This document shows, piece after piece, positions 1 through 64,000 of a stretch of 64,000 bases of DNA (positions are counted from its first letter, which is position 1; every line of letters begins with the position of its first letter). The position numbers and the translations under genes are program-made. This DNA comes from Candidatus Eiseniibacteriota bacterium. GTDB lineage: Bacteria; Orphanbacterota; Orphanbacteria; Orphanbacterales; Orphanbacteraceae. The DNA is taken from contig JAJCZU010000008.1 in assembly GCA_029262235.1 (NCBI GenBank), positions 266,381 to 330,380 on the forward strand, in the 5' to 3' direction. The notes under the pieces were generated by a model. That model worked only from the letters and a program-made list of their open reading frames with translations, made no database searches and was not told the origin of the DNA.

Positions 1-617
1 ACGGTCACCGCCGGAATCGAAGCCTTGAGCGACACGACCACATCGTGAAAGTCGAGACGCTCGCACACTTCCAGATACTCGATCGCCGACTGCACCATGC
101 CGTTCGGCGTATCGCCGTACTCGGCCGTCATGCGTCCGCTGAGCGAGCCGTGATTGACGCCCACGCGAAGTGCCGCCCCGTTCGCCTTCAGCTTCTCGAC
201 GAGCGGGCCGAACTGCTCGCGAACCCGCGCTGCGCCCGTCTCGAAATCAGCCTCGTCCCGCGAACGCCCGCGCCCGGGCCTGTCGAAATAGTTGCCCGGA
301 TTCACGCGCACCTTCTCCATGATGTCGGCTGCGAGCATCGCCGCGTTCGGCGTGTAATGAATGTCCGCCACGAGCGGAACGTCCACACCCGCCTCGCGCA
401 CGCGCCGGTGAATCTCCCGGCACGATTCCGCCGCCTTCACCGACGGCACCGTAAGACGCACGATCTGCGCCCCCGCATTCGCCAGCGCGATCACCTCGTT
501 CACCGAAGCCGCGATGTCGTTCGTATCCGACACCGTCATCGACTGGATCACGATCGGATTGCCGCCCCCGACCAGAACCCCGCCGATACGTGCCGTGCGT
601 GTTTCTCTCCGTTTCAT
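1..617 (-). CDS. ispG: 4-hydroxy-3-methylbut-2-en-1-yl diphosphate synthase (3' part outside window)
   Basis: Hand translation from ATG at 617: MKRRETRTARIGGVLVGGGNPIVIQSMT...QIVRLTVP...VPLVADIHY...KVRVNPGN...RVGVNHGSLS. Absent from the ORF track because it runs off the window. Confidence 0.95.
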   Translation of the reverse strand, partial: MKRRETRTARIGGVLVGGGNPIVIQSMTVSDTNDIAASVNEVIALANAGAQIVRLTVPSVKAAESCREIHRRVREAGVDVPLVADIHYTPNAAMLAADIMEKVRVNPGNYFDRPGRGRSRDEADFETGAARVREQFGPLVEKLKANGAALRVGVNHGSLSGRMTAEYGDTPNGMVQSAIEYLEVCERLDFHDVVVSLKASIPAVT

Positions 618-623
618 AGCTAT

Positions 624-652
624 ATTGTGGGTCAGAGCCCCCTCCCGTTCAA
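624..652 (-). promoter_or_regulatory. sigma70-type promoter of ispG, probably leaderless
   Basis: TTGAAC-N17-CACAAT, then 6 nt, then ATG; no SD. Confidence 0.55.
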
Positions 653-691
653 CCCCGGGCGCCCCCCGGCCCCCAGCAACCCCCGTCCCGG

Positions 692-720
692 TTGCTTTCG
701 CCCCCCCGCCGCGCTACCTT
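692..720 (+). promoter_or_regulatory. sigma70-type promoter of the thioesterase gene
   Basis: TTGCTT-N17-TACCTT. Confidence 0.4.
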
Positions 721-759
721 CTGGAGGTTCCGGGCGATTCCCGGACGAAAGGAGCACCC

Positions 760-1173
760 TTGGCCGAACCGAAGAAAACCCCGCTCGCGATCTCCGACGG
801 CTCCAAACCGCGCGATCCCGCGATCCGCGTTTCGCTGCTGCCCCGCGACACGAACGGCTACGGCACGATCTTCGGCGGCATCATGCTCTCCTACATCGAT
901 CAGGCCGGCGCCGTCGCCGCCAAGCGCGTCACCGACCACATCATCGTGACCGTCAGCATGAAAGAAGTCATCTTCAAGAAGCCCGTGTACGTCGCCGACC
1001 TCATTTCGTTCTACGCCTGCGTCACGAAAATCGGCCGCACTTCCATTACCACCAAAGTCTGGGTCGAAGCCGAACGCTCCGTGCTGCCGCGCGAAACCGT
1101 CCCCGTCACCGAGGCCGAGGTCGTGTTCGTATGCGTCGACAAGAACGGCAACACGATTCCCGTGGAGAGCTAG
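760..1173 (+). CDS. acyl-CoA thioesterase, hotdog fold (YciA-like)
   Basis: PRDTNGYGTIFGG..LSYIDQAG motif; GGAG SD before TTG at 760. Confidence 0.9.
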   Translation: MAEPKKTPLAISDGSKPRDPAIRVSLLPRDTNGYGTIFGGIMLSYIDQAGAVAAKRVTDHIIVTVSMKEVIFKKPVYVADLISFYACVTKIGRTSITTKVWVEAERSVLPRETVPVTEAEVVFVCVDKNGNTIPVES

Positions 1174-1334
1174 TCGCACGCCCTCGCCCCTGCCCCCGCC
1201 CGTGTCGGATTGACGCGCCCGGCCGTGTCACGGCTACCACATCCCGTTCCCCGCGCTGAATCCCGCACACAACCCCCTTCGCACAACTCCTTCTGAACAG
1301 ATCGTTTATCCGTCTTTGCCCCGCTTTGACGGCT

Positions 1335-1352
1335 CCGGCATACCCCTTGCGT
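1335..1352 (+). promoter_or_regulatory. sigma54 (-24/-12) promoter candidate
   Basis: CCGGCATACCCCTTGCGT = GG-N10-GC, about 40 nt before the SD/ATG. Confidence 0.6.
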
Positions 1353-1393
1353 ATATCAAGGGCAGGAAGTGCTCGCTCACACGGGAGGTATTG

Positions 1394-2683
1394 ATGAAAA
1401 CGACAGCAACCGCATGGAATCTCGCCCTGGTGGGCCTTGTGGCCGCGGTCTGCATGGCCCTCGCGGCGCCCCTCGTCCGGGCCGATGGTTACGTTCGGAT
1501 CGAGGCGGACAGCGACGGCCGGTACAACGTCGGCGTCGGGTATTCCAGCGACAACAACGACTATTATGATGACGGCGCCTGGTACGAAGACGAACTCGCG
1601 CCCTACGGGCGTTGGCGCTACATCGAATCGCTGCAGACCGAGATGTGGTTCCCGTACGTCGACGAAACCTGGCGTCCGTACACCGACGGCCACTGGATCA
1701 ACACGAAACACGGCTGGACGTGGGTCGCCTACGAACCGTGGGGAGACACTCCGCATCACTTCGGGCGCTGGGTCTATCTGAAGCGCGCCGGATGGGGCTG
1801 GGTCCCCGGCGATGAATGGGGTCCCGCGTGGGTCACCTGGGGCGTTGCCGACGGCCATATCGGATGGGCTCCGATCCCGCCCGCCAACTGGGTCTATCAC
1901 GACCGGTTCGACTACGCCTACTCAGGCAACGTCAGCTACGGCTACGGCGGCGACTTCGGCTATCACCGCAGTGGCCTCGACTTCAACTTGTGGGTGTTCG
2001 TCTCGAACGGACGCTTCTACGACTCCCACGTGCGACTGAACCTGGTTTCCGCCGGCAGCTGTGCCGGATGGTTCCAGACACGTCGCGTGCTGCCCATCGG
2101 GCCGCGGCTCCACTCGCACTACGTGAGCCGTTATTGCGCGGCACCGATTCGCACCGTTGTTCTCGATCGTCACAATCATAGCTACGGCAATCACAAGATC
2201 GCGTACTACAAGCCGCACGGCCAGACGCAGAAGATCAAGGAACGCGGCCGCTACGGTGTGTACACGAAACGGCAGCCTGTCTATCGCGCCCAGTCCAAGC
2301 GAAGCGCAGACAATAGCCGCAGCGCCAAGATCGTGCCGAAGTCGAACGTGACCAATCGTTCGAACAAAGCAAACGCGCAATCAACGCGCTACAAGTCGAG
2401 CGATACGAGATCCACGCCATCGAAGTCGCAGGTCACGCGCTCGCAACAGCGATCCGCACCCGACAAGGCGCAGGTCACGCGCTCGCAGAAGCGATCCGCG
2501 CCCGACAAATCACAGGTCACGCGTTCGCAGAAACGATCCGCGCCCGACAAATCGCAGGTCACGCGTTCGCAGAAACGATCCGCGCCGTCCAAGACGACCG
2601 TTGCCGAGCGCTCCTCCTCGCGCGACATCAGCGACAAGCGCTCCGCGCCCTCTCGCTCACGCGACACCAAAAAACGCCGCTGA
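1394..2683 (+). CDS. secreted DUF6600-like W/G/Y-rich protein with basic Ser/Arg/Lys repeat tail
   Basis: Signal peptide; LAPYGRW, WRPYTDGHW, GWTWV..EPWG, HFGRW, WGPAWV, IGWAP motifs; GGAGG SD. Confidence 0.8.
   Translation: MKTTATAWNLALVGLVAAVCMALAAPLVRADGYVRIEADSDGRYNVGVGYSSDNNDYYDDGAWYEDELAPYGRWRYIESLQTEMWFPYVDETWRPYTDGHWINTKHGWTWVAYEPWGDTPHHFGRWVYLKRAGWGWVPGDEWGPAWVTWGVADGHIGWAPIPPANWVYHDRFDYAYSGNVSYGYGGDFGYHRSGLDFNLWVFVSNGRFYDSHVRLNLVSAGSCAGWFQTRRVLPIGPRLHSHYVSRYCAAPIRTVVLDRHNHSYGNHKIAYYKPHGQTQKIKERGRYGVYTKRQPVYRAQSKRSADNSRSAKIVPKSNVTNRSNKANAQSTRYKSSDTRSTPSKSQVTRSQQRSAPDKAQVTRSQKRSAPDKSQVTRSQKRSAPDKSQVTRSQKRSAPSKTTVAERSSSRDISDKRSAPSRSRDTKKRR
2423..2590 (+). repeat. four in-frame 42-bp tandem repeats (KSQVTRSQKRSAPD)
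   Basis: Directly visible in DNA and protein. Confidence 0.95.
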
Positions 2684-2687
2684 TAAA

Positions 2688-2725
2688 AAGGGCGGTCCCT
2701 CGGGACCGCCCTTCCTTCTCTTTCC
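2688..2725 (+). terminator. intrinsic terminator hairpin
   Basis: AAGGGCGGTCCC-TC-GGGACCGCCCTT right after the stop, followed by a pyrimidine run; the A-run before it would allow bidirectional use. Confidence 0.8.
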
Positions 2726-2781
2726 GCTCTTTCTCTTCTCTTCTCTTCCCGCCGCCCTCTTTTCCAACCCTATCTTCGAGC

Positions 2782-2900
2782 AGAGATGAAACAAGCGGTG
2801 GAGAAATCGGTTCTCGGATCGGCGAGGCCTCTTTACTTGGCCATTTGGCCAGGCCGAGCCGTCGAGAGAACTGATTTCTCCAAACGCTCCGTTCTTCTCT
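2782..2900 (+). repeat. structured intergenic element B, copy 1
   Basis: Rod-like hairpin GGAGAAATCGGTTCTC/GAGAACTGATTTCTCC around the 20-nt core TACTTGGCCATTTGGCCAGG, identical at 32466-32485. Confidence 0.75.
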
Positions 2901-2919
2901 TCTCCTATCCCCTCTTATC

Positions 2920-3816
2920 CTACTCCCCTTCCATCTTAAACAAATCCGTACTGAAGTACCGCTCCCCGCGATCGCAAACCAGCGTGACCACGTTCCCGCG
3001 GTCGATTCGCTCGGCAACCTTGCGCGCGGCGTAGAGGTTCGCGCCGGTCGAGATGCCGGCGATGATGCCTTCCTTGCGCGCGATGAGTTTGCCGTTCGCG
3101 ATCGCGTCTTCGTCCGTGACTTCGAACGTTTCTTCGATCCGGGCGCGATCGTAAATCGGCGGCTGGTATCCTTCGGAGCTGTGCTTGAGTCCGTCGATGC
3201 GGCTCCCCTGGCCCGCGGGCTCCACTGCGTACACTTTCGCGTCTACGCCGGCCTGTTCGAACGCGCGGCTCACTCCCATGAGACAACCGCCGGTACCGAA
3301 TCCGCTCACGAACGCCGCCACGTCACCCTTCAGGTCGCGCACGATCTCGGCGCCGGTTCCGATGCAGTGCGCGTTCACGTTGTCTTCGTTTTCGTTCTGA
3401 TCGATATAGAAATATTTCTCCGGATCGGCCGCCGCGAGTTCCTTGGCGCCGTAAATATGGCTGTCCGGATTGTCTTTCGTCGTAAGGCAGAGTTCGGCTC
3501 CCCAGAACGCGAGCATCTTCCTGCGCTCGATCGTTTTGCGCTCCGACATGAAGAACCGGAGCTTGTAGCCCTTCGCGGCGCACACCATCCCGAGTGCGAT
3601 GCCGGTGTTACCACTCGTCGCTTCGATGATCGTCATGCCCGGTTTCAGACGGCCCGACTTCTCGGCCTCTTCGATCATGTGAAGCGCGATGCGATCTTTG
3701 AGCGACCCGCTGGGATTGCAGAATTCGAGCTTCGCCCAGATCCGCACAGCGGGATTCGGGCTCTGGCTTTTCAGTTCGATCAGTGGCGTATTGCCGATGC
3801 ACTGCAGAATGCTCAT
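2920..3816 (-). CDS. PLP-dependent cysteine synthase (CysK/CysM family)
   Basis: IGNTPL, NPSGSLKDR (PLP Lys), EATSGNTG, GFGTGG, CDRGERYFST. Confidence 0.92.
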   Translation of the reverse strand: MSILQCIGNTPLIELKSQSPNPAVRIWAKLEFCNPSGSLKDRIALHMIEEAEKSGRLKPGMTIIEATSGNTGIALGMVCAAKGYKLRFFMSERKTIERRKMLAFWGAELCLTTKDNPDSHIYGAKELAAADPEKYFYIDQNENEDNVNAHCIGTGAEIVRDLKGDVAAFVSGFGTGGCLMGVSRAFEQAGVDAKVYAVEPAGQGSRIDGLKHSSEGYQPPIYDRARIEETFEVTDEDAIANGKLIARKEGIIAGISTGANLYAARKVAERIDRGNVVTLVCDRGERYFSTDLFKMEGE

Positions 3817-3999
3817 GACTTCCTCTTTGGCACGTTCGTTCCCTTCGCCCGGCGCTGAATCTCTCATACTGGCATAAATTGCCCGATCCCGCTACAGGGG
3901 GAGAAAAGGAGTGGCAGATCGCCGTGGCATCTTGCACACTGACGGTGCGCGCTCACGCGAAGACCACATAAATGGCCATATAATTGAGGGAGTTGATAT

Positions 4000-4713
4000 A
4001 TGCGTATCGGATTCATAGTGCTTTGTATCGCGATGTTCGGGCTCGGGGCGGGCTGCACGTCGACCGAAATCGCCCAGACGCTGGAAACGATCACGGGCGG
4101 CAGCGATGAGGGGACTGTTGCCGCGGGCCTGAAAGAGGCGCTGCGGGTCGGGACCGGCCGCACCGTGACGCGGACCAATATCGAAAACGGCTACTTCGGG
4201 AACCCGCTCATTCGGATCGGCATTCCGGCGGATCTCGAGAAGGTGGCTTCCACGCTCCGGACGATCGGCCTCGGCTCGCACGTCGACGAACTCGAACTCG
4301 CGATGAACCGCGCCGCGGAGAAAGCGGCGGGCGAGGCAACGGACGTTTTCGTGTCAGCGATCACGAAGATGACGCTGCAGGACGCGCTCGGCATATTGAA
4401 CGGGAACGAAACGGCGGCTACGGATTACTTCTACGGGAAAACCGCGGACGAGCTGCGCGAACGGTTTCATCCGATTGTCGTAGAGAAGATGAGCGAGGTG
4501 GGCGTCTACAACGTGTACGACCGTGCAATCAAAGCATACGAAGCGCTGCCGCTCGTTTCGAAGCCGTCGCTCGACCTCGAAGGCTACGTGACCGAGCGCA
4601 GCCTGGGCGGACTCTTCACGGTGCTCGGCGAGGAAGAAACGCGCATTCGCGAAGATCCCGCGGCGCGAACGACAGATCTGCTGCGCGAAGTGTTCGGCTC
4701 GCGGGCGGGCTGA
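4000..4713 (+). CDS. DUF4197-family lipoprotein
   Basis: Lipobox LGAGC; GLKEAL..G, MNRAAE.A, AATDYF, IREDPAARTT.LL..VFG. Confidence 0.88.
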   Translation: MRIGFIVLCIAMFGLGAGCTSTEIAQTLETITGGSDEGTVAAGLKEALRVGTGRTVTRTNIENGYFGNPLIRIGIPADLEKVASTLRTIGLGSHVDELELAMNRAAEKAAGEATDVFVSAITKMTLQDALGILNGNETAATDYFYGKTADELRERFHPIVVEKMSEVGVYNVYDRAIKAYEALPLVSKPSLDLEGYVTERSLGGLFTVLGEEETRIREDPAARTTDLLREVFGSRAG

Positions 4714-4733
4714 TCGCAGGGGGTTGCGGGCTG

Positions 4734-4779
4734 GGCGCGAATTCGCCTATTTTGGCGCGACTTCGCCTATTTTGGCGCG
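4734..4779. repeat. 20-bp tandem duplication spanning the hydroxylase stop codon
   Basis: GGCGCGA(A/C)TTCGCCTATTTT x2 plus GGCGCG. Confidence 0.85.
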
Positions 4780-5597
4780 GGGTCCTTCCACCAGTCGCTC
4801 GACTGAAGCGCGGCACGCCGGTCGAGCGCGCGCCTTCGAATTCGCTTCGCGCTCCCTGACGTGCTCAGATATTGCGCGACGCCCGCGATTTCCGCCTTCG
4901 AGAGCTCGGGATGCCAGAAGTCGAAGACGAGCACGACCCGGGTCGCGCTGCCGCGATTCCAGGCGGAGTGATAGTACGAGTCGTCGAAGACGAGGCACTC
5001 GCCCTCTTTCGATGTACGCGCCTCCCCGTTCACTTCCAGAGCACAGCTCCCCGGCACCTCCACACCGAAATGGGCGCGGAGCCGCGTATTCGTCGGTCCG
5101 TAATGCGGCGCGATCATGGCGCCGGGCTGAAGCGCGCTGAAATACGCGTTCCCCGGCGAGCCTTCGGGAAGAATGCTGTCCAGAATCGCCGCTGTCTCCG
5201 GGCAGAGGTCGCAGTTCCTGTGCAGCCTGGCCCCGGCCCCGTAAAAGTAGAAGACGTTCCAGTCGGCCGCTTTCTGCGTAAGCAGCTTGTCGTGGTGCTG
5301 GAATCCGCCCGCATTCCGAAGGGCGCGCAGCTCGCGCCGAATCTTCGAATGGGCGTCCTTGAGCCGTGGGTGCCATGGGAATTGATCGGGATCGTGCCAC
5401 GGGGTGGCCGTGAGGCCGGGAAAATAACTGGCCGGGCGCTGATGAGGATCCGCAAACAGAGGTTCGGTGGCGGAGACGCCGTTGCGGACAAAGCTCCGCA
5501 GCCTCTCCTCGCTCGCAGGATCGACTCCCACACTTCTCAGGCTCCGCTTTACGTTCTGCCAGAGATACGCGGCTTTGATTTCGCCGATAATGCTCAT
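4767..5597 (-). CDS. aspartyl/asparaginyl beta-hydroxylase family 2OG-Fe(II) oxygenase
   Basis: YFPGL...PWHD, CPETA, FSALQPGA.IAPHYGPTN.RLRAH, VFDDSYYHSAWN, RVVLVFDFWHP. Confidence 0.9.
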   Translation of the reverse strand: MSIIGEIKAAYLWQNVKRSLRSVGVDPASEERLRSFVRNGVSATEPLFADPHQRPASYFPGLTATPWHDPDQFPWHPRLKDAHSKIRRELRALRNAGGFQHHDKLLTQKAADWNVFYFYGAGARLHRNCDLCPETAAILDSILPEGSPGNAYFSALQPGAMIAPHYGPTNTRLRAHFGVEVPGSCALEVNGEARTSKEGECLVFDDSYYHSAWNRGSATRVVLVFDFWHPELSKAEIAGVAQYLSTSGSAKRIRRRALDRRAALQSSDWWKDPAPK

Positions 5598-5811
5598 ACC
5601 TGACCCCGGGGGCAATGCATTTCCCGCGTAGCTCCAGGCGCCACGCAACCGTACAGAAACATCGACATGAGGCCGCGCTCGATCTCTACGGTGTCATGCA
5701 TTCGGGCAGGCAACCTTACTTGAATGCTAACTCCTTGGGAGGGACGATTGCAAACAATACGCGCGTGGCTTCCATAAGTGACCGGAGCGCGCACGGCCAC
5801 GGGGGGAGAAC

Positions 5812-6915
5812 TCATCCGAAAAGGGCCATGAGCTCTTCTTCGTCGAGCGGCTTCTCACGCGTGACGGCCATGTTTTCGGCCACGTGAAACGGGTCGCTCA
5901 TGCCGACCAAAACGGTGTGAATCCCGGGGATGGACCGGGCGAACTGAAGCGCGCGCGCCGCGTGCGTGTCATAGCCCTTCATACCCGCCGTGAGGAACGC
6001 CGGGAACGCTTTCAGCAGGCGCCCCTGAAGCAGCGGGGCACTCGTGGCGCACAGCAGGTTCTCCGACGCGATCGCTTCGAATGCCGAAACGAGCCCCCCC
6101 TCACGAGGCTGCCCGTTCAGCGCGAATCCTTCCATCATCGCCGGATTGAACGGAAGCTGTACGCCGGCGAAGTGATGGGAACCGCCCGCAACACGCTCGG
6201 CCTGCTCGAGCAGATCCTCGAGCGCCACGTGCTGGCGCGCGGCGGGGGCTACGCGAAACGCATCCCAGCTCGAAACACCGTACGACCGGATCGCGCCCTC
6301 CTCGACGCACTCTTCCATCACGTCGAACGCGGCCCGCATGCGCGCTAAAAAATCGTCTTTCGCGAGCACCGCGGCCTGCACCTCGGGATTGTGCAGGTAG
6401 TAGAGGTCGATGCAGTCGACGCCGAGATTCGCGCGACTCCGTTCGACCTGATCGCGAAGAAAGCGGCGACCAAGGCAGTGGGTACCCCCGGCCAGTTCGC
6501 TCTTCTTCACGAGCCCGGAGTCGAGATAGCGGCGTTTGAAGTAGGCGTCGGTGTCGGGAGGGGGCTCGTCTTCGAACGGGAGATAGCCGCCCTTCGTCGC
6601 GAGGAAGATCTCGTCGCGGGTCACGACCGCCTCTTCGATCAGCTTCGCCAGCGCCCGACCGACCGCGCGCTCGCTTCGCATGCAGCGGTAGTTGATCGCA
6701 GTGTCGATATGGTTGGCGCCGGAACGGACCGCTTCGAGAATCGCGGCTTCGTAGCGTGCGTCGGTTTCGTCGTCGGGATCGCCGAGGTAGGTTCCGATGC
6801 CGATCGAGGAGATCCGAAGGTCGCGCCACGTGCGGTAGTGGCCCGTCGCCGTGCGGCCGCCGAAGCGTTCGGCATAACGGGCGGTGCCTTGCGGCGTGGC
6901 GTAGGGGGTTGTCAT
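5812..6915 (-). CDS. aldo/keto reductase
   Basis: SSIGIGTYLG, IDTAINYR..RSE, LATKGG, IDLYYLHNP, PLLQG, LVGMS...HV.EN. Confidence 0.92.
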   Translation of the reverse strand: MTTPYATPQGTARYAERFGGRTATGHYRTWRDLRISSIGIGTYLGDPDDETDARYEAAILEAVRSGANHIDTAINYRCMRSERAVGRALAKLIEEAVVTRDEIFLATKGGYLPFEDEPPPDTDAYFKRRYLDSGLVKKSELAGGTHCLGRRFLRDQVERSRANLGVDCIDLYYLHNPEVQAAVLAKDDFLARMRAAFDVMEECVEEGAIRSYGVSSWDAFRVAPAARQHVALEDLLEQAERVAGGSHHFAGVQLPFNPAMMEGFALNGQPREGGLVSAFEAIASENLLCATSAPLLQGRLLKAFPAFLTAGMKGYDTHAARALQFARSIPGIHTVLVGMSDPFHVAENMAVTREKPLDEEELMALFG

Positions 6916-6927
6916 GACGCGTTTACG

Positions 6928-7860
6928 CTAGCAGCCGCTTTCATCGGGCGCAAGCGAATCCCCGGTGGCGGGGGGCGCGGTCGTCTCCGCGCTCGCAGCC
7001 GGTTTCGCAGCCGCGCTCGCCTTCGCGTTCGCGTTCTGCTTGGAACCGATGATCGGGCCCCGGATCCGCTGCGCGATCGAATGAAACGTATTCACGTCTT
7101 CTTCGCGGAGTTCGGCGCGCTGCAGGATCATACGCAGATTGCGCATGACGGAGCGAAGGCGCCGGCCGTCGAGCGACGCGGCGAGAAGCGACTTCTCCAT
7201 GTTCTCGTACATGCACTCGAGCTCGGCGGCGGTCGCGCGATCGAGCGTTCCGTCGTCGGCGCCCGCAACGCGCGATGCGTCCGACGCGCCCGGCGCCCCC
7301 GCATCATCGGATGCGCCCGGCGCCCCCGCCACAACATGGTTCGGCATGCCCAGAAGGCCCATGGTCGATTCGTACGCCATCACCATCACGGCCTGCGAAA
7401 GATTCATGGATGGATAGTCGGTCGGGCTCGGTGCGGTGACGATCCAGCGGGCGCGCAGAATGTCGTCGTTCGAAAGGCCGGTCTTTTCGGGGCCGAACAG
7501 AATCGCGATGCGTTCCTGCGAGGAGGATGAGGAGAGGCGTCCGGACCATTCGCGCGGGGTGAGAACGGCGGGCTGATCGCGGCGCGTCCTTCGCGTTGTC
7601 GCCACGACCAGAGTGCGGTCGGCGATCGCGTCGTCGAGCGTGTCGTGTACGGTGAGTTCGTCCAGGATCTCTTCGGCGCCGTGGCCCATCGCGATGCAGT
7701 GATCGGTCTTCCACGGTTTGCGCGGAGCGACGAGCGCAAGATCACGAAAACCCATCGTCTTGATCGCGCGCGCTGACGAACCGATGTTGCCCGGCTCCGT
7801 CGTGCCGATCAGAACGAAGCGAACCGAGTCGAACGAGCCCTGGTTCGCGCCGGCGGACAT
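6928..7860 (-). CDS. trmJ: TrmJ/TrmH-family SPOUT tRNA methyltransferase
   Basis: PGNIGSSARA.K.MG, ILFGPEKTGLSN, YPSMNLSQAV..MAYE. Confidence 0.85.
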   Translation of the reverse strand: MSAGANQGSFDSVRFVLIGTTEPGNIGSSARAIKTMGFRDLALVAPRKPWKTDHCIAMGHGAEEILDELTVHDTLDDAIADRTLVVATTRRTRRDQPAVLTPREWSGRLSSSSSQERIAILFGPEKTGLSNDDILRARWIVTAPSPTDYPSMNLSQAVMVMAYESTMGLLGMPNHVVAGAPGASDDAGAPGASDASRVAGADDGTLDRATAAELECMYENMEKSLLAASLDGRRLRSVMRNLRMILQRAELREEDVNTFHSIAQRIRGPIIGSKQNANAKASAAAKPAASAETTAPPATGDSLAPDESGC

Positions 7861-7862
7861 CT

Positions 7863-10496
7863 CTAGTCTGCTGCGGCGGGAAGCCGGGGCCGAATTTGAG
7901 TCACGACCATCGTCTCGTCGTTGAACGTTTCGGTCTCTTCGCCCACTTTCTTGCCGAGCAGAGCGGCGCCGATCGGCGCGCGATACGAAACGACTTCGGG
8001 CGCAAGCTCGCCGTCGCCCTCACCGAGCACCCAGTACGTCTGCGTTTCGCCCTTGGACGTCTTCACGGTAACTTCCGTACCGGGCGAGACGGCATCCTCG
8101 GGAAGATGCATGTCTTCGATCAGCGACGCCAGACGAACGCGTTCGTACATCTGCTCGAGGCGCTGGCTCGCGTCACGCTGCTTCTTCTTCGCGGCATGAT
8201 ATTCCGCGTTTTCTTTGAGGTCGCCGAGTTCGCGTGCTTCGCGGATCATTTTCGGAATCGTCGTTTTGAGATCCCAGTCGAGTTCTTCGACTTCTTTTCG
8301 CAGACGCTCCAGAGTCGGCTTCGTCATCAGAATGCGGCCGCCGTACTGGTCGAGCATCGACGTCTCGGCCACCGGCCTGAGCGCCTGACGCTTTTCTTCG
8401 ACGGCAGCGGCAATATCAGAGAGCGGCGTATCCGTGAACAGCTCGAGAAGCGGGAACAGATAGCGCTCCGAATGTTTCCAGTGTGCGAGCCGGTTCGTGA
8501 GGAACTCACGCTCCGCTTCGTTCAGTTCGCAGGCCTGGATCGCCTTCTTGAACGACGGCGTTTCGACAAGCTTCTGCGCGTCCTTGCGATGCGTCTCTTT
8601 CTCAGGCTCTTCGAGCAGGTAGATGATCGAGTGCATCATGCGTACGAGCAGATCCGGACGCGTATCGAGCAGCTCTTTCACGAGGAAGAGAACCGCATTG
8701 CCGCATCGCGGACTTTCGTCGAGCAGGTCGAGAATGATCAGGTCGCGAACGGTCGGTTCCATCACATCGAGCAGGCTCCACGCCTCTTTGCGAACGGAAA
8801 GAATACGCGAAGTCAGAAGCAGCCGCACGGCGCGTGTCTGTTCTTCGTCCGGCGCCACCTGCAGCAGCAGCTTCTGCTGTTCGGTCGCGAGTACGCCGAG
8901 TTCGGGATCGCGCTCGAGCGCGTGCAGCGCGTCGACGAATCCGGCCTCGTCGGGGATCCCGACACGGTAGAGCATCATGTGCCCGAGCATGCGGAGCCCG
9001 GCGGGGCGTTCGTCGTTGTTCGCGATGTTGCGGATTTCGTTGCCGTAACGATCGGCCACGTCCTGCAGCCCGTCGGGATGCTGATCCAGGAAATTCGAAA
9101 GCAGCCCCATCGACTTCTTGAAGTTTCCGGCGAGGATCACGTCAGGCGCGCGCACGTGCGCGTCGTCGCCGTCCTTCAGGCTGACAATGTTGCGGAAAGA
9201 CTGCGTCCAGTCGAAGCGCGGATCCTTCTCCGCCTCCTTTTTGACGTTCTTCCACCAGTCGGCCCAGCTCTGGGCCGTCAGCAGTTCGAGATGAACGAGC
9301 TGTTTCTTGATCTGGTCGCGCGTGGCCTTGCCGCCGAGATGTTCGAGAACGTGCTCGAGCAGATCGGGGCGACGTTCGGAAACGGCGCGCAGAACACCGT
9401 CGCGGTCGTGATACATCTTGACGCGCAGATCGGTGGAGTCCAGGAACTCGAGCGCGGTCTTCGCGAGCTGAAGGCTCATCTTGTGCTTCGGCTTGTCGAG
9501 GAAGTCGATCAGCAGATTCTCACCGTCGTTGTCCGTTACCTGCCCGACGCCCCATCCGTAATGGTAGACGTGCTTGCCGGCCGGAAGTTCCAGGAGCTTT
9601 TTCAAATTCTTGAGCGCCTCTTTGATCGGCACGTTTTCGTCGGCAATTCCCGTGCGCTCGAAAAGCTTCACGGGCTCGGTAAGATCCGGATACGCCTCGG
9701 GGCCGAAACGGACCGCGATCTTGCGAAGGGGACTGTCGTCGTTCGCCTTCGCCAGATGCTTGTGCAGAATCTTCCAGACGCGCCGGCCCATGCCATGCCT
9801 CTGGAACGGCTCCGTCACGAACTCGAAGATCGTCGTTACGCGGTCGAACTCTTCGATCTTGATGAGTTCGGTCATCGCGTCGAGGATGTGATCCGCTTCC
9901 ACGGCGTCGACAGTTTCGACGAGCGCAAGAACGCCTTCTTCCAACCTGTCGAAATCTTTTTTCTTGGCGAATGTGGGAAGCGATGCGGCGATCAGTTTTC
10001 TTCCGGAGCGGTCACTGTCATCGATGCGGGATTGTCCGAGGGCCCAGAGCAGTTTGTGATCTTCGGGGGCGATCTCGTGGGCCCGTTCCAGAAGCGCCCT
10101 CGGCGCGTTCTCGGATCCCCCCTTCTCCCAGAGTCTCGCCGCGAACCGCGAAAACTCCGGGGTCGGCATCTCCTCGAGGAACCGTTCGAGAATCGGCCGG
10201 AGCCCCTCCCACTTTTTGTGCTGCTCGAGTCGCTCGCACAAGTGAGCGGTCATCCGCATGCCGATCGGACGGTCGCCGGCAACGAATTGCCCGCGCGCCG
10301 CGGCGTAGGCGAGAGTATCGCCTACCTCCTTGCCCTTCACCAATGGTGCTACAAAAGTAAGTAGATTCGAACCCTTGCCATCTTCGACGATGTCTTCAAC
10401 CGCCGTGACGATCAGTTCGACCGTTTCTTCATTGAGGGGGGTGGCCCCTCCCGTGGGATCCTGCTGAAGCTTCAGGATTTCCTTCAGTCTGTCCAA
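7863..10496 (-). CDS. greA: GreA-family transcript cleavage factor with ~720-aa N-terminal extension
   Basis: C-terminal IREARELGDLKENAEYHAAK and VSYRAPIGAALLGKKVG; internal V.H.GWGVG.V motif; GGAGG SD before TTG at 10496. Confidence 0.85.
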   Translation of the reverse strand: MDRLKEILKLQQDPTGGATPLNEETVELIVTAVEDIVEDGKGSNLLTFVAPLVKGKEVGDTLAYAAARGQFVAGDRPIGMRMTAHLCERLEQHKKWEGLRPILERFLEEMPTPEFSRFAARLWEKGGSENAPRALLERAHEIAPEDHKLLWALGQSRIDDSDRSGRKLIAASLPTFAKKKDFDRLEEGVLALVETVDAVEADHILDAMTELIKIEEFDRVTTIFEFVTEPFQRHGMGRRVWKILHKHLAKANDDSPLRKIAVRFGPEAYPDLTEPVKLFERTGIADENVPIKEALKNLKKLLELPAGKHVYHYGWGVGQVTDNDGENLLIDFLDKPKHKMSLQLAKTALEFLDSTDLRVKMYHDRDGVLRAVSERRPDLLEHVLEHLGGKATRDQIKKQLVHLELLTAQSWADWWKNVKKEAEKDPRFDWTQSFRNIVSLKDGDDAHVRAPDVILAGNFKKSMGLLSNFLDQHPDGLQDVADRYGNEIRNIANNDERPAGLRMLGHMMLYRVGIPDEAGFVDALHALERDPELGVLATEQQKLLLQVAPDEEQTRAVRLLLTSRILSVRKEAWSLLDVMEPTVRDLIILDLLDESPRCGNAVLFLVKELLDTRPDLLVRMMHSIIYLLEEPEKETHRKDAQKLVETPSFKKAIQACELNEAEREFLTNRLAHWKHSERYLFPLLELFTDTPLSDIAAAVEEKRQALRPVAETSMLDQYGGRILMTKPTLERLRKEVEELDWDLKTTIPKMIREARELGDLKENAEYHAAKKKQRDASQRLEQMYERVRLASLIEDMHLPEDAVSPGTEVTVKTSKGETQTYWVLGEGDGELAPEVVSYRAPIGAALLGKKVGEETETFNDETMVVTQIRPRLPAAAD

Positions 10497-10649
10497 TCGA
10501 TTTCCTCCGAGTAGAGAAGGAGTATGGTATCGCATACCCCGAGTCCTGACAAGGTAAGGGGAATTTTCTATCACGCCAAGTCCCCCCCTTGAACCTCTCC
10601 CCGGCGAGTGGGATCATAGCCTGATATTCACCCTTTCAGGAGAAGTTTG

Positions 10650-12329
10650 ATGGCGCTGGTCGAGTGCGTACCGAATATCAGTGAGGGACGCGATCCTTCG
10701 ATAATTCAAGCGGTTACGGCGGAACTGGGACACGTGGAGGGGGTCACGCTCCTCGATGTGGACCCCGGAAAAGCCACAAATCGGACGGTCATTACTTTTG
10801 TGGGCGGTCCGGACGCCGTTGTCGAGGGCGCGTTTCGAATCATCGCAAAAGCGGCGGAATTGATCGATATGAGCCGCCACGAGGGGGAACACCCCCGGAT
10901 GGGAGCCACGGACGTGTGCCCGTTCATCCCCGTTTCGGGGATCACGATGGACGAATGCGCGGAGCTCGCCCGGCGGCTCGGCAAGCGTGTCGGGCGTGAA
11001 CTCGGCGTTCCCGTCTATCTATATGAACACGCGGCCACGAGCCCCGAGCGCGCGAACCTGGCCACGATACGCGCCGGCGAATACGAAGGGCTCGCGAAAA
11101 AACTGCAGGACCCGCACTGGAAACCCGATTTCGGCGACGCGAAGTTCAACGCGCGGGCCGGCGCCACCGTGATCGGCGCGCGCAAGTTCCTGATCGCGTA
11201 CAACGTGAATCTGAACAGCGTGAACAAAGCGCTCGCGCACGACATCGCTTTGAACATCCGCGAGGCGGGACGCAACATGCGCGGCGCGGACGGCAAGTTC
11301 GTGCGCGGTGCCGACGGCAAGCCGAAAATACAGCCGGGGCTTTTCAAGGACGTGAAAGCGGTCGGCTGGTACATCGACGAATATCAGCGCGCGCAGATTT
11401 CGATCAACTTCACCGACCACGAAGTGTCTCCGATTCATGAGGTGTTCGAAGAGATTCGCAGGCAGGCGGCCGAGCGCGGCATGCGCGTCACGGGAAGCGA
11501 ACTCGTGGGGCTCATTCCGAAGAGCGCGCTCGTTGCGGCCGGACTCTACTATCTCGAAAAGCAGGACGCGTCGCTCGGCGTTCCCGAAGCGCGTGTGATC
11601 GAAACGGCGATTCAGTCGCTCGGGCTGCACGACCTCGGCCCGTTCGACCCGGCCGAAAAAGTGATCGAGTATCGCGTGGGCGGCGAGCATGGCGCGCTTG
11701 CCGCCATGACCGTCAAACAGTTTGTGGATGAAGTGTCGACCGAATCTCCCGCCCCCGGCGGCGGCAGCGTGGCCGCGCTCTGCGGTTCGCTCGGCGCGGC
11801 ACTTTCGTCAATGGTCGCGAATCTCACGGTGGGCAAGAAGGGATACGAGGATCACTGGAAGACGATGAGCGATATCGCCGTCGAGGCGCAGGCGCTCAAG
11901 GTCTTCTTCGTCGACATGATCGATCGCGACACCGAAGCGTTTACGGGCGTGCTTGTCGCGCGGCGCCTTCCGAACGGGAGCCCGGCCGAGAAAAAGGCGC
12001 GCGAAGACGCGATTCTCGCCGCGATGAAGGACGCGAGCATGGTCCCGTTCGCGACGCTCGAAGCGTGCCTGCGCGCAACCGACCTCGCGGAACGCTCCGC
12101 GAAAAACGGGAATTCCGCCGTGCTCTCGGACGCGGCGGTCGGCGCGCTCTGCGCAGAAGCGGCGGCGGAAAGCGCCTGGTTCAACGTGCTCATCAATATC
12201 GGCGATATCGACGATCCCGCATTCGTGCAGGATCTGAAAGCCAGGGCCGACGGCGTGCTCGAAGCCGTACGCAACCAGTCGAGGAGCGTGCGCGATTCCG
12301 TTCGAATCGCGATCGAATCGGGTTCCTGA
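10650..12329 (+). CDS. ftcD: glutamate formimidoyltransferase / formiminotetrahydrofolate cyclodeaminase fusion
   Basis: ECVPNISEGR, HPRMGATDVCPF, IRAGEYEG; C-terminal SPAPGGGSVAA. Confidence 0.95.
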   Translation: MALVECVPNISEGRDPSIIQAVTAELGHVEGVTLLDVDPGKATNRTVITFVGGPDAVVEGAFRIIAKAAELIDMSRHEGEHPRMGATDVCPFIPVSGITMDECAELARRLGKRVGRELGVPVYLYEHAATSPERANLATIRAGEYEGLAKKLQDPHWKPDFGDAKFNARAGATVIGARKFLIAYNVNLNSVNKALAHDIALNIREAGRNMRGADGKFVRGADGKPKIQPGLFKDVKAVGWYIDEYQRAQISINFTDHEVSPIHEVFEEIRRQAAERGMRVTGSELVGLIPKSALVAAGLYYLEKQDASLGVPEARVIETAIQSLGLHDLGPFDPAEKVIEYRVGGEHGALAAMTVKQFVDEVSTESPAPGGGSVAALCGSLGAALSSMVANLTVGKKGYEDHWKTMSDIAVEAQALKVFFVDMIDRDTEAFTGVLVARRLPNGSPAEKKAREDAILAAMKDASMVPFATLEACLRATDLAERSAKNGNSAVLSDAAVGALCAEAAAESAWFNVLINIGDIDDPAFVQDLKARADGVLEAVRNQSRSVRDSVRIAIESGS

Positions 12330-12393
12330 CGCCTGTACCGATCGTGCCGGTCCGTTTCTTTCCTGATGAGCGCGACGAACCTGCGGGGCAGTT

Positions 12394-14592
12394 GTGGATT
12401 TTTCGATTCTGAGAATCGCGCTCGATCTGACGTACGGTCTGGCTTTGAACGCCCTGCTTGTTTGCGCCGCCGTTTCCCTCTCCAGGCGCGGCGCGAAGCG
12501 CGGGAACGACGACGACCGCACGGCAACGATCGGCGCCATCGAAAGCGTGCTTTCACTCGGGCTCGCGTTTGCAGCGCTACTCGTACTTATCGTGACCGTC
12601 GCCGGATCGTGCGGCGTACTCGACAACCGGCCGGCCGTTCTGGCACTTACGGCCGTTGCCGCCTGGATCTGCGGTCTGCTTCCTTCGCGGCGCACGAAGA
12701 ACTGGCGGTCCACCGCAACCCGGGCCCTGGATAGCGGGCGCGGCCTCTCGCACCTTCTGCTGCGCGGCCGGGCCGGCTTCGTCGCCCTCGGCCTCCTTCT
12801 GATTCCCTGGCTCGCGATCTTCTGCGATCAGGCGTTCGTTCCGCCCGTAGCGTGGGACGCGCTGACGTATCATCTCGTGCAGCCCGTGCACTGGATCCAG
12901 ACGGGTACTCTTTCCACGCTTCCTCAGCCATTCGGTGAACCGGGCATCCCCTACTTTCCGCTGGTCGTCGAAATCCTCTACTGCTGGGGCTATCTTTCGA
13001 CCGGCAGCGACGCATGGACTGTCTTCGCGCAGGTTCCCGCCGCCCTCGCAGGCGCGCTTGCGATCGCGGGAACCGTCGTGCAGCTCGGCGCCCGGCCGCG
13101 CGCGGGAGCCATTGCCGGCATTCTCTGGATCAGCCTGCCGCTCGTCATCCGGCAGACGGTCGAGCCGATGGTGGACATCTGGATCGGCGCGTTTTTTCTC
13201 GCGGCACTCTTTTTCGTGATCCGATGGCGGGAAGCCGGCGAGACGGGAAGAATCTGGTTCGCAAGCGCCGCGGCCGGGCTCATGGTCGGAACGAAATACA
13301 CGGGCGCGGTATACCTGCTCCCGCTCTTTCTCCTCGTGGCCGTCGCGATTCCGTTCCGCCTGCGGAGCGGCACGAAGCCCGGCGAAATCGTGCGCGCCGT
13401 CGGAGCCGGCACGGTCGTGGCACTGCTTCTCGGCGGCTACACGTACGCGCGCAACCTGTGGGCGGGCGGGAATCCGTTTCTGCCGCTCGAAGTCGCGATC
13501 GGCGAAACCGTCCTCTTCCCGGGGCTCGTCTCTCCGGACCGCTATTTCGCGATGGAGCTCTTCGACGACGCGCATTCGCGTCTGACGATGGTCCGGTTCC
13601 TCTTCTCGCCACGCGCGATCCTGGACTTCGGCCCGGGCTTCGCCGCACTCGCTTTCGTTCCGTTTCTCGCGATCGGCATCGCCGCGGCTCGTCGCTCCGG
13701 GGCACGCGCGCTTCCTGCGGCCCTGGCCGTGGTCGCGCTGCTACTGCTCGCGGCCCACCTCTTCCTGATTCCGTACAAGTCGAACCGCTACCTGTTTCCG
13801 TTCGCAGGGACGGCCATCGCGCTGGCCCTGCTGATCGTTCCCGCGCGCATGCAGAACCTGCTGCTGTTCTTCCCCGCAGTCTCGCTGCCTCTCACTCTGT
13901 TTTACTGGGGGAAGGAAATGGCCTGGGGCGGAGTGACCGGGCACCACGTGTTCTACTTCGCTCTGATTGCCGCCTGCGCGCCGATCGCTTTCCTCTTGAT
14001 GAAGCGTGGGCGAAGAAGCGGCACGACCAGGCGCCGGCTGATCACGACCGCCGTTCTGCTCCTCGCGTGCGCCGGCGCGCAGACGTTTTACGAATCGCAG
14101 CGCTATCCGCAGTGGCTCCGGTTCTGGAGTACGCGTTTTGAGTGGGAGAGCGGCGGCAAGGCGCGCGAAGATCTGGCGGCAACCGCGGCAGCGTGGAGCG
14201 CGCTTGCCGATCTCACGCGCGACGAACCGGCCACGATCGCCCACACGGGCAACAACCTCCCCTACCCGCTCACGGGAACGAGGCTTCGGAACCGCATTCT
14301 CTTTGTTCCCCGCAACGAGAATCGAGAGGGTGTGGTGTTCGACTGGAACGTGCGGCCGCACGACATTCTGGCGGGCGAGTCAAAGCAGGCCTGGCTTCCA
14401 AACGTGTTCGATCTGGAGGTGGATTATCTCTGTGTTTTTCGGATGGATGAACGGTTCGATCCGGAACTCGGCTTCCCCGTTGAGGACGCATGGGCCCGGG
14501 AACACCCGGCGTGGTTCGTGCCTGTGCACACTTCACACTGGGCCCGGATTTATCGGGTGGACGCCGTCGTAGTGCCTGCCGCGGACGAGTGA
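12394..14592 (+). CDS. polytopic membrane protein, GT-C (ArnT/PMT-like) glycosyltransferase
   Basis: Many TM segments; WDALTYHL, GTKYTG, Y.RN....GNPF.P, RYLFP. Confidence 0.7.
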   Translation: MDFSILRIALDLTYGLALNALLVCAAVSLSRRGAKRGNDDDRTATIGAIESVLSLGLAFAALLVLIVTVAGSCGVLDNRPAVLALTAVAAWICGLLPSRRTKNWRSTATRALDSGRGLSHLLLRGRAGFVALGLLLIPWLAIFCDQAFVPPVAWDALTYHLVQPVHWIQTGTLSTLPQPFGEPGIPYFPLVVEILYCWGYLSTGSDAWTVFAQVPAALAGALAIAGTVVQLGARPRAGAIAGILWISLPLVIRQTVEPMVDIWIGAFFLAALFFVIRWREAGETGRIWFASAAAGLMVGTKYTGAVYLLPLFLLVAVAIPFRLRSGTKPGEIVRAVGAGTVVALLLGGYTYARNLWAGGNPFLPLEVAIGETVLFPGLVSPDRYFAMELFDDAHSRLTMVRFLFSPRAILDFGPGFAALAFVPFLAIGIAAARRSGARALPAALAVVALLLLAAHLFLIPYKSNRYLFPFAGTAIALALLIVPARMQNLLLFFPAVSLPLTLFYWGKEMAWGGVTGHHVFYFALIAACAPIAFLLMKRGRRSGTTRRRLITTAVLLLACAGAQTFYESQRYPQWLRFWSTRFEWESGGKAREDLAATAAAWSALADLTRDEPATIAHTGNNLPYPLTGTRLRNRILFVPRNENREGVVFDWNVRPHDILAGESKQAWLPNVFDLEVDYLCVFRMDERFDPELGFPVEDAWAREHPAWFVPVHTSHWARIYRVDAVVVPAADE

Positions 14593-14595
14593 TCC

Positions 14596-15348
14596 CTACT
14601 CCTGATCGCGCCGTCGCGCACTCACGATCAGGTTCGGCTCCAGAATGACCTTGCGGGCGCTGATGCCGGACGCGAAGAGCGCGGCGCGGGCCACGAACCG
14701 CACCGGGTGCCAGACGACCTTGCGCATCATCTCCATACCGGCCGAAGGCATCCTCACGAGACCGGGCAGAATTCTCACGTCGCGATATCCGAGACTCGTG
14801 AAAAGCTCCTCCGCGGAGTAGTGATTCAGAATGCACTCGTGTGTGAAGTCGCCGTGAGAGAAGACGGTGCCGAACAGCGAGTCGATGTTCGGCGTGCGGA
14901 AGATCACCTGCCCGCCCGGCCGCAGCGCCTTCTGCGCGGCGGCGAGAAGCGTGACGAGTTCGCTTTTCGTGTAGTGCTCGATGATGTCGATTCCGGTAAT
15001 GAGATCGTAGCGGTTCCCGGCCCCCTCGAGGAACGGAATCGCGTCCGCCGCGCGCACTTCGGCGTGCCCGAGGGCGTGGGCGAGCGCGACCTGGTCTTCG
15101 CTGATATCGATGCCGGCAATATCGGTGTAGCCCGCGCGCTTCAGCGCCCCGATCATCGACCCCGTGCCGGAGCCGATATCGAGCACGGCCGCATGCGTCG
15201 GCACATCCAGCAGCGGCATGATCTCGCTCTCGAGATGGAGTGACGCCGCATTCACGGAATCGGCCGTCTTTTCGAGGCTTTCGAAGCGCCCCTGGCTCCG
15301 CGAGTAGTCGCGATAAAGCGTCTCACGATAGCGGGTCGATTCCTCCAT
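14596..15348 (-). CDS. class I SAM-dependent methyltransferase
   Basis: VLDIGSGTG, GIDIS, DIIEH, L.PGG, TPN, DFTH. Confidence 0.9.
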   Translation of the reverse strand: MEESTRYRETLYRDYSRSQGRFESLEKTADSVNAASLHLESEIMPLLDVPTHAAVLDIGSGTGSMIGALKRAGYTDIAGIDISEDQVALAHALGHAEVRAADAIPFLEGAGNRYDLITGIDIIEHYTKSELVTLLAAAQKALRPGGQVIFRTPNIDSLFGTVFSHGDFTHECILNHYSAEELFTSLGYRDVRILPGLVRMPSAGMEMMRKVVWHPVRFVARAALFASGISARKVILEPNLIVSARRRDQE

Positions 15349-15486
15349 GCGGGCCACCTTCGCGCCCTTCGAGGGGCGGCACTGTCCTGGGACGAACACG
15401 TTTCCGGGAACTGCGGTCTGACCGCGATAGTACGCCCTGCCCGATATGCCTGTCCACCGGGCCCCCGCCCCCCCGGGGACCCTCGA

Positions 15487-15516
15487 TTGACATGCTCTCG
15501 AACCGCGGGATACTAT
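15487..15516 (+). promoter_or_regulatory. sigma70 promoter of the polysaccharide operon
   Basis: TTGACA-N18-TACTAT. Confidence 0.55.
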
Positions 15517-15568
15517 CTCACGGCCCATTCCTGTCGGCCTAACCGTTCAAACGTTCAGGGATATCAGC

Positions 15569-16789
15569 GTGAGCGAATCTGAAAACAAGCAGGATCAGCG
15601 CGACTTCTCCGTGCTGGGAGCCCTCGAGGTTCTGGTACGGCACCGGCGCCTCATCGTGGCGAACGTAATCATTGTTACGCTCATCGCGGTGATCGTTTCG
15701 CTCCTGCTGCCGAAATGGTACCGCAGCACGGCCGTGATCCTGCCGCCGGAGTCGAGCTTCGATCCGCTCATGACCATGGGCGCCGTGGCGCGGGTGGCTG
15801 CCACCGCCAACCTTCCGTGGTTCGCGACGAAGTCCGACGTGTACGGCGTGGTACTTACGAGCCGTTTTCTGGCCGAGAAACTCATCGAGCGCTACGACCT
15901 GATCAACGTCTACGAAGCCGACAATATCGAAGAGGCGATCAAGGCCCTGAACCGGCATCGGTGGATCCGCGTAACGGACGAAGGATTGATCGAAGTCAGC
16001 GTGGAGGCGCGCGATCCGCAGATGGCGGCCGACATGGCGAACACGTCGCTCGAATATCTCGACGAATTCAACCGCAACACCCGCATGACGGACGGCAAGA
16101 AAACGCTGCTGTTCGTCGAAGAGCGCATCCGGGAAACCGAAATCGACCTCGAAGCCGCCGAGAACGCGCTGCAGGATTTCCAGGAGGAGTTCGGGGCCGT
16201 CGAGCTCACGGTGCAGACCGAGGCGCTGATCACGGCCGCGGTCGAAATCGAAACGCAGATCCGGGCCATCGACCTGCAGCTCACGAACCTCAGGAGCTTC
16301 GCCACCGAGAGCTTTCCCGAAGTGCAGAATTTCCGCGCGCAGAAACGAAACCTCGAAGCACAGCTGCAGGAGCTCATCGGCAAGACCGAGCAGGACCCGC
16401 TCGATTCAGGCATAGGCGATTCTCCGATCTCGCCCGCGCTTCGTCGCCTGCCCGATGTCGGCATTCGCTACGTACGCCTCCGGCGCCAGGTGGAGCTGCT
16501 TTCGAACGTGTATTCGTTTCTCGCGCAGGAGCTGGAGCGATCGAAGATTCTGGCCAAGCGCGATACGCCCACGATCCAGCTGCTCGACAGCGCTTCGCCG
16601 CCCGTAAAAAGACACCGCCCACGGAGAACGCTGATCGTGATCGTCGCGTTCATCGCCTCCATATTCGGCAGCGTGTTTCTCGCCTTCGGTCTCGATTTCA
16701 TGAGTCGCTGGCGCGAGGACGAGGAAAACCACCGTCGCCTCACGCGGATCATCGGCACGCTGCGGAACGACTGGCGGGGGTCGCGCTGA
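15569..16789 (+). CDS. polysaccharide co-polymerase / chain-length determinant (Wzz/GumC-like)
   Basis: Two TM helices around a coiled coil; PKWYRSTA.ILPP; LD.A.PP....RP.R; no kinase domain. Confidence 0.85.
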   Translation: MSESENKQDQRDFSVLGALEVLVRHRRLIVANVIIVTLIAVIVSLLLPKWYRSTAVILPPESSFDPLMTMGAVARVAATANLPWFATKSDVYGVVLTSRFLAEKLIERYDLINVYEADNIEEAIKALNRHRWIRVTDEGLIEVSVEARDPQMAADMANTSLEYLDEFNRNTRMTDGKKTLLFVEERIRETEIDLEAAENALQDFQEEFGAVELTVQTEALITAAVEIETQIRAIDLQLTNLRSFATESFPEVQNFRAQKRNLEAQLQELIGKTEQDPLDSGIGDSPISPALRRLPDVGIRYVRLRRQVELLSNVYSFLAQELERSKILAKRDTPTIQLLDSASPPVKRHRPRRTLIVIVAFIASIFGSVFLAFGLDFMSRWREDEENHRRLTRIIGTLRNDWRGSR

Positions 16790-16848
16790 TCCGCTGACCG
16801 CTTCCGGGTCGCATGATGCGACGTCTCTTCCTGCCAAAGGCATGGACC

Positions 16849-18354
16849 ATGATGCACGACTCGAACGGTACGGTCGATTTCCCCGTCGCGGGCGGACCGC
16901 CCCCTCTCACGACACGCGTCATGCGCGCGCTTCTCGTCGCGGGAATCCTGGCAGCCGAAGGCGTGATCCTGCTCGCGCTCGGGTTTCAGGGCCCCCTGTC
17001 AGCCGGTCTGATTCTCGGCGGCATCTTTTTCGTCGTACTCGCGCTGGCAACACCTGCCGTGGCGTGGCTTGCGATCGTGGCCGCCGTTCCCTTCTCGATC
17101 GAAATTCTGCTGCCCGGAGTCGGGGCCGCGTTTCAGGCGCCCACCGAGCCGATGATCCTGATGCTCGTGCCGCTATGGGGCATCGGACTCATGCAGGGCG
17201 CCGCGAGAAAATGGCCGCCCCGCAACTTCGTAATCGCCCTTCTCGGCATCACGATCGTGCCGTACCTCACCTGCGTCTATACCGCCAAACCCGCTGAAAC
17301 GTTCAAGGTCGCGTCGAACCTCGTGATGTATGCCGCGTTCGGCATCTTCCTCGGCTGCTCCGCATTGAAAAATGTGCGCGACCTGAAGAAGTTCGCGGCG
17401 GCGTTCGCGATCCCGGCCGCGCTCGCAAGCATCTACTATCTCTTCAACCTCTCGCGCACGAGCCTTTACATTCACGACGTGAATGCCGCCGGCCGGCCGA
17501 TTTTCAACGAGCACGGCACATTCGCGGCCTATCTCTGCTTCGCGTTTCCGATGGCCGTGATCTGCGTTCTCTGGTCCGAACGGCGGGGCGGACGCCTCTG
17601 GTACGGGCTCACGGCCGGGCTGATCTTCGCCGGCATCGTCTTCTCGCTGACGCGCGCCGCCTGGCTCGGGTTCCTCGGCATGGCCGGGGTCGTCACGATC
17701 TACTTCCTCTCGCATTCGCGGAACGCGCGGGCATGGGGCGCCGGCGCACTCGTCGGCGTCGCGCTCGTAGCCGCCCTGATCGCGGCCGCGCCCGAGTCAC
17801 CGATTGCCGTGCACGTTCTTTCGATCGCGGACACGAAGAGCAATGTGTCGAACCTGGAGCGCTTCAACCGGTGGATGGCCGCCATCGACATGTTCGTGGA
17901 TCGCCCGCTCGGCGGTGTCGGTTACGGCGCGTACAAATACAACTTCGGGGACTACCAGCGCATCGGCCTTTCCACGACCGAGTCGGGCCCCGGTGCGGGA
18001 GCGCACAGTCTCTACCTGAGTATTCTTGCCGAAACCGGACTCGCCGGGGCAGCAGTGAACATCGCGTTTGCCGTGACATTGTTTCTGCTCGTAAAAGCCA
18101 CGCTGAAGAGGGCGAGCCGGATGGGAGAACACGGGCGCCGGCTCGAACAGATGACCCTCGCGCTCGGCGCGGGCGTGGTTGCGTTCGCCATTCACGGCAT
18201 ATTCAACTATTACCATTCCACTGATAAAGTAAATGTGCCGTTCTGGACGTTCGTCGGGGCGCTCGTCGTGTGCGCCGAACTGACACGCGCGCCGGAACGA
18301 GGCTCCGCGGATGCCGGAGAAGGCTCCGAAAGCTCCGGGCGCCATGCTTCGTAA
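16849..18354 (+). CDS. O-antigen ligase/polymerase (Wzy_C) family protein
   Basis: Multi-TM; SLTRAAW, ERF..W..A..M...P..GVGYG, AHSLYL..LAETG..G. Confidence 0.85.
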   Translation: MMHDSNGTVDFPVAGGPPPLTTRVMRALLVAGILAAEGVILLALGFQGPLSAGLILGGIFFVVLALATPAVAWLAIVAAVPFSIEILLPGVGAAFQAPTEPMILMLVPLWGIGLMQGAARKWPPRNFVIALLGITIVPYLTCVYTAKPAETFKVASNLVMYAAFGIFLGCSALKNVRDLKKFAAAFAIPAALASIYYLFNLSRTSLYIHDVNAAGRPIFNEHGTFAAYLCFAFPMAVICVLWSERRGGRLWYGLTAGLIFAGIVFSLTRAAWLGFLGMAGVVTIYFLSHSRNARAWGAGALVGVALVAALIAAAPESPIAVHVLSIADTKSNVSNLERFNRWMAAIDMFVDRPLGGVGYGAYKYNFGDYQRIGLSTTESGPGAGAHSLYLSILAETGLAGAAVNIAFAVTLFLLVKATLKRASRMGEHGRRLEQMTLALGAGVVAFAIHGIFNYYHSTDKVNVPFWTFVGALVVCAELTRAPERGSADAGEGSESSGRHAS

Positions 18355-19777
18355 GGTCCTCTTCAACTCGGGGATGCTGTTCACGGGGCAGCTGGTCGTG
18401 AAGATCCTGGGCCTTGTCTGGATCGCGATCATCGCGCGGCACCTGGGCGACGCCGGATTCGGGTACCTCTCCTACGCGCTCTCGCTCGCAGGCCTCTTCG
18501 GCGTTCTCGTGGAATTCGGTTTTTCGTACGTGCTCACGCGGGCCGTGGCGCGCAGCCCGGGTGACACGGCGGCCTACGTTTCGAATATCCTCGGCATGCG
18601 GCTCGCGCTGACATGCGTTTCCGTTCCGCTCACGCTGGCGGCATCGCTCTACACGGGCGCCACGACGAGCACGCTGCTTCCGATTCTGATCGCCGCGCTC
18701 GCCACCGCGGTTGCGGGAATCGGCGCGACGTCGACTTCCGTCTTCTTCGGCAGAGAGCGGATGGAGTACCCGTCCGTCATCATGGTCGGAAGCAAAGTCG
18801 TGTCGATCCTGATCGGGCTGCTCGTGGTGCGCATGGGCGGCGGCATCGCCTGGATCGCGCTGCTGTTTCTGCTGGAACCACTACTCAACCTCGTCATTTC
18901 GATTCCGATCCTTTCGCGCGAGTTCGGGGTGCGGTTCGTCCCGGTGCTGCGGCGATCTTCGGGCATGCCGCTCTTTCGTGAAGCGCTCCCTTTCGTTCTT
19001 ACGATGGCTCTCGGCATGATCTACTTTCGGATCGACGTCGTGATGCTCTCCGCGATGCAGGGCGCGCAGGCCGTGGGGTGGTACAGCGCGGGCTATCGTC
19101 TGCTGGAAGGGCTCGTGTATCTGCCGGGCGCGTTCATCAACACGCTGTTTCCGGTGATGGCGCGGCTCAAGTCGTCGTCCGACGCGAAGCTCGCGCCCGC
19201 CGTTTCCCGCGCGTGGGAGTTCATGGCCGCGCTGGCGCTTCCTGCGGCGCTCACGCTGATCATTCTGAGCGACGGCATCGTGGCCGTTCTCTTCGGCGAT
19301 CAGTTCACGGAAACGGTGCCGGTTCTGCGGCTCATCGGGGCCGCGCTCTTCTTCGTATTCGTGAACAATCTGCTTGGCACGATGCTGGGCGCGATCGACA
19401 GACAGATGGCGCATTTCTACGCCTCGCTTGGGGGCGTTTTAGTGAACGTGCTGCTGAACCTGTGGTGGATTCCGAAGTACGCGCACGTGGGCGCGGCCAG
19501 AGCGACGCTGCTCACGCAGGGACTGGTCTTCGCGCTCCTCTCCTTTCTCGTGTTCCGCTATCTCGGCGCGCGCCCGGGCGGTCTGCGGCTGCTGAAACTC
19601 GCCGCGTGCGGTATCCTGATGACCGTCGTTCTTCTCGCGACCAGGAGCCTGCCGCTTGGCGTCGCGCTCGCTTCCGGCGGCGCCACGTATATTGCCGCGC
19701 TCTTCCTCGTGAACGCGCTCACTCCCGAAGAGAAAGCACTCGTCGGAAGCGCGATCGGCATGCGGCGCAGCAGCTGA
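18344..19777 (+). CDS. Wzx flippase
   Basis: Multi-TM MOP fold; ARHLG...FG, IYFRID.VML, VGWYSA.YR, LFP, IP.Y...GAA.AT. Confidence 0.9.
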   Translation: MLRKVLFNSGMLFTGQLVVKILGLVWIAIIARHLGDAGFGYLSYALSLAGLFGVLVEFGFSYVLTRAVARSPGDTAAYVSNILGMRLALTCVSVPLTLAASLYTGATTSTLLPILIAALATAVAGIGATSTSVFFGRERMEYPSVIMVGSKVVSILIGLLVVRMGGGIAWIALLFLLEPLLNLVISIPILSREFGVRFVPVLRRSSGMPLFREALPFVLTMALGMIYFRIDVVMLSAMQGAQAVGWYSAGYRLLEGLVYLPGAFINTLFPVMARLKSSSDAKLAPAVSRAWEFMAALALPAALTLIILSDGIVAVLFGDQFTETVPVLRLIGAALFFVFVNNLLGTMLGAIDRQMAHFYASLGGVLVNVLLNLWWIPKYAHVGAARATLLTQGLVFALLSFLVFRYLGARPGGLRLLKLAACGILMTVVLLATRSLPLGVALASGGATYIAALFLVNALTPEEKALVGSAIGMRRSS

Positions 19778-19834
19778 AGCGCGCCCCCCGGTAAGAAGCG
19801 CGGGCTCTTGCTCCGAGACGGAAAGGAATGGCCC

Positions 19835-21016
19835 TTGCGGGTTCTTGTCATCGACCACACGGGCGGGATTGAAGTATTTCGCGAGAAGTACCGGCTGCTC
19901 GCGGCCGCGCCGGACATGGATCTCACGCTGTTCGCGCCCGTATCATGGATCGAAAACGGTCGCGAAGTACGTTGCGACACGAACGCCGACGGCTATCGAA
20001 TCCGCACGGGACGCGCGAGTTTCCGCGGGTACGAGAATCGCGGCTTCTTCTACACCGGCCTTGCCGCCACGATCCGCGAAGCGCGCCCGCACGTGATTCA
20101 TCTTCTCGAAGAGCCGTACAGTCTGATCGCCCTTCAGAGCGTGATGCTCGCGCGGATCTTCTGCCCCGACGCGCGCATCGTCTTCTATACATTCGACAAC
20201 CTGCAAACCGGATTTCGCTATCCGTACCGGCCGTCCTGGTTCTACGGGCTGGTGCAGCGTCATGTGCAGCGGCACGCGGACATGGGAACGGCCAGCTGTA
20301 TCGATGCGGGGAATGTTCTGCGATCGCGCGCATTCGACAAGCCGATTCGCTTTACTCCCCTTGCCGTCGACGAGAAGCGATATCGTAGGAAGGACGTGGC
20401 GCAGAAACGCGCCGATCAGGGGCTCGGGGCGTTCGTGATCGGTTTTGTCGGACGCATGCTGCCGGCGAAGGGAATCGCGGTGCTGCTCGACGCGCTGCTG
20501 CGGCTCGAAGGCGACTGGTCGTGTGTTTTTCTCGGCTCCGGGAGCGAGGCGGACACGATTCGAAAGTTTACGGCAGAGCACGACCTTGCGGACAGGATTC
20601 GGATCGTGCCGGGTGTGCCGCACGCCGAAGTTCCCGACTACATCAATCTCATGGACGTGCTGGTCGTTCCTTCGCAGACCACGCACAAATGGAAAGAACA
20701 GTTCGGCCGTGTGCTGATCGAGGCGATGGCATGTTCGGTGCCCGTGATCGGTTCCGACAGCGGCGCCATACCGGAAGTCGTCGGTGACGCGGGCGTCATC
20801 TTTCCCGAGCGTGATTCGGAAGAGCTGGCCCGCATTCTCATTGCACTGCAGGGCGACCCGAAACGGCGCGAAGCGATGGGCGACGCGGGCAGGGCGCGCG
20901 TGCTGCAATACTTTACATGGAAACGGGTCGCCGAATCGTACCGCTCGATCTACGACGATCTCATGAGCGGCGCACCCGTTTCCGAAAGGGCTCCTGCATG
21001 GAGTATCTCTTCCTGA
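19835..21016 (+). CDS. glycosyltransferase family 4
   Basis: IGFVGR....KG, WKEQFGRVLIEAMAC..PVI.SDSG.IPEVVG. Confidence 0.9.
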   Translation: MRVLVIDHTGGIEVFREKYRLLAAAPDMDLTLFAPVSWIENGREVRCDTNADGYRIRTGRASFRGYENRGFFYTGLAATIREARPHVIHLLEEPYSLIALQSVMLARIFCPDARIVFYTFDNLQTGFRYPYRPSWFYGLVQRHVQRHADMGTASCIDAGNVLRSRAFDKPIRFTPLAVDEKRYRRKDVAQKRADQGLGAFVIGFVGRMLPAKGIAVLLDALLRLEGDWSCVFLGSGSEADTIRKFTAEHDLADRIRIVPGVPHAEVPDYINLMDVLVVPSQTTHKWKEQFGRVLIEAMACSVPVIGSDSGAIPEVVGDAGVIFPERDSEELARILIALQGDPKRREAMGDAGRARVLQYFTWKRVAESYRSIYDDLMSGAPVSERAPAWSISS

Positions 21017-22158
21017 CAGTTTCCGCGCTCGTGAGCCTCTGGGTGAACGGAATCGGATTGCTTCGCCGCGCTCCGGTGACGAACATCCTCGTCTTCAAGC
21101 TCGATCATCTCGGCGACATCGTGACGGCAACGCCGGCCTTCGACTATCTGCGCCGCACCCATCCGGGCGCGCATATCACCGTGGTGGTCGGTTCGTGGGT
21201 GGCGCCGATTCTGAAGGGGCATCCGGCGATCGACGAGCTGATCGAGTACGACAGTCCCGTTTTCGACCGGGGCGACCGATCGAAGGGCAAGCCGCCGCTG
21301 CAATCCGTGCTTCCGAAGCGCCGGTACGATCTCGTGATCGGTCTGCGGGACGACCGGGCCTCGCTTCGCCTGTCGCTCACTGTCGGCGCGACGCGGCGGC
21401 GCGACAGGGGAACGATTCGGCTTCTTGCGAAGCTGCCCGGGTTCGGACGTGGAAAATCCGCCGCTTCGCCGGCCGGCGGGATGCATGAAGTGGAAACGAA
21501 CCTCCGCATCGCGGGCGCGGGCGCCGACGCGGATCCCGCAGGTGAAAACGCGGTTCCCTCGCTGACGGTCCGCGAGGAGGATCGGGAGTGGGTGAAGCGG
21601 GAGCTTGCGGGCGCGCGCACGAACGGGCGCAGGTATGTGGTACTGCACCCGGGCGCGTTCTCCCCCCTGCGGCTCTGGCCCGCGGAACGGTTCGCGGCCG
21701 TGGCGCGACAGATCCGCGCGGATGGTCGCTTCGACGTCATCGTGACGGGGAGCGCGGCGGAAGCCCCCCTCGCGAAATCGATCGCGGAAATGGCGGGAGC
21801 GGGCGTCCATTCGCTGGCGGGCGAGACTTCACTCACGCGCGTCATCGCCGTGATCGCAGGAGCGCAGGCGATGGTCTCGCTCGACACGGGAGTCATGCAC
21901 ATTGCCACCGCGGTCGGCACACCGGTCGTCGCGCTCGTCGGTCCCGAGAATCCTGCGCGTTTCGGCCCCTACGGTCCGGGTCACGTCGTGATCTATCACG
22001 CACTTTCCTGTTCCCCGTGCGATCAGGTTCACTGTGTCCGCGCTTCGAACGAGTGCATGGAGCTGATCACGGTCGCGCAGGTGAATCAGGCACTCACGCG
22101 CGTTCTCCCTCCCGCTCCACCGTCAGGCCCGGCTGTTGATCGAGCCGCGGACCGCTGA
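20998..22158 (+). CDS. glycosyltransferase family 9 (heptosyltransferase-like)
   Basis: LDHLGDIV..TP, LHPGA....R.WP.E.F, DTG.MHIA.A.GTP.VAL.GP, CSPC..HC...C. Confidence 0.9.
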   Translation: MEYLFLTVSALVSLWVNGIGLLRRAPVTNILVFKLDHLGDIVTATPAFDYLRRTHPGAHITVVVGSWVAPILKGHPAIDELIEYDSPVFDRGDRSKGKPPLQSVLPKRRYDLVIGLRDDRASLRLSLTVGATRRRDRGTIRLLAKLPGFGRGKSAASPAGGMHEVETNLRIAGAGADADPAGENAVPSLTVREEDREWVKRELAGARTNGRRYVVLHPGAFSPLRLWPAERFAAVARQIRADGRFDVIVTGSAAEAPLAKSIAEMAGAGVHSLAGETSLTRVIAVIAGAQAMVSLDTGVMHIATAVGTPVVALVGPENPARFGPYGPGHVVIYHALSCSPCDQVHCVRASNECMELITVAQVNQALTRVLPPAPPSGPAVDRAADR

Positions 22159-22170
22159 TAGGGTACTTTG

Positions 22171-23370
22171 ATGAAGGTGCTCTTCCTCACGTCCCGCCTG
22201 CCGTTCCCTCCGCACCGCGGGGACCGCGTGCGCACGTTTCACTTCTTGAAAACGCTCGCCCGCGACCATGAAGTTCACCTGATCTCGTTCATTCAGTCCG
22301 ACGAGGAACGGGCTCTTCTGCCTCAGCTCGAACGATTCTGCAAAGTCGAAACCGTACTGCTCAAACGCCGTGACTCGTGGTGCAACATGATCCGGAACGC
22401 GGCTTCCCCGCTGCCGTTCCAACTGCTTTACTACCGGTCCGGCGCGATGCGCGATCTCGTGGCGCGCCGCGCGGCCGCGACGAAATTCGATCTCGTGTAC
22501 ACGCACCTGTTTCGCATGGTTCCGTACGCGCCCGAGCCGACCGGAGCCGTCCGCGTGCTCGACCTCACCGACTGCATCTCCCGTGAACTTTCCGCTTCGC
22601 TCGCGTACAGAAACCCGCTCTTGCGACCGCCGCTTCGCATGGAGGCGGACAAGATCCGGCGTTACGAAGCCGACGCCGCAAACCGTTTCGATGAAGTCTG
22701 GACGATCTCGGAAGCGGACGGGCGCGACATTGCGGAGCGCGCGCCGAACGCCCCGCTCGTTGCCGTGCCGAACGGTGTCGAGCCCGCGCTTTTCGACTGT
22801 ACGCCCCGGCGCAACGGGACACGCCTCGGATTCCTCGGGAACTTCAGCGTGCCTCATAATATCGACGCGGCAGGATTCCTGGCCCTCGAGATCATGCCGC
22901 TCGTTCGGGAAGCCGTTCCCGGCGCCGAGCTCGAACTGATCGGCCACGGCGTCGGCGATGAAGTCATGCGGCTCCACGGCACGAACGGCACCATCGTGTC
23001 AGGTCCGGTCGAACGACTGGAAGACGGGTTCGCGAATCTCACGGTGTTCGCCTCTCCGCTCCGTTTCTCAGCCGGCATTCAGAACAAGATCATCGAGGCG
23101 ATGGCGGCCGGCGTTCCCGTCGTGACGACCTCTCTCGGCAACCGCGGGCTCGGGGCCGCGCTCGACGACGAGATCGTCGTGCGGGACGGCGCCGGCGTAT
23201 TCGCGGAAGCAGTTGTCGCGCTTCTCGGAGACCCGGCCCGCGCCGAGCGCATCGGCGAGAACGGCAGGGCGTTCGTGCGAGAGCGCTTCTCGTGGGAGAT
23301 CGTGGCACAGCGTGTCGCGGCACTCGGCACCGCCGGAACCGCCTCCGCGGCAGTTTCGCCGGGCGCCTGA
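22171..23370 (+). CDS. glycosyltransferase family 4 (TIGR03087-like)
   Basis: RLPFPPHRGDRVR, VPNGV, PLRFSAGIQNKIIEAMA.G.PVV. Confidence 0.9.
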   Translation: MKVLFLTSRLPFPPHRGDRVRTFHFLKTLARDHEVHLISFIQSDEERALLPQLERFCKVETVLLKRRDSWCNMIRNAASPLPFQLLYYRSGAMRDLVARRAAATKFDLVYTHLFRMVPYAPEPTGAVRVLDLTDCISRELSASLAYRNPLLRPPLRMEADKIRRYEADAANRFDEVWTISEADGRDIAERAPNAPLVAVPNGVEPALFDCTPRRNGTRLGFLGNFSVPHNIDAAGFLALEIMPLVREAVPGAELELIGHGVGDEVMRLHGTNGTIVSGPVERLEDGFANLTVFASPLRFSAGIQNKIIEAMAAGVPVVTTSLGNRGLGAALDDEIVVRDGAGVFAEAVVALLGDPARAERIGENGRAFVRERFSWEIVAQRVAALGTAGTASAAVSPGA

Positions 23371-23461
23371 GGGTTCGGCGCGGACTTCCCCTCGACGGGA
23401 AAACGGTGTTCTGGGATAATCCGCTTCTCATACGATTCGCAATTTTCCCGAGGTGGTATTC

Positions 23462-25033
23462 ATGGTTCCGATCGAGAGGTCATTGTTCCGCGCCCTCATC
23501 ATGCCTTTGCTCGCCCTGCTGGTGTTCCCGCTGACTCCGGCGATGGCCCAGAACAGCCCGACCGACGTCTCCACGTTCCTGATCACCGAGGGCCCCGTCG
23601 ACGAAACGGTCTACGAGGTCGGCCCGGGCGACGGTTTCACGATCACGATTCTCGGCCAGGCGCAGCAGTCGTGGAGAGTGCCGGTCACGCCCGAGGGAAC
23701 CGTGATCGTGCCCCCCGCCGGCGCGATTCCGGTCGCGGAAATGACGCTGCGCGAGGCGAAAAAGCGCGTCAAGACCGCTCTTGCGAACTACTACCGGAAC
23801 GTAGAAGTGCAGGTCACGCTCACGGAGCTTCGCCGATTCGAAATCCATGTGCTCGGCCAGGTCGAGAACCCGGGCACCTACATCGTGACCGCGGTCACGC
23901 GCGTTTCATCGGCCGTCGAACTGGCGGGTGGGTTTCTGGAGCCGGGATCACGGCGTCGGATCATGATCCGCGGCAGAGAAGGCGACACGGATTACGCCGA
24001 CGTGCTTCGCTTCGAAATGCTCGGGGAGCGCGAAGGGAATCCGTTCGTCACCGACGGCGACCTCGTTTACGTCCCTGTAAAGCTCAAAGAGGCCTCGATC
24101 TACGGTCAGGTGGCCCTTCCCGGCCGGTACGAGATCGTCGAGGGAGAAACGCTCGAAGACTTCATTCGTATCGCGGGCAGCTTTACCGACAACGCGGTGC
24201 TCGACAGCGTCGAAGTGCAGCGCTTTCGACCGGACGACCCGTCACGCACATCGCGTTTCTTCGTCAACTTCCGCGAGAACGCACCGGCGGCCGAGGCCAC
24301 CGAATATCGCATTCAATCGGGCGACGAAGTCTTCGTGCGCAGCATTCCGCAGTGGCATCTGCACCGCGGCGTGCAGGTGGGCGGCGAAGTCCGCTTCCCC
24401 GGTGTGTACGTAATCGACGAGGGCACGGAGCACCTCAGCGATCTCATCGTACGCGCGGGCGGGTTTACGGAAGACGCCGATCTGTTCGAGGCCACAGTCA
24501 CCCGGAGCTCGTTCCGGAGCGAGGCGCTTGACCGCGAGTTCGAACGGCTTCGGACCGTACCCGTTGCCGACATGACCGATGACGAATACGCGTACTTCAA
24601 AATGCGCTCCCGCGAGAAGAAGGAAGACGTTGTCGTTGATTTCGTTTCGCTGTTTCAGGAAAAGAACGAGACGAAGGACATCCTGCTGCGGCGCGGGGAC
24701 GTTATCAGCATTCCGCAGGTATCGAGAACCGTCACGCTGAGCGGCCAGGTCGTGAACCCGGGCAAGCTCCCGTTCGAAGAGGGCGAAAGCTACCGATTCT
24801 ATGTCGAAAGGGCGGGCGGTTACGCGCGACGCGCTGCAAAGGGAGACGTTCGGATCATCAAGGGGTCCACAGGGATCTGGTTCGACAAGGGGAAGACAAA
24901 ACTCGAGCCGGGCGACACGATCTGGATCCCCGAAAAGCCCGATCGCGATTACTGGGCACTCTTCAAGGACTTCATGACGGTGGCCGCGCAGGTCGCCACG
25001 GTTTATCTCGTGGTCGATCAGGCGTCCAAGTAG
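23462..25033 (+). CDS. polysaccharide export protein with multiple SLBB domains (Wza-like)
   Basis: Signal peptide; Y.VGPGD; repeated V.G.V..PG.Y....AGG motifs; C-terminal amphipathic helix. Confidence 0.88.
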   Translation: MVPIERSLFRALIMPLLALLVFPLTPAMAQNSPTDVSTFLITEGPVDETVYEVGPGDGFTITILGQAQQSWRVPVTPEGTVIVPPAGAIPVAEMTLREAKKRVKTALANYYRNVEVQVTLTELRRFEIHVLGQVENPGTYIVTAVTRVSSAVELAGGFLEPGSRRRIMIRGREGDTDYADVLRFEMLGEREGNPFVTDGDLVYVPVKLKEASIYGQVALPGRYEIVEGETLEDFIRIAGSFTDNAVLDSVEVQRFRPDDPSRTSRFFVNFRENAPAAEATEYRIQSGDEVFVRSIPQWHLHRGVQVGGEVRFPGVYVIDEGTEHLSDLIVRAGGFTEDADLFEATVTRSSFRSEALDREFERLRTVPVADMTDDEYAYFKMRSREKKEDVVVDFVSLFQEKNETKDILLRRGDVISIPQVSRTVTLSGQVVNPGKLPFEEGESYRFYVERAGGYARRAAKGDVRIIKGSTGIWFDKGKTKLEPGDTIWIPEKPDRDYWALFKDFMTVAAQVATVYLVVDQASK

Positions 25034-26241
25034 TCCGCGGCGCCCCCCGCAAGTTGCGCGACGATCGAGTCGAGCCTGTCCAGAATCGCATTCCAGCCGA
25101 ATTCCGTTTCCGCAAGAAGGCGCCCCGCACCTGCGATTCGCCGCGCACGGCTCCGGTCACGCAGAAGCTCCGCCGTATCCCGCGCTATCGTGCGGGCGTC
25201 GTCGCCGATAAGCGCGTTCGTGCCGTGAACGAGCGGGATCCCTTCCCCACCGAGTGACGTCGTCACGACAGGGCGTTCGTTCGCGAGCGCTTCGAGAATC
25301 TTGAGCCTGACACCGCTTCCGATTCTGAGCGGCACGACGCAGACCACCGCCTCACGTATGGCGCGACCGGCATGGGGCACGCGGCCAAGCAGACGCACGC
25401 CCGGCACCTCGCGCAGACGCTCCAGCTTCCCCGCCGAATCGTTGCCCGCAAGATGCAGCACCGCTTCCGGCACCTCTTTGCGAATCAGCGGAAGGATCTC
25501 GTCCCCAAGCCAGAACGCGGCATCACGGTTCGGCTCCCATGCGTAGTCTCCCAGAAAAAGCACCACCGGATCGTCCGGCGGGGGCGCGATGGTCTCGCCG
25601 GGAAACACGTCGGCGCCTGGCGGCAGCGTGGCGATTTCTGCATCGGGAGCGAGTTTCAGCAAGTGCGCGCGGTCCTCTTCCGAGAGGGCGATCGTCATGT
25701 CGGCGCCCCTCAGCGCGGCCGCTTCCGCCCTGCGAATTCGCGCGAGTTCCACGCGCCCGGCGATCCGCGCGGGCGCACCCTGCCGCTGCAGGTATCGCTC
25801 GAACAGAACGCTTTCCGCGTTGTGATCGACGAGCAGTACCGGCATGCGCGGCGCCGCTTCTTCGAGTACCGGGAGCAGATGCGCGGTAAAGAGAGTGTCG
25901 AGAATGGCAACGTCGAAAGTTTCGCGCGCGAGAAGCTCGCGGCATGCCTTGCGAGTTTCCGGAAGCGAATGGCGTGTAACGCGAAGCGAGTCGCCTGTCG
26001 CGGCGAAACGCATCGCAAGCGCGGCGCTCGAGACACGCGCGCACGAAACGGGAATCACGCGAACCGGGCCGGGCATCTTTTCGAGCGCGGCGGCGTCGCC
26101 GCTCCGCCGCACGGGCGCGAGGAAAGTGATGTGGTGGCCGCGTGCGGCGAGACCGGTGATGTGATGAAACGGGACGAGTTTTCCGCCGGAATCCGGTGGA
26201 AGTGGAATGAACGGGGTCGTGTGAAGGATGCGGAGTGGCAC
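25018..26241 (-). CDS. glycosyltransferase family 4
   Basis: P.PPDSGG, HNAES, PN.DA..W, PLRIGSGVRLKILEA; GTG start. Confidence 0.88.
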   Translation of the reverse strand: MPLRILHTTPFIPLPPDSGGKLVPFHHITGLAARGHHITFLAPVRRSGDAAALEKMPGPVRVIPVSCARVSSAALAMRFAATGDSLRVTRHSLPETRKACRELLARETFDVAILDTLFTAHLLPVLEEAAPRMPVLLVDHNAESVLFERYLQRQGAPARIAGRVELARIRRAEAAALRGADMTIALSEEDRAHLLKLAPDAEIATLPPGADVFPGETIAPPPDDPVVLFLGDYAWEPNRDAAFWLGDEILPLIRKEVPEAVLHLAGNDSAGKLERLREVPGVRLLGRVPHAGRAIREAVVCVVPLRIGSGVRLKILEALANERPVVTTSLGGEGIPLVHGTNALIGDDARTIARDTAELLRDRSRARRIAGAGRLLAETEFGWNAILDRLDSIVAQLAGGAADYLDA

Positions 26242-26243
26242 CG

Positions 26244-27443
26244 TCAGCTGTTCGAACTCTCTTCGGCCAGGCTCTTCTCGATTGCGTTCATGCGGCTTCG
26301 CACGACGTCCCAGCTGAAACGGGACTTCACATACGCGCGGCCGGCTTCGCCGATTTTGTGCGCGAGCGTATCGTCGTTCAGGATGCGGACGGTTTCGCGG
26401 GCCCATTCGTCGGGCGTCGAAGCCACAATGACTTCCTTGCCGACCTTCGCGCCGAGACCTCGCTGGACGTCGGGCGATACGATGCACGGCGTGCCGACCG
26501 CCATGGCCTGCAGCACTTTGTTCTGTGTGCCCGCCGCGAAACGAAGCGGCGCGACGAACACGGATGCTTCCGCGTGGAACTCCGCGATGTTCTTGACGAA
26601 ACCGCGCAGCGAAACGCCGTCGCGCGTCGCGAGGTCCTGCACGGCTTTCAAGTCGCCCGCGCCCGCGATCACGAAGTCGACGACGTCGCCGAGCTCGTCG
26701 CGCACCTTCGGGAGAATGTCGTCGCAGTAGAAACGAACCGCGTCCGTATTATGAAAGACCTCGAGGTGGCCGAGGAAATTGATGCGTCCGGGTACGCGCA
26801 TCTTGTCGACGCTCTGAAAGAGGCGCTCGTCGACGCCGTTCGGAACCACCTGAATGTTTCCGCCCGCGCCCACCGCTTCCAGAATGTCCTTCTCCGCCTG
26901 CGAGATCACCCAGCATTCGTCGGCCTTCTCGGCAATCCACTTTTCGTAGCGGCGAATGCGCGTCGCTTCCATGCGATAGACCGAACGCAGGAACCACTGG
27001 CGATACGGAACGGCCTGCAGCGTTTCGCGCGAGACGACATCCGTGAAATCGACGAGGTTGTACGCGCCCTTCACGAGCTGCGCGTACGGGAACACGCGAA
27101 ACAGATGCGAGTAGACCACATCGTAACCGCCTGCCGAGGACATCTCCTCGATCAGGTTCTCCATCTGATTGTCGCGGTAATACCAGACCTGCAGCGGGTC
27201 GGACGACAGAATGCCCTGCGCCGCATGCGTATACGACTTGTTCTTGCTGAGAGCGACCGTTTCGACGCGGTTGCAGACCTTCTCGAGCGTTTTGCGTGAA
27301 TCCACCTTCACAGGCCCATCGACGAACGTCACGAGATCGATCTCGTGGTCGGCCGACAGAACCTGCAGGATATTGAACGCACGCAGGCGATCGCCCTGGT
27401 CCGGCGGGTACGGCAGTCTTGATGTCAGAAACAGGATCTTCAT
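26244..27443 (-). CDS. glycosyltransferase family 4 (TIGR03087-like), paralogue of 22171..23370
   Basis: MKILFLTSRLPYPPDQGDRLR, APLRFAAGTQNKVLQAMA. Confidence 0.9.
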   Translation of the reverse strand: MKILFLTSRLPYPPDQGDRLRAFNILQVLSADHEIDLVTFVDGPVKVDSRKTLEKVCNRVETVALSKNKSYTHAAQGILSSDPLQVWYYRDNQMENLIEEMSSAGGYDVVYSHLFRVFPYAQLVKGAYNLVDFTDVVSRETLQAVPYRQWFLRSVYRMEATRIRRYEKWIAEKADECWVISQAEKDILEAVGAGGNIQVVPNGVDERLFQSVDKMRVPGRINFLGHLEVFHNTDAVRFYCDDILPKVRDELGDVVDFVIAGAGDLKAVQDLATRDGVSLRGFVKNIAEFHAEASVFVAPLRFAAGTQNKVLQAMAVGTPCIVSPDVQRGLGAKVGKEVIVASTPDEWARETVRILNDDTLAHKIGEAGRAYVKSRFSWDVVRSRMNAIEKSLAEESSNS

Positions 27444-27545
27444 GATTGAGGTTCGGCCTTTCCTTCCCAATACTGTAATGGGAACGGCGGCTGCGCTCCA
27501 CCGAAATCAGGCGGGCGCGGGCCGAATCACGAGGCTGCAGCGCGA

Positions 27546-28907
27546 TTATTCGAGCGGCGTTTCCTTGTCGAGCAGATCGGGAGCGTCGGTACGGCGCTCC
27601 GCCGCGATCTCGTCGTCCAGATGCCGGTCGGGTGCGGTACTCTGCGATTCCGCCGCGTCCGGGGTGCCGCCTTGCGCGGCCGGTTCGGGCGCGGCAGCGG
27701 CGCGATCCGGCGCCGGTTTCACGCGTTCGAGCAGGACACGCTGGATCGGCTCCGGCATCGCGATTCCGGCGCGATCGAACGCCTCCTTCACGAGACGAAT
27801 CGCCTCGCTTCGCGCGCGGCTGAAGTCCGCCTTCCGCTGGTCGACCCAGGCGAAAGTGCGCAGGTTCACTGTGGAATCGCCGAGTTCGCGGACGAGCGTG
27901 AACGGTTCGGGGTCGTTCTTGATGCCGTTGATCCCCGCCACCGTACTTTGAATCAGCGCCTGCGCGGTCGTGATGTCTTCCTCGTTCCCGAGGCCGAGAT
28001 CGAACTGGAAGCGGCGCTCGTCCTTTCGCGAAAAGTTCACGATGGTCGATTTGAACACGGTCGCGTTCGGAATGCGCACGTGATTGCCGTCGAACGTCAT
28101 GAGTATCGTGGCGCGCGAAGTGAGCCGCACCACTTTCCCCTCGTGCCCTTCGATCAGCACGTGATCGTTCGGTGCGAACGGCTGGCGCAGACTGAGCAGA
28201 ACGCTGGCTATATAGTTTTCGACGAGGTCGCGAAACGCGAAGCCGATGGCGAGACCAGCGACTCCGGCCGCGCCGAGTACGGTGCCGACAAGCGCCGTCG
28301 CGTCGAGAAGTTCGAGCGCCATCAGCAGACCGGTCAGGATCACGGCAAGATGGATGGCGCGACGAACGAGGTCGCGCAGAAAGACGTTGTCCGTCGTCCA
28401 GCGGAAGAGCGGTTCCCATGCAGTGAGCACACGCCCGAGCATCACGAAGAGCGCGACAAGCAGAATGGCCACGATCACGAGCGGGATCGCGCTGATCGCG
28501 CCCCACCCCCGGTCCTCGAGTTCGCCGAGAGCCGCGCGCAGTCGGCGCTTGATCGAACGCGACTGCTTGATCTCGTTTTCGATCGCGACCACGCCTTCGA
28601 CCTGGCTGGCCAGATCGGCCGCAAGCTGCAGCGCGCCCGCCGTCAATACTTCGCCCGTCAGGCGTACCACGCCGACGCGCACTTCAACTGAAACGCCGTT
28701 CAGCGATTCGATCCGTGAGTACGTCGCGACTAGACGCTCTTCGATCTCGAGGTCGCTCCCCGCGTCGATTTCCGCCGCGACCGTGCCGTCGTTCACGACA
28801 GTTTCCTGCGCGATGGCAGAGGACGGGATCGCGGCGCTGCCGGCCAAACCGGCGCACACACAGCAGAGCGAAAGGAACAGCATTCGCAAAAGTCGGTTCG
28901 TCATCAT
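27546..28907 (-). CDS. MscS mechanosensitive channel with N-terminal BON domain
   Basis: Signal peptide; V.V..GVV.L.G..V.GV..I.N (BON); GLAIGFAFRD..EN, RIPN (MscS). ATGA-coupled to the pdxT stop. Confidence 0.9.
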   Translation of the reverse strand: MMTNRLLRMLFLSLCCVCAGLAGSAAIPSSAIAQETVVNDGTVAAEIDAGSDLEIEERLVATYSRIESLNGVSVEVRVGVVRLTGEVLTAGALQLAADLASQVEGVVAIENEIKQSRSIKRRLRAALGELEDRGWGAISAIPLVIVAILLVALFVMLGRVLTAWEPLFRWTTDNVFLRDLVRRAIHLAVILTGLLMALELLDATALVGTVLGAAGVAGLAIGFAFRDLVENYIASVLLSLRQPFAPNDHVLIEGHEGKVVRLTSRATILMTFDGNHVRIPNATVFKSTIVNFSRKDERRFQFDLGLGNEEDITTAQALIQSTVAGINGIKNDPEPFTLVRELGDSTVNLRTFAWVDQRKADFSRARSEAIRLVKEAFDRAGIAMPEPIQRVLLERVKPAPDRAAAAPEPAAQGGTPDAAESQSTAPDRHLDDEIAAERRTDAPDLLDKETPLE

Positions 28908-29521
28908 TTCCCCGTGCCGGCGTGATTGGGTTTCGAGATCCGGCTCGCCATCTCGATGAACTGTCCATGGATCGCTGTGCAGTCGCTCAGCTCCGGATGA
29001 AACGTCGCGGCGAGAATGTTCCCGTGCCGCACGAGAACAGGATCGTTTTCGTACGTGAGCAGCGTTTCCACTTCGGGCCCGGTTCGCGTAATGCGCGGGG
29101 CGCGAATGAAGACGAGATCGAACGTTTCCCCCGCGAAAGTCGCCTGCGCTTCGAACGACTCGACCTGGCGCCCGTAGGAGTTGCGTTCGACATCGACGGG
29201 CAGCAGCCCGAAACTGCGCTGCGGCGGATTCGTGACATTCTCCGCCAGCAGAATAACACCCATGCACGTGGCGAGCACCGGGCGCCCGGACTGCACGAAC
29301 GCGCGGAGCGCCTCTTCGAACACGAACGCGTCGATGAGCTTCAGAAGCGTGGTCGACTCGCCACCCGGAAGCACGAGCGCGTCGACCTCGTTCAGCTGCG
29401 CCGGCAGCCGCACTTCGGTCGTGTCGGCTCCGAGCCTGCGGAGCAGTCGTCCGTGCGCATCGTACGCGCCCTGGAGCGCGAGCAGGCCGATGCGTGGCGA
29501 ACCGGCCGTACTACCAGCCAC
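28904..29521 (-). CDS. pdxT: PLP synthase glutaminase subunit
   Basis: [38 protein letters not shown]. Start uncertain. Confidence 0.95.
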
Positions 29522-30395
29522 GTGTCTGCAGGAGCTCCGCTTCGGGAAGTTTCGCGACATCGATCCCGCGCATCGCCTGGCCGATTCCTTCGCTCACCTG
29601 CGCGAGAATCTCGGGATCACGGTAGTGCGTGGCGGCCTTCACGATCGCCTTCGCGCGCGCCGACGGATCCTCGGACTTGAAGATTCCCGAGCCCACGAAC
29701 ACGGCTTCGGCCCCGAGCTGCATCACGAGCGCCGCGTCGGCCGGCGTCGCGATTCCGCCCGCCGAAAAGTTCGGCACGGGAAGCTTGCCCTCCTTCGCGA
29801 CCATGCGCAGCAGTTCATAGGGCGCGCCGAGATCCTTCGCTTCCGTCATGAGCTCTTCGTCGCCGAGCATCGTAAGACGCTTTACGCCCGAAACGACGGC
29901 GCGAATGTGTCGCACCGCTTCCACGATATCGCCCGAGCCCGCCTCCCCCTTCGTGCGGATCATCGCCGCGCCTTCGCTGATGCGACGAAGCGCTTCGCCG
30001 AGATTCCGGCAGCCGCACACGAACGGCACCTTGAACGCGTGCTTGTCGATATGGAACTTCTCGTCGGCCGGCGTCAGCACTTCGCTTTCATCGATGAAGT
30101 CGACGTTCAGCGTTTCGAGAATCTGGGCCTCGACGAAGTGACCGATCCGCACTTTCGCCATCACGGGAATCGAAACCGCCTTCTGGATCGCGCGGATCAT
30201 GAGGGGGTCCGACATACGCGCTACGCCGCCGTCACGCCGAATGTCCGACGGCACCCGCTCGAGCGCCATCACGGCCGTCGCGCCCGCGTCTTCGGCGATC
30301 TTCGCCTGATCGGCGTCGGTCACATCCATGATCACGCCGCCCTTCAGCATCTCGGCCAACCCCGTCTTCAGTCGGAGCGTTCCTCTTTCGCTCAT
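29511..30395 (-). CDS. pdxS: PLP synthase lyase subunit
   Basis: [46 protein letters not shown]. Confidence 0.98.
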
Positions 30396-30445
30396 TTCAT
30401 TCTCCTTGTGCGCGGGCCTGTTGGGGCCCCGCTTGTGGTTTCTGT

Positions 30446-32020
30446 CTAAAGTAAAACGTTCGAAGATTCGGTGCGGCGCGATCCCGCGTCCGCCGTTTGT
30501 CGTCTGGTGATCAGTTCGCCGATCGTGCGTATCCCCTGTTCGATGCGATCTTCCGGTTCTTTTGTAAACGAGAGCCGGAACGTGTTCGTTCCGGAGCCGT
30601 CGAGATGAAACAGTTCGCCCGGCGCGAAATTGACGCCGGCGCGGCGCGCCTCGATCAGAAGATCCACCGTGTTCATGGAAACGGGGAGTTCGATCCAGAG
30701 CGACATGCCGCCGTCCGGCTTCGTCCAGCGAACGTCAGACGGAAAAAAGCGCTCGATGGCGCTCAGCATGGCCTGCATGCGATTGTTGTTGATCGCGAGA
30801 ACGCGCTCCAGATGCTCGTCGAGAAGCCCGCGTTCGCAGAAGCGGTGAATCGCGACCTGGGCGAGGCGGCTCGGCGCGAGATCCGTGTACGTCCGGATCT
30901 TGCGGAACGGATCGCAGAACGCTTTCGGAACCGCAAGCCATCCGAGGCGGAGCCCCGGGAAGAGCATCTTCGAGAACGTGCCGAGGTAGAGCACGTGCTC
31001 GTGCCCTTTGAGCGCCTTGAACGACGCAACCGGCTCGCCGGTGTAACGGAGATCCGCGTCGAAATGATCTTCGAGCAGCGGGACGCCGTGGCGCACCGCG
31101 ACTTCGAGCACCTCTTTGCGCCGCGCGAGCGGCATCGTAATCCCGGTCGGATTCTGGAAGTTCGGCATCGAATAAATCAGTTTGGCGCTGCGGCGCGTCA
31201 GTTCGTCGTCGAGCAGGTCCGGACGCATGCCGTGCTCGTCCATCGCGATCGGGACGAGTTCCGTTTCGTAGAGCTGAAATACGCCGATCGCGTTGTGATA
31301 CGTCGGCGACTCCACCATGATGCGGTCACCGCGATCGAAGAGCAGCTTGCTGACGAGATCGAGGCCCTGCTGCGAACCGCCGAGTATGAAGATTTCGTCC
31401 TCGTTGATCGACGCCCCCTGCTCGCGAAGGCGGTTTGCGAGCCATGCCCGCAGAGGCGGGTACCCTTCGCGTGAGCCGTAATCGAGAATGCCCGGCCCCA
31501 TTTCGGCCATCGTTTCGTTCATGACCGCGCGGAAGTCTTCGAGGGGAAAGTGATCGGAGTCGGGCACGAGGCCGCCCAGTTCGATGCGCGGCACGTTGTC
31601 GGTAACGGAGAGCCGGGCGAGGGCGTCAGGTCCCGATCGCGTGCGGCGCGACAGCGTGTGCTCGATGCTTCCGCGATTCGCGCCGCGGGGTCGGTTCCGG
31701 CCGCGCCCTGTCGGGGCCGCTTCGCCGGTACGAACGCCCGCGCGGTCCGGACCGCCCATGATCCCACTCGGGCCACGGTCGCCGACATACGTACCGCTCC
31801 CGACGCGCGTTTGGACCGAGCCGCGGCGTTCGAGTTCGGAATAAGCCTGGGCGACGGTGTTACGGTTCACGCTAAGCAGAACCGCGAGCCGCCTGATCGA
31901 CGGCAGGCGCTCTCCCGCCCCGAGCTCGCCTTCACGCACGAGCGCGTCGATGCCGTCCGCGATCTGCTGATGGATCGGCCTGGTTTCCGATCGATCTATG
32001 ACAATGTTCTGCATGAGCAT
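30446..32020 (-). CDS. pdxR: MocR/PdxR-family regulator (GntR wHTH + aminotransferase-like PLP domain)
   Basis: LPSIR.LA..L.VNRNTV..AY; PNFQNPTG; [15 protein letters not shown]; directly upstream of pdxST. Confidence 0.85.
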
Positions 32021-32051
32021 GACACTTACCACCCCGGCTGTTGATCCACCT

Positions 32052-32104
32052 ATTATATCGGCAAGATTTCTTACAGACAATACGAATTGTCACAAAGTGT
32101 CCCA
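32052..32104 (-). promoter_or_regulatory. pdxR promoter with overlapping operator-like repeats
   Basis: TTGTCT-N17-TATAAT; inverted repeat GACAAT-ACGA-ATTGTC (32076-32091); direct repeat TGTCACA-N3-TGTCCCA. Confidence 0.65.
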
Positions 32105-32115
32105 TGACGGTGGTG

Positions 32116-32201
32116 AGTGGGGGTGGGTCCTGACGCGCCGGGACACCCCGATCTCGACGGGGCTCGATCGGGGCCCCGTCCGGCGCGCCACCCACCCCAC
32201 T
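32116..32201 (-). repeat. structured intergenic element A, copy 1
   Basis: Nested stems; homologous to 52784-52866. Strand inferred from a G-U versus A-C pair in copy 2. Confidence 0.75.
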
Positions 32202-32206
32202 TTTCG

Positions 32207-32290
32207 AGCGAGAAGAAGGGGGAAGGGAAAAGGGAATAGAAAGGAGATGGAGAGAAGAAAGAGGAGAAAGAGAATGGAGGGCCAAGGGGA
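32207..32290. repeat. homopurine (A/G) tract
   Basis: About 80 nt almost entirely A/G; similar tracts at 2712-2775, 2890-2935 and 52905-52995. Confidence 0.85.
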
Positions 32291-32304
32291 GCCGGAACTG
32301 CATG

Positions 32305-32540
32305 GGAACAGAAAGAGAGGACAGGATCGGGGCGTCTGGGGACTGACACGCTCCCCGGGCACGACTCCTGACTCGCCTCCAGGGTGCCGGTCCGGAAGTC
32401 GGCGAGGAATACGGGACGGCGAGTGAGGCGCGAGGAGTTGTTCTCCGTATCCCGCTCGGCCTCCGTACTTGGCCATTTGGCCAGGTCGAGCGGGTCGAGG
32501 AGAACAACGACCTCGCGCCTCTCCACCATACGTCCCTCTC
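32305..32540 (+). ncRNA. putative multi-branched structured RNA containing element B copy 2 (32425-32521)
   Basis: Closing stem GAGAGGAC/GTCCCTCTC encloses three hairpin domains; G-U pairs favour the + strand. Expression unknown. Confidence 0.45.
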
Positions 32541-32584
32541 CGCTTCCGGAGCCGAACGCCCGACTCTGGGGTATGCTAGCCAGA

Positions 32585-33634
32585 ATGAGTGCTGCCCGTA
32601 CCATTATTACCGTTCTGTGCATGGTCGCCGGATTCGCCGCGACGTTGTCGCTGATCCCGTTCGAGGCGTGGCCGGTCGAGCTTGCGGCAAGCTTCCGCCT
32701 GCAGATCGCCGTGGTCGCAACGCTGGCGGCTGCGCTGGCGCTCGGCCTGCGGGCCCGCGCGCCGGCCATGATCGCGGGAGCCGCGGCCCTGATCTGCTGG
32801 GCTTCTGTCCTTCCGTTTGCCGTCCCCGGGCCGAAGGACGATACGGCGGAGGCGTTTGGGCGGGAGGCCTCTTCATTCCGCGTTCTGACGATCAACCTCG
32901 AATGGTCGAATCGAAATGCAAATGCCGTGCTCGGCGCGGTGCGCGAGGCGAACCCGGACATCCTCGTCCTTCAGGAAGTGGACAACTGGTGGCGCGAGCA
33001 GTTCGGCGCGCTCACGGACATCTTTCCGATGCAGCGATTCGATCCCCTTTCGCGCCGGCCGGGAGTCGCGGTTCTTCTCGGGAAGAAGATCGAACTCCGC
33101 GACGAGGCGTGGCTGCCGCTTCACGGACGCCCGTATGCCGATTTCGTGCTCGCGGTCGCGCGGGAAGGCGGCTCCGGATCGGAGGGTGGCCTCGAATCGC
33201 CCGGCTCGACAATGGCGCCCGCGTTTCGCCTTACGGCGCTGCATGCGCTCCCGCCACGGTCGGCCCTGCTTTATCGCGCGCGGAAACGCCAGCTCGACGA
33301 CGTGCGCGGGCATCTGCTCGCGCACGCAACGACGGAACCGCAGCTCGTGGTCGGCGACTTCAACACGACGATCTGGTCCCCTTCCTATAGAAAATTCACG
33401 CGTGAACTGCATCTCGAACGGGCTCGCCTCGGCTACGGTCTCGTGCCCACATGGCCTACATGGAATACGTTGCTTCAAGTGCCGATTGACCATATTCTGC
33501 ACTCGCCAGGTTTCGTCGCGACCAATACGAGATCGATCACGATCCCGGGCAGCGACCATCACGGCCTCCTCGCCGACGTGCGACTGAAAGCGCACGCACA
33601 CGGGGACGAGCCTGCACCGGCGAAGGATTCATGA
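32585..33634 (+). CDS. membrane-anchored endonuclease/exonuclease/phosphatase family protein
   Basis: N-terminal TM helices; LT.N, DI..LQEV, VGDFN, IDHIL, GSDH. Confidence 0.9.
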   Translation: MSAARTIITVLCMVAGFAATLSLIPFEAWPVELAASFRLQIAVVATLAAALALGLRARAPAMIAGAAALICWASVLPFAVPGPKDDTAEAFGREASSFRVLTINLEWSNRNANAVLGAVREANPDILVLQEVDNWWREQFGALTDIFPMQRFDPLSRRPGVAVLLGKKIELRDEAWLPLHGRPYADFVLAVAREGGSGSEGGLESPGSTMAPAFRLTALHALPPRSALLYRARKRQLDDVRGHLLAHATTEPQLVVGDFNTTIWSPSYRKFTRELHLERARLGYGLVPTWPTWNTLLQVPIDHILHSPGFVATNTRSITIPGSDHHGLLADVRLKAHAHGDEPAPAKDS

Positions 33635-35484
33635 GCAATTCGTCTTCCACAACCTGGCTCCAGCGCCTCTTTCTTCTCCTGTTCGGCATCGGGCTGATCG
33701 CGCTCGTCGAAGTGGCGCTCCGTCTCGTCGGCATCGGCGGGGCAAGCACGCTCTTCGTCACGATGAAAGCCCCCGACGGCAACACCTGGTGGGTCACGAA
33801 CGACAAGCTGAACGAACGGCTCTTCTTTCCCGCGACCGACGCCGATAGCGATTTCCCGCGCCCGCAGGTTCCGTTCGCGCAGTTCGCGCGGGAAAAACCG
33901 GCGGGGACATTCCGGGCGTTCGTCGTGGGGGCTTCGTCTTCGGTCGGCTTCCCGTTCTCGCCGAACGTTTCGTTCGCAGGCTACCTGCGCGAAATGATGG
34001 CCGTGGGGAGCGAGGGCGACGTGGAGGTCATCAACACGTCGATGACGGCGATCAGCTCGTATCAGGTCGGGCAGTGGGTGCGCGAGATCGTCGGCCGCTA
34101 CGACCCCGATCTCGTCATCGTCTACTCCGGACACAACGAACTGTACGGCGTGCTCGGCGCGGGCTCGGCGATGTCGGTCGGCTCGAATCGCTTCATGACG
34201 AATCTGTTTCTCGAAATGCAGGGAACGGCGCTCTACTCACTGGTCGCGAAATCGCTCGAACGCTTCAATCGTTCCGCAACGGAAAGCGACGGCCCGAAGG
34301 GGCAGCCGCTCGAGGCGCTCACGCAGAACCGCGAAGTGCGCCCGTATTCGGAACTGTACGATTCCGTTGTCGAGAACTACCGGAAGAATCTGGAAGGGAT
34401 GGTGGGCGCGGCGAAGAAAAAGGGCGTGCCGATCTTTCTCTGTACGACGGCCGCGAACCGCGCGGGTTGCAGCCCGATGGTGCCGCTGCACGACGTTTCG
34501 TTCGACGCGGAAAACGAGCGCGAATGGGACCTGCGGCTGCGCCAGGGCGACACGAAGCGGAAGACGGGCGACGCGGCCGGTGCGCGCGCGGAGTACGAGA
34601 AGGCGCGCGCGATCGACAGCACGCATGCGGCGCTCTCGTTCCGCTTCGGCATGCTCGCGCTCGAAGCGGGCGACGTGGACGCGGCCGGGCACGAGTTCGC
34701 GCGGGCGCTGCTCTACGACGGGCTGCAGCTGCGCGCGAACGACCGGCTCGTCGGTACCGTGCGCGAAGTGGCGGGCAGCGTGGCCGGCGCACGCGGCGCG
34801 GGCGACGGCGTCTCTCTCGTCGACTGCGTGGACAGGCTCGACCGCGAGTCCGAGGCCGGCGTCGTAGGAACCGACCTCATCTTCGAGCACGTGCATCCGA
34901 ACGCGCGCGGTCACTATTTCATCGCCTGCGAGATCTACGAAACACTGATCGAGCAGGGCTTTCCGTTCACGCGTGACGGACTGCTGTCGTTTGAGGAAGC
35001 CTCGGCGCGCACGGGCTATTCGGAAGTCGACGGCGCGTACGCCAACGGTTTCATGCGCTTCATGCTGAGGCAATGGCCGTTCGAGGGGACGTTCGAAAAC
35101 AGTCGCGCCGTGACGCGTACGGAAGAAGCGTTCCGCGAGTCGCGCGATGCGCTCGATCCGATCGCGCGCGAAACGTACGACTCCCACCCCATGGGCGCAA
35201 CGGTGCTGCATCTGCATCACCGGCTCGGCCTGGCGTATCTGGAGGCGGGCAGGCCCGGCGACGCGGCGGGCGAGTTCGAACTGATCGCACGGATGCTGCC
35301 CAATCTGGCTGACGTGCAGGTGATGCGGGCGAAATCGCTCGCGCTTGCGGGGCGCGAACAGGTGGCGATCGCGAATCTCGAAACGGCGCTCGCCCGCGGC
35401 TCGATCACGAAGGGCGAGCTCGGCGCGCACCCTCAGTGGGCTTCGTTCGCCTCGTCTCCCGCCTGGAACAGGCTGATCGACTGA
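33631..35484 (+). CDS. membrane-anchored SGNH/GDSL-like hydrolase with TPR-like repeats
   Basis: VGASS..GFP, EVIN, YSGHNE..G, EHVHPN..GH; ATGA overlap with the EEP gene. Confidence 0.8.
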   Translation: MSNSSSTTWLQRLFLLLFGIGLIALVEVALRLVGIGGASTLFVTMKAPDGNTWWVTNDKLNERLFFPATDADSDFPRPQVPFAQFAREKPAGTFRAFVVGASSSVGFPFSPNVSFAGYLREMMAVGSEGDVEVINTSMTAISSYQVGQWVREIVGRYDPDLVIVYSGHNELYGVLGAGSAMSVGSNRFMTNLFLEMQGTALYSLVAKSLERFNRSATESDGPKGQPLEALTQNREVRPYSELYDSVVENYRKNLEGMVGAAKKKGVPIFLCTTAANRAGCSPMVPLHDVSFDAENEREWDLRLRQGDTKRKTGDAAGARAEYEKARAIDSTHAALSFRFGMLALEAGDVDAAGHEFARALLYDGLQLRANDRLVGTVREVAGSVAGARGAGDGVSLVDCVDRLDRESEAGVVGTDLIFEHVHPNARGHYFIACEIYETLIEQGFPFTRDGLLSFEEASARTGYSEVDGAYANGFMRFMLRQWPFEGTFENSRAVTRTEEAFRESRDALDPIARETYDSHPMGATVLHLHHRLGLAYLEAGRPGDAAGEFELIARMLPNLADVQVMRAKSLALAGREQVAIANLETALARGSITKGELGAHPQWASFASSPAWNRLID

Positions 35485-36488
35485 GCGAGCCGGATCCCCT
35501 TCTTCGCCATGGTCGTGAGGGGGAGCGCCGCGATCCTTTCGCGCGCGATCCACTCCCAGTTCTTCCGGCCGCGCGTGCTCGCTTCGGTTCGCGACGAATA
35601 CACCGTCACCTCATATCGCTTGTTCAAGATGGAGTGCTTGAAACTTCCCAGCGACTCGGGTTCGCTCGATCGCGCGGGCAGTTCGTCGAGAAGATCGAGC
35701 ATGCCCGCCATGCGCCCGCTGTCGGGGCGGCGCCGCATGAGCAGGCGCCCGGCCTTGTCGCTCAGCACGTAGAGAGTGCGTTCGGCCGCGATCGGCTTCT
35801 CCTTCACACGAGGCGTCGGCAGCTCGCCCACGCGTCCGCTCGCGAGCGCGCCGCACTTCGCGCGCACGGGGCACCCGGAACAGCCGGGGGAAACGGGCGT
35901 GCAGATCATCGCGCCCCATTCCATCATCGCCTGGTTAAAGTCACCCGGGCGCTGCTGCGAAACGAGCCGGCCCGCGATCTCCCAGAACTGCTTCTTGTCT
36001 TTCGTCGAAGTCCAGGCCCCTTCCACTTCGAAGAAGCGCGCGACCACACGAAACACGTTGCCGTCGAGAATCGGCGCCGGAATCCCGAACGCGATCGAAC
36101 GGATCGCGCCTGCCGTGTACGCGCCGATGCCGGGAAGCGCGAGCAGCTCGCTTTCGTCCGACGGAACGACACCGCCGTGACGCTCCATGACCGCTTCGGC
36201 ACCGGCTTTCAGGTGCCGCGCGCGCCGGTAATACCCGAGCCCCGACCATTGCGCGAGCACGTCGTCGATCGGCGCCTCGGCCAGGCTTCTGACGTCCGGA
36301 AACTCGGAAAGAAACCGCTTGTAGTGCTCGATGACAGCCGCCACGCGCGTCTGCTGCAGCATGATTTCCGAAACCCACACGCAGTACGGGTCGTTCGTCT
36401 CCCGCCACGGGAGATCACGCTTGTTCGCGTCGTACCAGCGCAGCAGTGCGCGCCGTAGATACGCCGTGTGTTTCGGTTGCGTGGGCAT
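35433..36488 (-). CDS. mutY: A/G-specific adenine glycosylase
   Basis: RDLPWR, VSEIMLQQT.V, GLGYY.RAR, LPGIG.YTA, DGNV.RV, C-x6-C-x2-C-x5-C. Confidence 0.96.
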   Translation of the reverse strand: MPTQPKHTAYLRRALLRWYDANKRDLPWRETNDPYCVWVSEIMLQQTRVAAVIEHYKRFLSEFPDVRSLAEAPIDDVLAQWSGLGYYRRARHLKAGAEAVMERHGGVVPSDESELLALPGIGAYTAGAIRSIAFGIPAPILDGNVFRVVARFFEVEGAWTSTKDKKQFWEIAGRLVSQQRPGDFNQAMMEWGAMICTPVSPGCSGCPVRAKCGALASGRVGELPTPRVKEKPIAAERTLYVLSDKAGRLLMRRRPDSGRMAGMLDLLDELPARSSEPESLGSFKHSILNKRYEVTVYSSRTEASTRGRKNWEWIARERIAALPLTTMAKKGIRLAQSISLFQAGDEANEAH

Positions 36489-36494
36489 GTTCCG

Positions 36495-36524
36495 AGCGTA
36501 GGGGGCGTCCGTTCGTGATGTCAA
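36495..36524 (-). promoter_or_regulatory. sigma70 promoter of mutY, probably leaderless
   Basis: TTGACA-N18-TACGCT, then 6 nt, then ATG. Confidence 0.6.
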
Positions 36525-36560
36525 CCGAGGGCGCGCCCCGCGGTCGAGCGAAAGAAATCG

Positions 36561-36921
36561 TGCTCGGGGACTCCGGGACTGGCGGGAAGCGGCGCTTGAT
36601 TACGAGGCAGCATAGGGAGCGCTTTGGCGGCTCCGTGAGTTCGTGATATTGTTTTGTATCACGAACTATGACCGCGCTGCCAGAAAATTTGTTCGGGGTT
36701 CTGGTCTGGCAACGGCCGGCTCGGATTCGCGCAGAGGTAGGGCCGAACCGAGCCCAGCCGATAAACTCAGCAGAAAACTGGCGGCGTCTTGGCCATGGCC
36801 CGAAATCCGGGGGCCACCTCTGACTCCGGCTCGAACGCGGCGCCCCCCCGTCCAAGGCGCATTCCAAGAAAGGGGTACCGGCAGCGGTCAACCCAAAGCT
36901 TCCGACTTCGCGCCCCGAGCA
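36561..36921. ncRNA. putative large structured non-coding element
   Basis: Three nested long-range pairings plus internal hairpins; no convincing ORF; no family recognised. Confidence 0.35.
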
Positions 36922-36989
36922 ACAAGAAAGTCTTCCCCGGGGGTCACGGTTTTGTCGGGAGGAGGAGTGCCGTGGGCTAGGCTCGGTGC

Positions 36990-37544
36990 TCATCTAAAGA
37001 GACTCTTGATGTCCGTCCAAGAGGATGGCGCCGATTCGGTGCTGCCGGCGACGACAACGAGAGCGCCAAACTCGTTCGTCACGGATCCATCCTCGAATAC
37101 CTGATCGACCCACGTTGCATCATTAATTGTCAACTCAATTTGTCCAGTCGCAATCGCCCTGTATCGAGCTGTGGCAGCAAGCAGCTGACTAGGAAAGTCG
37201 CCAGCACCACCGATGCCGAGACACAACGAATCATGTGATGGGCCCGACGGAAATGTTGTCTCAGGGTGAAAGGTCACATCCAAAAACTCAAGCCCGTCAT
37301 TGGACTCGCAAAGATACAGATTCCACGTAAAGAGGTTCTCGGACCACGTAAACCAAGCATCCACCGATATGGTGTCATATAGAGAGACGTAGACGGTGTC
37401 GGGGGGGCCAAGAAATCCGTTCAAGTCCAAATCGACCGGACCAGCACCCGCCTTACCTACCACGCAACTAGAAGCAATCAGCCAGGCGAGCGCATACGGT
37501 GCCCAGACACTGGCATTACCGGAGCAATGTAATCTTACTAGCAT
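36990..37544 (-). CDS. secreted protein with cohesin-like beta-sandwich and C-terminal SWxxIKxLFR tail
   Basis: AAGGAGG SD; signal peptide ending AGA; C-terminus TESAPSSWTDIKSLFR. Confidence 0.75.
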   Translation of the reverse strand: MLVRLHCSGNASVWAPYALAWLIASSCVVGKAGAGPVDLDLNGFLGPPDTVYVSLYDTISVDAWFTWSENLFTWNLYLCESNDGLEFLDVTFHPETTFPSGPSHDSLCLGIGGAGDFPSQLLAATARYRAIATGQIELTINDATWVDQVFEDGSVTNEFGALVVVAGSTESAPSSWTDIKSLFR

Positions 37545-40416
37545 AGGTACTCCCTCCTTGGCGCAGCCTTACAAGATACACCCCACTACCAACGGGGCGC
37601 CCCCTGTCGTCTGTTCCGTTCCAACTCTCATTGGCGAGGCCACTTTTCCGGTGTCCATCGAAAAGTGTACGTATCAAGCGTCCTTCTACTGAATAAACTT
37701 GCAACGATACTGGCCCAGAATGCGCCACCCAATAACTGATGTTCGTAACTGGATTGAACGGTGATGGTTGAACCATAAGATAAGTCGGGTCAGCTTGGTC
37801 ATCACTTGCTTCGAAGGGTGGCGTGGATGTCTGGATTCCGAGCGGAAATCTCAACAAAAAGACATCCCAATGTGATGGAGAGGAGCCCCCTGCGTATGAC
37901 GTATCGTATGCATCTCGCGTAACAGGGAAATCCAAAGATTCCGTAAATCCACTCAGAGTCACATCTTGCCCGACTATGGCAGTTCCGCCTCTTGAGATGT
38001 CGCTCCCCGATCCACCAATGTAGGTTGAGTATAGGATCGTTTGCAGGTTCGAGTCCAACTGTGAAACAACTATATCGGATTCCCCATTGGGGAGAAGGTC
38101 AATCGCACTGAAAGTTGTCGGGTAGTCATCCGAGTCAGTGTGTCCGACTATTACCGGCCGACAACCGTCGTCAACAACAACTCCCCATATTTGGTCATCA
38201 AGGGCCCCTCCAATGTACGTAGAGTAGACTGGCGCCTGAATGTCCGGGTCATATACCACTAGGAACCCATCGGTCTGACCGGCCTTTGTTTCGCTATGAG
38301 CACCGGAGCTAGTGGGGAAGCTATCCGAAGTTGTGTAGCCAGCAACCACGATGCGCCCCTGGCAATCCGCAACCGCCGACAGGGCTCGGTCACTCAGTTC
38401 ACCACCTAAGTATGTGCTATGGATGATATTGCTCCGAGACGAGTCAAGTACCGTAATGAATCCGTCCCGGGGCCCTCCCAATGTCGCGTCATATGGTGAC
38501 TCAAGTGGGAAGTCAGACGAGTTTGTGTTCCCACAAATGGTCAGGACATTGCCGCCACCAACAACCAAATCCCGAGGCTGGTCATAGTCATTACCCCCCA
38601 AGTACGTGGAATACAAGAGCGATTGGGCCCGGTCATCGAACTCTGAGACGAATACATCTGCGTCATCGTTCAAGGCGTCCTGAATCGCGCCGGCAGTTGT
38701 AGGGAAATTCTCACTTGCCGTGTCCCCGGTTACAATGATTCGACCGGGCCTCTCAAGGGATAGGTCTCTCCCGTATTCACCGTTGTCACCCCCAAGAAAC
38801 GTCGAGGCGATTAGGGTATCACCGCCTGCTGAGAGTATAAAGAGAGTTAGGTCCCCAAAGCTCGTTGAGTCAGCCAACGTGACATCATAGGCATTGGGGC
38901 TTGTCGGGAAGTCAGGCGAGTTTGATCTCCCCACTACGAAAGCCCTTCCAGTTGTGTCCAGTTTTACTTTTCTCGCAACATCATCCCTTCTCCCACCGAT
39001 CAGCGTTGAATAGATTAGCTCATTACCGGCGGCGTTTATCTCCGTTACAATCGCGTCAAAAAGCCCGTCCAGGGTATCATCGTAGCTTCCGGGCGTTGTT
39101 GGAAACCCATCGAAGTAGCTTGTCTCCCCCACCGAGACAACGTTTCCCGAGGAATCCGTAGCCAGGCTATAAGACGACTCACTGCCTATTCCGCCAAGGT
39201 ATGTGCTCCACTCGAGACCGGGGTCGATCGTGAAACCCTTGGTTGAATCAACTCCCCGCACCTCATATGTCAGCGTATCCCTTCCAAGTATGACGTACGC
39301 CACGCCCGCAAAATCGTTGCCGTCCTGAATAATTGTTGGGGCAGTTTCACGGTAGGTGTCAAAGCCAAGATGCAACGATAGCGTCTCATCGCTTCTTATG
39401 GTCAACGAATCAACACCCTCGTAAAGTATCCTCAGCTGCTGGAGGTCAGCTCCTGGAGCAACCTCCACATCATACTTGAGCAGGCCCCCTAGACTTCGGT
39501 ACACAATATCAATGCCTTCGTAGACATTGCTGTACTCAACGGTTTCATATGGATTTGCACCAGTAACCCACTTGGCCCGGTCATCTCCCAAAAAGAAATT
39601 GTAGGTGCCCGGCGCTTGAGTACCCCCTTCAACAGAACCGCCTTCGCTGCGATCAAGAAATGTGCATTGAATTGCGTTACCGATGCGCCGGCGGCTGTTT
39701 GGGCCGTCGACTATGTCTCGCACAATATCGACCAATATTCCATCAGTCCGAAACGATACCGAGCCGCTCGACCTAGCTGTGTAATACAGAGTCGAGCGTG
39801 GCAATTGCCCTTTGTTCTCAATAAAGTGTGCTCCCACTGAATAGGGACGTGCAGCGTCTTCGCGGCCTCCCCCCTCGCCGCTCTGCGCTTCCTCGGTACC
39901 GCTTGCGCAGACCGTTGCGATCGAACCCACTACGAACTCTCGTTGTGCCAGCGTGTCATCCATCCAAGCAGACATTTCCAGGTCAGAGATGAAATCGGAG
40001 CAATCTCCAGGCTCAGTCACCAAGAACCGCAATCGCGCAACCTCTACAGGTGTGTGCAGCAGGGTGCTCATGGAGAAATCCGTCGCCTGTAACAGCACAG
40101 TTCCGTCACTGTTTTCCGAAACTGGGACACACTCCCATCCACTCGGGCTGACGTAAATCTCGGTCAGAGTGTCCTGAATCCACTCTAAGCTCCCGGACGT
40201 ATCGCCGAAGGTCAGGCCGAACGCGTAAAGCGAGTCTGTTTCGGTTAGCCAAATCCGAACAAGGACAGTGTCGCCTTCGTCGACACCGACCGAATCAGGC
40301 CCGTTCGTAGCATTGGAATCGAGGTCTGCCACAATCGAGAGGCCAGCAACGGCCGAAGAAGAAAGGGCAAACAGCGCGAGAACGATTGAGATTCCTAAGA
40401 AGCGAGTAGGGAACAT
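37516..40416 (-). CDS. secreted SBBP beta-propeller repeat protein with N-terminal cohesin-like and C-terminal FlgD-Ig/T9SS-like sorting domain
   Basis: TAAGGAGG SD; signal peptide; FIENKGQ domain; repeated YSTYLGG...D...G.T.S.DFPTT; tail PSPFNP.T.I.Y...L.VY...GR.IRTL...W.G.D..GR.V.SGVY.VRL. Confidence 0.88.
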   Translation of the reverse strand: MFPTRFLGISIVLALFALSSSAVAGLSIVADLDSNATNGPDSVGVDEGDTVLVRIWLTETDSLYAFGLTFGDTSGSLEWIQDTLTEIYVSPSGWECVPVSENSDGTVLLQATDFSMSTLLHTPVEVARLRFLVTEPGDCSDFISDLEMSAWMDDTLAQREFVVGSIATVCASGTEEAQSGEGGGREDAARPYSVGAHFIENKGQLPRSTLYYTARSSGSVSFRTDGILVDIVRDIVDGPNSRRRIGNAIQCTFLDRSEGGSVEGGTQAPGTYNFFLGDDRAKWVTGANPYETVEYSNVYEGIDIVYRSLGGLLKYDVEVAPGADLQQLRILYEGVDSLTIRSDETLSLHLGFDTYRETAPTIIQDGNDFAGVAYVILGRDTLTYEVRGVDSTKGFTIDPGLEWSTYLGGIGSESSYSLATDSSGNVVSVGETSYFDGFPTTPGSYDDTLDGLFDAIVTEINAAGNELIYSTLIGGRRDDVARKVKLDTTGRAFVVGRSNSPDFPTSPNAYDVTLADSTSFGDLTLFILSAGGDTLIASTFLGGDNGEYGRDLSLERPGRIIVTGDTASENFPTTAGAIQDALNDDADVFVSEFDDRAQSLLYSTYLGGNDYDQPRDLVVGGGNVLTICGNTNSSDFPLESPYDATLGGPRDGFITVLDSSRSNIIHSTYLGGELSDRALSAVADCQGRIVVAGYTTSDSFPTSSGAHSETKAGQTDGFLVVYDPDIQAPVYSTYIGGALDDQIWGVVVDDGCRPVIVGHTDSDDYPTTFSAIDLLPNGESDIVVSQLDSNLQTILYSTYIGGSGSDISRGGTAIVGQDVTLSGFTESLDFPVTRDAYDTSYAGGSSPSHWDVFLLRFPLGIQTSTPPFEASDDQADPTYLMVQPSPFNPVTNISYWVAHSGPVSLQVYSVEGRLIRTLFDGHRKSGLANESWNGTDDRGRPVGSGVYLVRLRQGGSTYASKITLLR

Positions 40417-40825
40417 TGACGGCCTCCTTAGTACCAGAGGGCAGTCGCTGAAGAACACGGCACCCCTGGTTAGGGCATTGCAAGGAGTGCTCAGGTTCCC
40501 TGAGAGGCGAACCCGAATAGATGTGACCATAGGATGCAGGTCCTTATCCAAACGGTCTATACGTATGTTCCACACATAAAACGTTATGTGAGCGAAAGCC
40601 TCGTAAAATCCGCGCTTCTTCCGGTTTGGTCCAGTATCTTCGCGGGGAGGTCGGCGCGGCTTAACGGGGTCCGTCATCACCGACACTCCGGCCTTGACTC
40701 CAGCGAATCAGGACTCCAACCGGTCGCGCCCGGCTCGTAATCGCACCCTCCCCTCCCTCCGATGCCGCGTGCCTCCGCTCTCTTTGAGAGGCACGGGGCT
40801 TCTCGGTTTCAGGGAGGAACAAGCT

Positions 40826-41101
40826 ATGCACGAACCAAACGAACTCATCTTCGGAACTCACTTCGAAAGGCTTCTCCGGGCGAAACTGCTTGGCGCTCAG
40901 AAAGTGAAGTACGCTCTCGCGCTTCTCTTCGGATTCTGGCTCTGCGGACTTTTGGTCGAAGCGCTTCGCGCCTTATCCGGATTGAACCGTATGGAACTCT
41001 TCCGGAGACGGAGCAAAGGAAAAGGGCCCGACCCCCGAACGAGGATCGGGCCCACGTGGTCGTTAGGCCCGCGGATGAACCGGGGAGCCGAGCTCGCTTA
41101 A
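40826..41101 (+). CDS. small hypothetical protein with one hydrophobic segment (possible remnant)
   Basis: GGGAGGA SD; MHEPNELIF...YALALLFGFWLCGLLVEAL; a hairpin at 41024-41053 lies inside the frame. Confidence 0.35.
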   Translation: MHEPNELIFGTHFERLLRAKLLGAQKVKYALALLFGFWLCGLLVEALRALSGLNRMELFRRRSKGKGPDPRTRIGPTWSLGPRMNRGAELA

Positions 41102-41342
41102 GCGCTCGGGCGTGAAATGAAGGTCGCGCTCGATGCGAAGACCGGAAGGACTCTGAGCAGCCTCGAGCTCGCGAAGACTGAAGTAGCCAGGCAAATCGCT
41201 GCTCCAAACTCGCCCCGCCCCCACTGGCCCGCCTCCAGCCGACGTGATATCTTCTCCCTGTCCGGAATACGCAGTCAACCATTTCAGTTCATAGAGCTCG
41301 CATCGGCTTTTCGAAGCTCGCACCGAGACGGAGGATTCGCAC

Positions 41343-43385
41343 GTGTCAGGGAAGACGCAATGGAACAAGGTCGCCGTTGTCGGCGGCGGCAACATGGGGA
41401 GCGGAATCGCGCAGAAGATCGCGACCGAGGGGATTCCGGTGGTTCTCGTCGACCTGAACGAAGCCGCCGTGGCTGCCGGCCTCGAGCGGATCAAGACGAC
41501 GCTTGCCGAGGGCGTGGAGCGCCGCATCTTTCGCGCCGAGCAGGCCGAGCAGATCCTGGCGCGCGTGACGGGAGCGCACGATCTCGCGGAAATCGCGGAC
41601 GCCGATCTCGTGATCGAAGCGGTGTTCGAAGATCTGGACGTGAAGCGCAAGCTGTTCCGCGATCTCGACAAGGCGTGCGGCCCGGATACGATCCTGGCGA
41701 CGAACACGTCTTCGTTCTACGTGCAGTCTGTCGCCGACGCGACGAAGCGCGCCGACCGCGTGGTCGGCCTTCACTACTTTTATCATCCCGCAAAAAACCG
41801 TCTCGTCGAAGTGATCCCGGCGAAGGAAACGTCCGACGCCACGTACAAGCGCGCCTGGTCGCTGCAGGAGATGATCGGCAAGACGCCCATTCACTCCGAA
41901 GACGCGCCCGGTTTCGTCGTGAACCGCTACTTCGTGCCCTGGCTGAACGCGGCCGTACGCCTGCTCGAAGAGGGCAAGGGGAACGAGGCGACGATCGACG
42001 CGGCGGCGAAGAAGGCGTTTCGGATCGGCATGGGGCCCTTCGAGCTCATGAACGTGACGGGCGTTCCGATCGCGTTTCATGCGGCGACGACGCTCGGCAA
42101 GGAGCTGGGCGACTTCTACGCGCCCGCGCGCGGCCTCGCCGGCCAGGTGGAGAAGGGCGAAAACTGGTCGCTCGACGGCGCTATCGAAGAGGCGAGGTTC
42201 GCGGAAATCGGCGACCGCCTGCTTGCCGTCACGGTGTACGTCGCGGCCAGGCTCGTCGAAGAGAACGTCGCCTCGATCGAAGACACGGATATCGGCGCCC
42301 GCGTCGGCCTTCGCTGGGCGAAGGGTCCGTTCGAGCTCGCGAACCTTGTCGGCCTCGCAAAAATAAAGTCGAGCGTCGACGCGCTCCGCGCACAGTACGA
42401 CCTGCCGCCGGCAACGCTGCTCGACGAGCGCGCCGCAAAGAACCTGCCGTTCACGTTCGAGGTCGTGACGCTCGGCGTGACAGGCGGCATCGCCACGCTC
42501 ACAATCCGGCGCCCCGACGCGATGAACGCGCTGAACGAAGCAGTGGTCCGTCAACTGACGCAGCGGTTCGACGAAGCGGAGAAGCGGGGGGATGTAAAAA
42601 CGATCGTGCTCGACGGTTCGGGCAAGGCGTTCGTGGCGGGCGCCGACATTCGCTACTTCGTGAAGAACATCAAGGCGAACCGTCTCGACCGCATCCGGGA
42701 ATTCACGCGCGCCGGGCAGGATCTGCTGAAGCGCATCGACCGCTCGAAGAAACAGATCATCGCGAAGGTCGACGGACTTTCGCTCGGCGGCGGCAGTGAA
42801 CTCGCGCTCTGCGCGGACGAAATCGTCGTGACCGACCGCGGCATGTTCGGCTTCCCGGAAACGGGCATCGGTATCTATCCCGGCCTCGGCGGCACGCAGC
42901 GCACGCGCGAGCGAATCGGCGTCGCGATGGCGAAATACCTCGTGTACACGGGCCAGATGATCGACGGGAAAACCGCGGTCGCGATCGGCCTCGCGGACCA
43001 TTTCGTTCCGCGGGACCAGGTGGACGCGAAAATTCGCGAACTCGCCGCGAATCCGACGCCGAAGGAACGCGCCGTGAAGCCCGCGCCCCCTCAGTTCGAA
43101 GCCGTGACGAAGTATCTGACCGCGCACACTGCCATGGAGATCTTCGCGGGCAGGGCGGACCCCGGCGATGACGTCGCGACGCAGAAAACGGCGAAGAAAA
43201 TCGCTTCGAAGGCGCCGATCGCGCTTCGGATCGCGGAAAAACTGATTGAAGGTGGGGATGGAAGGCCCCTCGACGAAGGCCTCGAGATGGAACTCGCCCA
43301 TCTCGAGGAAATCTTCTCGTCGGAGGATGCTCTTACCGGTCTATCCTCGCTCGGAGGGGGCCGTCCCGAGTTCAAGGACCGGTAG
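41343..43385 (+). CDS. 3-hydroxyacyl-CoA dehydrogenase / enoyl-CoA hydratase fusion (HAD N-terminal, ECH C-terminal)
   Basis: GGGNMGSGIA, EAVFE, ATNTSS, GLHYF, PGFVVNR, MGPFEL; then MNALN, AFVAGADI, GGGSELAL, FPE..IGI.PG.GGTQR. Confidence 0.93.
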   Translation: MSGKTQWNKVAVVGGGNMGSGIAQKIATEGIPVVLVDLNEAAVAAGLERIKTTLAEGVERRIFRAEQAEQILARVTGAHDLAEIADADLVIEAVFEDLDVKRKLFRDLDKACGPDTILATNTSSFYVQSVADATKRADRVVGLHYFYHPAKNRLVEVIPAKETSDATYKRAWSLQEMIGKTPIHSEDAPGFVVNRYFVPWLNAAVRLLEEGKGNEATIDAAAKKAFRIGMGPFELMNVTGVPIAFHAATTLGKELGDFYAPARGLAGQVEKGENWSLDGAIEEARFAEIGDRLLAVTVYVAARLVEENVASIEDTDIGARVGLRWAKGPFELANLVGLAKIKSSVDALRAQYDLPPATLLDERAAKNLPFTFEVVTLGVTGGIATLTIRRPDAMNALNEAVVRQLTQRFDEAEKRGDVKTIVLDGSGKAFVAGADIRYFVKNIKANRLDRIREFTRAGQDLLKRIDRSKKQIIAKVDGLSLGGGSELALCADEIVVTDRGMFGFPETGIGIYPGLGGTQRTRERIGVAMAKYLVYTGQMIDGKTAVAIGLADHFVPRDQVDAKIRELAANPTPKERAVKPAPPQFEAVTKYLTAHTAMEIFAGRADPGDDVATQKTAKKIASKAPIALRIAEKLIEGGDGRPLDEGLEMELAHLEEIFSSEDALTGLSSLGGGRPEFKDR

Positions 43386-43427
43386 TCGAACCGGCGGTTG
43401 CGCGATTCGACTTATGCTGATCAGCGT

Positions 43428-43697
43428 CTAAACGTGAATGAGGTTTTCCGAACCCCAGACACTGACTCGTCGAATCTGCGTGAACGGAATGAACTGCGTC
43501 ACTCCCTGTACTTCGCCCTTTTTCTTGGCTTCGTACGCGACTTCAATGTAGTCGCCGCCGACACTCACGAGCTTGGCTTCGAACGTTTCCAGGTCGATAG
43601 CGTCCGTAATGGCGCCGCGACGGAAACTCTGCGGATTCACGACCGTAACAGGGCTACCTTCCCACCCTCTCAGGGTGTCGGCAAAGCTTCCCGACAT
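43428..43697 (-). CDS. 89-aa hypothetical protein, possible Sm/LSm-like beta-barrel
   Basis: AAAGGAG SD before ATG at 43697; pattern G..VTVV...FEAKLVSVGGDYIEV...FIPFTQIRRV. Confidence 0.7.
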   Translation of the reverse strand: MSGSFADTLRGWEGSPVTVVNPQSFRRGAITDAIDLETFEAKLVSVGGDYIEVAYEAKKKGEVQGVTQFIPFTQIRRVSVWGSENLIHV

Positions 43698-43899
43698 TCG
43701 GCTCTCCTTTCGCTGACGTTGTGAAGATCGTCCAGAATTCCAGCTAAGCCGTAATGATAGCAACAACTTCTCATGGGGGAAAGAGTCAAAATGTCCCCCC
43801 GGTACCGCGATACGCCCACGGGGCCCCTGCGGGACCCTCGGTCCTAGACTCATGTTATCAGGGAACTTACCGATATTCAGATTGGAAGGACCAGTGAAC

Positions 43900-45009
43900 A
43901 TGACCTGGATAGAATCACGTCTGCGCCCGGAAGTGCAGGGCGACCCGTATCGCCAGATTTGTCGCGCGCTCATGAAGGAGTCGAGTGACGGCGTCGTCAT
44001 TCTGGGCCCCGACTGGACCGTCGACGACATCAACTACCGCGCGCGCAAATACCTCGACCTCGTCGGCAGGAGTCTGGCCGGACTGCGACTGCTCGATCAT
44101 CTCTATTCGACCTATACGCCCACGTTGAGCCGCGGCATTCTCGAGAGCGCGAACACGGACGAAGTGCGCTTTCAGATTCACCGCATCGAAGAAGGACCAC
44201 TTCCCGGGCTGACGCTGAACGCGTTCCTGCGCAAGTGGCGCGACCCGCAGGGCGGCAACGACATCATCATGCTCTTTCTTCGCGACTACACGCAAAGCCG
44301 CCAGCGCGAGTCGATGATGAACGATTTTCTTTCGACCGTTTCGCACAAGCTTCGCACGCCGCTTGCCATTGTAATGGCGAACGCCGAGATGCTCACCGAT
44401 CCCGGAACCGGCGATCTGAACGAGCATCAGAACGAAGCCCTGCAGGAGATTCAGGGGGGCGCGAAAAAGCTGGAGAAGCTGATCGAAAAGCTGCTTTCGT
44501 TTGCGACGCCCACGATCGCGGCCGAACTCGACACGTCGGTGGAGGTGCTCTCCGATTTCCTGACCAGCTATGTGAACGACGTCACGCGGAAGGAGCGGCC
44601 GCGTTCGTTCGCACTCACCCTGGAAATCGAAGACACGGCGAAGGCGGTGCAGTTCCGCTTCGCGCTGCTTCGCATGGTTCTCGACAACCTGATCGAAAAC
44701 GCGGTGAAGTTCAACACGCGTGAGAACGCCGAGATCAGCATCGAAGCGTGTGTGCGGGACGAAGATCGTGTCGAAATCGCGATTCGCGATAATGGCACGG
44801 GGATTCCGGCCGAAGACATCGACCGCGTGTTCGACAAGTTCTATCAGATCGACCGCTTCCAGACGGGGCGCGTGGACGGCGCCGGACTCGGTCTCGCGCT
44901 CGTGAAGCGCATCATGCAGACGCAGGGCGGTTCGATCGAAGTCGCCTCCGAACTCGGCAAGGGCTCCGAGTTCAAGATCACCTTTCCGACGGCGAACGCA
45001 GTTTCGTAA
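43900..45009 (+). CDS. cytoplasmic PAS-domain sensor histidine kinase
   Basis: H-box VSHKLRTPL; N-box NLIENAVKF; DNGTGI, F.KFYQ, GAGLGL. Confidence 0.92.
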   Translation: MTWIESRLRPEVQGDPYRQICRALMKESSDGVVILGPDWTVDDINYRARKYLDLVGRSLAGLRLLDHLYSTYTPTLSRGILESANTDEVRFQIHRIEEGPLPGLTLNAFLRKWRDPQGGNDIIMLFLRDYTQSRQRESMMNDFLSTVSHKLRTPLAIVMANAEMLTDPGTGDLNEHQNEALQEIQGGAKKLEKLIEKLLSFATPTIAAELDTSVEVLSDFLTSYVNDVTRKERPRSFALTLEIEDTAKAVQFRFALLRMVLDNLIENAVKFNTRENAEISIEACVRDEDRVEIAIRDNGTGIPAEDIDRVFDKFYQIDRFQTGRVDGAGLGLALVKRIMQTQGGSIEVASELGKGSEFKITFPTANAVS

Positions 45010-45943
45010 TCGCGTCGAGGCCGTCTCCACCGAACCATTTTTCCGTAAAGTGCAGGAAGTCGGCGGGCGGGTCCGCGAAGAAGAAGCGCTCTTCGTCGCC
45101 GGGTACCGTAAGCGTGAGCGCGAAGGCGTGCAGCAGCAGGCGGTCCGTTTCTTCTCCACCGCCGTACACCGTGTCGCCCGAAACCGGATGCTCCGCGTCG
45201 GCCGTGTGCAGACGGATCTGGTGCCGCCTCCCCTCGCGGATCTCGACTCGGGCCAGCGTGCGCCGCTCGTTCTTCGCGCGCGCGATCGGCGTCACGAACG
45301 TCTGCGCTGCAATCCCGTTCGCGTCGATCTTCATCCGCTTGCCGCTCTGATGCGCCATCCCTTTGCGAATGTTCAGCGAGCGCACGAGATTGCCGTCGAG
45401 AATCGCAACGTACTCTTTCTTCACGCGATGGAGCCGCCAGAGCAGGCGCAGATCTTCGTAGTCGTCCTGGGTGCGGGCGGCGAGAATGACGCCCGAAGTC
45501 GCGGTATCGAGCCGGTGTACGAGCCCGCCTTCGAGCGGCCCGCCGACGTCCGCCAGCGCCGGGTAGCGCGCGACGATTCTGCACGCGAGTGCGTTCGTAT
45601 CGCGATGGGATTTCGGAAGTGTGGGAAGGCCCGGCTGCTTGTTGAACGCGATCATGCGCGCCGTTTCTTCGATCACGACGAGTTCGCCTTCGGGGTCGGG
45701 CAGAATCGTGGCCTGGCGAAGGGCGTGATACCAGGCAAGCGGGATGCGATCGCCCGGCTGCACGGGGTAGCTCTTGCGGACCGGGCGGCCGTTTACGAGC
45801 AGGCGTTTCTCTTCGATCTCGCGACGGATGATCGCGCGCGACAGGCCCTCCAGCCGTGCGGGCAGGAACACGTCGATACGAGTCCCCGCGTCTTCCTCGC
45901 CCACGAGGATCTCGGCCTGCTCGAAACTGTCGTCCTTTGTCAC
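44978..45943 (-). CDS. RluA/RluD-family pseudouridine synthase with S4 domain
   Basis: RID.FL...SR, NK.PGL, LVHRLD..TSGV, GRRHQIR.H, LLHA. Confidence 0.92.
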
Positions 45944-48153
45944 CGCGCGCTCTCCCCTGTTTCGTATGGCGCCGCCATCGCCGTTTGCAGCGTTTCGGCC
46001 GACGTGATCGGCGCGTCACAGACGTAATCGCGGCAGATGAACGCAGTCGTTTCGTCCACGTTCTCTTTCCCTTCGAGGATCGGCATGAGCTTCGCAGCCC
46101 TGCGATCCTTACCATCCCAATATACGAAGATTGCGTCAGGGATGAAACGCCTGCTCACGGTTTCGACGAACGCCTCGGTCGCGGGGTCGTCGTCGCCACC
46201 CACAATCACGATCTCGCGCGGGCCGCGGGTGTGAAACGCGAACGCGCAGAGCATCGCCGCGGTACCGCCCGGGCTCCGGCCCATGGGACCGGCGAACGTG
46301 CTGAACAGGCTCTGCAGTTCCATCTCGTACCGCTTGTTCCCGGTGTAGCGCTCGAGCCTCGCGAGGTTCATCGCCGCGATCGAATTCCCCGAAGGCACCG
46401 AGCCGTCGAAAAAGTTTTTCGCCTGCGCGATCAGCTCTTCGTTCTCGTCCCCCGAGTAATGAAACCCGCCGCCGGCAGGATCCATGAAGAGCTCCATCGT
46501 ACGGTCGTTCCACTTTACGGCGCGTTCCAGATAGTCGACATCGAACGTCGTTTCGTAGAGGTCGACAAGCGCCTGCACATAGAACGTGTAGTCGTCGAGG
46601 TAGCCCGGAATCTTCGCCTCGCCTTCTTTGTACGTGTGCATCAGAATGTCGCCCTTGACCATGTTCTCCTGGATGAACCGCGCGGCCTTCTTCGCGCGTT
46701 CGACATAGCGCGCATCCCCGAGGCCACGCCCCGCTCGGGCAAACGCCGAGATCGCGAGCGCGTTCCACGACGCCAGCGCCTTGTCGTCGAGCCCCGGCCG
46801 GATCCGTTTCGCGCGGACGGCGAGCATCTTCGAATCGGCCTTCGCGAGCGCTTCGCGCACGTCGCTCTCCGAGCGCCCGGTCTCGGCCGCGATATCTTCG
46901 ATCGTACGCGCGAGAAAGAGCGTCGTCGTGTTGTGCTCGAAATTGCCCTGCGCGGTCACGCCGTAGCGCGCCATCACGAGGTCCGCGTCATCCGCGCCAA
47001 CGACAGCGCGAACCTCGTCCGGAGTCCATACGTAGAACTTCCCTTCCTCGCCCTCGCTGTCCGCGTCTTCCGACGAAAAGAAACCGCCGCGATCGAACGA
47101 CATTTCGTTCATGAGGTACCCGAGAATCTCGTCCGTAATCCGGCGATACTCGGGCTCGCCCGTCATCTGATACGCCGCGAGGTACACGGGCGCGAGCAGC
47201 GCGTTGTCGTAAAGCATCTTCTCGAAGTGCGGGATGAGCCATTTCTCGTCGACCGAGTAGCGATGAAAGCCGCCGCCGAGCTGATCGTACATGCCGCCCT
47301 TCAACATGCCGTCCAGCGTCCCTTTGATGACGTTCAGTGTCTGGGCATCGCCCGTTTCATAATAGTGGCGAAGAAGGAGCATGAGCCGCGCGCTCGGCGG
47401 AAACTTCGGCGCGCCGCCGAACCCCCCGAACCTGCGGTCGTACGATCGGTTGAACTGGTTGACAGCGACCTCGACGTCCACACCAGCGAGCGACTCGGCC
47501 CCCGCGGGACCCTTCGAACTCTCCCGAATGCGCTCCAGGAGCTCCTCCATCTTCGCCACAGTCTCCGGATCGTTCTTCGACTCCTGATAGAATCCCGAGA
47601 CCTGCCCGAGCAGCGTGCGGAAGCCGGGGCGGCCGCCCTGATCCTCCGGCGGGAAGTACGTGCCCCCGAAGAACGGCTTCTTCTCAGGCGTCAGAAATAC
47701 CGTGAGCGGCCAGCCGCCGCGCCCCGTCATGATCTGGACGGCGGTCATGTAGATGCCGTCGACGTCGGGGCGCTCTTCGCGGTCGACCTTGATGTTCACA
47801 AAGAGCTCGTTCATGATGGCAGCGATCTCTTCGTTCTCGAACGACTCGTGCTCCATCACGTGGCACCAGTGGCAGGCGCTGTAACCGATGGAGAGCAGGA
47901 TCGGTTTGCCTTCTTCGCGCGCCTTCTCGAACGCCTCTTCGCCCCACGGGTACCAGTCGACCGGATTGTGCGCGTGCTGGAGCAGATAGGGGCTCGTTTC
48001 GCGCGCCAGACGGTTCGTGTGCGCGTGCTTCGCGTCGCCCGCATCGCCTTCATCGCCTGCGGCGGAAGGTGTGCCGCCCGAGTCGTCGCGGCACGACATG
48101 CCGGAGATGAACAGAACGAGCGCGCAGCATAGAATGGAGATCGAACGGGTCAC
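45940..48153 (-). CDS. thioredoxin-domain protein (YyaL/SSP411 family), predicted lipoprotein
   Basis: [43 protein letters not shown]; N-terminal hydrophobic stretch ending GMSC. Confidence 0.92.
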
Positions 48154-48248
48154 GGAATCGCTTTCGATGAGAGTGCGGGGCTTTCCCGCAGTATAGGGCA
48201 TACGGTTTTAGCGTGCGACCGAATCACCGGCACGCGTGAGGGACGTTC

Positions 48249-49043
48249 GTGAAGCCAGCAGCGGCAGACAAACTGACATTCGCGTTTCACCGCCTGCAGG
48301 AACGGCTGAGCGCGGACGGCCGCTTCGTTCCGATCGAGGACCTGATCGGCATCAGCGGCGCGCTCTTTCGCATGAACTGGAAAGCGTGGGACGCACACTC
48401 TGCCGCCGTCTGCAGCGGCGACCCGCTCCGGAGGGCCGCGCACGCCTACGGGTTCGACCTCGCGCCCGACGACCCGTACGCGGAGCGCGAGGGATTTCGG
48501 CCGGTCGAAGACCAGGGACCGATGACGCTCCGCGACCGCATTACACTCTTCAAGCAATCGATCGAAGAAGGGCAGCGGCTCGCGCACGAAGAAGAGTTGG
48601 ATGACGCGGACGGGGGCGAGGGCACGGACGCGAATGGGGGCGAGGGCGTGAATGGGGCCGACGGCGAGAACGGGTCCCCCCGGGTTTACGCGTCGGGGTT
48701 CGCGGCCTACCGCGCGCTCGCCGGTGACATTGCCCCCGTGCGACGGACTTCCGCGACCGAAGACGTGTGGCTTTCCTTGCGCGCCGTGTTCGAATCGATC
48801 AGTATCAGCCGCAGAATGTGCGCGCTCTACCTGAACCATCTCGCGAACTTCATCGGCGTCGCTCCCGCCATCGCACCGTTTCGCCGTGAATCGCAGGCGC
48901 TCGGGGATGCATCGCGCATCGTCACTTCGATCCTGTCCGGCCGTGACGAAGACGAACGCTCGCTCGTCATTCCCGTGCTCGAAGCCGAAGTCGCCTATCG
49001 CGAAGCGATCGAGGCGCTCGCAAACGCCAGGGAGCCCGCATGA
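48249..49043 (+). CDS. hypothetical protein with acidic Gly-rich internal repeat
   Basis: GAGGG SD; GC-typical coding; ATGA-coupled to the downstream GT. Confidence 0.7.
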   Translation: MKPAAADKLTFAFHRLQERLSADGRFVPIEDLIGISGALFRMNWKAWDAHSAAVCSGDPLRRAAHAYGFDLAPDDPYAEREGFRPVEDQGPMTLRDRITLFKQSIEEGQRLAHEEELDDADGGEGTDANGGEGVNGADGENGSPRVYASGFAAYRALAGDIAPVRRTSATEDVWLSLRAVFESISISRRMCALYLNHLANFIGVAPAIAPFRRESQALGDASRIVTSILSGRDEDERSLVIPVLEAEVAYREAIEALANAREPA

Positions 49044-50173
49044 AAGTAGCGATCACGGGCATTTATCCCGAGAGCGAAGACCGTATACGCGGCGGCGTCG
49101 AAGCCGCCACGCTCCGCCTCAGCCAGGGACTCGCGCGCCGCGGCGACATCGACGTGCATGTCGTGATCTGCAACTCGGGCCGCGCGCCCGGCATCACGAA
49201 CCCCGAGCCCAATCTCACACTGCATTCGATCGGCGGCTCGAAACGCTTCGGCAATGTGCTGTTCTCGATTCCCGACCGCCGCCGGATCTCGTCGTATCTC
49301 CGCAAGCTGAAACCCGACGTCGTGCACGCGCACAGCCTCGACCGCTTCGCGCTCGGTGCGATCGCGAGCCGCCTTCCCACCGTTGTTACGATTCACGGCA
49401 TCATCGAAATGGAGTCCGCGCTCGAAACCGAGTTCGCGCACAAACTGCGCGGATCGATGCGGAACCGCCTCGTGCACGCCGCGCTTCGCAAAGCGAGAAA
49501 CGTGATTCTGCTGAGTCCCTACGTCGCCGAACACTACGCCGGCGACCTCCGGCGCGCCAACACCTGGACCATCGAAAATCCCGTAGCCGACTCGTTCTTT
49601 GCGATCGACGAACCAGAAGAACGCAACACTGTTCTGCATGCCGGGCTGCTCATCCCGCGCAAGGGCATCGACAACCTGCTGCAGGCTGCGCGCATCGCCC
49701 GCGCCGAAATTTCGGACATCAAGATTCGCTTCGCCGGCGGCGCCACGATCCCCGACTATAAAGAGGAGATCGATCGTACCGTCAGCGAACTCGGCCTCGA
49801 AGAGAATGTAGTGTTCCTGGGCAACCTTTCGCCCGACGCGCTCGCGCTCGAGTACGGACGGTGCGAGCTGATGGTCATGGTATCGAAGCAGGAAACCCTT
49901 CCCGTTGCGATCGCCGAATGCATGGCCGCGGGGAAGCCCGTCATCGCCTCGCCCGTCGGCGGCATTCCGTACATCGTGCGCGAAAACGAAACCGGCTACC
50001 TCGTTCCCTACGGCGAGCCCGAACATCTCGCCGAGAAACTCGTTTCGCTGCTAAGCAATCGCAGAATGCGCGAGAAGATGGGCGCCGCGGCCAAAGCATA
50101 CGCGCGCGAGAGATTTACGATGGAGAGCGTCTGCGACCGGACGGTGGCGGTGTATCGGGAGATCGCGAAGTGA
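49040..50173 (+). CDS. glycosyltransferase family 4
   Basis: GGVE, PDVVHAH, TIHG, RKGID.L, QETLP.AIAE.MA.GKPV..S.VGGIP. Confidence 0.92.
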   Translation: MKVAITGIYPESEDRIRGGVEAATLRLSQGLARRGDIDVHVVICNSGRAPGITNPEPNLTLHSIGGSKRFGNVLFSIPDRRRISSYLRKLKPDVVHAHSLDRFALGAIASRLPTVVTIHGIIEMESALETEFAHKLRGSMRNRLVHAALRKARNVILLSPYVAEHYAGDLRRANTWTIENPVADSFFAIDEPEERNTVLHAGLLIPRKGIDNLLQAARIARAEISDIKIRFAGGATIPDYKEEIDRTVSELGLEENVVFLGNLSPDALALEYGRCELMVMVSKQETLPVAIAECMAAGKPVIASPVGGIPYIVRENETGYLVPYGEPEHLAEKLVSLLSNRRMREKMGAAAKAYARERFTMESVCDRTVAVYREIAK

Positions 50174-50226
50174 GCGAGCGACGGGCGAGCGCCAAGGCAC
50201 GCGCCGGCTCCGTGCGAAACGAACCG

Positions 50227-50688
50227 CTACGCATTCAGCCGCCACAGCTGATAATTGAGCGCCGCCGCGAATCCCACCCAGCAGAGATACGGAACGAGCA
50301 GCGCGCCCGCGATCGGGCGCACTTTCCAGAAACTTACGAGCGTCAACAGAATCACGACCCAGAGGACTACGATTTCCACGAAGGCCACCATCGGGAGATG
50401 AGCGCCGAAGAATAGATACGACCAGGCACCGTTCAAAACGAGCTGGATGAAGAAAAGCGAAAGCGCACCCCGCGCGCCGCTGAATCCGGCTTGGCGCCAG
50501 ACGAACCATGCCGCGACGCCCATCATCACGTAGAGCGTGGTCCAGACAGGGGCGAAGACGGTGCCGGGCGGATTCCAGGACGGCTTCGCGAGAGCCGCGT
50601 ACCATTCACCCGGCATGAACTGCGATCCGACCAGGCCGGCCCCGAGCGATACAAGCACCCAGAGCGCAAGCCCCGCGACATTCTTCAT
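50227..50688 (-). CDS. tspO: TspO/MBR tryptophan-rich sensory protein
   Basis: WY..L.KPSW.PP..VF.PVW..LY..MG.AA; PY..WV.FA..LN. Confidence 0.95.
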   Translation of the reverse strand: MKNVAGLALWVLVSLGAGLVGSQFMPGEWYAALAKPSWNPPGTVFAPVWTTLYVMMGVAAWFVWRQAGFSGARGALSLFFIQLVLNGAWSYLFFGAHLPMVAFVEIVVLWVVILLTLVSFWKVRPIAGALLVPYLCWVGFAAALNYQLWRLNA

Positions 50689-50754
50689 GACGTCCCCTTC
50701 ACTGTCATCACGGCGCTTCCGGCAGCGGCAATCCCTGGAGCCGCAGGAACCTTC

Positions 50755-51093
50755 TCAAACATCCGGGCGCCCCCGCGTCTTCTTCTTCTCGCTCGTCTTG
50801 CGCTTCGCGTCGAGCCTGCGTTCTTTCGACGCGCGGGTCGGCTTCGTCTTGCGGCGACGTTTCGGCTTCTTGAGGCGCGCTTTCAGCTTCGCAATCAGAC
50901 GCTCCCACGCCATCACGCGATTGCGAACCTGCGAACGGCTTTCGGTCGCCGTCACGACAATGCCCGTCGGAATGTGCCGCAGGCGAACACCCGTCTCGTT
51001 CTTGTTCTTGTGCTGTCCGCCCGGACCGCCGACGCGTATGAAGTCTTCCAGCGTCTCTTTGCGTATCTGGTCTTCGTCGAGGTGAATCGTCAT
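50755..51093 (-). CDS. arfB: ArfB-like ribosome rescue peptidyl-tRNA hydrolase
   Basis: GPGGQH.NK, H.PTG, RSQ..NR; basic tail KPT.ASK.RRL..K...S.KK..R. Confidence 0.85.
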   Translation of the reverse strand: MTIHLDEDQIRKETLEDFIRVGGPGGQHKNKNETGVRLRHIPTGIVVTATESRSQVRNRVMAWERLIAKLKARLKKPKRRRKTKPTRASKERRLDAKRKTSEKKKTRGRPDV

Positions 51094-51204
51094 CGCTGCA
51101 TTTCTCGTTCCTGATTTTGTTCCGGGTCTCCTTCGCGATCTCGTTCGCGATCCTCTTCCATCTATCGGCCGTGCCGTCAACGGTGCCGCTAACCGTGCCG
51201 TCTG

Positions 51205-52695
51205 CTAACCGTGTTGCAGATTCGCGAGACCGATCGCGTGCATGCTCTCGAAAACGCGATCGATATCCGCCGGCGTCGTCCGATGCGAGCAGACGGAAAT
51301 GCGTATCACCACGCGGCCGTTCAGCTGCGTTGTCATGACAAATGCTTCGCCCGAGAGCTGCAGCTCATCGCAGATCGTCTGGTTCAACCTGTCGATCTCG
51401 GCTTCGGTCGCCTCGTCGCGCCGTCCCCCCTGCATGCTCGCGGGCACGAACCGGAACGAGTAGATGTAGAGGTTCGGCTCATGCAGCACCTCGAAGTCAG
51501 GCGACCGCTTCACGAGCTCGTGCATATGCTGCGCGCACTCGTTGTTCTGCCTGAGCAGCTTGCGATACCCGGCTAGCCCGTACTGCTTGATCATCATCCA
51601 CACTTTGAGCGCGCGAAAGCCGCGCGACATCTGCGGCCCGAAGTCGTAATAGTTGAGCCCGTCATACTCCGTGGGGATCGTGCCGCGCAGATAAGGCGCC
51701 GACATGGAAAACGACCGTCGCAGGCGCTCGGCATCACGCACGAGTACCGCCCCGCATTCGTACGGCACGTAGAGCCATTTGTGCGGGTCGAGAGTGAGCG
51801 AGTCCGCGCGCTCCATGCCCCGATACTGGTCGCGTTTTTCGGGAAGCATCGCGCCGAACGCGCCGCATGCGCCATCCGCATGAAACCAGAGGCCGTATTC
51901 CTCACAGACATCCGCGATCTGCTCGATCGGATCGACCACGCCCACGTTGATCGAACCGACCTGCGCGACCACGCAGAACGGAATCTCTCCCGCCGCAAGG
52001 TCCCCCTCAATCGCCCGACGGAGCTCGCCGACGTCCATCGACAGATCATCCCGCGACGGCACCGGCACGACCGCGCTCCGTCCGATGCCGGTCATGTCGG
52101 CCGCCGCCTTGATCGAAACGTGGCCTTCGTGATCGGACATATAGAGCCGGAAACGGCCGGTTCGCTCCGGCGACTGCAGCCCCGACTCCGCCATGTCGTA
52201 CTGCGCCGTGTTCCGGAGCGCGGCCGTGAGCGCCGTGAAGTTCGCCATCATGCCGCCCGACGTAAAGAGCCCGCCGCAATCGACCGGGTAGCCGATCGCT
52301 TCCGCGATCCATCGAATCGTGCGCCGCTCGATCTCCGTCGCCGCCGGCGCCGGCTTCCAGCCCCCGGCGTTCATGTTCACGGCCGCCGCCAGCGCCTCCG
52401 CCAGCGTCGCGATCATCGCGCCCGAGCCGTTCACGTATCCGAAGTAGCGCGGGGAGCCGAGATGCGTTGCGTTCGGCAGGATCTTCTCATCCCAGGCGTC
52501 CAGAATCGAGTCCGGGGACTGCCCTTGCTCCGGCAGCTCCTCCTCGAACGCGCCCGCGACTTCATCCGCCGTCTTTCTCGGATAGACGGGGAGATCGCGA
52601 ATCGACTCGTAATATTCCGCGATCATGTCGATCGTTCGATACCCGAGCCTGCGGAATTCCTCGGAACTCATGTCAGGGTCGTACCAGTCCGACAC
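51205..52695 (-). CDS. group II PLP-dependent amino-acid decarboxylase (aromatic-L-amino-acid decarboxylase-like)
   Basis: HLGSPRYFGY, TSGG..AN, H.S..., W.H.DGA.G, DPHKWL, SR.FRALK.W; AAGGAGG SD. Confidence 0.92.
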   Translation of the reverse strand: MSDWYDPDMSSEEFRRLGYRTIDMIAEYYESIRDLPVYPRKTADEVAGAFEEELPEQGQSPDSILDAWDEKILPNATHLGSPRYFGYVNGSGAMIATLAEALAAAVNMNAGGWKPAPAATEIERRTIRWIAEAIGYPVDCGGLFTSGGMMANFTALTAALRNTAQYDMAESGLQSPERTGRFRLYMSDHEGHVSIKAAADMTGIGRSAVVPVPSRDDLSMDVGELRRAIEGDLAAGEIPFCVVAQVGSINVGVVDPIEQIADVCEEYGLWFHADGACGAFGAMLPEKRDQYRGMERADSLTLDPHKWLYVPYECGAVLVRDAERLRRSFSMSAPYLRGTIPTEYDGLNYYDFGPQMSRGFRALKVWMMIKQYGLAGYRKLLRQNNECAQHMHELVKRSPDFEVLHEPNLYIYSFRFVPASMQGGRRDEATEAEIDRLNQTICDELQLSGEAFVMTTQLNGRVVIRISVCSHRTTPADIDRVFESMHAIGLANLQHG

Positions 52696-52783
52696 GCCGG
52701 CCTCCTTGGCGATAGGGTCCCCCGGTGAGTTCGAACACTACCACATGGCTCCTTGCGCCGAGCTTTCCTGGGCGGCGGGGTGG

Positions 52784-52866
52784 CGTGGCGGGTCCTGTCG
52801 CGCCGCGACACCCCACACCTCGTCAGGCTCGGTGCGGGGTCCCCGTCCGGCGCGCCACCCGCCACG
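52784..52866 (-). repeat. structured intergenic element A, copy 2
   Basis: GGGTCCTG.CGCGCCG.GACACCCC...GGGG.CCCCGTCCGGCGCGCCACCC shared with 32116-32201. Confidence 0.75.
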
Positions 52867-52981
52867 GTCCCGCACAGGACAACCTCAACACCCCTCGCCC
52901 GCGAGGGGAAAGGGGAAAGGAGATAAGAGGGGGAAGGAGAAAGAAAGGGATCGGAGTATCCATTCCCCATCCCCTCCTATC

Positions 52982-53449
52982 CCCTCCTGTTCCTTACTTC
53001 GCGCGGAGGCGTCGGCACTGCCGCAGCATAGGACGGGGAATGAGTACTCGAATGAATGCGAAACTCCCTCCTCCCGCCCTCGTGCATCGGCCCCCGCAGG
53101 CCGAGCCCCATTGGAGGACCGCGGGCACGGTGCCCCTCGTTCCGAACCCGATGACAGACGGTCCGACAGGGCGAGGCCGAGAGGGAAACCTATCTCCTCC
53201 CACTCCCTCCTGTTCCTCACTTCGCGCGGAGGCGTCGGCACTGCCGCAGCATAGGACGGGGAATGAGTAATCGAATGAATGCGAAACTCCCTCCTCCCGC
53301 CCTCGTGCATCGGCCCCCGCAGGCCGAGCCCCATTGGAGGACCGCGGGCACGGTGCCCCTCGTTCCGAACCCGATGACAGACGGTCCGACAGGGCGAGGC
53401 CGAGGAGGCCGATACACGAGGGCGGGATCTTAGGGGATCCTCGCATTCA
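52982..53449. repeat. 200-bp near-identical direct repeat (52982-53181 and 53205-53404; period 223), element D
   Basis: Only two substitutions seen between the copies; the second copy is completed by a complementary arm at 53407-53449. Confidence 0.92.
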
Positions 53450-53471
53450 CCTCGCGCCATCACCCCAGTCC

Positions 53472-53500
53472 TTGCCTGCGCGCCTGTGCGCGCCTATAAT
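53472..53500 (+). promoter_or_regulatory. sigma70 promoter of top6BA
   Basis: TTGCCT-N17-TATAAT, then GGAGG SD. Confidence 0.7.
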
Positions 53501-53520
53501 CGCCGCGTCAGGAGGGTGAT

Positions 53521-55233
53521 ATGAAGAAGGGTCGTGCGAGTCAGAAAGGCGGCGGAACCGCGCAGGCGGAACTGTTCGGCGAAGAAACATCAAGTGAGAT
53601 GGCAGAGCAGAAAACCAGGGGCTCAAGCAAGACGTCGCAGCTCAAAGTGACGAAGAAGAACCGGACACCGAGCCCGAAAACGCCGAAGTCCAGGGGCGTA
53701 CACAAGGTCGCGAAGCAGCGCGAGATCTCGGTCAGCGAGTTTTTCGCGAAGAACCGCCACCTGCTCGGGTTCGATAATCCGTCGAAAGCGCTCCTGACGA
53801 CCGTGAAAGAGGCGGTCGACAACTCCCTGGACGCGTGCGACGAAGCGGGCATCACGCCCGAGATCCACGTCGCGATCACGCAGACACAGGACGACCGCTA
53901 TCTGGTTTCGGTGCAGGACAACGGCCCCGGGATCACGCCGAAGGAGATCCCGCGCATCTTCGGATCGCTCCTCTACGGCAGCAAATTCCATCGCCTGCGC
54001 CAGTCGCGCGGACAGCAGGGCATCGGCATCTCCGCCGCGGGCATGTACGGACAGCTCACGACGGGCAAGCCGATGACAATCGTTTCGCGCGTCAAACGGA
54101 ACAAGGCCCACCGCTTCAGCATCATGCTCGACACGAACACGAACCTGCCGGTCATCAAATCGGACGAGGAAGTCGAGTGGGAGTCGAAGCACGGCACGTG
54201 CGTCGAACTGGAGCTCGAAGCCAGCTACAAATCGGGCCGCCATTCCGTTGACGACTATCTATGGCAGATCGCGCTCGCGAACCCGCACGTCGAGATCCAC
54301 TACACGCCGCCGAAGGGCGACGCACGCACGATTGCGCGCGCCACGAAAGTGCTCCCGGCCGAAGCGAAGGAGATCAAGCCGCATCCGCGCGGGGTCGAGC
54401 TCGGCCAGCTCATGAAGATGCTGAAGGATACGCGCGCGCGCAATCTGAGCGCGTTCCTGCAGACCGAGTTCAGCAGGGTGAGCGGCAAGGTCGCGAGCGA
54501 AATTCTCGCCAAGACGAAGCTGAGTGAGAAAACGAGCCCCGCGCGCGCGCATCGCGACGCCGCGGAGTCGCTCTACAAGGCCATTCAGTCGACGAAGATC
54601 ATGAATCCGGCCACGAACTGTCTTTCGCCGATCGGCGACGACCAGTTGATCGCGTCGCTCATGGAGCGGCACGACGCGGACTTCTGCGCCGCGATCACGC
54701 GTCCGACGGCCGTGTATCGCGGCAACCCGTTTCTGATCGAAGCGGCCATCGCGTACGGCGGCAAGTCGTTCAGCGCCGACGAGCCGATCAAGCTCTACCG
54801 TCTCGCGAACCGCGTGCCGCTCATGTATCAGAAGATGGCATGCGCGATTTCGAAGAGCGTGATCGATGTTGCCTGGCGCAACTACCTCGTGCAGCAGAGC
54901 CGCGGCGCGATGCCGGTGGCGCCGATGGCGGTGCTCGTTCACATCGCGTCGGTCTGGGTGCCATTCACGTCGGAATCGAAAGAGGCGATTGCTTCGTACC
55001 CCGAGATCACGAAGGAAGTGAAGCTCGCGGTACAGGAGAGCGGGCGCAAGGTCGCGACGCACATTCGCCGCGGACGCCGGCTTGCGGACCAGGAAAAGAA
55101 GAAGAGCTACATCGAAAAGTATATTCCGCATATCGGCATCGCACTGCAGGAGATTCTCGGCCTGACCGACGCGAAGCGGACGACGACCGAAAACAACCTG
55201 AAGGACATTCTCGAGAAAAGCCGGAAGCTCTAG
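53521..55233 (+). CDS. top6B: DNA topoisomerase VI subunit B
   Basis: EISVSEFF.KN, KEAVDNSLDA, DNGPG, QSRGQQGIGIS (GHKL), KPHP.GV, R.ANRVPL, VPFTSESKEAI. Confidence 0.96.
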   Translation: MKKGRASQKGGGTAQAELFGEETSSEMAEQKTRGSSKTSQLKVTKKNRTPSPKTPKSRGVHKVAKQREISVSEFFAKNRHLLGFDNPSKALLTTVKEAVDNSLDACDEAGITPEIHVAITQTQDDRYLVSVQDNGPGITPKEIPRIFGSLLYGSKFHRLRQSRGQQGIGISAAGMYGQLTTGKPMTIVSRVKRNKAHRFSIMLDTNTNLPVIKSDEEVEWESKHGTCVELELEASYKSGRHSVDDYLWQIALANPHVEIHYTPPKGDARTIARATKVLPAEAKEIKPHPRGVELGQLMKMLKDTRARNLSAFLQTEFSRVSGKVASEILAKTKLSEKTSPARAHRDAAESLYKAIQSTKIMNPATNCLSPIGDDQLIASLMERHDADFCAAITRPTAVYRGNPFLIEAAIAYGGKSFSADEPIKLYRLANRVPLMYQKMACAISKSVIDVAWRNYLVQQSRGAMPVAPMAVLVHIASVWVPFTSESKEAIASYPEITKEVKLAVQESGRKVATHIRRGRRLADQEKKKSYIEKYIPHIGIALQEILGLTDAKRTTTENNLKDILEKSRKL

Positions 55234-55306
55234 CGCCCTCGCGAAAGACCGCGCATCGCGCCGGTCGCTTTGACGCGGGGGCCAGGCCAGACAACGAGGG
55301 TAAGAC

Positions 55307-56410
55307 GTGGCAACGAAAAAGAAAAACGGCAACAGCATCGTCGATCAGATTCGCGACGAAGCTTCGAGCGTCGAGACGAAAGTAAACCGCGGCGCGAAGC
55401 CGGCCATGAAGTTCCCGATCCGCTCGCTTCAGAACGTCAAGTACGACCCGAAAAAGGGCTTCTTCGAAATGCGCGGGCGGAAGAAAGAGCGCACGCTCAC
55501 GGTCAACACCGTGAAGACGTTCGCGCAGACGCTGCGCATGATGTCGCTCTCGAAGGAACTGGTCGAAACGGACGATATCGCCACGAAGCGAGAAGCGTAC
55601 TACGTTTCGAAGAACTGGGAAGAGGCGCGGTTCAAGGAGCAGCCCGAGTCGGACACGGTGATGGACGACGTCGAGGCGCTGTTCGGCGTGAACCGCGAGC
55701 AGCTCGGCTTCATCCCGGAAGAGAAAGGCGGCGACGTGGCCGGGCAGCTGGTCGTGATCGACAACGACCCCAGCACGGGACAACCGCTCCGTATCGACTG
55801 CACGAAGTTCGGCTCCGGCGCGTACTCGATTCCGATTTCCGTGGAACAGCTCAAGTTCGAAACGAAGGCGAAGTTCATTCTCGTCATCGAAACGGCGGGG
55901 ATGTTTCAACGTCTCGTGAAGCACAGCTACTGGAAAAGCGCGAACTGCATTCTGATTTCGATGGGGGGCGTTCCGACGCGCGCGTGCCGGCGCTTCATCC
56001 GGCGGCTTTCAGACGACAAGCGCATTCCCGTATACGTTTTCGTCGACGGCGACCCGTACGGCATTTCGAATATCTACCGCACGCTCAAAGTGGGCTCGGG
56101 AAGCGCGGCGCATCTGAACGAATTCTTCTGCGTGCCGAAAGCGCGTTTTCTGGGCATCACGCCGCAGGACATCATCGACTACGAGCTTCCCACGCATCCG
56201 ATGAAGGAAGTCGACATCAAGCGGGCGAAGGACGCGCTCAAGAACGATCCCTTCTTCCTGCATCATAAAGCGTGGCAGACCGCCGTGCGGCAGCTTCTCA
56301 AAATGGGCGTGCGCGCAGAACAGCAGGCGCTTGCAAAGCACGGCCTGAACTACGTGATCGAAGAGTACCTTCCGAACAAGCTCGCGAACACTAAAGCGTT
56401 CCTGCCATAG
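55307..56410 (+). CDS. top6A: DNA topoisomerase VI subunit A (Spo11-like)
   Basis: TKREAYY (catalytic Tyr), F.EQ.ESD, VIET..MF.RL, GVP.RA.R, D.DPYG (TOPRIM), AEQQAL. Confidence 0.96.
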   Translation: MATKKKNGNSIVDQIRDEASSVETKVNRGAKPAMKFPIRSLQNVKYDPKKGFFEMRGRKKERTLTVNTVKTFAQTLRMMSLSKELVETDDIATKREAYYVSKNWEEARFKEQPESDTVMDDVEALFGVNREQLGFIPEEKGGDVAGQLVVIDNDPSTGQPLRIDCTKFGSGAYSIPISVEQLKFETKAKFILVIETAGMFQRLVKHSYWKSANCILISMGGVPTRACRRFIRRLSDDKRIPVYVFVDGDPYGISNIYRTLKVGSGSAAHLNEFFCVPKARFLGITPQDIIDYELPTHPMKEVDIKRAKDALKNDPFFLHHKAWQTAVRQLLKMGVRAEQQALAKHGLNYVIEEYLPNKLANTKAFLP

Positions 56411-56412
56411 CC

Positions 56413-57624
56413 TTGCGCTCCCTCGCGGACATACGCAGCGACTTTCCGATTCTCGCGCGCGAAATCGCGGGGCGTCCGCTCGTCTATCTCGACAACGCCT
56501 CCACGACGCAGAAGCCGGCATGCGTGATCGACGCCGTTGCCGATTACTATCGCGGGCATTGCGGGAACGTGCACCGGGGCGTGCACACTCTTTCGATCGA
56601 GTCGACGGACATGCTGGAGTCGGCGCGCGCCCGCATCGCGCGGTTCATCGGCGCGCGCGACGCTTCCGAGATCATCTTCACACGAAACACCACCGAATCC
56701 ATTCATCTCGCCATGCACTCGTGGGCACGCGCGCATCTACGCCCGGGTGATTCGGTTGTCGTCTCTGAGATGGAACACCATTCGAATCTGCTTCCGTGGC
56801 AGACGCTCGCGCGCGAACGCAACGTTACGCTTCGCTTTTTACCAATCGGGGCGCGCGAACGTCTTGACCCGCGCGACCTCGATCGCGTCATGGACGACAC
56901 GACAAAACTCGTCACGTTTACGCATGCCTCGAACTCGCTCGGCATTCTGAACCCGGCGGCGGAACTCATTCGCGCGGCGCACGACCGGGGCGCTCTCGTT
57001 CTGCTCGACGCGGCGCAGACGATCGGGCATATGCCGTTCGACGCGCAGGAACTGGACGCCGACTTCGTGGCATTCTCGGCGCACAAGATGCACGGCCCGG
57101 CCGGCGCGGGCGCGCTCTACGGAAAGCGCGCCGTGCTCGACACGATGGAACCGTTCATCGCGGGCGGCGGCACGATCGCGAACATCGACCGCACGGGCGC
57201 TTCGTTTCTCTCCGTGCCGCACAAGTTCGAGGCGGGAACGCCCGACACGGCGGGATTCGCAGGCTGGGCACGGGCGGTGGACTACGTCGACGAGATCGGA
57301 ACGGCCCGCATTCACGAACACGCGCATGCGCTTGCCGCGCGCCTGCTGCGCGGACTTGAGTCGCGCGAGGGCGTCACGGTATACGGCCCGGGCGCGGACG
57401 AAGAACGCACGGGCGTCGTTTCGTTCAACGTGGCGAATCGATCATCGGAGGATGTGGGACGGGCGCTCGACGCGCGGGGAATCGCCGTACGCGCGGGCGA
57501 CCACTGCACGGCGCTGCTGCTGCGCGCGCTCGGCCTCGGCGCGACGGTCCGCGCTTCGTTCGCGATCTATAATACGGAAGAGGAAGTCGATGCTCTGCTG
57601 GAAGGCGTGAACGCGCTGCTTTGA
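56413..57624 (+). CDS. sufS: SufS-type cysteine desulfurase
   Basis: YLDNASTTQKP, NVHRG, EHHSN, DAAQ, SAHKM, FEAGTP, RAG.HC, RASF.IYNT. Confidence 0.92.
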   Translation: MRSLADIRSDFPILAREIAGRPLVYLDNASTTQKPACVIDAVADYYRGHCGNVHRGVHTLSIESTDMLESARARIARFIGARDASEIIFTRNTTESIHLAMHSWARAHLRPGDSVVVSEMEHHSNLLPWQTLARERNVTLRFLPIGARERLDPRDLDRVMDDTTKLVTFTHASNSLGILNPAAELIRAAHDRGALVLLDAAQTIGHMPFDAQELDADFVAFSAHKMHGPAGAGALYGKRAVLDTMEPFIAGGGTIANIDRTGASFLSVPHKFEAGTPDTAGFAGWARAVDYVDEIGTARIHEHAHALAARLLRGLESREGVTVYGPGADEERTGVVSFNVANRSSEDVGRALDARGIAVRAGDHCTALLLRALGLGATVRASFAIYNTEEEVDALLEGVNALL

Positions 57625-57637
57625 CGAAACGCGCTCG

Positions 57638-58576
57638 CTACGTGGCGAGCTGCACGTCTACATGAAATCCGAGGATGTCGCACTCCGAGAACGAGCGGAC
57701 CAGGCGATCGAGAATCGCGTCCGAAGAGTACGTCTCCCCCGCCACGAGAAACGCCTGCCCCATACGAAACGGGGGAAGCGCATCCGAAGTCACGGTTTCG
57801 ACCATTTTCGTCCGCACGCGCGAAAGGAACGACTCGAACCCGCGGCGGTTCGTGCCCGTCATGACGGCAACGAGTTCGGTTTCCGACCAGGCAACGAGGA
57901 TATCGTCTCTGCGGAAATTGGCGCGCATGGTTTCCACGGCTGCGGTCGCCGCCTCGTTGTTCAGAGCGATCCCCTCTTCGAGCCCCATGAACTTGACCAT
58001 GAGCGCCACGCAGTCGACGCCGAAAGTACCGGCACGCTCCAGCGACGCGACCAGGCGGTCCTGGACTTCGCCCTTCAACCGGAAATCATCGTCGACCGCA
58101 TGAAAGACGCCGGCCTCGGAGTGTCCGTCTTCGTCCGATCGCGAATCCGTTCCCATCGCGCCACGAAACGCGATGAAGGTCGGACGTTCACGACCCGCCC
58201 CGCCGGCGATGAGCCCCTCGATCGCTTCCTGCATGTGCGAATGATTGTGACCATAGACGATGATCTCGTCGACGCCGGCCTGCTTGCACCGCGCCTGATC
58301 TTTCGCGCGCATTTTCTCGGGGGCGATGAGCAGTACGGGGTTCTGGAAACCGCTGCGCTTCAGCGTAGCGCACACTTCGAGCGAGGAGACGTCGTTCACG
58401 TCGAATTCGATGATGAGTACAGCCGGGGGATTCTGCAGAACGGTGGCGATCGCCTCGATCGGCGAAGTGCTGATCGTGACCTGGCACGAATCGTCGAGTT
58501 CGCCGAGGAAATCGAGCGGAAAGTTCTTATACGTCAGATAGAAAACGCTGTGTTTGTCGCCCGATGATCGTTCCAA
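57638..58576 (-). CDS. atypical receiver domain plus degenerate GGDEF-like domain
   Basis: Receiver-like EAI....PP..LIIE....LEVC..LK....PVLL; C-terminal FRRDDIL..WSETEL. Start placed at a TTG after a GAGGGG SD. Confidence 0.7.
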   Translation of the reverse strand: MERSSGDKHSVFYLTYKNFPLDFLGELDDSCQVTISTSPIEAIATVLQNPPAVLIIEFDVNDVSSLEVCATLKRSGFQNPVLLIAPEKMRAKDQARCKQAGVDEIIVYGHNHSHMQEAIEGLIAGGAGRERPTFIAFRGAMGTDSRSDEDGHSEAGVFHAVDDDFRLKGEVQDRLVASLERAGTFGVDCVALMVKFMGLEEGIALNNEAATAAVETMRANFRRDDILVAWSETELVAVMTGTNRRGFESFLSRVRTKMVETVTSDALPPFRMGQAFLVAGETYSSDAILDRLVRSFSECDILGFHVDVQLAT

Positions 58577-58726
58577 TCCGATTCCCCCTCTGATGAATCG
58601 CCCCGGTTGCAGGGCATGCCGCACTCATTGTTACTATCGGCCTGACCGGGCACGACAGAAGAGGCGTACGGAATTCCGCTCACTGCGGAAATCTGTGCGG
58701 GGAATTGATTGCCCTCCGTGGGACAA

Positions 58727-59140
58727 TCAGGCGGTTGCCTTCTGATTCGCCTTCTGATTCATGCGGCACACGCCTTCGAACGTCACGTTGTCCTGGATGA
58801 TGAGCGACGGCGCCTTGATTTCGCCGATCATCGTGCACCCTTCCATGAGTTCGATCTTGCCGCGCGCTTCGGCGTTTCCTTCGAGACGGCCGTGCACGAC
58901 GATGCGCTGCGCGATCACGTTCGCGTTTACTTTGCCTTCGCGTCCGACCATGAGCGTGCCGCTCACGTGAATGTCGCCCTGATACGTGCCGTCGACCTGC
59001 ATGTTCGACTGGCAGTTGAGCTTGCCGGAAAACGTTGTGTCGCCGGCGAGTACCGACGTGCCGCTTCCGGCGGAGGGGCGGGCTTCCGGAGCGGAGGGCG
59101 CCCCGGGCGTTGCGGTCTTCGTGTCTTTGTTGCCGAACAT
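58727..59140 (-). CDS. bactofilin (polymer-forming cytoskeletal protein)
   Basis: G.L......VDG...GDI.V.G.L.VG..G.V.A.V.A..I...G...GN..A...IEL beta-helix repeats; GAGG SD. Confidence 0.93.
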   Translation of the reverse strand: MFGNKDTKTATPGAPSAPEARPSAGSGTSVLAGDTTFSGKLNCQSNMQVDGTYQGDIHVSGTLMVGREGKVNANVIAQRIVVHGRLEGNAEARGKIELMEGCTMIGEIKAPSLIIQDNVTFEGVCRMNQKANQKATA

Positions 59141-59165
59141 GACTACCTCTCTATCTAATTACATC

Positions 59166-60005
59166 CTACAAGTTGCGCCCCGGCGACAGCAGGTACACCG
59201 GATCGATTGCGTATCCGTCTTTTCGTATTTCGAAGTGGAGATGGGGGGCCGTGGAGATTCCGGTATTGCCCAGGAAGGCGATCGGATCTCCGAGGCTGAC
59301 TTTGTCCCCCTCCTGCACCACGAGCTTCGCGTTATGACAATAAATCGAATGCAGCCCGTCGCCGTGGTCCAGCACGACTACCCAGCCGTACGTGTCGTTC
59401 CAGCCGGCGGCGGAAACGCTGCCCCCGCGCGGCGCCTCGATCAGCGTATTGCGCGGTGCCGCGATATCGAGCCCGGAGTGAATCCCGCCCGACTCGCGCT
59501 CTTCGCCGAACTCGGACGACACGAACCCTTCGGCGGGCCAGCGCCACTTCTCATGATACTTGTCGAGATCTTTCTCCAGCTTCTTGAGCTGCTCCGCATC
59601 CGGCATGATCGCTTCGGACAGCACGAGCCGCGGAGCGTCCGCGGGAAGCCCTTCCGCGCCGTTTACGCCCGCATCAGCCGCTTCCGCCGTCACGGAGGGC
59701 GCCTCCGGGAGCCCGATCAGACTTCGCACGCGCCGATCCATCTCGCGCAGCTCCACGACTTCGGCCTCGAGCCCCTGATAGTGCGTCTCACGGGCTTCCA
59801 GCTCCGCCACACGGCCCTGCAGGCTCTGCCAGTTCCGCACGCGATGCATGAGCCCGCCGTATGTCACGATCATGAATGCCACTCCCATGAGCAGAATGAC
59901 GAGTGCCCCGATCAGAATCACGAGCGTCCGGCGGTCGACCTGCAGCTGGTACGACTTACTGCCGTCAGACGGCGCGATGATCAGAGAATAGCGCTTGTTC
60001 GACAC
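59166..60005 (-). CDS. M23 peptidase with TM helix and coiled coil
   Basis: H.G.DIAA, YG..V..DH, Y.H, GNTG.STAPHLHFE. Confidence 0.93.
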   Translation of the reverse strand: MSNKRYSLIIAPSDGSKSYQLQVDRRTLVILIGALVILLMGVAFMIVTYGGLMHRVRNWQSLQGRVAELEARETHYQGLEAEVVELREMDRRVRSLIGLPEAPSVTAEAADAGVNGAEGLPADAPRLVLSEAIMPDAEQLKKLEKDLDKYHEKWRWPAEGFVSSEFGEERESGGIHSGLDIAAPRNTLIEAPRGGSVSAAGWNDTYGWVVVLDHGDGLHSIYCHNAKLVVQEGDKVSLGDPIAFLGNTGISTAPHLHFEIRKDGYAIDPVYLLSPGRNL

Positions 60006-60357
60006 GTTGTGCGGCTCCCGATCCGGAATGGCGGAAGGCCGATGGTAAGTCTGCGTCATGAAATTCGTCAATCGGGAATTCGGAGGTCATCGTAGAGGCG
60101 ATGCTGAAGTGGATACGAGAGAGCGGGGCCGAACGTCCAGGGAAAAGGGTGCTACCGTTTGCGATTGAGTTCCCCAAATAACCGGACTTTCGGACCCCGC
60201 GATCTCAGCAACTGTCTTTTGGAGAGTCCATCCTCCTTTCGAACCATAGCCTGCCTGCTCTGTCGGACCGCGGGTTATGGGAGCTCCCACACAACCCATT
60301 TCCCGCGGTCCCCTGATTTAGGAGGGCTAGTGAGACCGAAGTCTCGGTCCCTGTGTA

Positions 60358-60375
60358 TTGCGAGGAACGTGCCAA
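60358..60375 (-). promoter_or_regulatory. sigma54 (-24/-12) promoter candidate
   Basis: TTGGCACGTTCCTCGCAA = GG-N10-GC, with an AT-rich stretch upstream. Confidence 0.55.
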
Positions 60376-61101
60376 AACGCAAAACTTTGCTATCTCGCGG
60401 CATGACCTCATAACTGTTTGTTTTAAAACATCTTATGATATTCGCATTTTGCCCGATTCTCTTGTTCTGTCCACAAAAGTGTACCGATTTGGAGACACCT
60501 TGGATCTTAGCGGTGCTCTTTTCGGGGCGCGGGTGATCGTCATCGGGCTCGGAACAAGAGGACGATTCCGAACGAATGGCGCGGAATTTCGTTCGATATC
60601 GTCCGGCGGGGGCCGGGTTCGAGGGACCGCCGGGGTTCGGATTGAGTGCGGGGCAAAAACAGCGAACGGGCCGACGCGGCGAACAGGGAGCCGCGGCGAC
60701 GTTTCCGACACGACCCGTGCCGGGCGGGCTTCGGGCACCCGCATCTGGTACGCCGCTTGCAATGTCGGGAACCTTGAAGGGGGTTGCCGACTGTATTCGT
60801 CAGCGCGTCTCATGATTTGCAAATGGGGAAGCGAATCGCGAGGCGGTCTGTCGGCCGAATCCGGAACGAGCACTCGAGGCGACAGGCACTCCCTTCATTC
60901 TAAAATGTGCGGAGCATGAAATTTTCATGTAAGTTGTAATTGAGTCTGAAAACTGAATACGAAATGGGCCGGAAGAGTCCTCCACAATTCCCAAATACTT
61001 CGGGAAGTTCGGCAATTCAGGGAGGGGACGCTCGTCGTCTTCTCCTCCTTCACTATCTCCAAACTCTTCCGGCCCTTTTTTTGTGTGCTATTCTGGCTCT
61101 C

Positions 61102-62205
61102 ATGAAACGTTTGCCGCTGTTTCTCATCTGCGCGATTCTCGCGATGACACCCACGATCCCGACTGCAGACCAGGCCCATGCGAACGAGTTCGATCCACCG
61201 GTCGCGAAAGTCGAAGATGATCCCGCGCGCGCGTTCGACTTCTGGCTCGGCGAATGGAGCGTGAATCTGCGCGTGAAGCAGGAAGACCAGACGTGGGCCG
61301 ACGAACGAACGGCAACCGCGAAGATCTACTCCGTGCTCGGCGGACGCGCGATTCTCGAACTGTGGGACGAAAACGCCCCCGGCAACGCGATCCGCGGGTT
61401 CAGCCTGCGCTACTACGACGAAGCCGCCGCCGAATGGAAGCTGTATCTGAACTGGCCCGGCCGTAACCGATCGGGTATCAGCGGGCTGTCAGGCACGTTT
61501 CGCCACGGGCGCGGCGAGTTCTTCTCCGAATACGCGATCGACGACACGACGACCATGCTCTCGCGCTACACGTTCAGCGATATCACCGACAACTCGCTGC
61601 GCTGGGACGACGCGTTCTCGAAGGACGGCGGCAGAACCTGGACGAACAACTGGATCATGGAGTTCACGCGGACGGCCGACAGCGCGTCGTGGCCGGAACC
61701 GGGCGAGCCGGCGCACACGTATCATGACGGCGGGCGGTGCGATCTGCCGGAGTTCGAGTTAGTGAAAAAGCTCGGCGGTGAGTGGGAAGGATCGAACGCG
61801 GGGGATGTCGGGATCTGCTACGGGATCGATCGGGCTTACAACATCCTGGACGGATGTGCTTCGATCCTGCTCCTTGATTATCACGAGGAACCGACCCACG
61901 TTCCGGAATTCGCGTTTTTCAGTTACAACACCTACGCGAAGGCATATGAACTCGCGGTGCTGACAGGAAAGCCGGGCGAACAGTTCCAGAGCTGTTTCGG
62001 CGAGGTCGAAGACAGTGTTCTTGTTTTTCGCGCGCCGAAAAGTGCGCCGGCGGAGCGCCGGTATACGATGCAGCTGACCGATACCATACTGAAAATGAGT
62101 CGCAGGGATCTCGTGGGTTCATCGCAGGAAAACGATCCCGAGTGGACCCACGTCTATAAGGCGAACCTGAAGCGGAAAGAGCCTGTGTCCGATCCTGACG
62201 ACTAG
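61102..62205 (+). CDS. secreted protein with two DUF1579-like beta-barrel repeats
   Basis: Signal peptide; FDFW.GEW...LGG.A.LE...G.SLR.YD.....W...S.DGG.TW, echoed by a second degenerate copy (L.GEW...ILDGC). Confidence 0.7.
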   Translation: MKRLPLFLICAILAMTPTIPTADQAHANEFDPPVAKVEDDPARAFDFWLGEWSVNLRVKQEDQTWADERTATAKIYSVLGGRAILELWDENAPGNAIRGFSLRYYDEAAAEWKLYLNWPGRNRSGISGLSGTFRHGRGEFFSEYAIDDTTTMLSRYTFSDITDNSLRWDDAFSKDGGRTWTNNWIMEFTRTADSASWPEPGEPAHTYHDGGRCDLPEFELVKKLGGEWEGSNAGDVGICYGIDRAYNILDGCASILLLDYHEEPTHVPEFAFFSYNTYAKAYELAVLTGKPGEQFQSCFGEVEDSVLVFRAPKSAPAERRYTMQLTDTILKMSRRDLVGSSQENDPEWTHVYKANLKRKEPVSDPDD

Positions 62206-62208
62206 CCC

Positions 62209-64000
62209 TTACGGTTTCTGTATCGCGATCCCGACTTCGTTCTCGCCGACTTTGAGCTGCTGCCTGTGCTCACTGCCGTTGCCGTCACCCGGTTCGAGCG
62301 ACAGCGCGAGCGTCTCCTGCTTGATATAGTCCGCGAAATTCGTGACGGCCTCACCGGCATCGCCTGCCGCTTCGTACCGAATGTGAATCTGGTCCGAGAT
62401 CTCGAACCCGGCGTCCTTCCGCATGTTGTTGATCGTGCGGACGATGTCGCGCGCGAAGCCTTCCTGAAGCAGCGCGGGCGTCAGCTCGATATCGACGGCA
62501 ACCGTTACGCCGCCGGCGCTCGCCACCGCGTCGCTCCCCTTCGACTCCGTCTGCAGCAGCACGTCGGCCGGGTCGACTTCGTGCTTCTCGCCGTCGACCT
62601 CGACCACGAGATTCTCGCCCGCCTGAATCGACGCCGCGGCCGCAACAGGGTCAAGCGCGGAGAGCGCCTTGCGTACTTTCGGGAACTCCTTGCCGAACTT
62701 CGGGCCGAGCGTGCGGCTGTTCGGCAGCAGCTTGTAACTGACGAGCGCGCTGAGTTCCGTCACGACCTCGAACTCTTTCACGTTCAGCTCCTCGATGATC
62801 ACGCCGCCGAGCTCCTGCAGATCGCGCTGCGCTTTTTCGCTCGCGACGTTGACGCGCGCGATCGCGAGCGGCTGGCGGATCTTCATGTCGACCGAGCTCC
62901 GCGCCGCGCGGCCGAGGCCGGCCACCGTAATCGCGAGCCGCATCTTGTCGAGCAGGTCGCGGTCGAGCGTTTTCGCATCGGCGTCAGGGTAAAGGCAGTG
63001 GTGCACGCTTTCGGGCGCGTTCTGGTCGAAGCCGCGCACGAGATTCTGGTAGATTTTCTCGCTGATGAACGGCACGAACGGCGCGAGCAGCTTCGAGAAT
63101 GTAACGAGCGCGTCGTACAGAGCGCCGTAGGCGGCCTTCTTGTCGGCGTCGGCTTCGCTCCTCCAGAAACGCCGGCGCGAACGGCGCACGTACCAGTTCG
63201 AGAGGTCGTCGAGCATCGATTCGAGCGCGAGCGTCGCGCGCTCGGGATCGCTCACTTCGAGGGCGCCCCGCACTTCGACCGTCGTTTCGTCGAGGCGTTC
63301 GTGAATCCAGCTGTCGAGCTGCGCGTTCCCGCCGTTCGGCGATGTCGCCCGCGCTTCACCAGGCGTCCAGCCGTCGATCCGGGCGTACGTCACGAAGAAC
63401 GAGTACACGTTCCAGAGCGGAATGATGAACTGCCGGCGCGTTTCGTCGCCGATCGCGTAACCGAAGCGCACGTTCTTCTCCGGCTTGCTGCCCGCGTAGA
63501 GCCAGCGCATCGTATCGGCCCCCATCTTGTCGGCCGCGTCGTCGAACCAGATCGCGTTCCCCCACGACTTGTGCATCTCGCGCCCGTCTTCGGCGATCAG
63601 CGTCGAGTAACCAAAGAGCGACTTGAACGGCGCGCGATCCGTCAGCACGGTCGACTGCGCGAGGAGCGAATAGAACCAGTTCCGAAACTGCCCGGGAAAA
63701 CTTTCGCTGACCCAGTCGGCCGGGAACCACTTCTCCCAGTATTCGCGGTCGGTGTTGTACTGAAGCGTCGAGAACGGCACGATGCCCGCGTCGAGCCACG
63801 GGTTCCCCACGTCTTCGATGCGCGTCCCGATCAGGCCGGTTTCGGGGTGCTTGATTTTCACATTGTCGATGTACGGACGGTGCGGCGTGTGGCCCTCGAA
63901 CTCGTCCCATCCTTCCACCGCAAGCTCCTTGAGCTCTTCGCGCGAGCCGACAACCCAGAACGAATCGTCTTCGAACTGCCAGATCGGGAGCGCGAGCCCC
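62209..64000 (-). CDS. ileS: isoleucine--tRNA ligase, type 2 (5' part outside window)
   Basis: GLALPIW, HRPYID, PWLDAG, Q.R.WFYSL, EMHKS.GN, LSNWYVRRSRRRFW, KIRQPL, ELNVK, EG.AR..VR.I...RK; no IleRS1 C-terminal zinc finger. Confidence 0.95.
   Translation of the reverse strand, partial: GLALPIWQFEDDSFWVVGSREELKELAVEGWDEFEGHTPHRPYIDNVKIKHPETGLIGTRIEDVGNPWLDAGIVPFSTLQYNTDREYWEKWFPADWVSESFPGQFRNWFYSLLAQSTVLTDRAPFKSLFGYSTLIAEDGREMHKSWGNAIWFDDAADKMGADTMRWLYAGSKPEKNVRFGYAIGDETRRQFIIPLWNVYSFFVTYARIDGWTPGEARATSPNGGNAQLDSWIHERLDETTVEVRGALEVSDPERATLALESMLDDLSNWYVRRSRRRFWRSEADADKKAAYGALYDALVTFSKLLAPFVPFISEKIYQNLVRGFDQNAPESVHHCLYPDADAKTLDRDLLDKMRLAITVAGLGRAARSSVDMKIRQPLAIARVNVASEKAQRDLQELGGVIIEELNVKEFEVVTELSALVSYKLLPNSRTLGPKFGKEFPKVRKALSALDPVAAAASIQAGENLVVEVDGEKHEVDPADVLLQTESKGSDAVASAGGVTVAVDIELTPALLQEGFARDIVRTINNMRKDAGFEISDQIHIRYEAAGDAGEAVTNFADYIKQETLALSLEPGDGNGSEHRQQLKVGENEVGIAIQKP

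Follow-up and report, generated by a model that had tools for sequence, protein, structure and literature searches.

A long hairpin that occurs twice in a 64,000-nt stretch of a Candidatus Eiseniibacteriota genome (the window, G000:C8:266381-330380), each time with the same 20-nt center between paired flanks, raises the question of what kind of element it is. A preliminary description, made from the letters of the window, proposed that this structure, Element B, is either an undescribed noncoding RNA or a nonautonomous mobile, REP-like element recognized at its apex. Here, we follow the element from the window to its genome and to related genomes and weigh the explanations for its paired arms, its placement, and its spread.

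The window copies and their genomic family

The 20-nt core is read exactly, on the + strand, at two sites of the window (Table 1) and at no third. With up to three mismatches allowed, the count stays at two, compared to a mean of 0.00 in 100 dinucleotide-preserving shuffles, which confirms the identical core claimed in the preliminary description. Its reading of the flanks, differing in sequence yet paired, likewise agrees with the letters at both copies. Copy 1 has CGGC-GA-GGCCT opposite AGGCC-GA-GCCG, then GGAT opposite TCGA, and then GTTCTC opposite GAGAAC; copy 2 has CCCGCTCGGCCT opposite AGGTCGAGCGGG, then GTAT opposite TCGA, and then GTTCTCC opposite GGAGAAC. The outer arms are unrelated in sequence between the copies and complementary within each. 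Copy 1 folds with a minimum free energy (MFE) of -67.8 kcal/mol on the + strand (z -8.5) and -61.6 on the - strand (z -7.2), copy 2 with -85.9 kcal/mol (z -7.3) and -83.7 (z -7.4), respectively, and every shuffle of the long rods at the two sites folded less stably.

Table 1. Element B copies and neighboring features in the 64,000-nt window
Feature	Position in window	Strand	Basis
Copy 1, core (apex)	2834..2853	+	Exact match, 0 expected by chance
Copy 1, covariance model R1 match	2794..2890	+	93.7 bits, E 1.6e-21, filters off
Copy 1, full rod, 127 nt	2778..2904 (G000:C8:269158-269284)	+	Symmetric arm extension and fold
Copy 1, surroundings resembling other loci	2718..2919	+	BLAST of copy ±150 nt, query 75-276
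Copy 2, core (apex)	32466..32485	+	Exact match
Copy 2, covariance model R1 match	32425..32523	+	88.4 bits, E 3.6e-20
Copy 2, extended rod, 180 nt	32382..32561	+	Arm extension and private-arm test
PLP-dependent enzyme gene (PALP)	2920..3867	-	ORF; Pfam PF00291, E 3.3e-68
DUF6600 gene, upstream of copy 1, convergent with PALP gene	1316..2683	+	ORF; Pfam PF20245
Terminator-like G+C-rich hairpin between DUF6600 gene and element	2688..2713	.	Terminator scan and sequence
Endonuclease/exonuclease/phosphatase-family gene	32585..33634	+	ORF, in-frame ATG; Pfam PF03372
GntR/aminotransferase gene, divergent from gene at 32585	30446..32080	-	Pfam PF00392 and PF00155

The rod of copy 1 consists of the apex, an inner stem with tandem G-A/G-A, an internal loop, and outer arms, and its opposite strand scores only 20.9 bits against model R1. 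The stretch around it that resembles other loci, delimited by BLAST against its own genome with self and neighbors excluded, takes in a C/T-rich leader preceding the rod on its 5' side and stops one base short of the stop codon of the PALP gene. For copy 2, resemblance to other copies is limited to 32413-32528, and the outer complementary arms are private to the locus, with a private-arm score of 7.9 compared to a control 99th percentile of 3.9. Run with filters off on the whole 64-kb window, R1 returned the two known copies only.

The rod of copy 1 lies 16 nt from the 3' end of the PALP gene, toward which its own 3' end is turned, and is antisense to it. The hairpin at 2688-2713 is separate from the repeat and has a T-run on the - strand, read off the sequence; a PALP transcript would meet copy 1 before reaching it. 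The terminator scan flags this hairpin and not the rod of copy 1, and the sequence after the rod is mixed C/T on one strand and G/A-rich on the other, so that copy 1 does not read as an intrinsic terminator. A small-ORF idea for copy 1, an ATG at 2786 opening an 82-aa frame over the element, was rejected, as the ATG is ACG in sister copies. Copy 2 is in the sense direction upstream of the phosphatase-family gene, in a divergent region, which is a minority placement. This gene likely starts with the ATG at 32585, and the 45 nt ahead of this ATG are conserved in the sister species G001; an ORF call spanning copy 2 was rejected as a false 5' extension.

Two further kinds of repetitive sequence were observed beside the element. 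Long CT/GA polypyrimidine/polypurine tracts of microsatellite-like appearance flank the copies (2711-2777, 2890-2940, and 32205-32290), and many intergenic regions are filled likewise. A second, unrelated family of G+C-rich palindromic repeats, about 70 to 90 nt long, is present at 32110-32200 (MFE, -56.5 kcal/mol) and 52787-52863; BLAST returned 26 hits to it in the genome, including the two window sites, and at least 20 in G001.

Beyond the window, Element B forms a sizable family. In the genome to which the window belongs (G000; 4.47 Mb, 11 contigs, 62% G+C, 95.5% complete), the core matches 36 sites with three or fewer mismatches (17 forward and 19 reverse), and the reversed pattern used as a control matches none. 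A covariance model, R1, built from an alignment of 29 copies (A1), gave 72 matches in this genome at an E value of ≤0.01, comprising 63 distinct full-length copies, one partial copy, and eight weaker echoes on the opposite strand; the family thus has at least 63 members there. At an E value of ≤1e-4, R1 finds 56 copies in G000 and two in G001, which belongs to the same genus (82% complete, 830 contigs), and none in 39 other genomes, namely, seven of the same family from five other genera, one of the same class, and 31 others. The weaker R1 matches revealed a sister form with a shorter apex, whose exact pattern occurs 13 times in G000, once in G001, and in none of the seven same-family genomes. 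A degenerate core pattern found no match in the genome_contigs and metagenome_contigs collections, where records of this genome or very near ones may be left out.

No Rfam family matches the 64-kb window at the gathering score, leaving the element as undescribed there as the preliminary description had supposed. Even at an E value of ≤1, four loci with 12 copies matched plant MIR408 alone, at 24.1 bits compared to a cutoff of 64 bits, which is a generic long hairpin and meaningless. Genomic repeats are absent among the matches listed by a full-text search of the Eisenbacteria literature, as judged from titles and the opening lines of abstracts.

Identical 20-nt cores occur at 16 loci, and some copies are grouped in arrays. 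Two loci hold five copies each, a pair on one strand and then three copies on the other; at one locus, three tandem copies recur about every 163 nt. The five-copy loci at G000:C7:123705-124532 and G000:C8:381165-381966 have the same layout, with two copies of one subfamily (-) and then three of another (+), which suggests that an intergenic block of about 0.8 kb was duplicated. Near-identical element pairs are likewise found at the end of contig C3 (G000:C3:631710-631964) and the start of contig C6 (G000:C6:64-315); the assembly was probably interrupted there by the repeats, and C3 and C6 may be neighbors. Short-read assemblies of the genus are broken by the family in practice: contigs of G001 and of two public runs end at them. 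For the two near-identical public samples, X1 and X2, an 11-kb region with four copies is broken at the elements, and no contig joins across a missing element; such breaks leave presence/absence polymorphism unreadable.

Paired arms around a conserved asymmetric center

The apex of Element B is a hairpin of GGCC-ATTT-GGCC, next to which an 8-nt bulge, CCGTACTT or variants of it among copies, is found on the 5' side only. Below it, an inner stem of 11 to 12 bp has two positions that are either tandem G-A/G-A or Watson-Crick TC/GA; then follow an internal loop of one of two types (GGAT/TCGA or GGAG/CGGA) and an outer stem that opens with a pyrimidine-rich 5' side. The core can also be described as a direct repeat of TTGGCCA, with half-sites 8 nt apart, in which each TGGCCA is itself palindromic. 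Avoidance of a restriction site was dropped as an explanation, since TGGCCA is not rare in the genome, with 714 sites. While the center is strongly conserved and asymmetric, the outer arms vary by subfamily, and sometimes by single locus, and are still paired. By symmetric arm extension, 40 of 62 rods are 113 to 138 nt long. Many copies are asymmetric and longer than the rod because of a C/T-rich 5' leader with recurring motifs, the flank upstream of rods, in element orientation, being 43% C and 28% T.

To what extent the arms vary together was read from a model-based alignment of 57 sequences (A3), which was fitted to the structure, so that its counts lean towards structure. In this alignment, 86.6% of the cells are standard-paired, compared to 71.1% in shuffles, and pairing falls to 28 to 46% when the 3' partners are shifted by one to three columns. 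Changes on both sides are seen in 25 of 31 pairs. Complementary changes are abundant among further copies, and neither they nor the Rfam search went against the preliminary description. Its claim that the structure is under selection exceeds the data, however. Complementarity is kept, and it is no proof of selection because selection on an RNA, the need for a hairpin in transposition, and template switching all yield complementary arms.

The strand that matters can be approached through G-T pairs, which are A-C mismatches when read on the other strand. We aligned the 5' arm to the 3' arm with equal scores for both, using one rod for each of 50 clusters at 85% identity. Overall, G-T exceeds A-C by 113 to 74 (binomial p = 0.005, which is overstated by the shared ancestry of clusters). 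This excess is concentrated in the mid-stem, 13 to 35 pairs from the apex (62 versus 17), and is not seen in the outer arms (39 versus 46) or the inner stem (12 versus 11). A cruder count on whole-rod MFE structures (175 versus 173) is superseded by the arm-by-arm alignment. The earlier statement that G-U pairs favor the + strand thus stands for the mid-stem and not for the outer arms or inner stem. Because of the mid-stem asymmetry and the G-A/G-A mismatches, the data say that the relevant hairpin is the one on the strand on which the element was first read.

The outer arms carry a further signature. The sequence common to members of a subfamily stops at a fixed position, after which come 10 to 18 nt that are locus-specific yet complementary. 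When scored against mismatched left and right flanks taken from other copies, private complementary arms exceed the control 95th percentile in 11 of 61 copies and the 99th percentile in five, counts that are a lower bound given imperfect anchoring. Overlap between the outer arm on the 3' side of the element and DNA homologous to the sister species or to orthologues is seen at three loci: at C3:4470, with the final codon of a gene, its stop codon, and the bases that come next; in a gene for a membrane-like protein, with codons for GGRRR; and in dnaE, with codons for M-E. These overlaps are short, and the one checked by eye (dnaE copy 1) is not significant. Taken together, the arm sequences hint, without proving it, that arms were partly copied from the target or extended by hairpin template switching; either process would yield "covariation" without compensatory point mutations.

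Placement beside gene ends and inside coding regions

Placement was determined with a simple ORF caller based on length and GC3 minus GC2, so that the orientation bias rests on crude calls, and copies in arrays and duplicated loci are nonindependent. With this scheme, 57 of 63 copies are intergenic, and their 3' end faces a gene 3' end in 46 cases, a gene 5' end in nine, and a contig end in two. Gene 3' ends lie on both sides, as in convergent regions, for 34 of the 57. The same polarity holds for the 36 copies that have a gene end no more than 120 nt away: the element's 3' end meets a gene 3' end in 29 and a gene 5' end in five, and its 5' end meets a gene 3' end in one and a gene 5' end in one. 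Many rods begin 0 to 27 nt from a stop codon, and in three cases they overlap it by 2 to 6 nt. Neighboring copies within 1,200 nt are ordered -+ nine times, -- seven times, ++ four times, and +- once; neighbors therefore turn their 5' ends toward one another and their 3' ends outward, toward the flanking genes. It also follows from this polar placement that most copies are antisense to the preceding gene, and the strand with the better hairpin is not in that gene's transcript. An orientation linked to replication, as in IS200/IS605-like elements, was rejected, as both orientations occur in one intergenic region, each facing the nearest gene.

Four copies lie in frame within two genes, dnaE and the gene for a membrane-like protein. 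The dnaE copies, C2:113964 and C2:116628, are both antisense and lie inside an open frame of 1,418 aa that is DnaE by its Pfam domains (PHP, DNA_pol3_alpha, finger, and HHH_6); translated in the same frame, they give near-identical peptides. Both inserts are absent from dnaE orthologues of three other genera (61 to 67% identity). In G000 alone, in-frame insertions are present at residues ~89 to 293 and ~997 to 1180, each of which starts with an element copy. For the G001 dnaE, an orthologue search recovered the N-terminal 117 residues alone (81% identity). At the first loop, G001 shares the N-terminal part and lacks a 245-nt block with copy C2:113964, in place of which it has 11 nt and is thus shorter by 234 nt, or 78 codons; the site of C2:116628 falls outside the recovered dnaE sequence. 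The insert-bearing dnaE is intact and has orthologues in seven genomes of other genera (64 to 73% identity). A second DnaE paralogue with 37 to 40% identity is present in all nine genomes of the family, and either paralogue may be the essential one. As side observations, the insert-bearing DnaE (L067:229-4482; G000:C2:113628-117881) has about 390 extra residues relative to its orthologues and a Gly-rich insert near residue 1280, and sequence of the CT/GA type is translated in the dnaE inserts as acidic or Ser/Pro-rich low-complexity segments.

The second gene encodes a hydrophobic protein of 665 aa without a Pfam match, and its open frame holds a head-to-head pair, C4:941046 (antisense) and C4:940929 (sense). 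In G001, the flanking parts of this gene are 90 to 91% identical and contiguous, without the element pair, and the gene likewise lacks it in three outgroup genera. The sister species thus lacks three of the four intragenic copies. At the locus of window copy 1, G001 has, at a contig start, the 3' half of an element with a different arm subfamily, and at that of copy 2 it has a 3'-arm remnant alone, of the same subfamily. These comparisons show that elements have turned over since the split of G000 and G001 and that they have inserted into coding DNA with the frame kept. A candidate in-gene pair was also noted at C2:486404, where a 1,106-aa ORF call with a type IX secretion system (T9SS) C-terminal sorting domain (L069:262-1200; G000:C2:486261-487199) carries antisense and sense element-derived peptides in its N-terminal region, arranged head to head like the pair in the membrane-like gene; the real coding region may start later.

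Given the four in-frame copies in two genes and the absence of three of them from the sister species, the behavior of Element B is that of mobile DNA and not of an RNA gene. In a family of mobile DNA with such covariation, complementarity among paralogues of one genome is therefore no evidence of an RNA gene. For RNA-motif discovery this is a warning: strong z-scores and "covariation" in 25 of 31 pairs occur here in a family that points to mobile DNA.

Candidate explanations and known systems

How the element moves was approached through candidate mobilizers and through its ends. The search for a RAYT, transposase, or reverse transcriptase gene came back empty for the five families searched in G000: PF01797 (Y1/RAYT), PF00078 (RT), PF07282 (TnpB), PF01548 (IS110), and PF01609 (DDE_Tnp_1) have no match in this 95.5% complete genome, and the controls were positive in known genomes (6 of 14 for PF01797). 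Metagenome assemblies often lose IS copies. Four genes lying between neighboring copies were rejected as transposases, being a DNA_alkylation/HEAT protein, two small ORFs without a family, and an M4 peptidase. The copies resemble one another in their centers and not at their termini, over 93 of the 245 nt in the dnaE insert, and shared spans around the core are as short as 49 to 70 nt. Two comparisons of filled and empty sites with G001 gave no clean direct repeat or target-site duplication and no conserved termini, with both junctions diverged.

We conclude that Element B is probably a genus-restricted family of palindromic mobile repeats, similar in kind to Rickettsia palindromic elements (RPEs) and to REPs, with an unusual layout. 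Its copies would have multiplied within one genus of uncultured bacteria, spreading as DNA by way of a hairpin intermediate that is single stranded and has a conserved center that a protein is predicted to recognize. If propagation were limited to hairpin-competent copies, the arms would be kept paired, and copies would persist at sites where insertion costs little, immediately after stop codons or, when in frame, in surface loops. The mobile part of the earlier proposal is thus borne out in kind, with multiple copies, one genus, intergenic placement, arrays, presence differences, and in-frame insertion in its favor, whereas recognition at the apex is a reading of its conservation. Weighed against a mobile family are the empty search in five mobilizer families, the lack of a clean target duplication, and the central position of the similarity; moreover, the mid-stem G-T excess and the conserved non-Watson-Crick features also fit an RNA or a strand-specific function.

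A structured RNA, either a small RNA of its own or part of a neighbor's transcript, whose apex binds a protein and whose copies make up a regulon-like set, is unlikely; in one variant, the bound protein is predicted to set, e.g., mRNA 3' ends, stability, or localization. The element is not the class of noncoding RNA that its fold and covariation had suggested, and an RNA role is kept as a rival. Such a role would suit the conserved tandem G-A/G-A, the 8-nt one-sided bulge, and the purine-rich internal loop, as well as the one-stranded mid-stem preference for G-T over A-C, the single polarity close to stop codons, and the complementary double changes in 25 of 31 pairs. However, most copies have their better-hairpin strand antisense to the gene next to them, so that this strand is not in its 3' untranslated region, and copies are found in frame in dnaE and the membrane-like gene, three of the four missing in the sister species. 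Restriction to one genus, arrays of up to five copies, the absence of a U-tract after the rod in both orientations, and the lack of an Rfam match also speak against an RNA, as does the result of a promoter scan at copy 1, which found no sigma-70-like promoter in a lineage that may use another type. Quite unlikely is an undescribed structure-specific system in which a protein would read the asymmetric apex, insertion would be polar and 3'-first at transcribed gene ends, often 0 to 27 nt from the stop codon, and some of the target flank would be copied into the opposite arm. The mid-stem would tolerate G-T and not A-C. The copying of target flank would account for arms that share no sequence across loci and still pair, with no compensatory point mutations. 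If true, this would be a mode of transposition with inverted, not direct, target duplications, coupled to the termination of transcription or translation.

Paired arms could also arise with no dedicated enzyme, through template switching of host replication or repair at hairpins, which would copy arm onto arm; a variant has the arms extended into flanking DNA and new copies occasionally seeded via microhomology. The empty search in five transposase and RT families, the locus-private complementary arms (11 of 61 above the 95th percentile and five above the 99th), and the three loci with an outer arm overlapping host-homologous sequence are in line with this, and the two-base GA/TC flips in the inner stem resemble a segment replaced by its complement. 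Set against it, 40 of 62 rods at 113 to 138 nt indicate a defined unit, identical cores at 16 loci need copying that carries the asymmetric apex intact, and the host overlaps are short, not significant in one case by eye, with an imperfectly anchored private-arm test, so that we regard template switching as the sole cause as very unlikely. Enterobacterial BIMEs are bound by IHF or gyrase, and Element B could in a similar way be a domesticated protein-binding site in double-stranded DNA, a putative BIME-like site with two TTGGCCA half-sites between convergent genes. The direct repeat of TTGGCCA with its palindromic TGGCCA and the gene 3' ends on both sides of 34 of 57 intergenic copies would suit such a site. 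However, neither complementary arms of 50 nt nor more G-T than A-C on one strand would be required of it, the in-frame copies and the loss or gain between sister species speak against a fixed architectural role, and TGGCCA is common elsewhere (714 genomic sites), which together make this reading extremely unlikely.

The mobile-repeat reading has to be set beside known repeat families. REPs are extragenic imperfect palindromes at gene 3' ends or between convergent genes; they are short, about 20 to 40 nt, with a conserved stem or foot, form clusters of alternating orientation, and probably act as single-stranded hairpins. Like REP, BIME, and REPIN repeats, Element B lies at gene 3' ends, in convergent regions, and in clusters of alternating orientation, and it would probably act as a single-stranded hairpin. 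Unlike REPIN-RAYT systems, its genome has no match to Y1/RAYT (PF01797), its unit is three to four times longer (mostly 113 to 138 nt), its conservation is at the center or apex and not in a stem or foot, and some of its copies are intragenic. MITEs, in turn, are defined by conserved terminal inverted repeats and target-site duplications. Element B lacks conserved terminal inverted repeats, and its varying termini and conserved center are the opposite of a classical MITE. No duplication is visible at the two empty sites, where junctions have diverged. As for a parent IS, the DDE_Tnp_1, IS110, and TnpB families have no gene in G000, and the genes enclosed by element pairs are not transposases. 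Thus, Element B fails the defining REP/RAYT tests and the classical MITE terminal-repeat test, though its behavior resembles both. A repeat borne by a retroelement (retron, group II intron, or DGR) is likewise not indicated, as PF00078 has no match in G000. With this atypical layout and the absence of the five searched families, Element B may mark a novel mechanism of mobilization outside the known ones. In a published review (PMC10969869), bacterial MITEs such as Correia/NEMIS, ERIC, BOX, and RUP are, like Element B, nonautonomous repeats of ~100 to 200 bp that fold into long hairpins; they are often at gene 3' ends and sometimes intragenic, in frame, and their RNA is a possible substrate of RNase III or RNase E.

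What is new in the confirmed observation is a palindromic family with a conserved asymmetric center, variable arms, and strict polarity to gene 3' ends. It adds a free-living, high-G+C lineage to a very short list of those with palindromic repeats in frame inside essential genes; in the dnaE case, the gene type is that of the replicative polymerase alpha subunit, which bears on how selfish DNA creates protein segments. The nearest behavioral counterpart is the RPE of Rickettsia. In the same review (PMC10969869), RPEs are ~150 bp long and insert in frame into unrelated genes, with 44 in Rickettsia conorii, nearly half of them possibly translationally fused. Going by this description, Element B is like an RPE in being palindromic, ~100 to 150 bp long, present in dozens of copies in one genus, both intergenic and in frame in unrelated housekeeping genes, where it is translated as extra peptide segments, and without a known transposase. 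Such behavior is seen directly in the two in-frame copies in dnaE and the two in the 665-aa protein, where frames are open and orthologues lack the inserts. Unlike the reduced, intracellular host of RPEs, the host of Element B is free-living, with 62% G+C and 4.5 Mb; confirmed intragenic copies are four of 63, compared to the nearly half that could be translationally fused in R. conorii, and Element B is strongly polar beside stop codons. Common descent of Element B and RPEs is unlikely, and the likeness drawn here is one of behavior.

Follow-up and report, generated by a model that had tools for sequence, protein, structure and literature searches.

Two similar stem-loops, each lying upstream of a PLP-related gene, raise the question of whether they belong to a regulatory RNA, possibly linked to vitamin B6, or to a repeat that happens to be found there. 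Both occur in the stretch of 64,000 nucleotides analyzed here (the window; G000:C8:266381-330380), which is part of a genome of 4.47 Mb in 11 contigs, with 62% G+C and 95.5% completeness (G000). The initial annotation of the window had left the matter between a cis-regulatory motif, conceivably B6-linked, and a dispersed repeat. Covariation between two copies alone, however, cannot separate a regulatory RNA from a mobile hairpin. Below we describe the copies of the window, the family to which they belong, its distribution, and the reading that we favor, namely, that Element A, as we call these stem-loops, is a selfish palindromic repeat.

Both stem-loops were recovered from the sequence (Table 1), and a pairwise alignment of the two copies showed, along with the shared blocks, the compensatory differences that had been reported for them, namely, GGTGGGT/ACCCACC versus GGCGGGT/ACCCGCC and CCCCGATC/GATCGGGG versus CCCCACACC/GGTGCGGGG. 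Pfam matches support the identities given to the PLP-related genes on the minus strand, upstream of which the copies lie in the same orientation, and a purine-rich tract is indeed present on the plus strand beyond each copy. Copy 1 is slightly diverged, its closing helix TGGGT/ACCCA and loop TCAGG replacing the CGGGT/ACCCG and ACAGG that are typical of the family; copy 2, whose variable closing pairs are CGTGG/CCACG, has an orthologous copy in the congeneric genome G001 (ortholog alignment, L039). Folding of both copies is better than that of dinucleotide shuffles on either strand, with z values from -2.7 to -4.5. Stability is greater on the minus strand (-62.6 and -61.0 kcal/mol for copies 1 and 2, versus -59.0 and -56.2 kcal/mol on the plus strand), and this better-folding strand is referred to as the E strand.

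Table 1. Element A copies and associated features in the window (positions count from its first nucleotide).
Feature	Position	Strand	Details
Element A copy 1	32116..32201 with closing pairs; core 32124-32194	-	Covariance-model match G000:C8:298495-298582(-), 89.5 bits
Element A copy 2	52784..52866 with closing pairs; core 52789-52861	-	Covariance-model match G000:C8:319160-319249(-), 85.1 bits
Sigma-70-like promoter (predicted)	32052..32080	-	TTGTCT, 17 nt, TATAAT (32080 to 32052); 10/12 matches; separates copy 1 from the MocR/PdxR-like gene; lies outside the repeat
GntR + aminotransferase-fold regulator gene (MocR/PdxR-like)	30446..32080	-	PF00392 3.2e-16, PF00155 8.7e-32
PLP-dependent decarboxylase gene	51205..52695	-	PF00282 1.7e-73
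Pyrimidine-rich tract (purine-rich on plus strand)	32210..32280	-	Upstream of copy 1 in E orientation; recurrent companion module
Pyrimidine-rich tract	52905..52949	-	Upstream of copy 2 in E orientation

A -10-like box had been claimed between element and gene in both cases. At copy 1 this was borne out by a predicted sigma-70-like site (shuffles give a mean of 0.1 sites), but at copy 2 this strict scan was negative for the interval up to the PLP decarboxylase gene. Since copy 1 lies upstream of the predicted promoter, the element falls outside the 5' UTR of the MocR/PdxR-like gene, whose real start, as judged from its sequence, is probably an ATG near 32014-32020. Divergent from these minus-strand genes, on the plus strand and on the other side of the two copies, lie a gene for an Exo_endo_phos protein and one for a topoisomerase VI B-like protein, according to the Pfam scan of the window. 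The latter gene (53521-55233, plus strand) is found here in a bacterial genome, and its product matches PF09239 (9.4e-55) plus a GHKL ATPase domain; another sigma-70-like promoter with 10 of 12 matches is predicted near it, at window positions 53472-53500.

The notion of a pair of copies did not survive a search of the whole genome. Iterated nhmmer gave 30 matches, two of them partial, and a covariance model built from 25 full copies of this genome found 29, at a density of approximately one copy per 150 kb, mostly in intergenic DNA. Gene calls were made with a codon-usage caller of our own, which gave 3255 ORFs over 89.5% of the genome, and on this basis the 30 nhmmer matches are distributed among convergent (9), divergent (8) and co-directional (11) gaps, with two at a contig end. 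The orientation of the copies is unrelated to that of either neighboring gene; in co-directional settings, as read from the setting table, four copies are sense versus six antisense. A Pfam scan of 50 ORFs, namely, 46 that neighbor or overlap copies plus four genes of the window, pointed to housekeeping functions with no relation to one another, and it retrieved among the neighbors HMG-CoA-lyase-like, CrcB, ABC transporter, glutamate dehydrogenase, sigma factor and GAPDH genes, as well as EF-G, SRP54, LeuRS, ribosomal protein S21, photolyase and polyphosphate kinase.

These data bear directly on a B6- or PLP-responsive cis-regulatory RNA, akin to a riboswitch, which was suggested by the two window copies being located upstream of PLP-related genes and in their orientation. 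PLP-related products are indeed encoded by 4 of the 50 ORFs scanned, that is, by the two window genes and by two Cys/Met-metabolism enzymes, but one of the latter is faced by its copy at the 3' end, and the other is 754 bp away from a copy that sits inside another ORF; 25 of the 29 copies have no PLP-related neighbor at all. With many copies beside unrelated genes, which is the outcome that the initial annotation had named as refuting it, the B6 link fails, and it is the dispersed repeat, the other half of the original proposal, that gains support. A B6-linked riboswitch or leader RNA was thus rejected as hardly credible, given that copies occupy all intergenic settings in both orientations, that they are also found inside genes, and that copy 1 is upstream of the predicted promoter. 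Intrinsic terminators were rejected as well, because no terminator-like site was found around either window copy and because copies also occupy divergent promoter regions. On the repeat reading, the window copies are passengers in divergent promoter regions, and neither has a B6-specific role. The presumed novelty of the family held, as Rfam 15 gave no match on the window at gathering scores, nor on any element in four element-bearing loci at E values up to 1.

Each copy of Element A is an imperfect hairpin of 72-100 nt with an invariant base, which consists of a helix GCGGGT/ACCCGC, an asymmetric internal loop GG/ACAGG and a helix CGCG/CGCG, and which can be written as the two-ended motif CGGGTGGCGCG ... 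CGCGACAGGACCCG. On top of this base stands an apical hairpin that is exchangeable between subfamilies. Outside CGGGT/ACCCG there are three to five extra closing pairs, the sequence of which differs in nearly every copy of G000 while their complementarity is kept. The E-strand consensus for this genome proceeds along the 5' arm through variable pairs, CGGGT, GG, the helix CGCGCC.., a GGGGA bulge and the apical helix CCCC-nnnn; it turns at an 11-12-nt loop, GAGCCTGYCGA, and returns along the 3' arm through TG, ..GGCGCG, ACAGG, ACCCG and the variable closing pairs. In three copies, the 3' internal loop bears a small additional hairpin.

Covariation was evaluated in two sets of copies. In the alignment of the 25 G000 copies 92.7% of the cells are paired, versus 83.1% in shuffles, none of which (0 of 500) reaches the observed value; both sides have changed in 12 of 29 pairs, and slid controls are only 32-52% paired. 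In a set of copies from metagenomes, described below, the corresponding values are 90% versus 73.7% after shuffling, with both sides changed in 21 of 28 model pairs, in an alignment that was fitted to the model and so leans towards the structure. The extra closing pairs are also seen in this set, since 76 of 80 copies have at least three of them contiguously, versus approximately 21 of 80 with shuffled partners.

Copies of Element A have spread both between genes and, in frame, within them; they are gained or lost between close relatives, and they decay to remnants. The only congeneric genome available, G001 (82% complete, 830 contigs), is 83-94% identical to G000 across syntenic flanks and has 23 covariance-model matches; the same model had no match in 59 other relatives, including the seven other genomes of the same family. 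Eleven G001 loci correspond to G000 sites that also carry a copy, and the copies in five others (L040, L041, L042, L045 and L051) are without counterpart at the syntenic G000 site, L041 being a tandem array of four copies with a 139-bp period. At two further sites only a 3' remnant is left in G000, where G001 has a full copy. Tandem units of two copies are found in G000 on contigs C1 and C6, together with three pairs whose 5' ends face each other, namely, C10:37541(-)/37960(+), C3:201489(-)/201776(+) and C3:401368(-)/403012(+). Between the copies of the last pair there is an ORF of 420 residues with a low coding score and a weak match to the Chlam_PMP repeat (G000:C3:401595-402857; L009:3220-4482); in G001 the distance between these copies is only 253 bp.

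Global alignment of three G001-only copies with the syntenic G000 gaps left the intergenic part unalignable, as is often the case for intergenic DNA around orthologous copies, and the exact ends, the target and the empty site are therefore not readable from these comparisons. The flanks beside the G000 core are inverted complements and not direct repeats. All-against-all BLAST with 400-nt flanks detected no larger shared unit around the copies beyond neighboring copies, tandem units and low-complexity tracts. In a public DNA run (X1), contig depth over the element is 90-108 versus 11.6 in the flanks, and contigs end there; a joint across the element, as expected of an excised or empty form, was not seen in the contigs of four DNA runs. 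Among eight orthologous G000/G001 pairs, differences occur in 11 of 205 unpaired columns and in 45 of 368 paired columns, and 13 base pairs have changed on both sides and have been kept. This pattern fits structural selection for function, or else patchy gene conversion among paralogous copies, which also fits because the variants of the orthologs are common to other copies.

As for insertion into genes, one G000 copy constitutes an in-frame insert of 31 residues in the central loop encoded by an ATG22/MFS transporter gene, an insert that is missing from all five family homologues aligned. The G001 contig breaks at this transporter insert, and its last 13 nt resemble the element in the opposite orientation, which counts as weak evidence. 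Among metagenome copies, 9 of 73 read through in frame in coding-like ORFs, seven of them sense and two antisense. These cases include nuoC, an Lhr-like helicase gene, and two adjacent paralogous membrane-protein genes, in which the element occupies an equivalent position of the protein but is oriented in opposite ways.

A pyrimidine-rich tract accompanies both window copies (Table 1), and this association extends to the genome. Tracts with at least 21 pyrimidines in 24 nt occur within 150 nt upstream of 19 of the 29 copies, and their end is often marked by a TTCCTCAC(T/G).CG-like motif. The corresponding numbers are 4 of 29 on the downstream side and 85 of 2000 for intergenic points chosen at random. 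Other repeat families of G000 are preceded by this module as well, and at one syntenic site the tract plus Element A of G001 corresponds in G000 to the motif with a different repeat, so that the intergenic repeats are mosaics. A mosaic build is also characteristic of BIMEs.

Several further observations concern these tracts and the other repeats of the genome. Across G000, pyrimidine-rich tracts that reach 24 nt or more number 131, of which 83 lie between genes; one is at window positions 52960-53009 (plus strand). Many end in a TTCCTCAC(T/G)-type motif that is followed by one of several G+C-rich repeat families, and they are enriched in convergent gaps, which hold 27 of 65 merged tracts versus 16% of all gaps. 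The window also contains a member of a second repeat family at 53090-53120 (plus strand), with the core CCCCGCAGYCCGAGCCCCATTGGAGG and a contig depth of 38 versus 11.6, whose other occurrences are at C3:58245, C4:816883, C7:1885, C7:91499 and C8:73745 of G000. Contig depth at window positions 53325-53385 (43 versus 11.6, run X1) suggests another repeat. Elsewhere, a GGCCAnnTGGCC-type palindrome repeat is found at G000:C6:1-404, C2:49936-50090 and C6:84294, with a 153-bp tandem array at the start of C6, and two inverted pairs at G000:C4:90806/90959 and 92100/92253 represent another element, in which CGGGTGG(C/T)GCG is present as in Element A, with GACAGG on one arm too, and which is possibly related to the family. 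There are 60 occurrences of the 12-mer CCGAACCCGTTC and its complement in G000, and 45-49 of overlapping 12-mers, which may reflect either a repeat or a coding motif; the top genome-wide 12-mers are mostly coding sequence and uninformative for repeats.

To what extent is Element A found outside these two genomes? A first scan of species genomes used a degenerate pattern of 20 nt, which gave mostly single, apparently chance matches in high-G+C genomes, and the covariance model confirmed 10 of 80 loci. Four of these come from records with the title 'MAG: Gemmatimonadetes bacterium isolate SS_bin_27' (79-92 bits), and six from records with the title 'MAG: Candidatus Rokuibacteriota bacterium isolate NC_groundwater_413...' (35-45 bits). 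In the latter, the same base surrounds a longer apical part and forms the center of a repeat of approximately 210 bp, which has long terminal inverted repeats ending in CTAG; CTAG or TAG is present near the ends of some metagenome and Rokuibacteriota copies. The two-ended pattern CGGGTGGCGCG-N46-76-CGCGACAGGACCCG retrieved at least 121 stretches from soil-metagenome contigs, 80 of which were examined, and the model recovered 77 of them. Invariance of the base in these copies does not count as evidence, as it is shared by construction of the pattern. Judged by their apical parts, they represent at least six subfamilies (72-100 nt) that look unrelated, and farther than approximately 20 nt from the core each copy has sequence of its own. 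Some positions are shared between organisms: in three metagenome organisms, whose elements belong to different apical subfamilies, the element is at the same place upstream of lepA, and two organisms have it between nuoC and nuoD, which could reflect long residence and possibly a role.

In its exact form, the two-ended pattern has 23 matches in G000 and 17 in G001, and none in 399 other sampled genomes, where a reversed-pattern control also gave zero. It had no match in viral contigs, and blastn against a plasmid collection with one metagenome copy and window copy 2 as queries gave no match. The distribution is thus patchy, comprising at least two differently titled phyla plus high-G+C soil bacteria. 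Among the papers listed in a literature search for the two base motifs, all are on subjects that are unrelated as judged by title, and nothing relevant on Eisenbacteria and repeats was found by title or abstract start.

Element A resembles REP/REPIN, MITE and RPE repeats, and it is set apart from them by its constant three-part base, its asymmetric loop and its exchangeable apices across phyla. For REPINs, the available text of PMC3116915 describes compensatory changes and proposes a route through single-stranded DNA, and that of PMC3733652 describes REPs inside genes and head-to-head dimers. According to these portions of both papers, REP/REPIN sequences and Element A have in common that they are multi-copy, mostly extragenic, G+C-rich imperfect hairpins with compensatory changes, and that they show head-to-head pairs, clusters, occasional genic copies and a suggested single-stranded intermediate. 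However, the Element A unit has 72-100 nt, three helices and the GG/ACAGG loop, in contrast with the 20-40-bp palindrome or doublet of a REP; its base carries unrelated apical hairpins in other lineages; and G000 has no Y1/RAYT gene, whereas REP/REPIN elements are mobilized by RAYT (TnpA-REP) transposases, the gene for which is the hallmark of that system and is typically flanked by the repeats. Upon inspection, a GTAG/CGTC tag is not visible at the foot of the G000 copies, and CGTC lies inside the outer helix of some metagenome copies. RPEs, whose in-frame insertion into protein-coding genes is reported in the accessible part of PMC10969869, are likewise palindromic, add a peptide to unrelated proteins, and are also intergenic; the likeness is one of description. 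The hosts of Element A are an unrelated group, the element is shorter, and most of its copies are intergenic.

With MITEs (Correia, ERIC, BOX/RUP) Element A shares the small, non-coding unit that forms a long hairpin through inverted termini, the many copies and a presence that varies between relatives, and the terminal inverted repeats of the approximately 210-bp Rokuibacteriota units add to the likeness. On the other hand, no target-site duplication has been established in G000, no parent insertion sequence was found among the four transposase families searched, and the outermost closing pairs vary yet stay complementary, which cut-and-paste of a fixed unit does not explain. A further comparison can be drawn with the attC sites of integrons, which are recognized as a folded single strand, with covarying helices, conserved unpaired bases, terminal structures of variable length and one active strand. 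Element A would be comparable in these respects, but no GTTRRRY/RYYYAAC core is seen in it by eye, and it is dispersed in both orientations and not in cassette arrays beside an integrase.

The two strands of the element are not equivalent. On the E strand, the helices of the metagenome copies contain 45 G.U versus 3 A.C combinations, and one model pair is most often U.G, a state intermediate between C-G and U-A. In G000 the numbers are 17 and 8, with six of the eight A.C in the two outermost, poorly paired positions; this count is based on the alignment, since a simple walk-out count misregisters at the bulge. In addition, the E strand is the G-rich strand by GC skew, presumably the leading strand, in 21 of the 29 G000 copies, a modest bias in which tandem copies are not independent events. 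Because the orientation relative to transcription is not fixed, the G.U asymmetry would be more simply explained by a single-stranded intermediate of the source copies than by selection at the RNA level at each site. The bias in orientation, modest as it is, would be expected if the folded strand were exposed on the lagging-strand template, which is the arrangement of IS200/IS605, as cited in the text available for PMC3116915.

As to the enzyme involved, PF01797 (Y1/RAYT) has no match in G000, at 95.5% completeness, in a search whose control was positive in 6 of 14 reference genomes, and PF07282 (TnpB), PF01609 (IS4/IS5 DDE) and PF01548 (IS110) have none in G000 or G001 (82% complete). The only transposase-like ORF near a copy is a fragment of an rve integrase, 1.15 kb away, at the end of contig C11. 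These four transposase domains were not detected, yet several abundant repeat families are present. Element A may be pictured as spreading through a single-stranded intermediate of one strand, the minus strand of the window, either as DNA at the replication fork or as RNA, with an enzyme acting in trans that would recognize the invariant base and the asymmetric loop. It is tempting to go further and to see in the base, GCGGGT-GG-CGCG ... CGCG-ACAGG-ACCCGC, the recognition module of an undescribed single-strand (DNA or RNA) mobilization system, with apical hairpins interchangeable between phyla. In genomes without Y1/RAYT, TnpB, IS110 and IS4/IS5 transposases, such a module would have to be moved by a new enzyme or by a host replication or repair function. 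We consider this extended version rather unlikely.

Taken together, these results are best accounted for by a selfish palindromic repeat that is, or formerly was, mobile, a reading to which we assign a probability of roughly 0.7, with its mode of spread as suggested above; its membership in a non-autonomous, structure-conserving repeat family of the REP/REPIN, MITE or RPE kind appears probable to us. The same conserved structure could instead belong to a functional RNA present in many copies, or to a domain embedded in mRNAs for processing, stability or protein binding, in which the internal loop is the functional site and selection keeps the helices. Conservation of loops and bulges with covarying helices across distant lineages is what such an RNA would show, as are the excess of G.U over A.C on one strand, the retention of orthologous copies with compensatory differences in G000 and G001, the recurrent positions at lepA and between nuoC and nuoD, and a mild excess of sense over antisense copies (29 versus 17) in the co-directional settings of the metagenomes. 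But these 17 antisense copies among 46, like the four sense to six antisense of G000, mean that orientation towards the flanking genes is not fixed, and copies occur within coding sequence in both orientations, as truncated remnants, and at sites that differ in presence between congeners. Neither a terminator-like site at the window copies nor a promoter for an independent transcript was found, and Rfam had no match, so that a functional RNA seems unlikely to us.

Selection on DNA rather than RNA could also be invoked, if the hairpins or cruciforms were chromosomal sites for a nucleoid protein, gyrase or a recombinase, maintained for genome organization. The spacing of about one copy per 150 kb, mostly intergenic, the conserved asymmetric loop, and a strand bias that follows GC skew in 21 of 29 copies agree with this, and BIME/REP elements are reported, in the portions of the literature available, to bind host proteins. 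Any such housekeeping role would, however, have to be specific to the genus, as Element A is missing from all seven other genomes of the same family, and genic insertions, tandem arrays and remnants fit selfish spread better; architectural sites are accordingly very unlikely. We thus retain the selfish palindromic repeat as the probable reading of Element A.

For the annotation of this genome, the outcome is that a false riboswitch lead has been removed, and that repeats at which contigs end, and which break the assemblies of such genomes, have been recognized. The family to which they belong is abundant in soil metagenomes and common to unrelated phyla, while it is missing from Rfam and was not found in the literature searched. 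Element A is a tractable case by virtue of its constant base with apical hairpins that are exchangeable, the G.U signature of one strand, and its insertion into genes that stay intact. It could help to explain the spread of orphan palindromic repeats for which no transposase is known, as well as the way in which they reshape proteins and promoter regions in uncultured bacteria.

Follow-up and report, generated by a model that had tools for sequence, protein, structure and literature searches.

Features of the spacer and its neighbourhood

The window, i.e., the whole stretch of DNA that was analysed, is 64,000 nt long and corresponds to G000:C8:266381-330380 (G000 is the genome studied, C8 one of its contigs). 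According to gene calls and Pfam matches, the spacer of interest (32033-32584; 552 nt) separates two divergently oriented genes. On its left side lies a minus-strand gene for a MocR-type regulator (30446..32032; GntR and aminotransferase domains, PF00392 and PF00155), on its right side a plus-strand gene of the endonuclease/exonuclease/phosphatase type (Exo_endo_phos, PF03372; 32585..33634), the 5′ leader of which is conserved in G001, a sister species of the same genus. From left to right the spacer contains a promoter-like site of the regulator gene that was found by promoter scan (32080-32052), a minus-strand copy of element A (32110..32201; an imperfect palindrome of ~82-90 nt, detected by blastn and nhmmer), a plus-strand homopurine tract of ~90 nt that is associated with element A (32205..32300), a stretch of ~120 nt termed "arms" (32305..32424, plus strand), a 97-nt imperfect hairpin on the plus strand termed element B (32425..32521; conserved core 32441-32506, or C8:298821-298886 in genome coordinates) and a leader of ~60 nt. 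The position of the purine tract is kept in G001, its sequence not exactly.

Two more spacers of the window carry the same kinds of elements. At 2.8 kb, a second B copy (2789..2895, plus strand; C8:269169-269275) belongs to a different outer-arm sub-family and has pyrimidine tracts on both sides, and the initial annotation was correct in reading this spacer as tract, B and tract. It was equally right about the spacer at 52.8 kb, which it read as A, tracts, D and D. A second A copy (52787..52863, minus strand) is followed there by a purine tract and by two tandem 216-nt units of 97% identity (52966..53404, plus strand), each ending in a D element. Element A, tract and first D are orthologous in G001 (contig G001:C756); the second D is a tandem duplicate found in G000 only, and as G001 has just one 216-nt unit, the duplication is a recent one.

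Examples of purine/pyrimidine tracts in the window are found at 2712-2780 and 52900-52950. Inside the 3′ part of a plus-strand coding region that ends near 2684, a 42-nt unit is repeated three to four times in tandem (2409-2576; 81-82% identity), which presumably gives rise to a repeated peptide. After this plus-strand gene, a canonical stem-loop terminator at 2690-2720 is followed by a mixed C/T tract, with no pure T run.

Stability of the predicted branched fold

The initial annotation had proposed that positions 32305-32540 form a 235-nt multi-branched cassette, in which a closing stem holds together two arms and element B. The stems themselves are present in the sequence. The closing helix of GAGAGGAC (32315-32322, plus strand, at the 3′ end of the purine-rich region) and GTCCCTCTC (32532-32540, plus strand) comprises 8 pairs with one bulged C, and the two arms lie within 32323-32424. 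The minimum free energy (MFE) fold of 32300-32545 shows the four-way layout of closing helix, two arms and B, with −130.4 kcal/mol and z = −5.42, and 0 of 200 shuffled sequences folded as well. Moreover, two Logan DNA assemblies confirm that the arms are contiguous with the flanking gene. These data are in favour of a functional structured RNA or a modular cassette that spans the whole fold.

When the parts were folded separately, B alone reached −73.2 kcal/mol versus an average of −35.4 for its shuffles (z = −10.61), with 0 of 200 equalling it, while the arms alone (32305-32424) reached −46.1 versus −45.5 kcal/mol (z = −0.18; 77 of 200 shuffles as good). B is therefore far more stable than shuffled controls, and the arms are no better than these. 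The stability of the whole fold derives entirely from the hairpin at 32425-32521. The arms also proved to be unique spacer sequence: blastn against the whole 4.47-Mb genome returned the self-match only, so that a lack of other copies holds for the arms, but not for B. In the Logan contigs, which stem from two DNA runs of one study, the arms are present at single-copy depth (12.9 and 8.5) and no variant without arms was found; the B core reaches a summed contig depth of 408 and 241, which is ~30 times that of the flanks, and contigs break inside the core.

The orthologous spacer of G001, in which the coding DNA beside the spacer is ~80-82% identical to that of G000, allows a comparison. There the purine tract is followed by no more than the 3′ half of the B outer stem, after which come the conserved leader and the beginning of the downstream gene. 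What is absent or different in this spacer are the arms, both closing-stem strands and, of B, the 5′ half together with the apex. Since half a palindrome can only come from deletion, B would have occupied this site before the two species split and would later have been truncated in G001. Purine-rich 5′ and pyrimidine-rich 3′ flanks are general for B copies, so complementarity of the closing-stem strands is to be expected here, and the pairing of arms and closing stem outside B is apparently incidental.

Searches against Rfam 15 gave 0 matches at the gathering threshold in the 64-kb window, and permissive settings applied to 32000-32600 only yielded sub-threshold look-alikes of miRNA-precursor hairpins. 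Only B recurs, and the 235-nt fold is not a unit. We consider a functional RNA or cassette made up of the whole fold to be extremely improbable; this reading is already largely refuted, and a false lead, the 235-nt branched RNA at 32305-32540, is thereby removed. The object of interest is the B family with its companion repeats, not the branched fold.

Sequence and structure of element B

Copies of B in G000 amount to 57 by blastn, 60 by nhmmer with a core HMM and 69 by a covariance model (CM), a few of the CM matches being opposite-strand echoes. The copy in the spacer described here scores 62.6 bits with nhmmer and 103.4 bits with the CM; its tip forms a mini-hairpin (GGCC-ATTT-GGCC), and the structure also has a 4x4 internal loop and a bulge of 8 nt on the 5′ side. 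The full hairpin is ~110-135 nt long, and when 45 copies were folded in their context the median was 122 nt and 44 pairs. The central ~60 nt are conserved and asymmetric, with 19 invariant columns, and the model scores ~100 bits on one strand versus ~30 on the other. In an alignment of 40 copies, 93.2% of the cells are paired, and both partners vary in 12 of the 21 pairs. This pairing level was reached by 0 of 500 shuffles and by no slid register.

The outer arms of B behave very differently from its centre. Those of 46 copies fall into 20 clusters (13 of them singletons) with a median pairwise identity of 45%, versus 75% for the core. Within each copy the two arms are nevertheless complementary to each other (69.5% over 38 nt, versus 37.9% in 300 random intergenic controls). 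Arm-like sequences away from a B core were not found (0), and nested insertion of B into other repeated palindromes was rejected on this basis.

B as a D element that has lost its centre was also considered and rejected: the consensus sequences of B and D resemble each other weakly, without significance in the 5′ half (equalled by 221 of 500 shuffles) and marginally in the 3′ half (12 of 500). An orthologous hairpin on contig C3 bears on this idea (C3:73059-74430 versus G001:C431:5560-5960); it has the same outer stem in both species, but in G001 this stem encloses a D of full length, in G000 only a D-like apex of 45 nt.

A stable hairpin with compensatory changes and a core that is strongly strand-asymmetric, as seen from the two scores given above, could also be expected of a family of strand-specific small RNA or ribozyme genes. 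Mismatches in the B stems, however, are distributed without strand preference (G:T 82 versus A:C 73). The lack of a wobble asymmetry points to a palindrome at the DNA level and argues against an RNA that is selected on one strand. Further points against small RNAs or ribozymes are that no Rfam family was matched, that B takes both orientations relative to neighbouring genes, that in-frame genic copies exist, and that B is limited to one genus with an about 20-fold difference in copy number between sister species (see below). In our view this explanation has hardly any chance of being right, and neither the RNA-like units of the initial annotation, for which Rfam gave generic hairpin noise only, nor self-cleavage found any support.

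Position and orientation of B relative to genes

All statistics on the genomic context rest on a crude in-house gene caller (3,456 genes, 90% coding) rather than on a standard annotation. By these calls, 54 out of 60 B copies lie between two known neighbouring genes, 2 lie within genes and 4 at contig ends; the copies are dispersed over 9 contigs. Convergent spacers harbour 26 copies, and such spacers represent 12.8% of all spacers and 14% of the intergenic length. B is found preferentially at gene 3′ ends and almost always between genes.

The orientation of B follows a strong rule. The nearest gene is located on the 3′ side of the B plus strand for 49 of the 54 copies, and for 39 of 43 independent runs of like-oriented copies (binomial p = 3e-8). 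Where the nearest gene end is a 3′ end, B is antisense to the gene (36 of 38 copies), and where it is a 5′ end, B is mostly sense (13 of 16). This rule does not follow from transcript orientation alone. Spacers with multiple copies read minus, minus, plus, plus, plus, and the copy at our locus obeys the rule as well, since it is on the plus strand, 79 nt upstream of a plus-strand gene.

Such regularity could mean that B is primarily a functional cis-element (a terminator or insulator, a protector of mRNA 3′ ends or a protein-binding site) and that its spread is secondary. On its plus strand the B hairpin has a pyrimidine tract on either side, and the 20 nt following the hairpin in 3′ direction are 67% pyrimidine with 14% G, versus 64% purine on the other strand; this arrangement would stop transcription heading into the adjacent gene. 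Besides the orientation rule, the antisense position at gene 3′ ends and the enrichment in convergent spacers, the asymmetric core with its 19 invariant columns is in agreement with this explanation, as expected for a protein-binding site. On the other hand, the B copy at our locus has no canonical T-run terminator, and an empty site in G001 already possesses a normal intrinsic terminator, which is kept beside B in G000. In-frame genic copies, tandem arrays and a species-specific burst are moreover typical of selfish spread. A primary role as cis-element therefore appears unlikely to us, although more probable than the RNA readings discussed above.

Filled and empty sites in a sister species

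B sites were compared with G001, a MAG that is 82% complete and consists of 830 contigs breaking at repeats, so that its B counts are lower bounds. Of 14 sites, 12 are empty in G001 (a single G001 contig spans the site), one is occupied (C4:79394, corresponding to G001:C595) and one, the site of our spacer, holds the truncated remnant. The empty sites are located on contig C4 (857669, 861711, 875244, 876249, 941063, 941813, 948998, 502954, 35216 and 1017988), on C3 (C3:74320) and on C7 (C7:169769). As MAFFT pairwise alignments were poor near the indels, junctions were read by eye from the sequences. Direct repeats could be read at two junctions and differ in length between them; the other junctions are too diverged to read.

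The first of these junctions belongs to the region C4:875185-876374. In G001 it is a convergent spacer of 79 nt that consists of a stop codon, a small palindrome, an intrinsic terminator and a stop codon. In G000 it measures ~1.19 kb and contains B in minus orientation, a small ORF with a copy of the terminator on each side, a pyrimidine tract, B in plus orientation and another tract. The B(−) palindrome of ~155 nt (C4:875209-875366) has entered the middle of the small palindrome, with 9 nt separating it from the stop codon, and a direct repeat of 6 bp flanks it. At the second junction (C4:948998), a B of 142 nt with a direct repeat of ~8-9 bp including one indel abuts a purine tract that is also present in G001. 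At both sites the copy-specific arms came with the insert. They are absent from the empty sites in G001, and an origin of the outer arms by fold-back from the local flank was rejected for these two copies for this reason.

The G001 empty site of C4:875 has a stem-loop with a short T run that is similar to the terminator at 2690-2720 of the window.

B can also enter coding sequence. In a membrane-protein gene (C4:939752-941767), B together with a D-like mini-hairpin forms an insert of 177 nt (C4:940930-941153) that adds 59 codons and keeps the frame open, and the G001 ortholog lacks the insert. In view of the insertion polymorphism, the direct repeats at two sites and this in-frame case, B acts like a mobile palindrome of MITE type. 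A DnaE-like ORF that runs through a low-complexity stretch with one B and one A (C2:114507-117968) could represent a second in-frame insertion, unless the gene caller has produced an artefact here.

Segments bracketed by inverted B copies

Three segments present in G000 only are bracketed by B(−)...B(+). One (C3:73078-74409) holds a gene with a DNA alkylation repair domain (PF08713), one (C4:857669-861769) holds three genes where G001 has a different 0.96-kb segment with one ORF, and the third (C4:875244-876307) measures 1.18 kb versus 79 nt in G001. In addition, a G000-only gene of 1.06 kb at C4:34.3-35.3 kb ends in B(+). These cases would fit an attC-like recombination site for cassette capture, with inverted B pairs marking the cassette ends. 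Yet an integron integrase was not found in G000: the best match to TIGR02249 has 76.6 bits versus a cut-off of 265, a level of generic tyrosine recombinases that was seen in all 14 control genomes. B copies are dispersed and do not form one array, many are solo insertions, with direct repeats at two junctions, and a conserved centre with variable ends is the opposite of attC, whose conserved ends and variable centres in cassette arrays were not seen. The bracketed segments also hold other added modules and may thus represent several independent events. Taken together, we judge an attC-like function very unlikely.

The region C4:857637-861804 versus G001:C775:2927-3883 constitutes a variable islet between conserved genes.

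Range of B across genomes

The CM detected B 69 times in G000, at least 3 times in G001 and 0 times in 29 other genomes, 7 of which belong to the same family. A 15-mer pattern of the B core gave a similar distribution (42 in G000, 1 in G001, 0 in 39 others). Searches for the exact 19-mer of the core gave 5 occurrences among 185,579 species genomes, none among viral contigs and one in a metagenome collection. All six outside 19-mers are matched by the model over the seed only, and hence represent chance matches. Literature searches on repetitive DNA of Eisenbacteria, and on repetitive extragenic palindromic together with polypurine, returned no description of these elements.

Companion repeats and homopurine/homopyrimidine tracts

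The initial annotation had viewed the spacers as assembled from interchangeable modules like BIME mosaics and had suggested an all-against-all comparison of intergenic regions. We performed it on 1,462 spacers with tracts masked, and recurring modules were indeed found: four non-tRNA repeat families, namely B, D, A and E. The mosaic view thus applies to the spacers of this genome, with its four families and tracts, but not to the 235-nt stretch itself. Family D (~105-125 nt) has 30 nhmmer matches, and its 3′ part 27 blastn matches. Family A (~82 nt) has 29 nhmmer and 28 blastn matches. Family E (~150 nt; 25 nhmmer matches) is flanked by purine tracts and has no copy in the window; examples of its sites are C4:1231174-1231347 and C2:194845-196124. 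About 16.5 kb of spacer DNA, tRNA genes included, consists of sequences with at least 5 other copies, and the repeat families explain much of the odd spacer architecture of this genome. G000 and G001 do not differ in the frequency of A and D (47 matches each), neither of which was found in other genera of the family.

Tracts were defined as homopurine or homopyrimidine stretches of at least 30 nt and at least 90% purity. G000 has 184 of them, 136 of which are intergenic, though only 9.8% of the genome is intergenic; shuffled intergenic DNA has 0. They are 30-190 nt long and partly pentanucleotide microsatellites. After merging (n = 138), 68 tracts lie within 100 nt of a repeat and show a fixed strand relation to it: the pyrimidines are on the repeat plus strand for 35 of 35 tracts near B, 12 of 13 near A and 11 of 12 near D, and 14 of 15 tracts near E are purine, the strand of E having been chosen arbitrarily. 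Some purine tracts are already present at empty sites in G001. Their pre-existence suggests that tracts do not belong to the mobile unit; they resemble landing pads or features that accumulate along with the repeats.

Two other ideas were tried and discarded. Tracts as transcript-oriented signals show no consistent relation to the gene strand (35 pyrimidine versus 25 purine tracts at 3′ ends, 19 versus 17 at 5′ ends). A retro-element with a SINE-like head and a purine tail does not agree with the purine tracts that pre-exist at G001 empty sites, nor with a genome in which RVT_1 was not matched.

Search for a mobilising enzyme

The G000 assembly is 95.5% complete and consists of 11 contigs. It has no match to PF01797 (Y1_Tnp, RAYT/IS200), for which the same search matches 6 of 14 reference genomes, and no match to PF07282 (TnpB zinc-ribbon), PF00078 (RVT_1), PF01609 (DDE_Tnp_1) or PF01548 (IS110); control genomes were matched in each of the transposase and reverse transcriptase domain searches. 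The only matches among the transposase families searched are three to rve. Two are IS3-like and located at the ends of contig C11 (30.5 kb), where positions 1-526 and the last 526 nt are inverted copies of an IS3-family transposase with 95% identity, and one is degenerate (C3:249553, within C3:249343-250448). These genes show no similarity to the repeats, and no IS with ends matching B was found. The associated nuclease, reverse transcriptase or transposase envisaged in the initial annotation was therefore not found in this 95.5%-complete assembly. The Exo_endo_phos gene next to B is conserved at this position in G001, where only a truncated remnant of B is left.

Interpretation of element B

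Considering these data, we think it likely that positions 32425-32521 are a lineage-specific, non-coding mobile palindromic repeat of the MITE/ERIC/RPE kind, and that the rest of the stretch is unique spacer whose pairing is incidental. The enzyme that would have moved B in trans may have been lost, may be missing from the assembly or may be of an unrecognised kind, and the conserved centre is the likely recognition feature. B would land beside homopurine/homopyrimidine tracts and in small palindromes just past stop codons. It may be retained at gene ends because its stable hairpin and pyrimidine-rich flanks do no harm there; alternatively, it might be mildly useful as a transcription barrier or 3′-end protector. 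The copy in the spacer described here would predate the species split.

A, B, D and E might even share one machinery that recognises the hairpin centre or a cruciform and not the element ends, although we regard this as rather doubtful. Such a machinery may insert in a strand-specific manner at tract edges and in the middle of small palindromes that adjoin gene ends, and each move may carry along the palindromic halves of the previous target. Elements may then grow in layers, with the conserved core followed by sub-family arms and finally by copy-specific outer arms, and inverted B pairs may bracket, and perhaps move, whole genes. If true, this would be a mode of transposition or recombination that works without RAYT, TnpB, reverse transcriptase or a matching IS.

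Returning to B as a mobile palindromic repeat, it is a recently active small element in an uncultured lineage that reshapes the ends of genes, has made at least one protein longer and borders species-specific genes. What is unusual in B is the conserved centre with idiosyncratic arms, the strong orientation rule and the negative outcome of the search for a cognate transposase. MITE-like repeats that are restricted to one lineage are in themselves common. The design with conserved centre and variable ends, the strictly strand-specific link with the tracts and the fact that no candidate enzyme was found deserve specialist attention.

Relation to known repeat systems

ERIC/IRU sequences of enterobacteria are imperfect palindromes (~127 bp) whose central core is conserved; they affect neighbouring mRNAs in a manner that depends on their orientation, and are not known to have a transposase. 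Compared with this general description, B belongs to the same size class, is likewise an imperfect long palindrome with a conserved centre, is extragenic and close to gene ends, and has no known cognate enzyme. It differs from ERIC/IRU in occurring in a different phylum, in its far more diverse outer arms and in its association with homopurine/homopyrimidine tracts, and no sequence relation is expected.

REPs measure 20-40 bp and their copy number is in the hundreds. With REP/BIME and REPIN-RAYT systems (compare PMC2817692), B shares the position as extragenic palindrome at gene 3′ ends, clusters of opposite orientation and mosaic spacers. The B hairpin is, however, ~120 nt long (core ~60 nt) and present in tens of copies, and unlike REPIN-RAYT it resides in a genome without a RAYT (Y1_Tnp) gene.

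MITEs, as characterised in an excerpt of PMC10969869, are similar to B as small, non-coding, multi-copy and mostly intergenic elements with a long hairpin and presence/absence polymorphism between close relatives; short direct repeats occur at two B junctions. Terminal inverted repeats are found within each B copy, but the terminal sequences vary between copies (45% identity) while the centre is conserved, and neither an IS with matching ends nor a candidate transposase was found in the 95.5%-complete assembly. MITEs have target-site duplications of fixed length; at the two B junctions that could be read, the direct repeats measure 6 bp and ~8-9 bp. The same excerpt (PMC10969869) describes pneumococcal BOX, RUP and SPRITE elements clustered in one spacer, and in B-bearing spacers different elements share one spacer as well. 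It further describes Rickettsia palindromic elements (RPE) of ~150 bp that can sit in frame in protein-coding genes (PMC10969869). B resembles RPE by its in-frame insertion into the membrane-protein gene; unlike RPE, it has one genic case and one candidate, most copies are intergenic, and there is no sign of a conserved encoded peptide.

As the ends of B are not conserved between copies and no cognate IS was found, unlike in MITEs, and as B shows neither the REP/RAYT nor the attC features, we place it as a new lineage-specific repeat among the small palindromic mobile repeats, outside any named family.

The tracts have a counterpart of their own. TMECO intrastrand triplex motifs of E. coli are described in an excerpt of PMC4666352 as a repeated purine/pyrimidine-rich intergenic motif, sometimes in inverted pairs, that is associated with locally elevated genomic variability. 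The tracts of G000 are likewise repeated purine/pyrimidine-rich intergenic motifs, but TMECO is a single conserved motif, whereas the tracts described here are variable in length, microsatellite-like and accompanied by four hairpin families.
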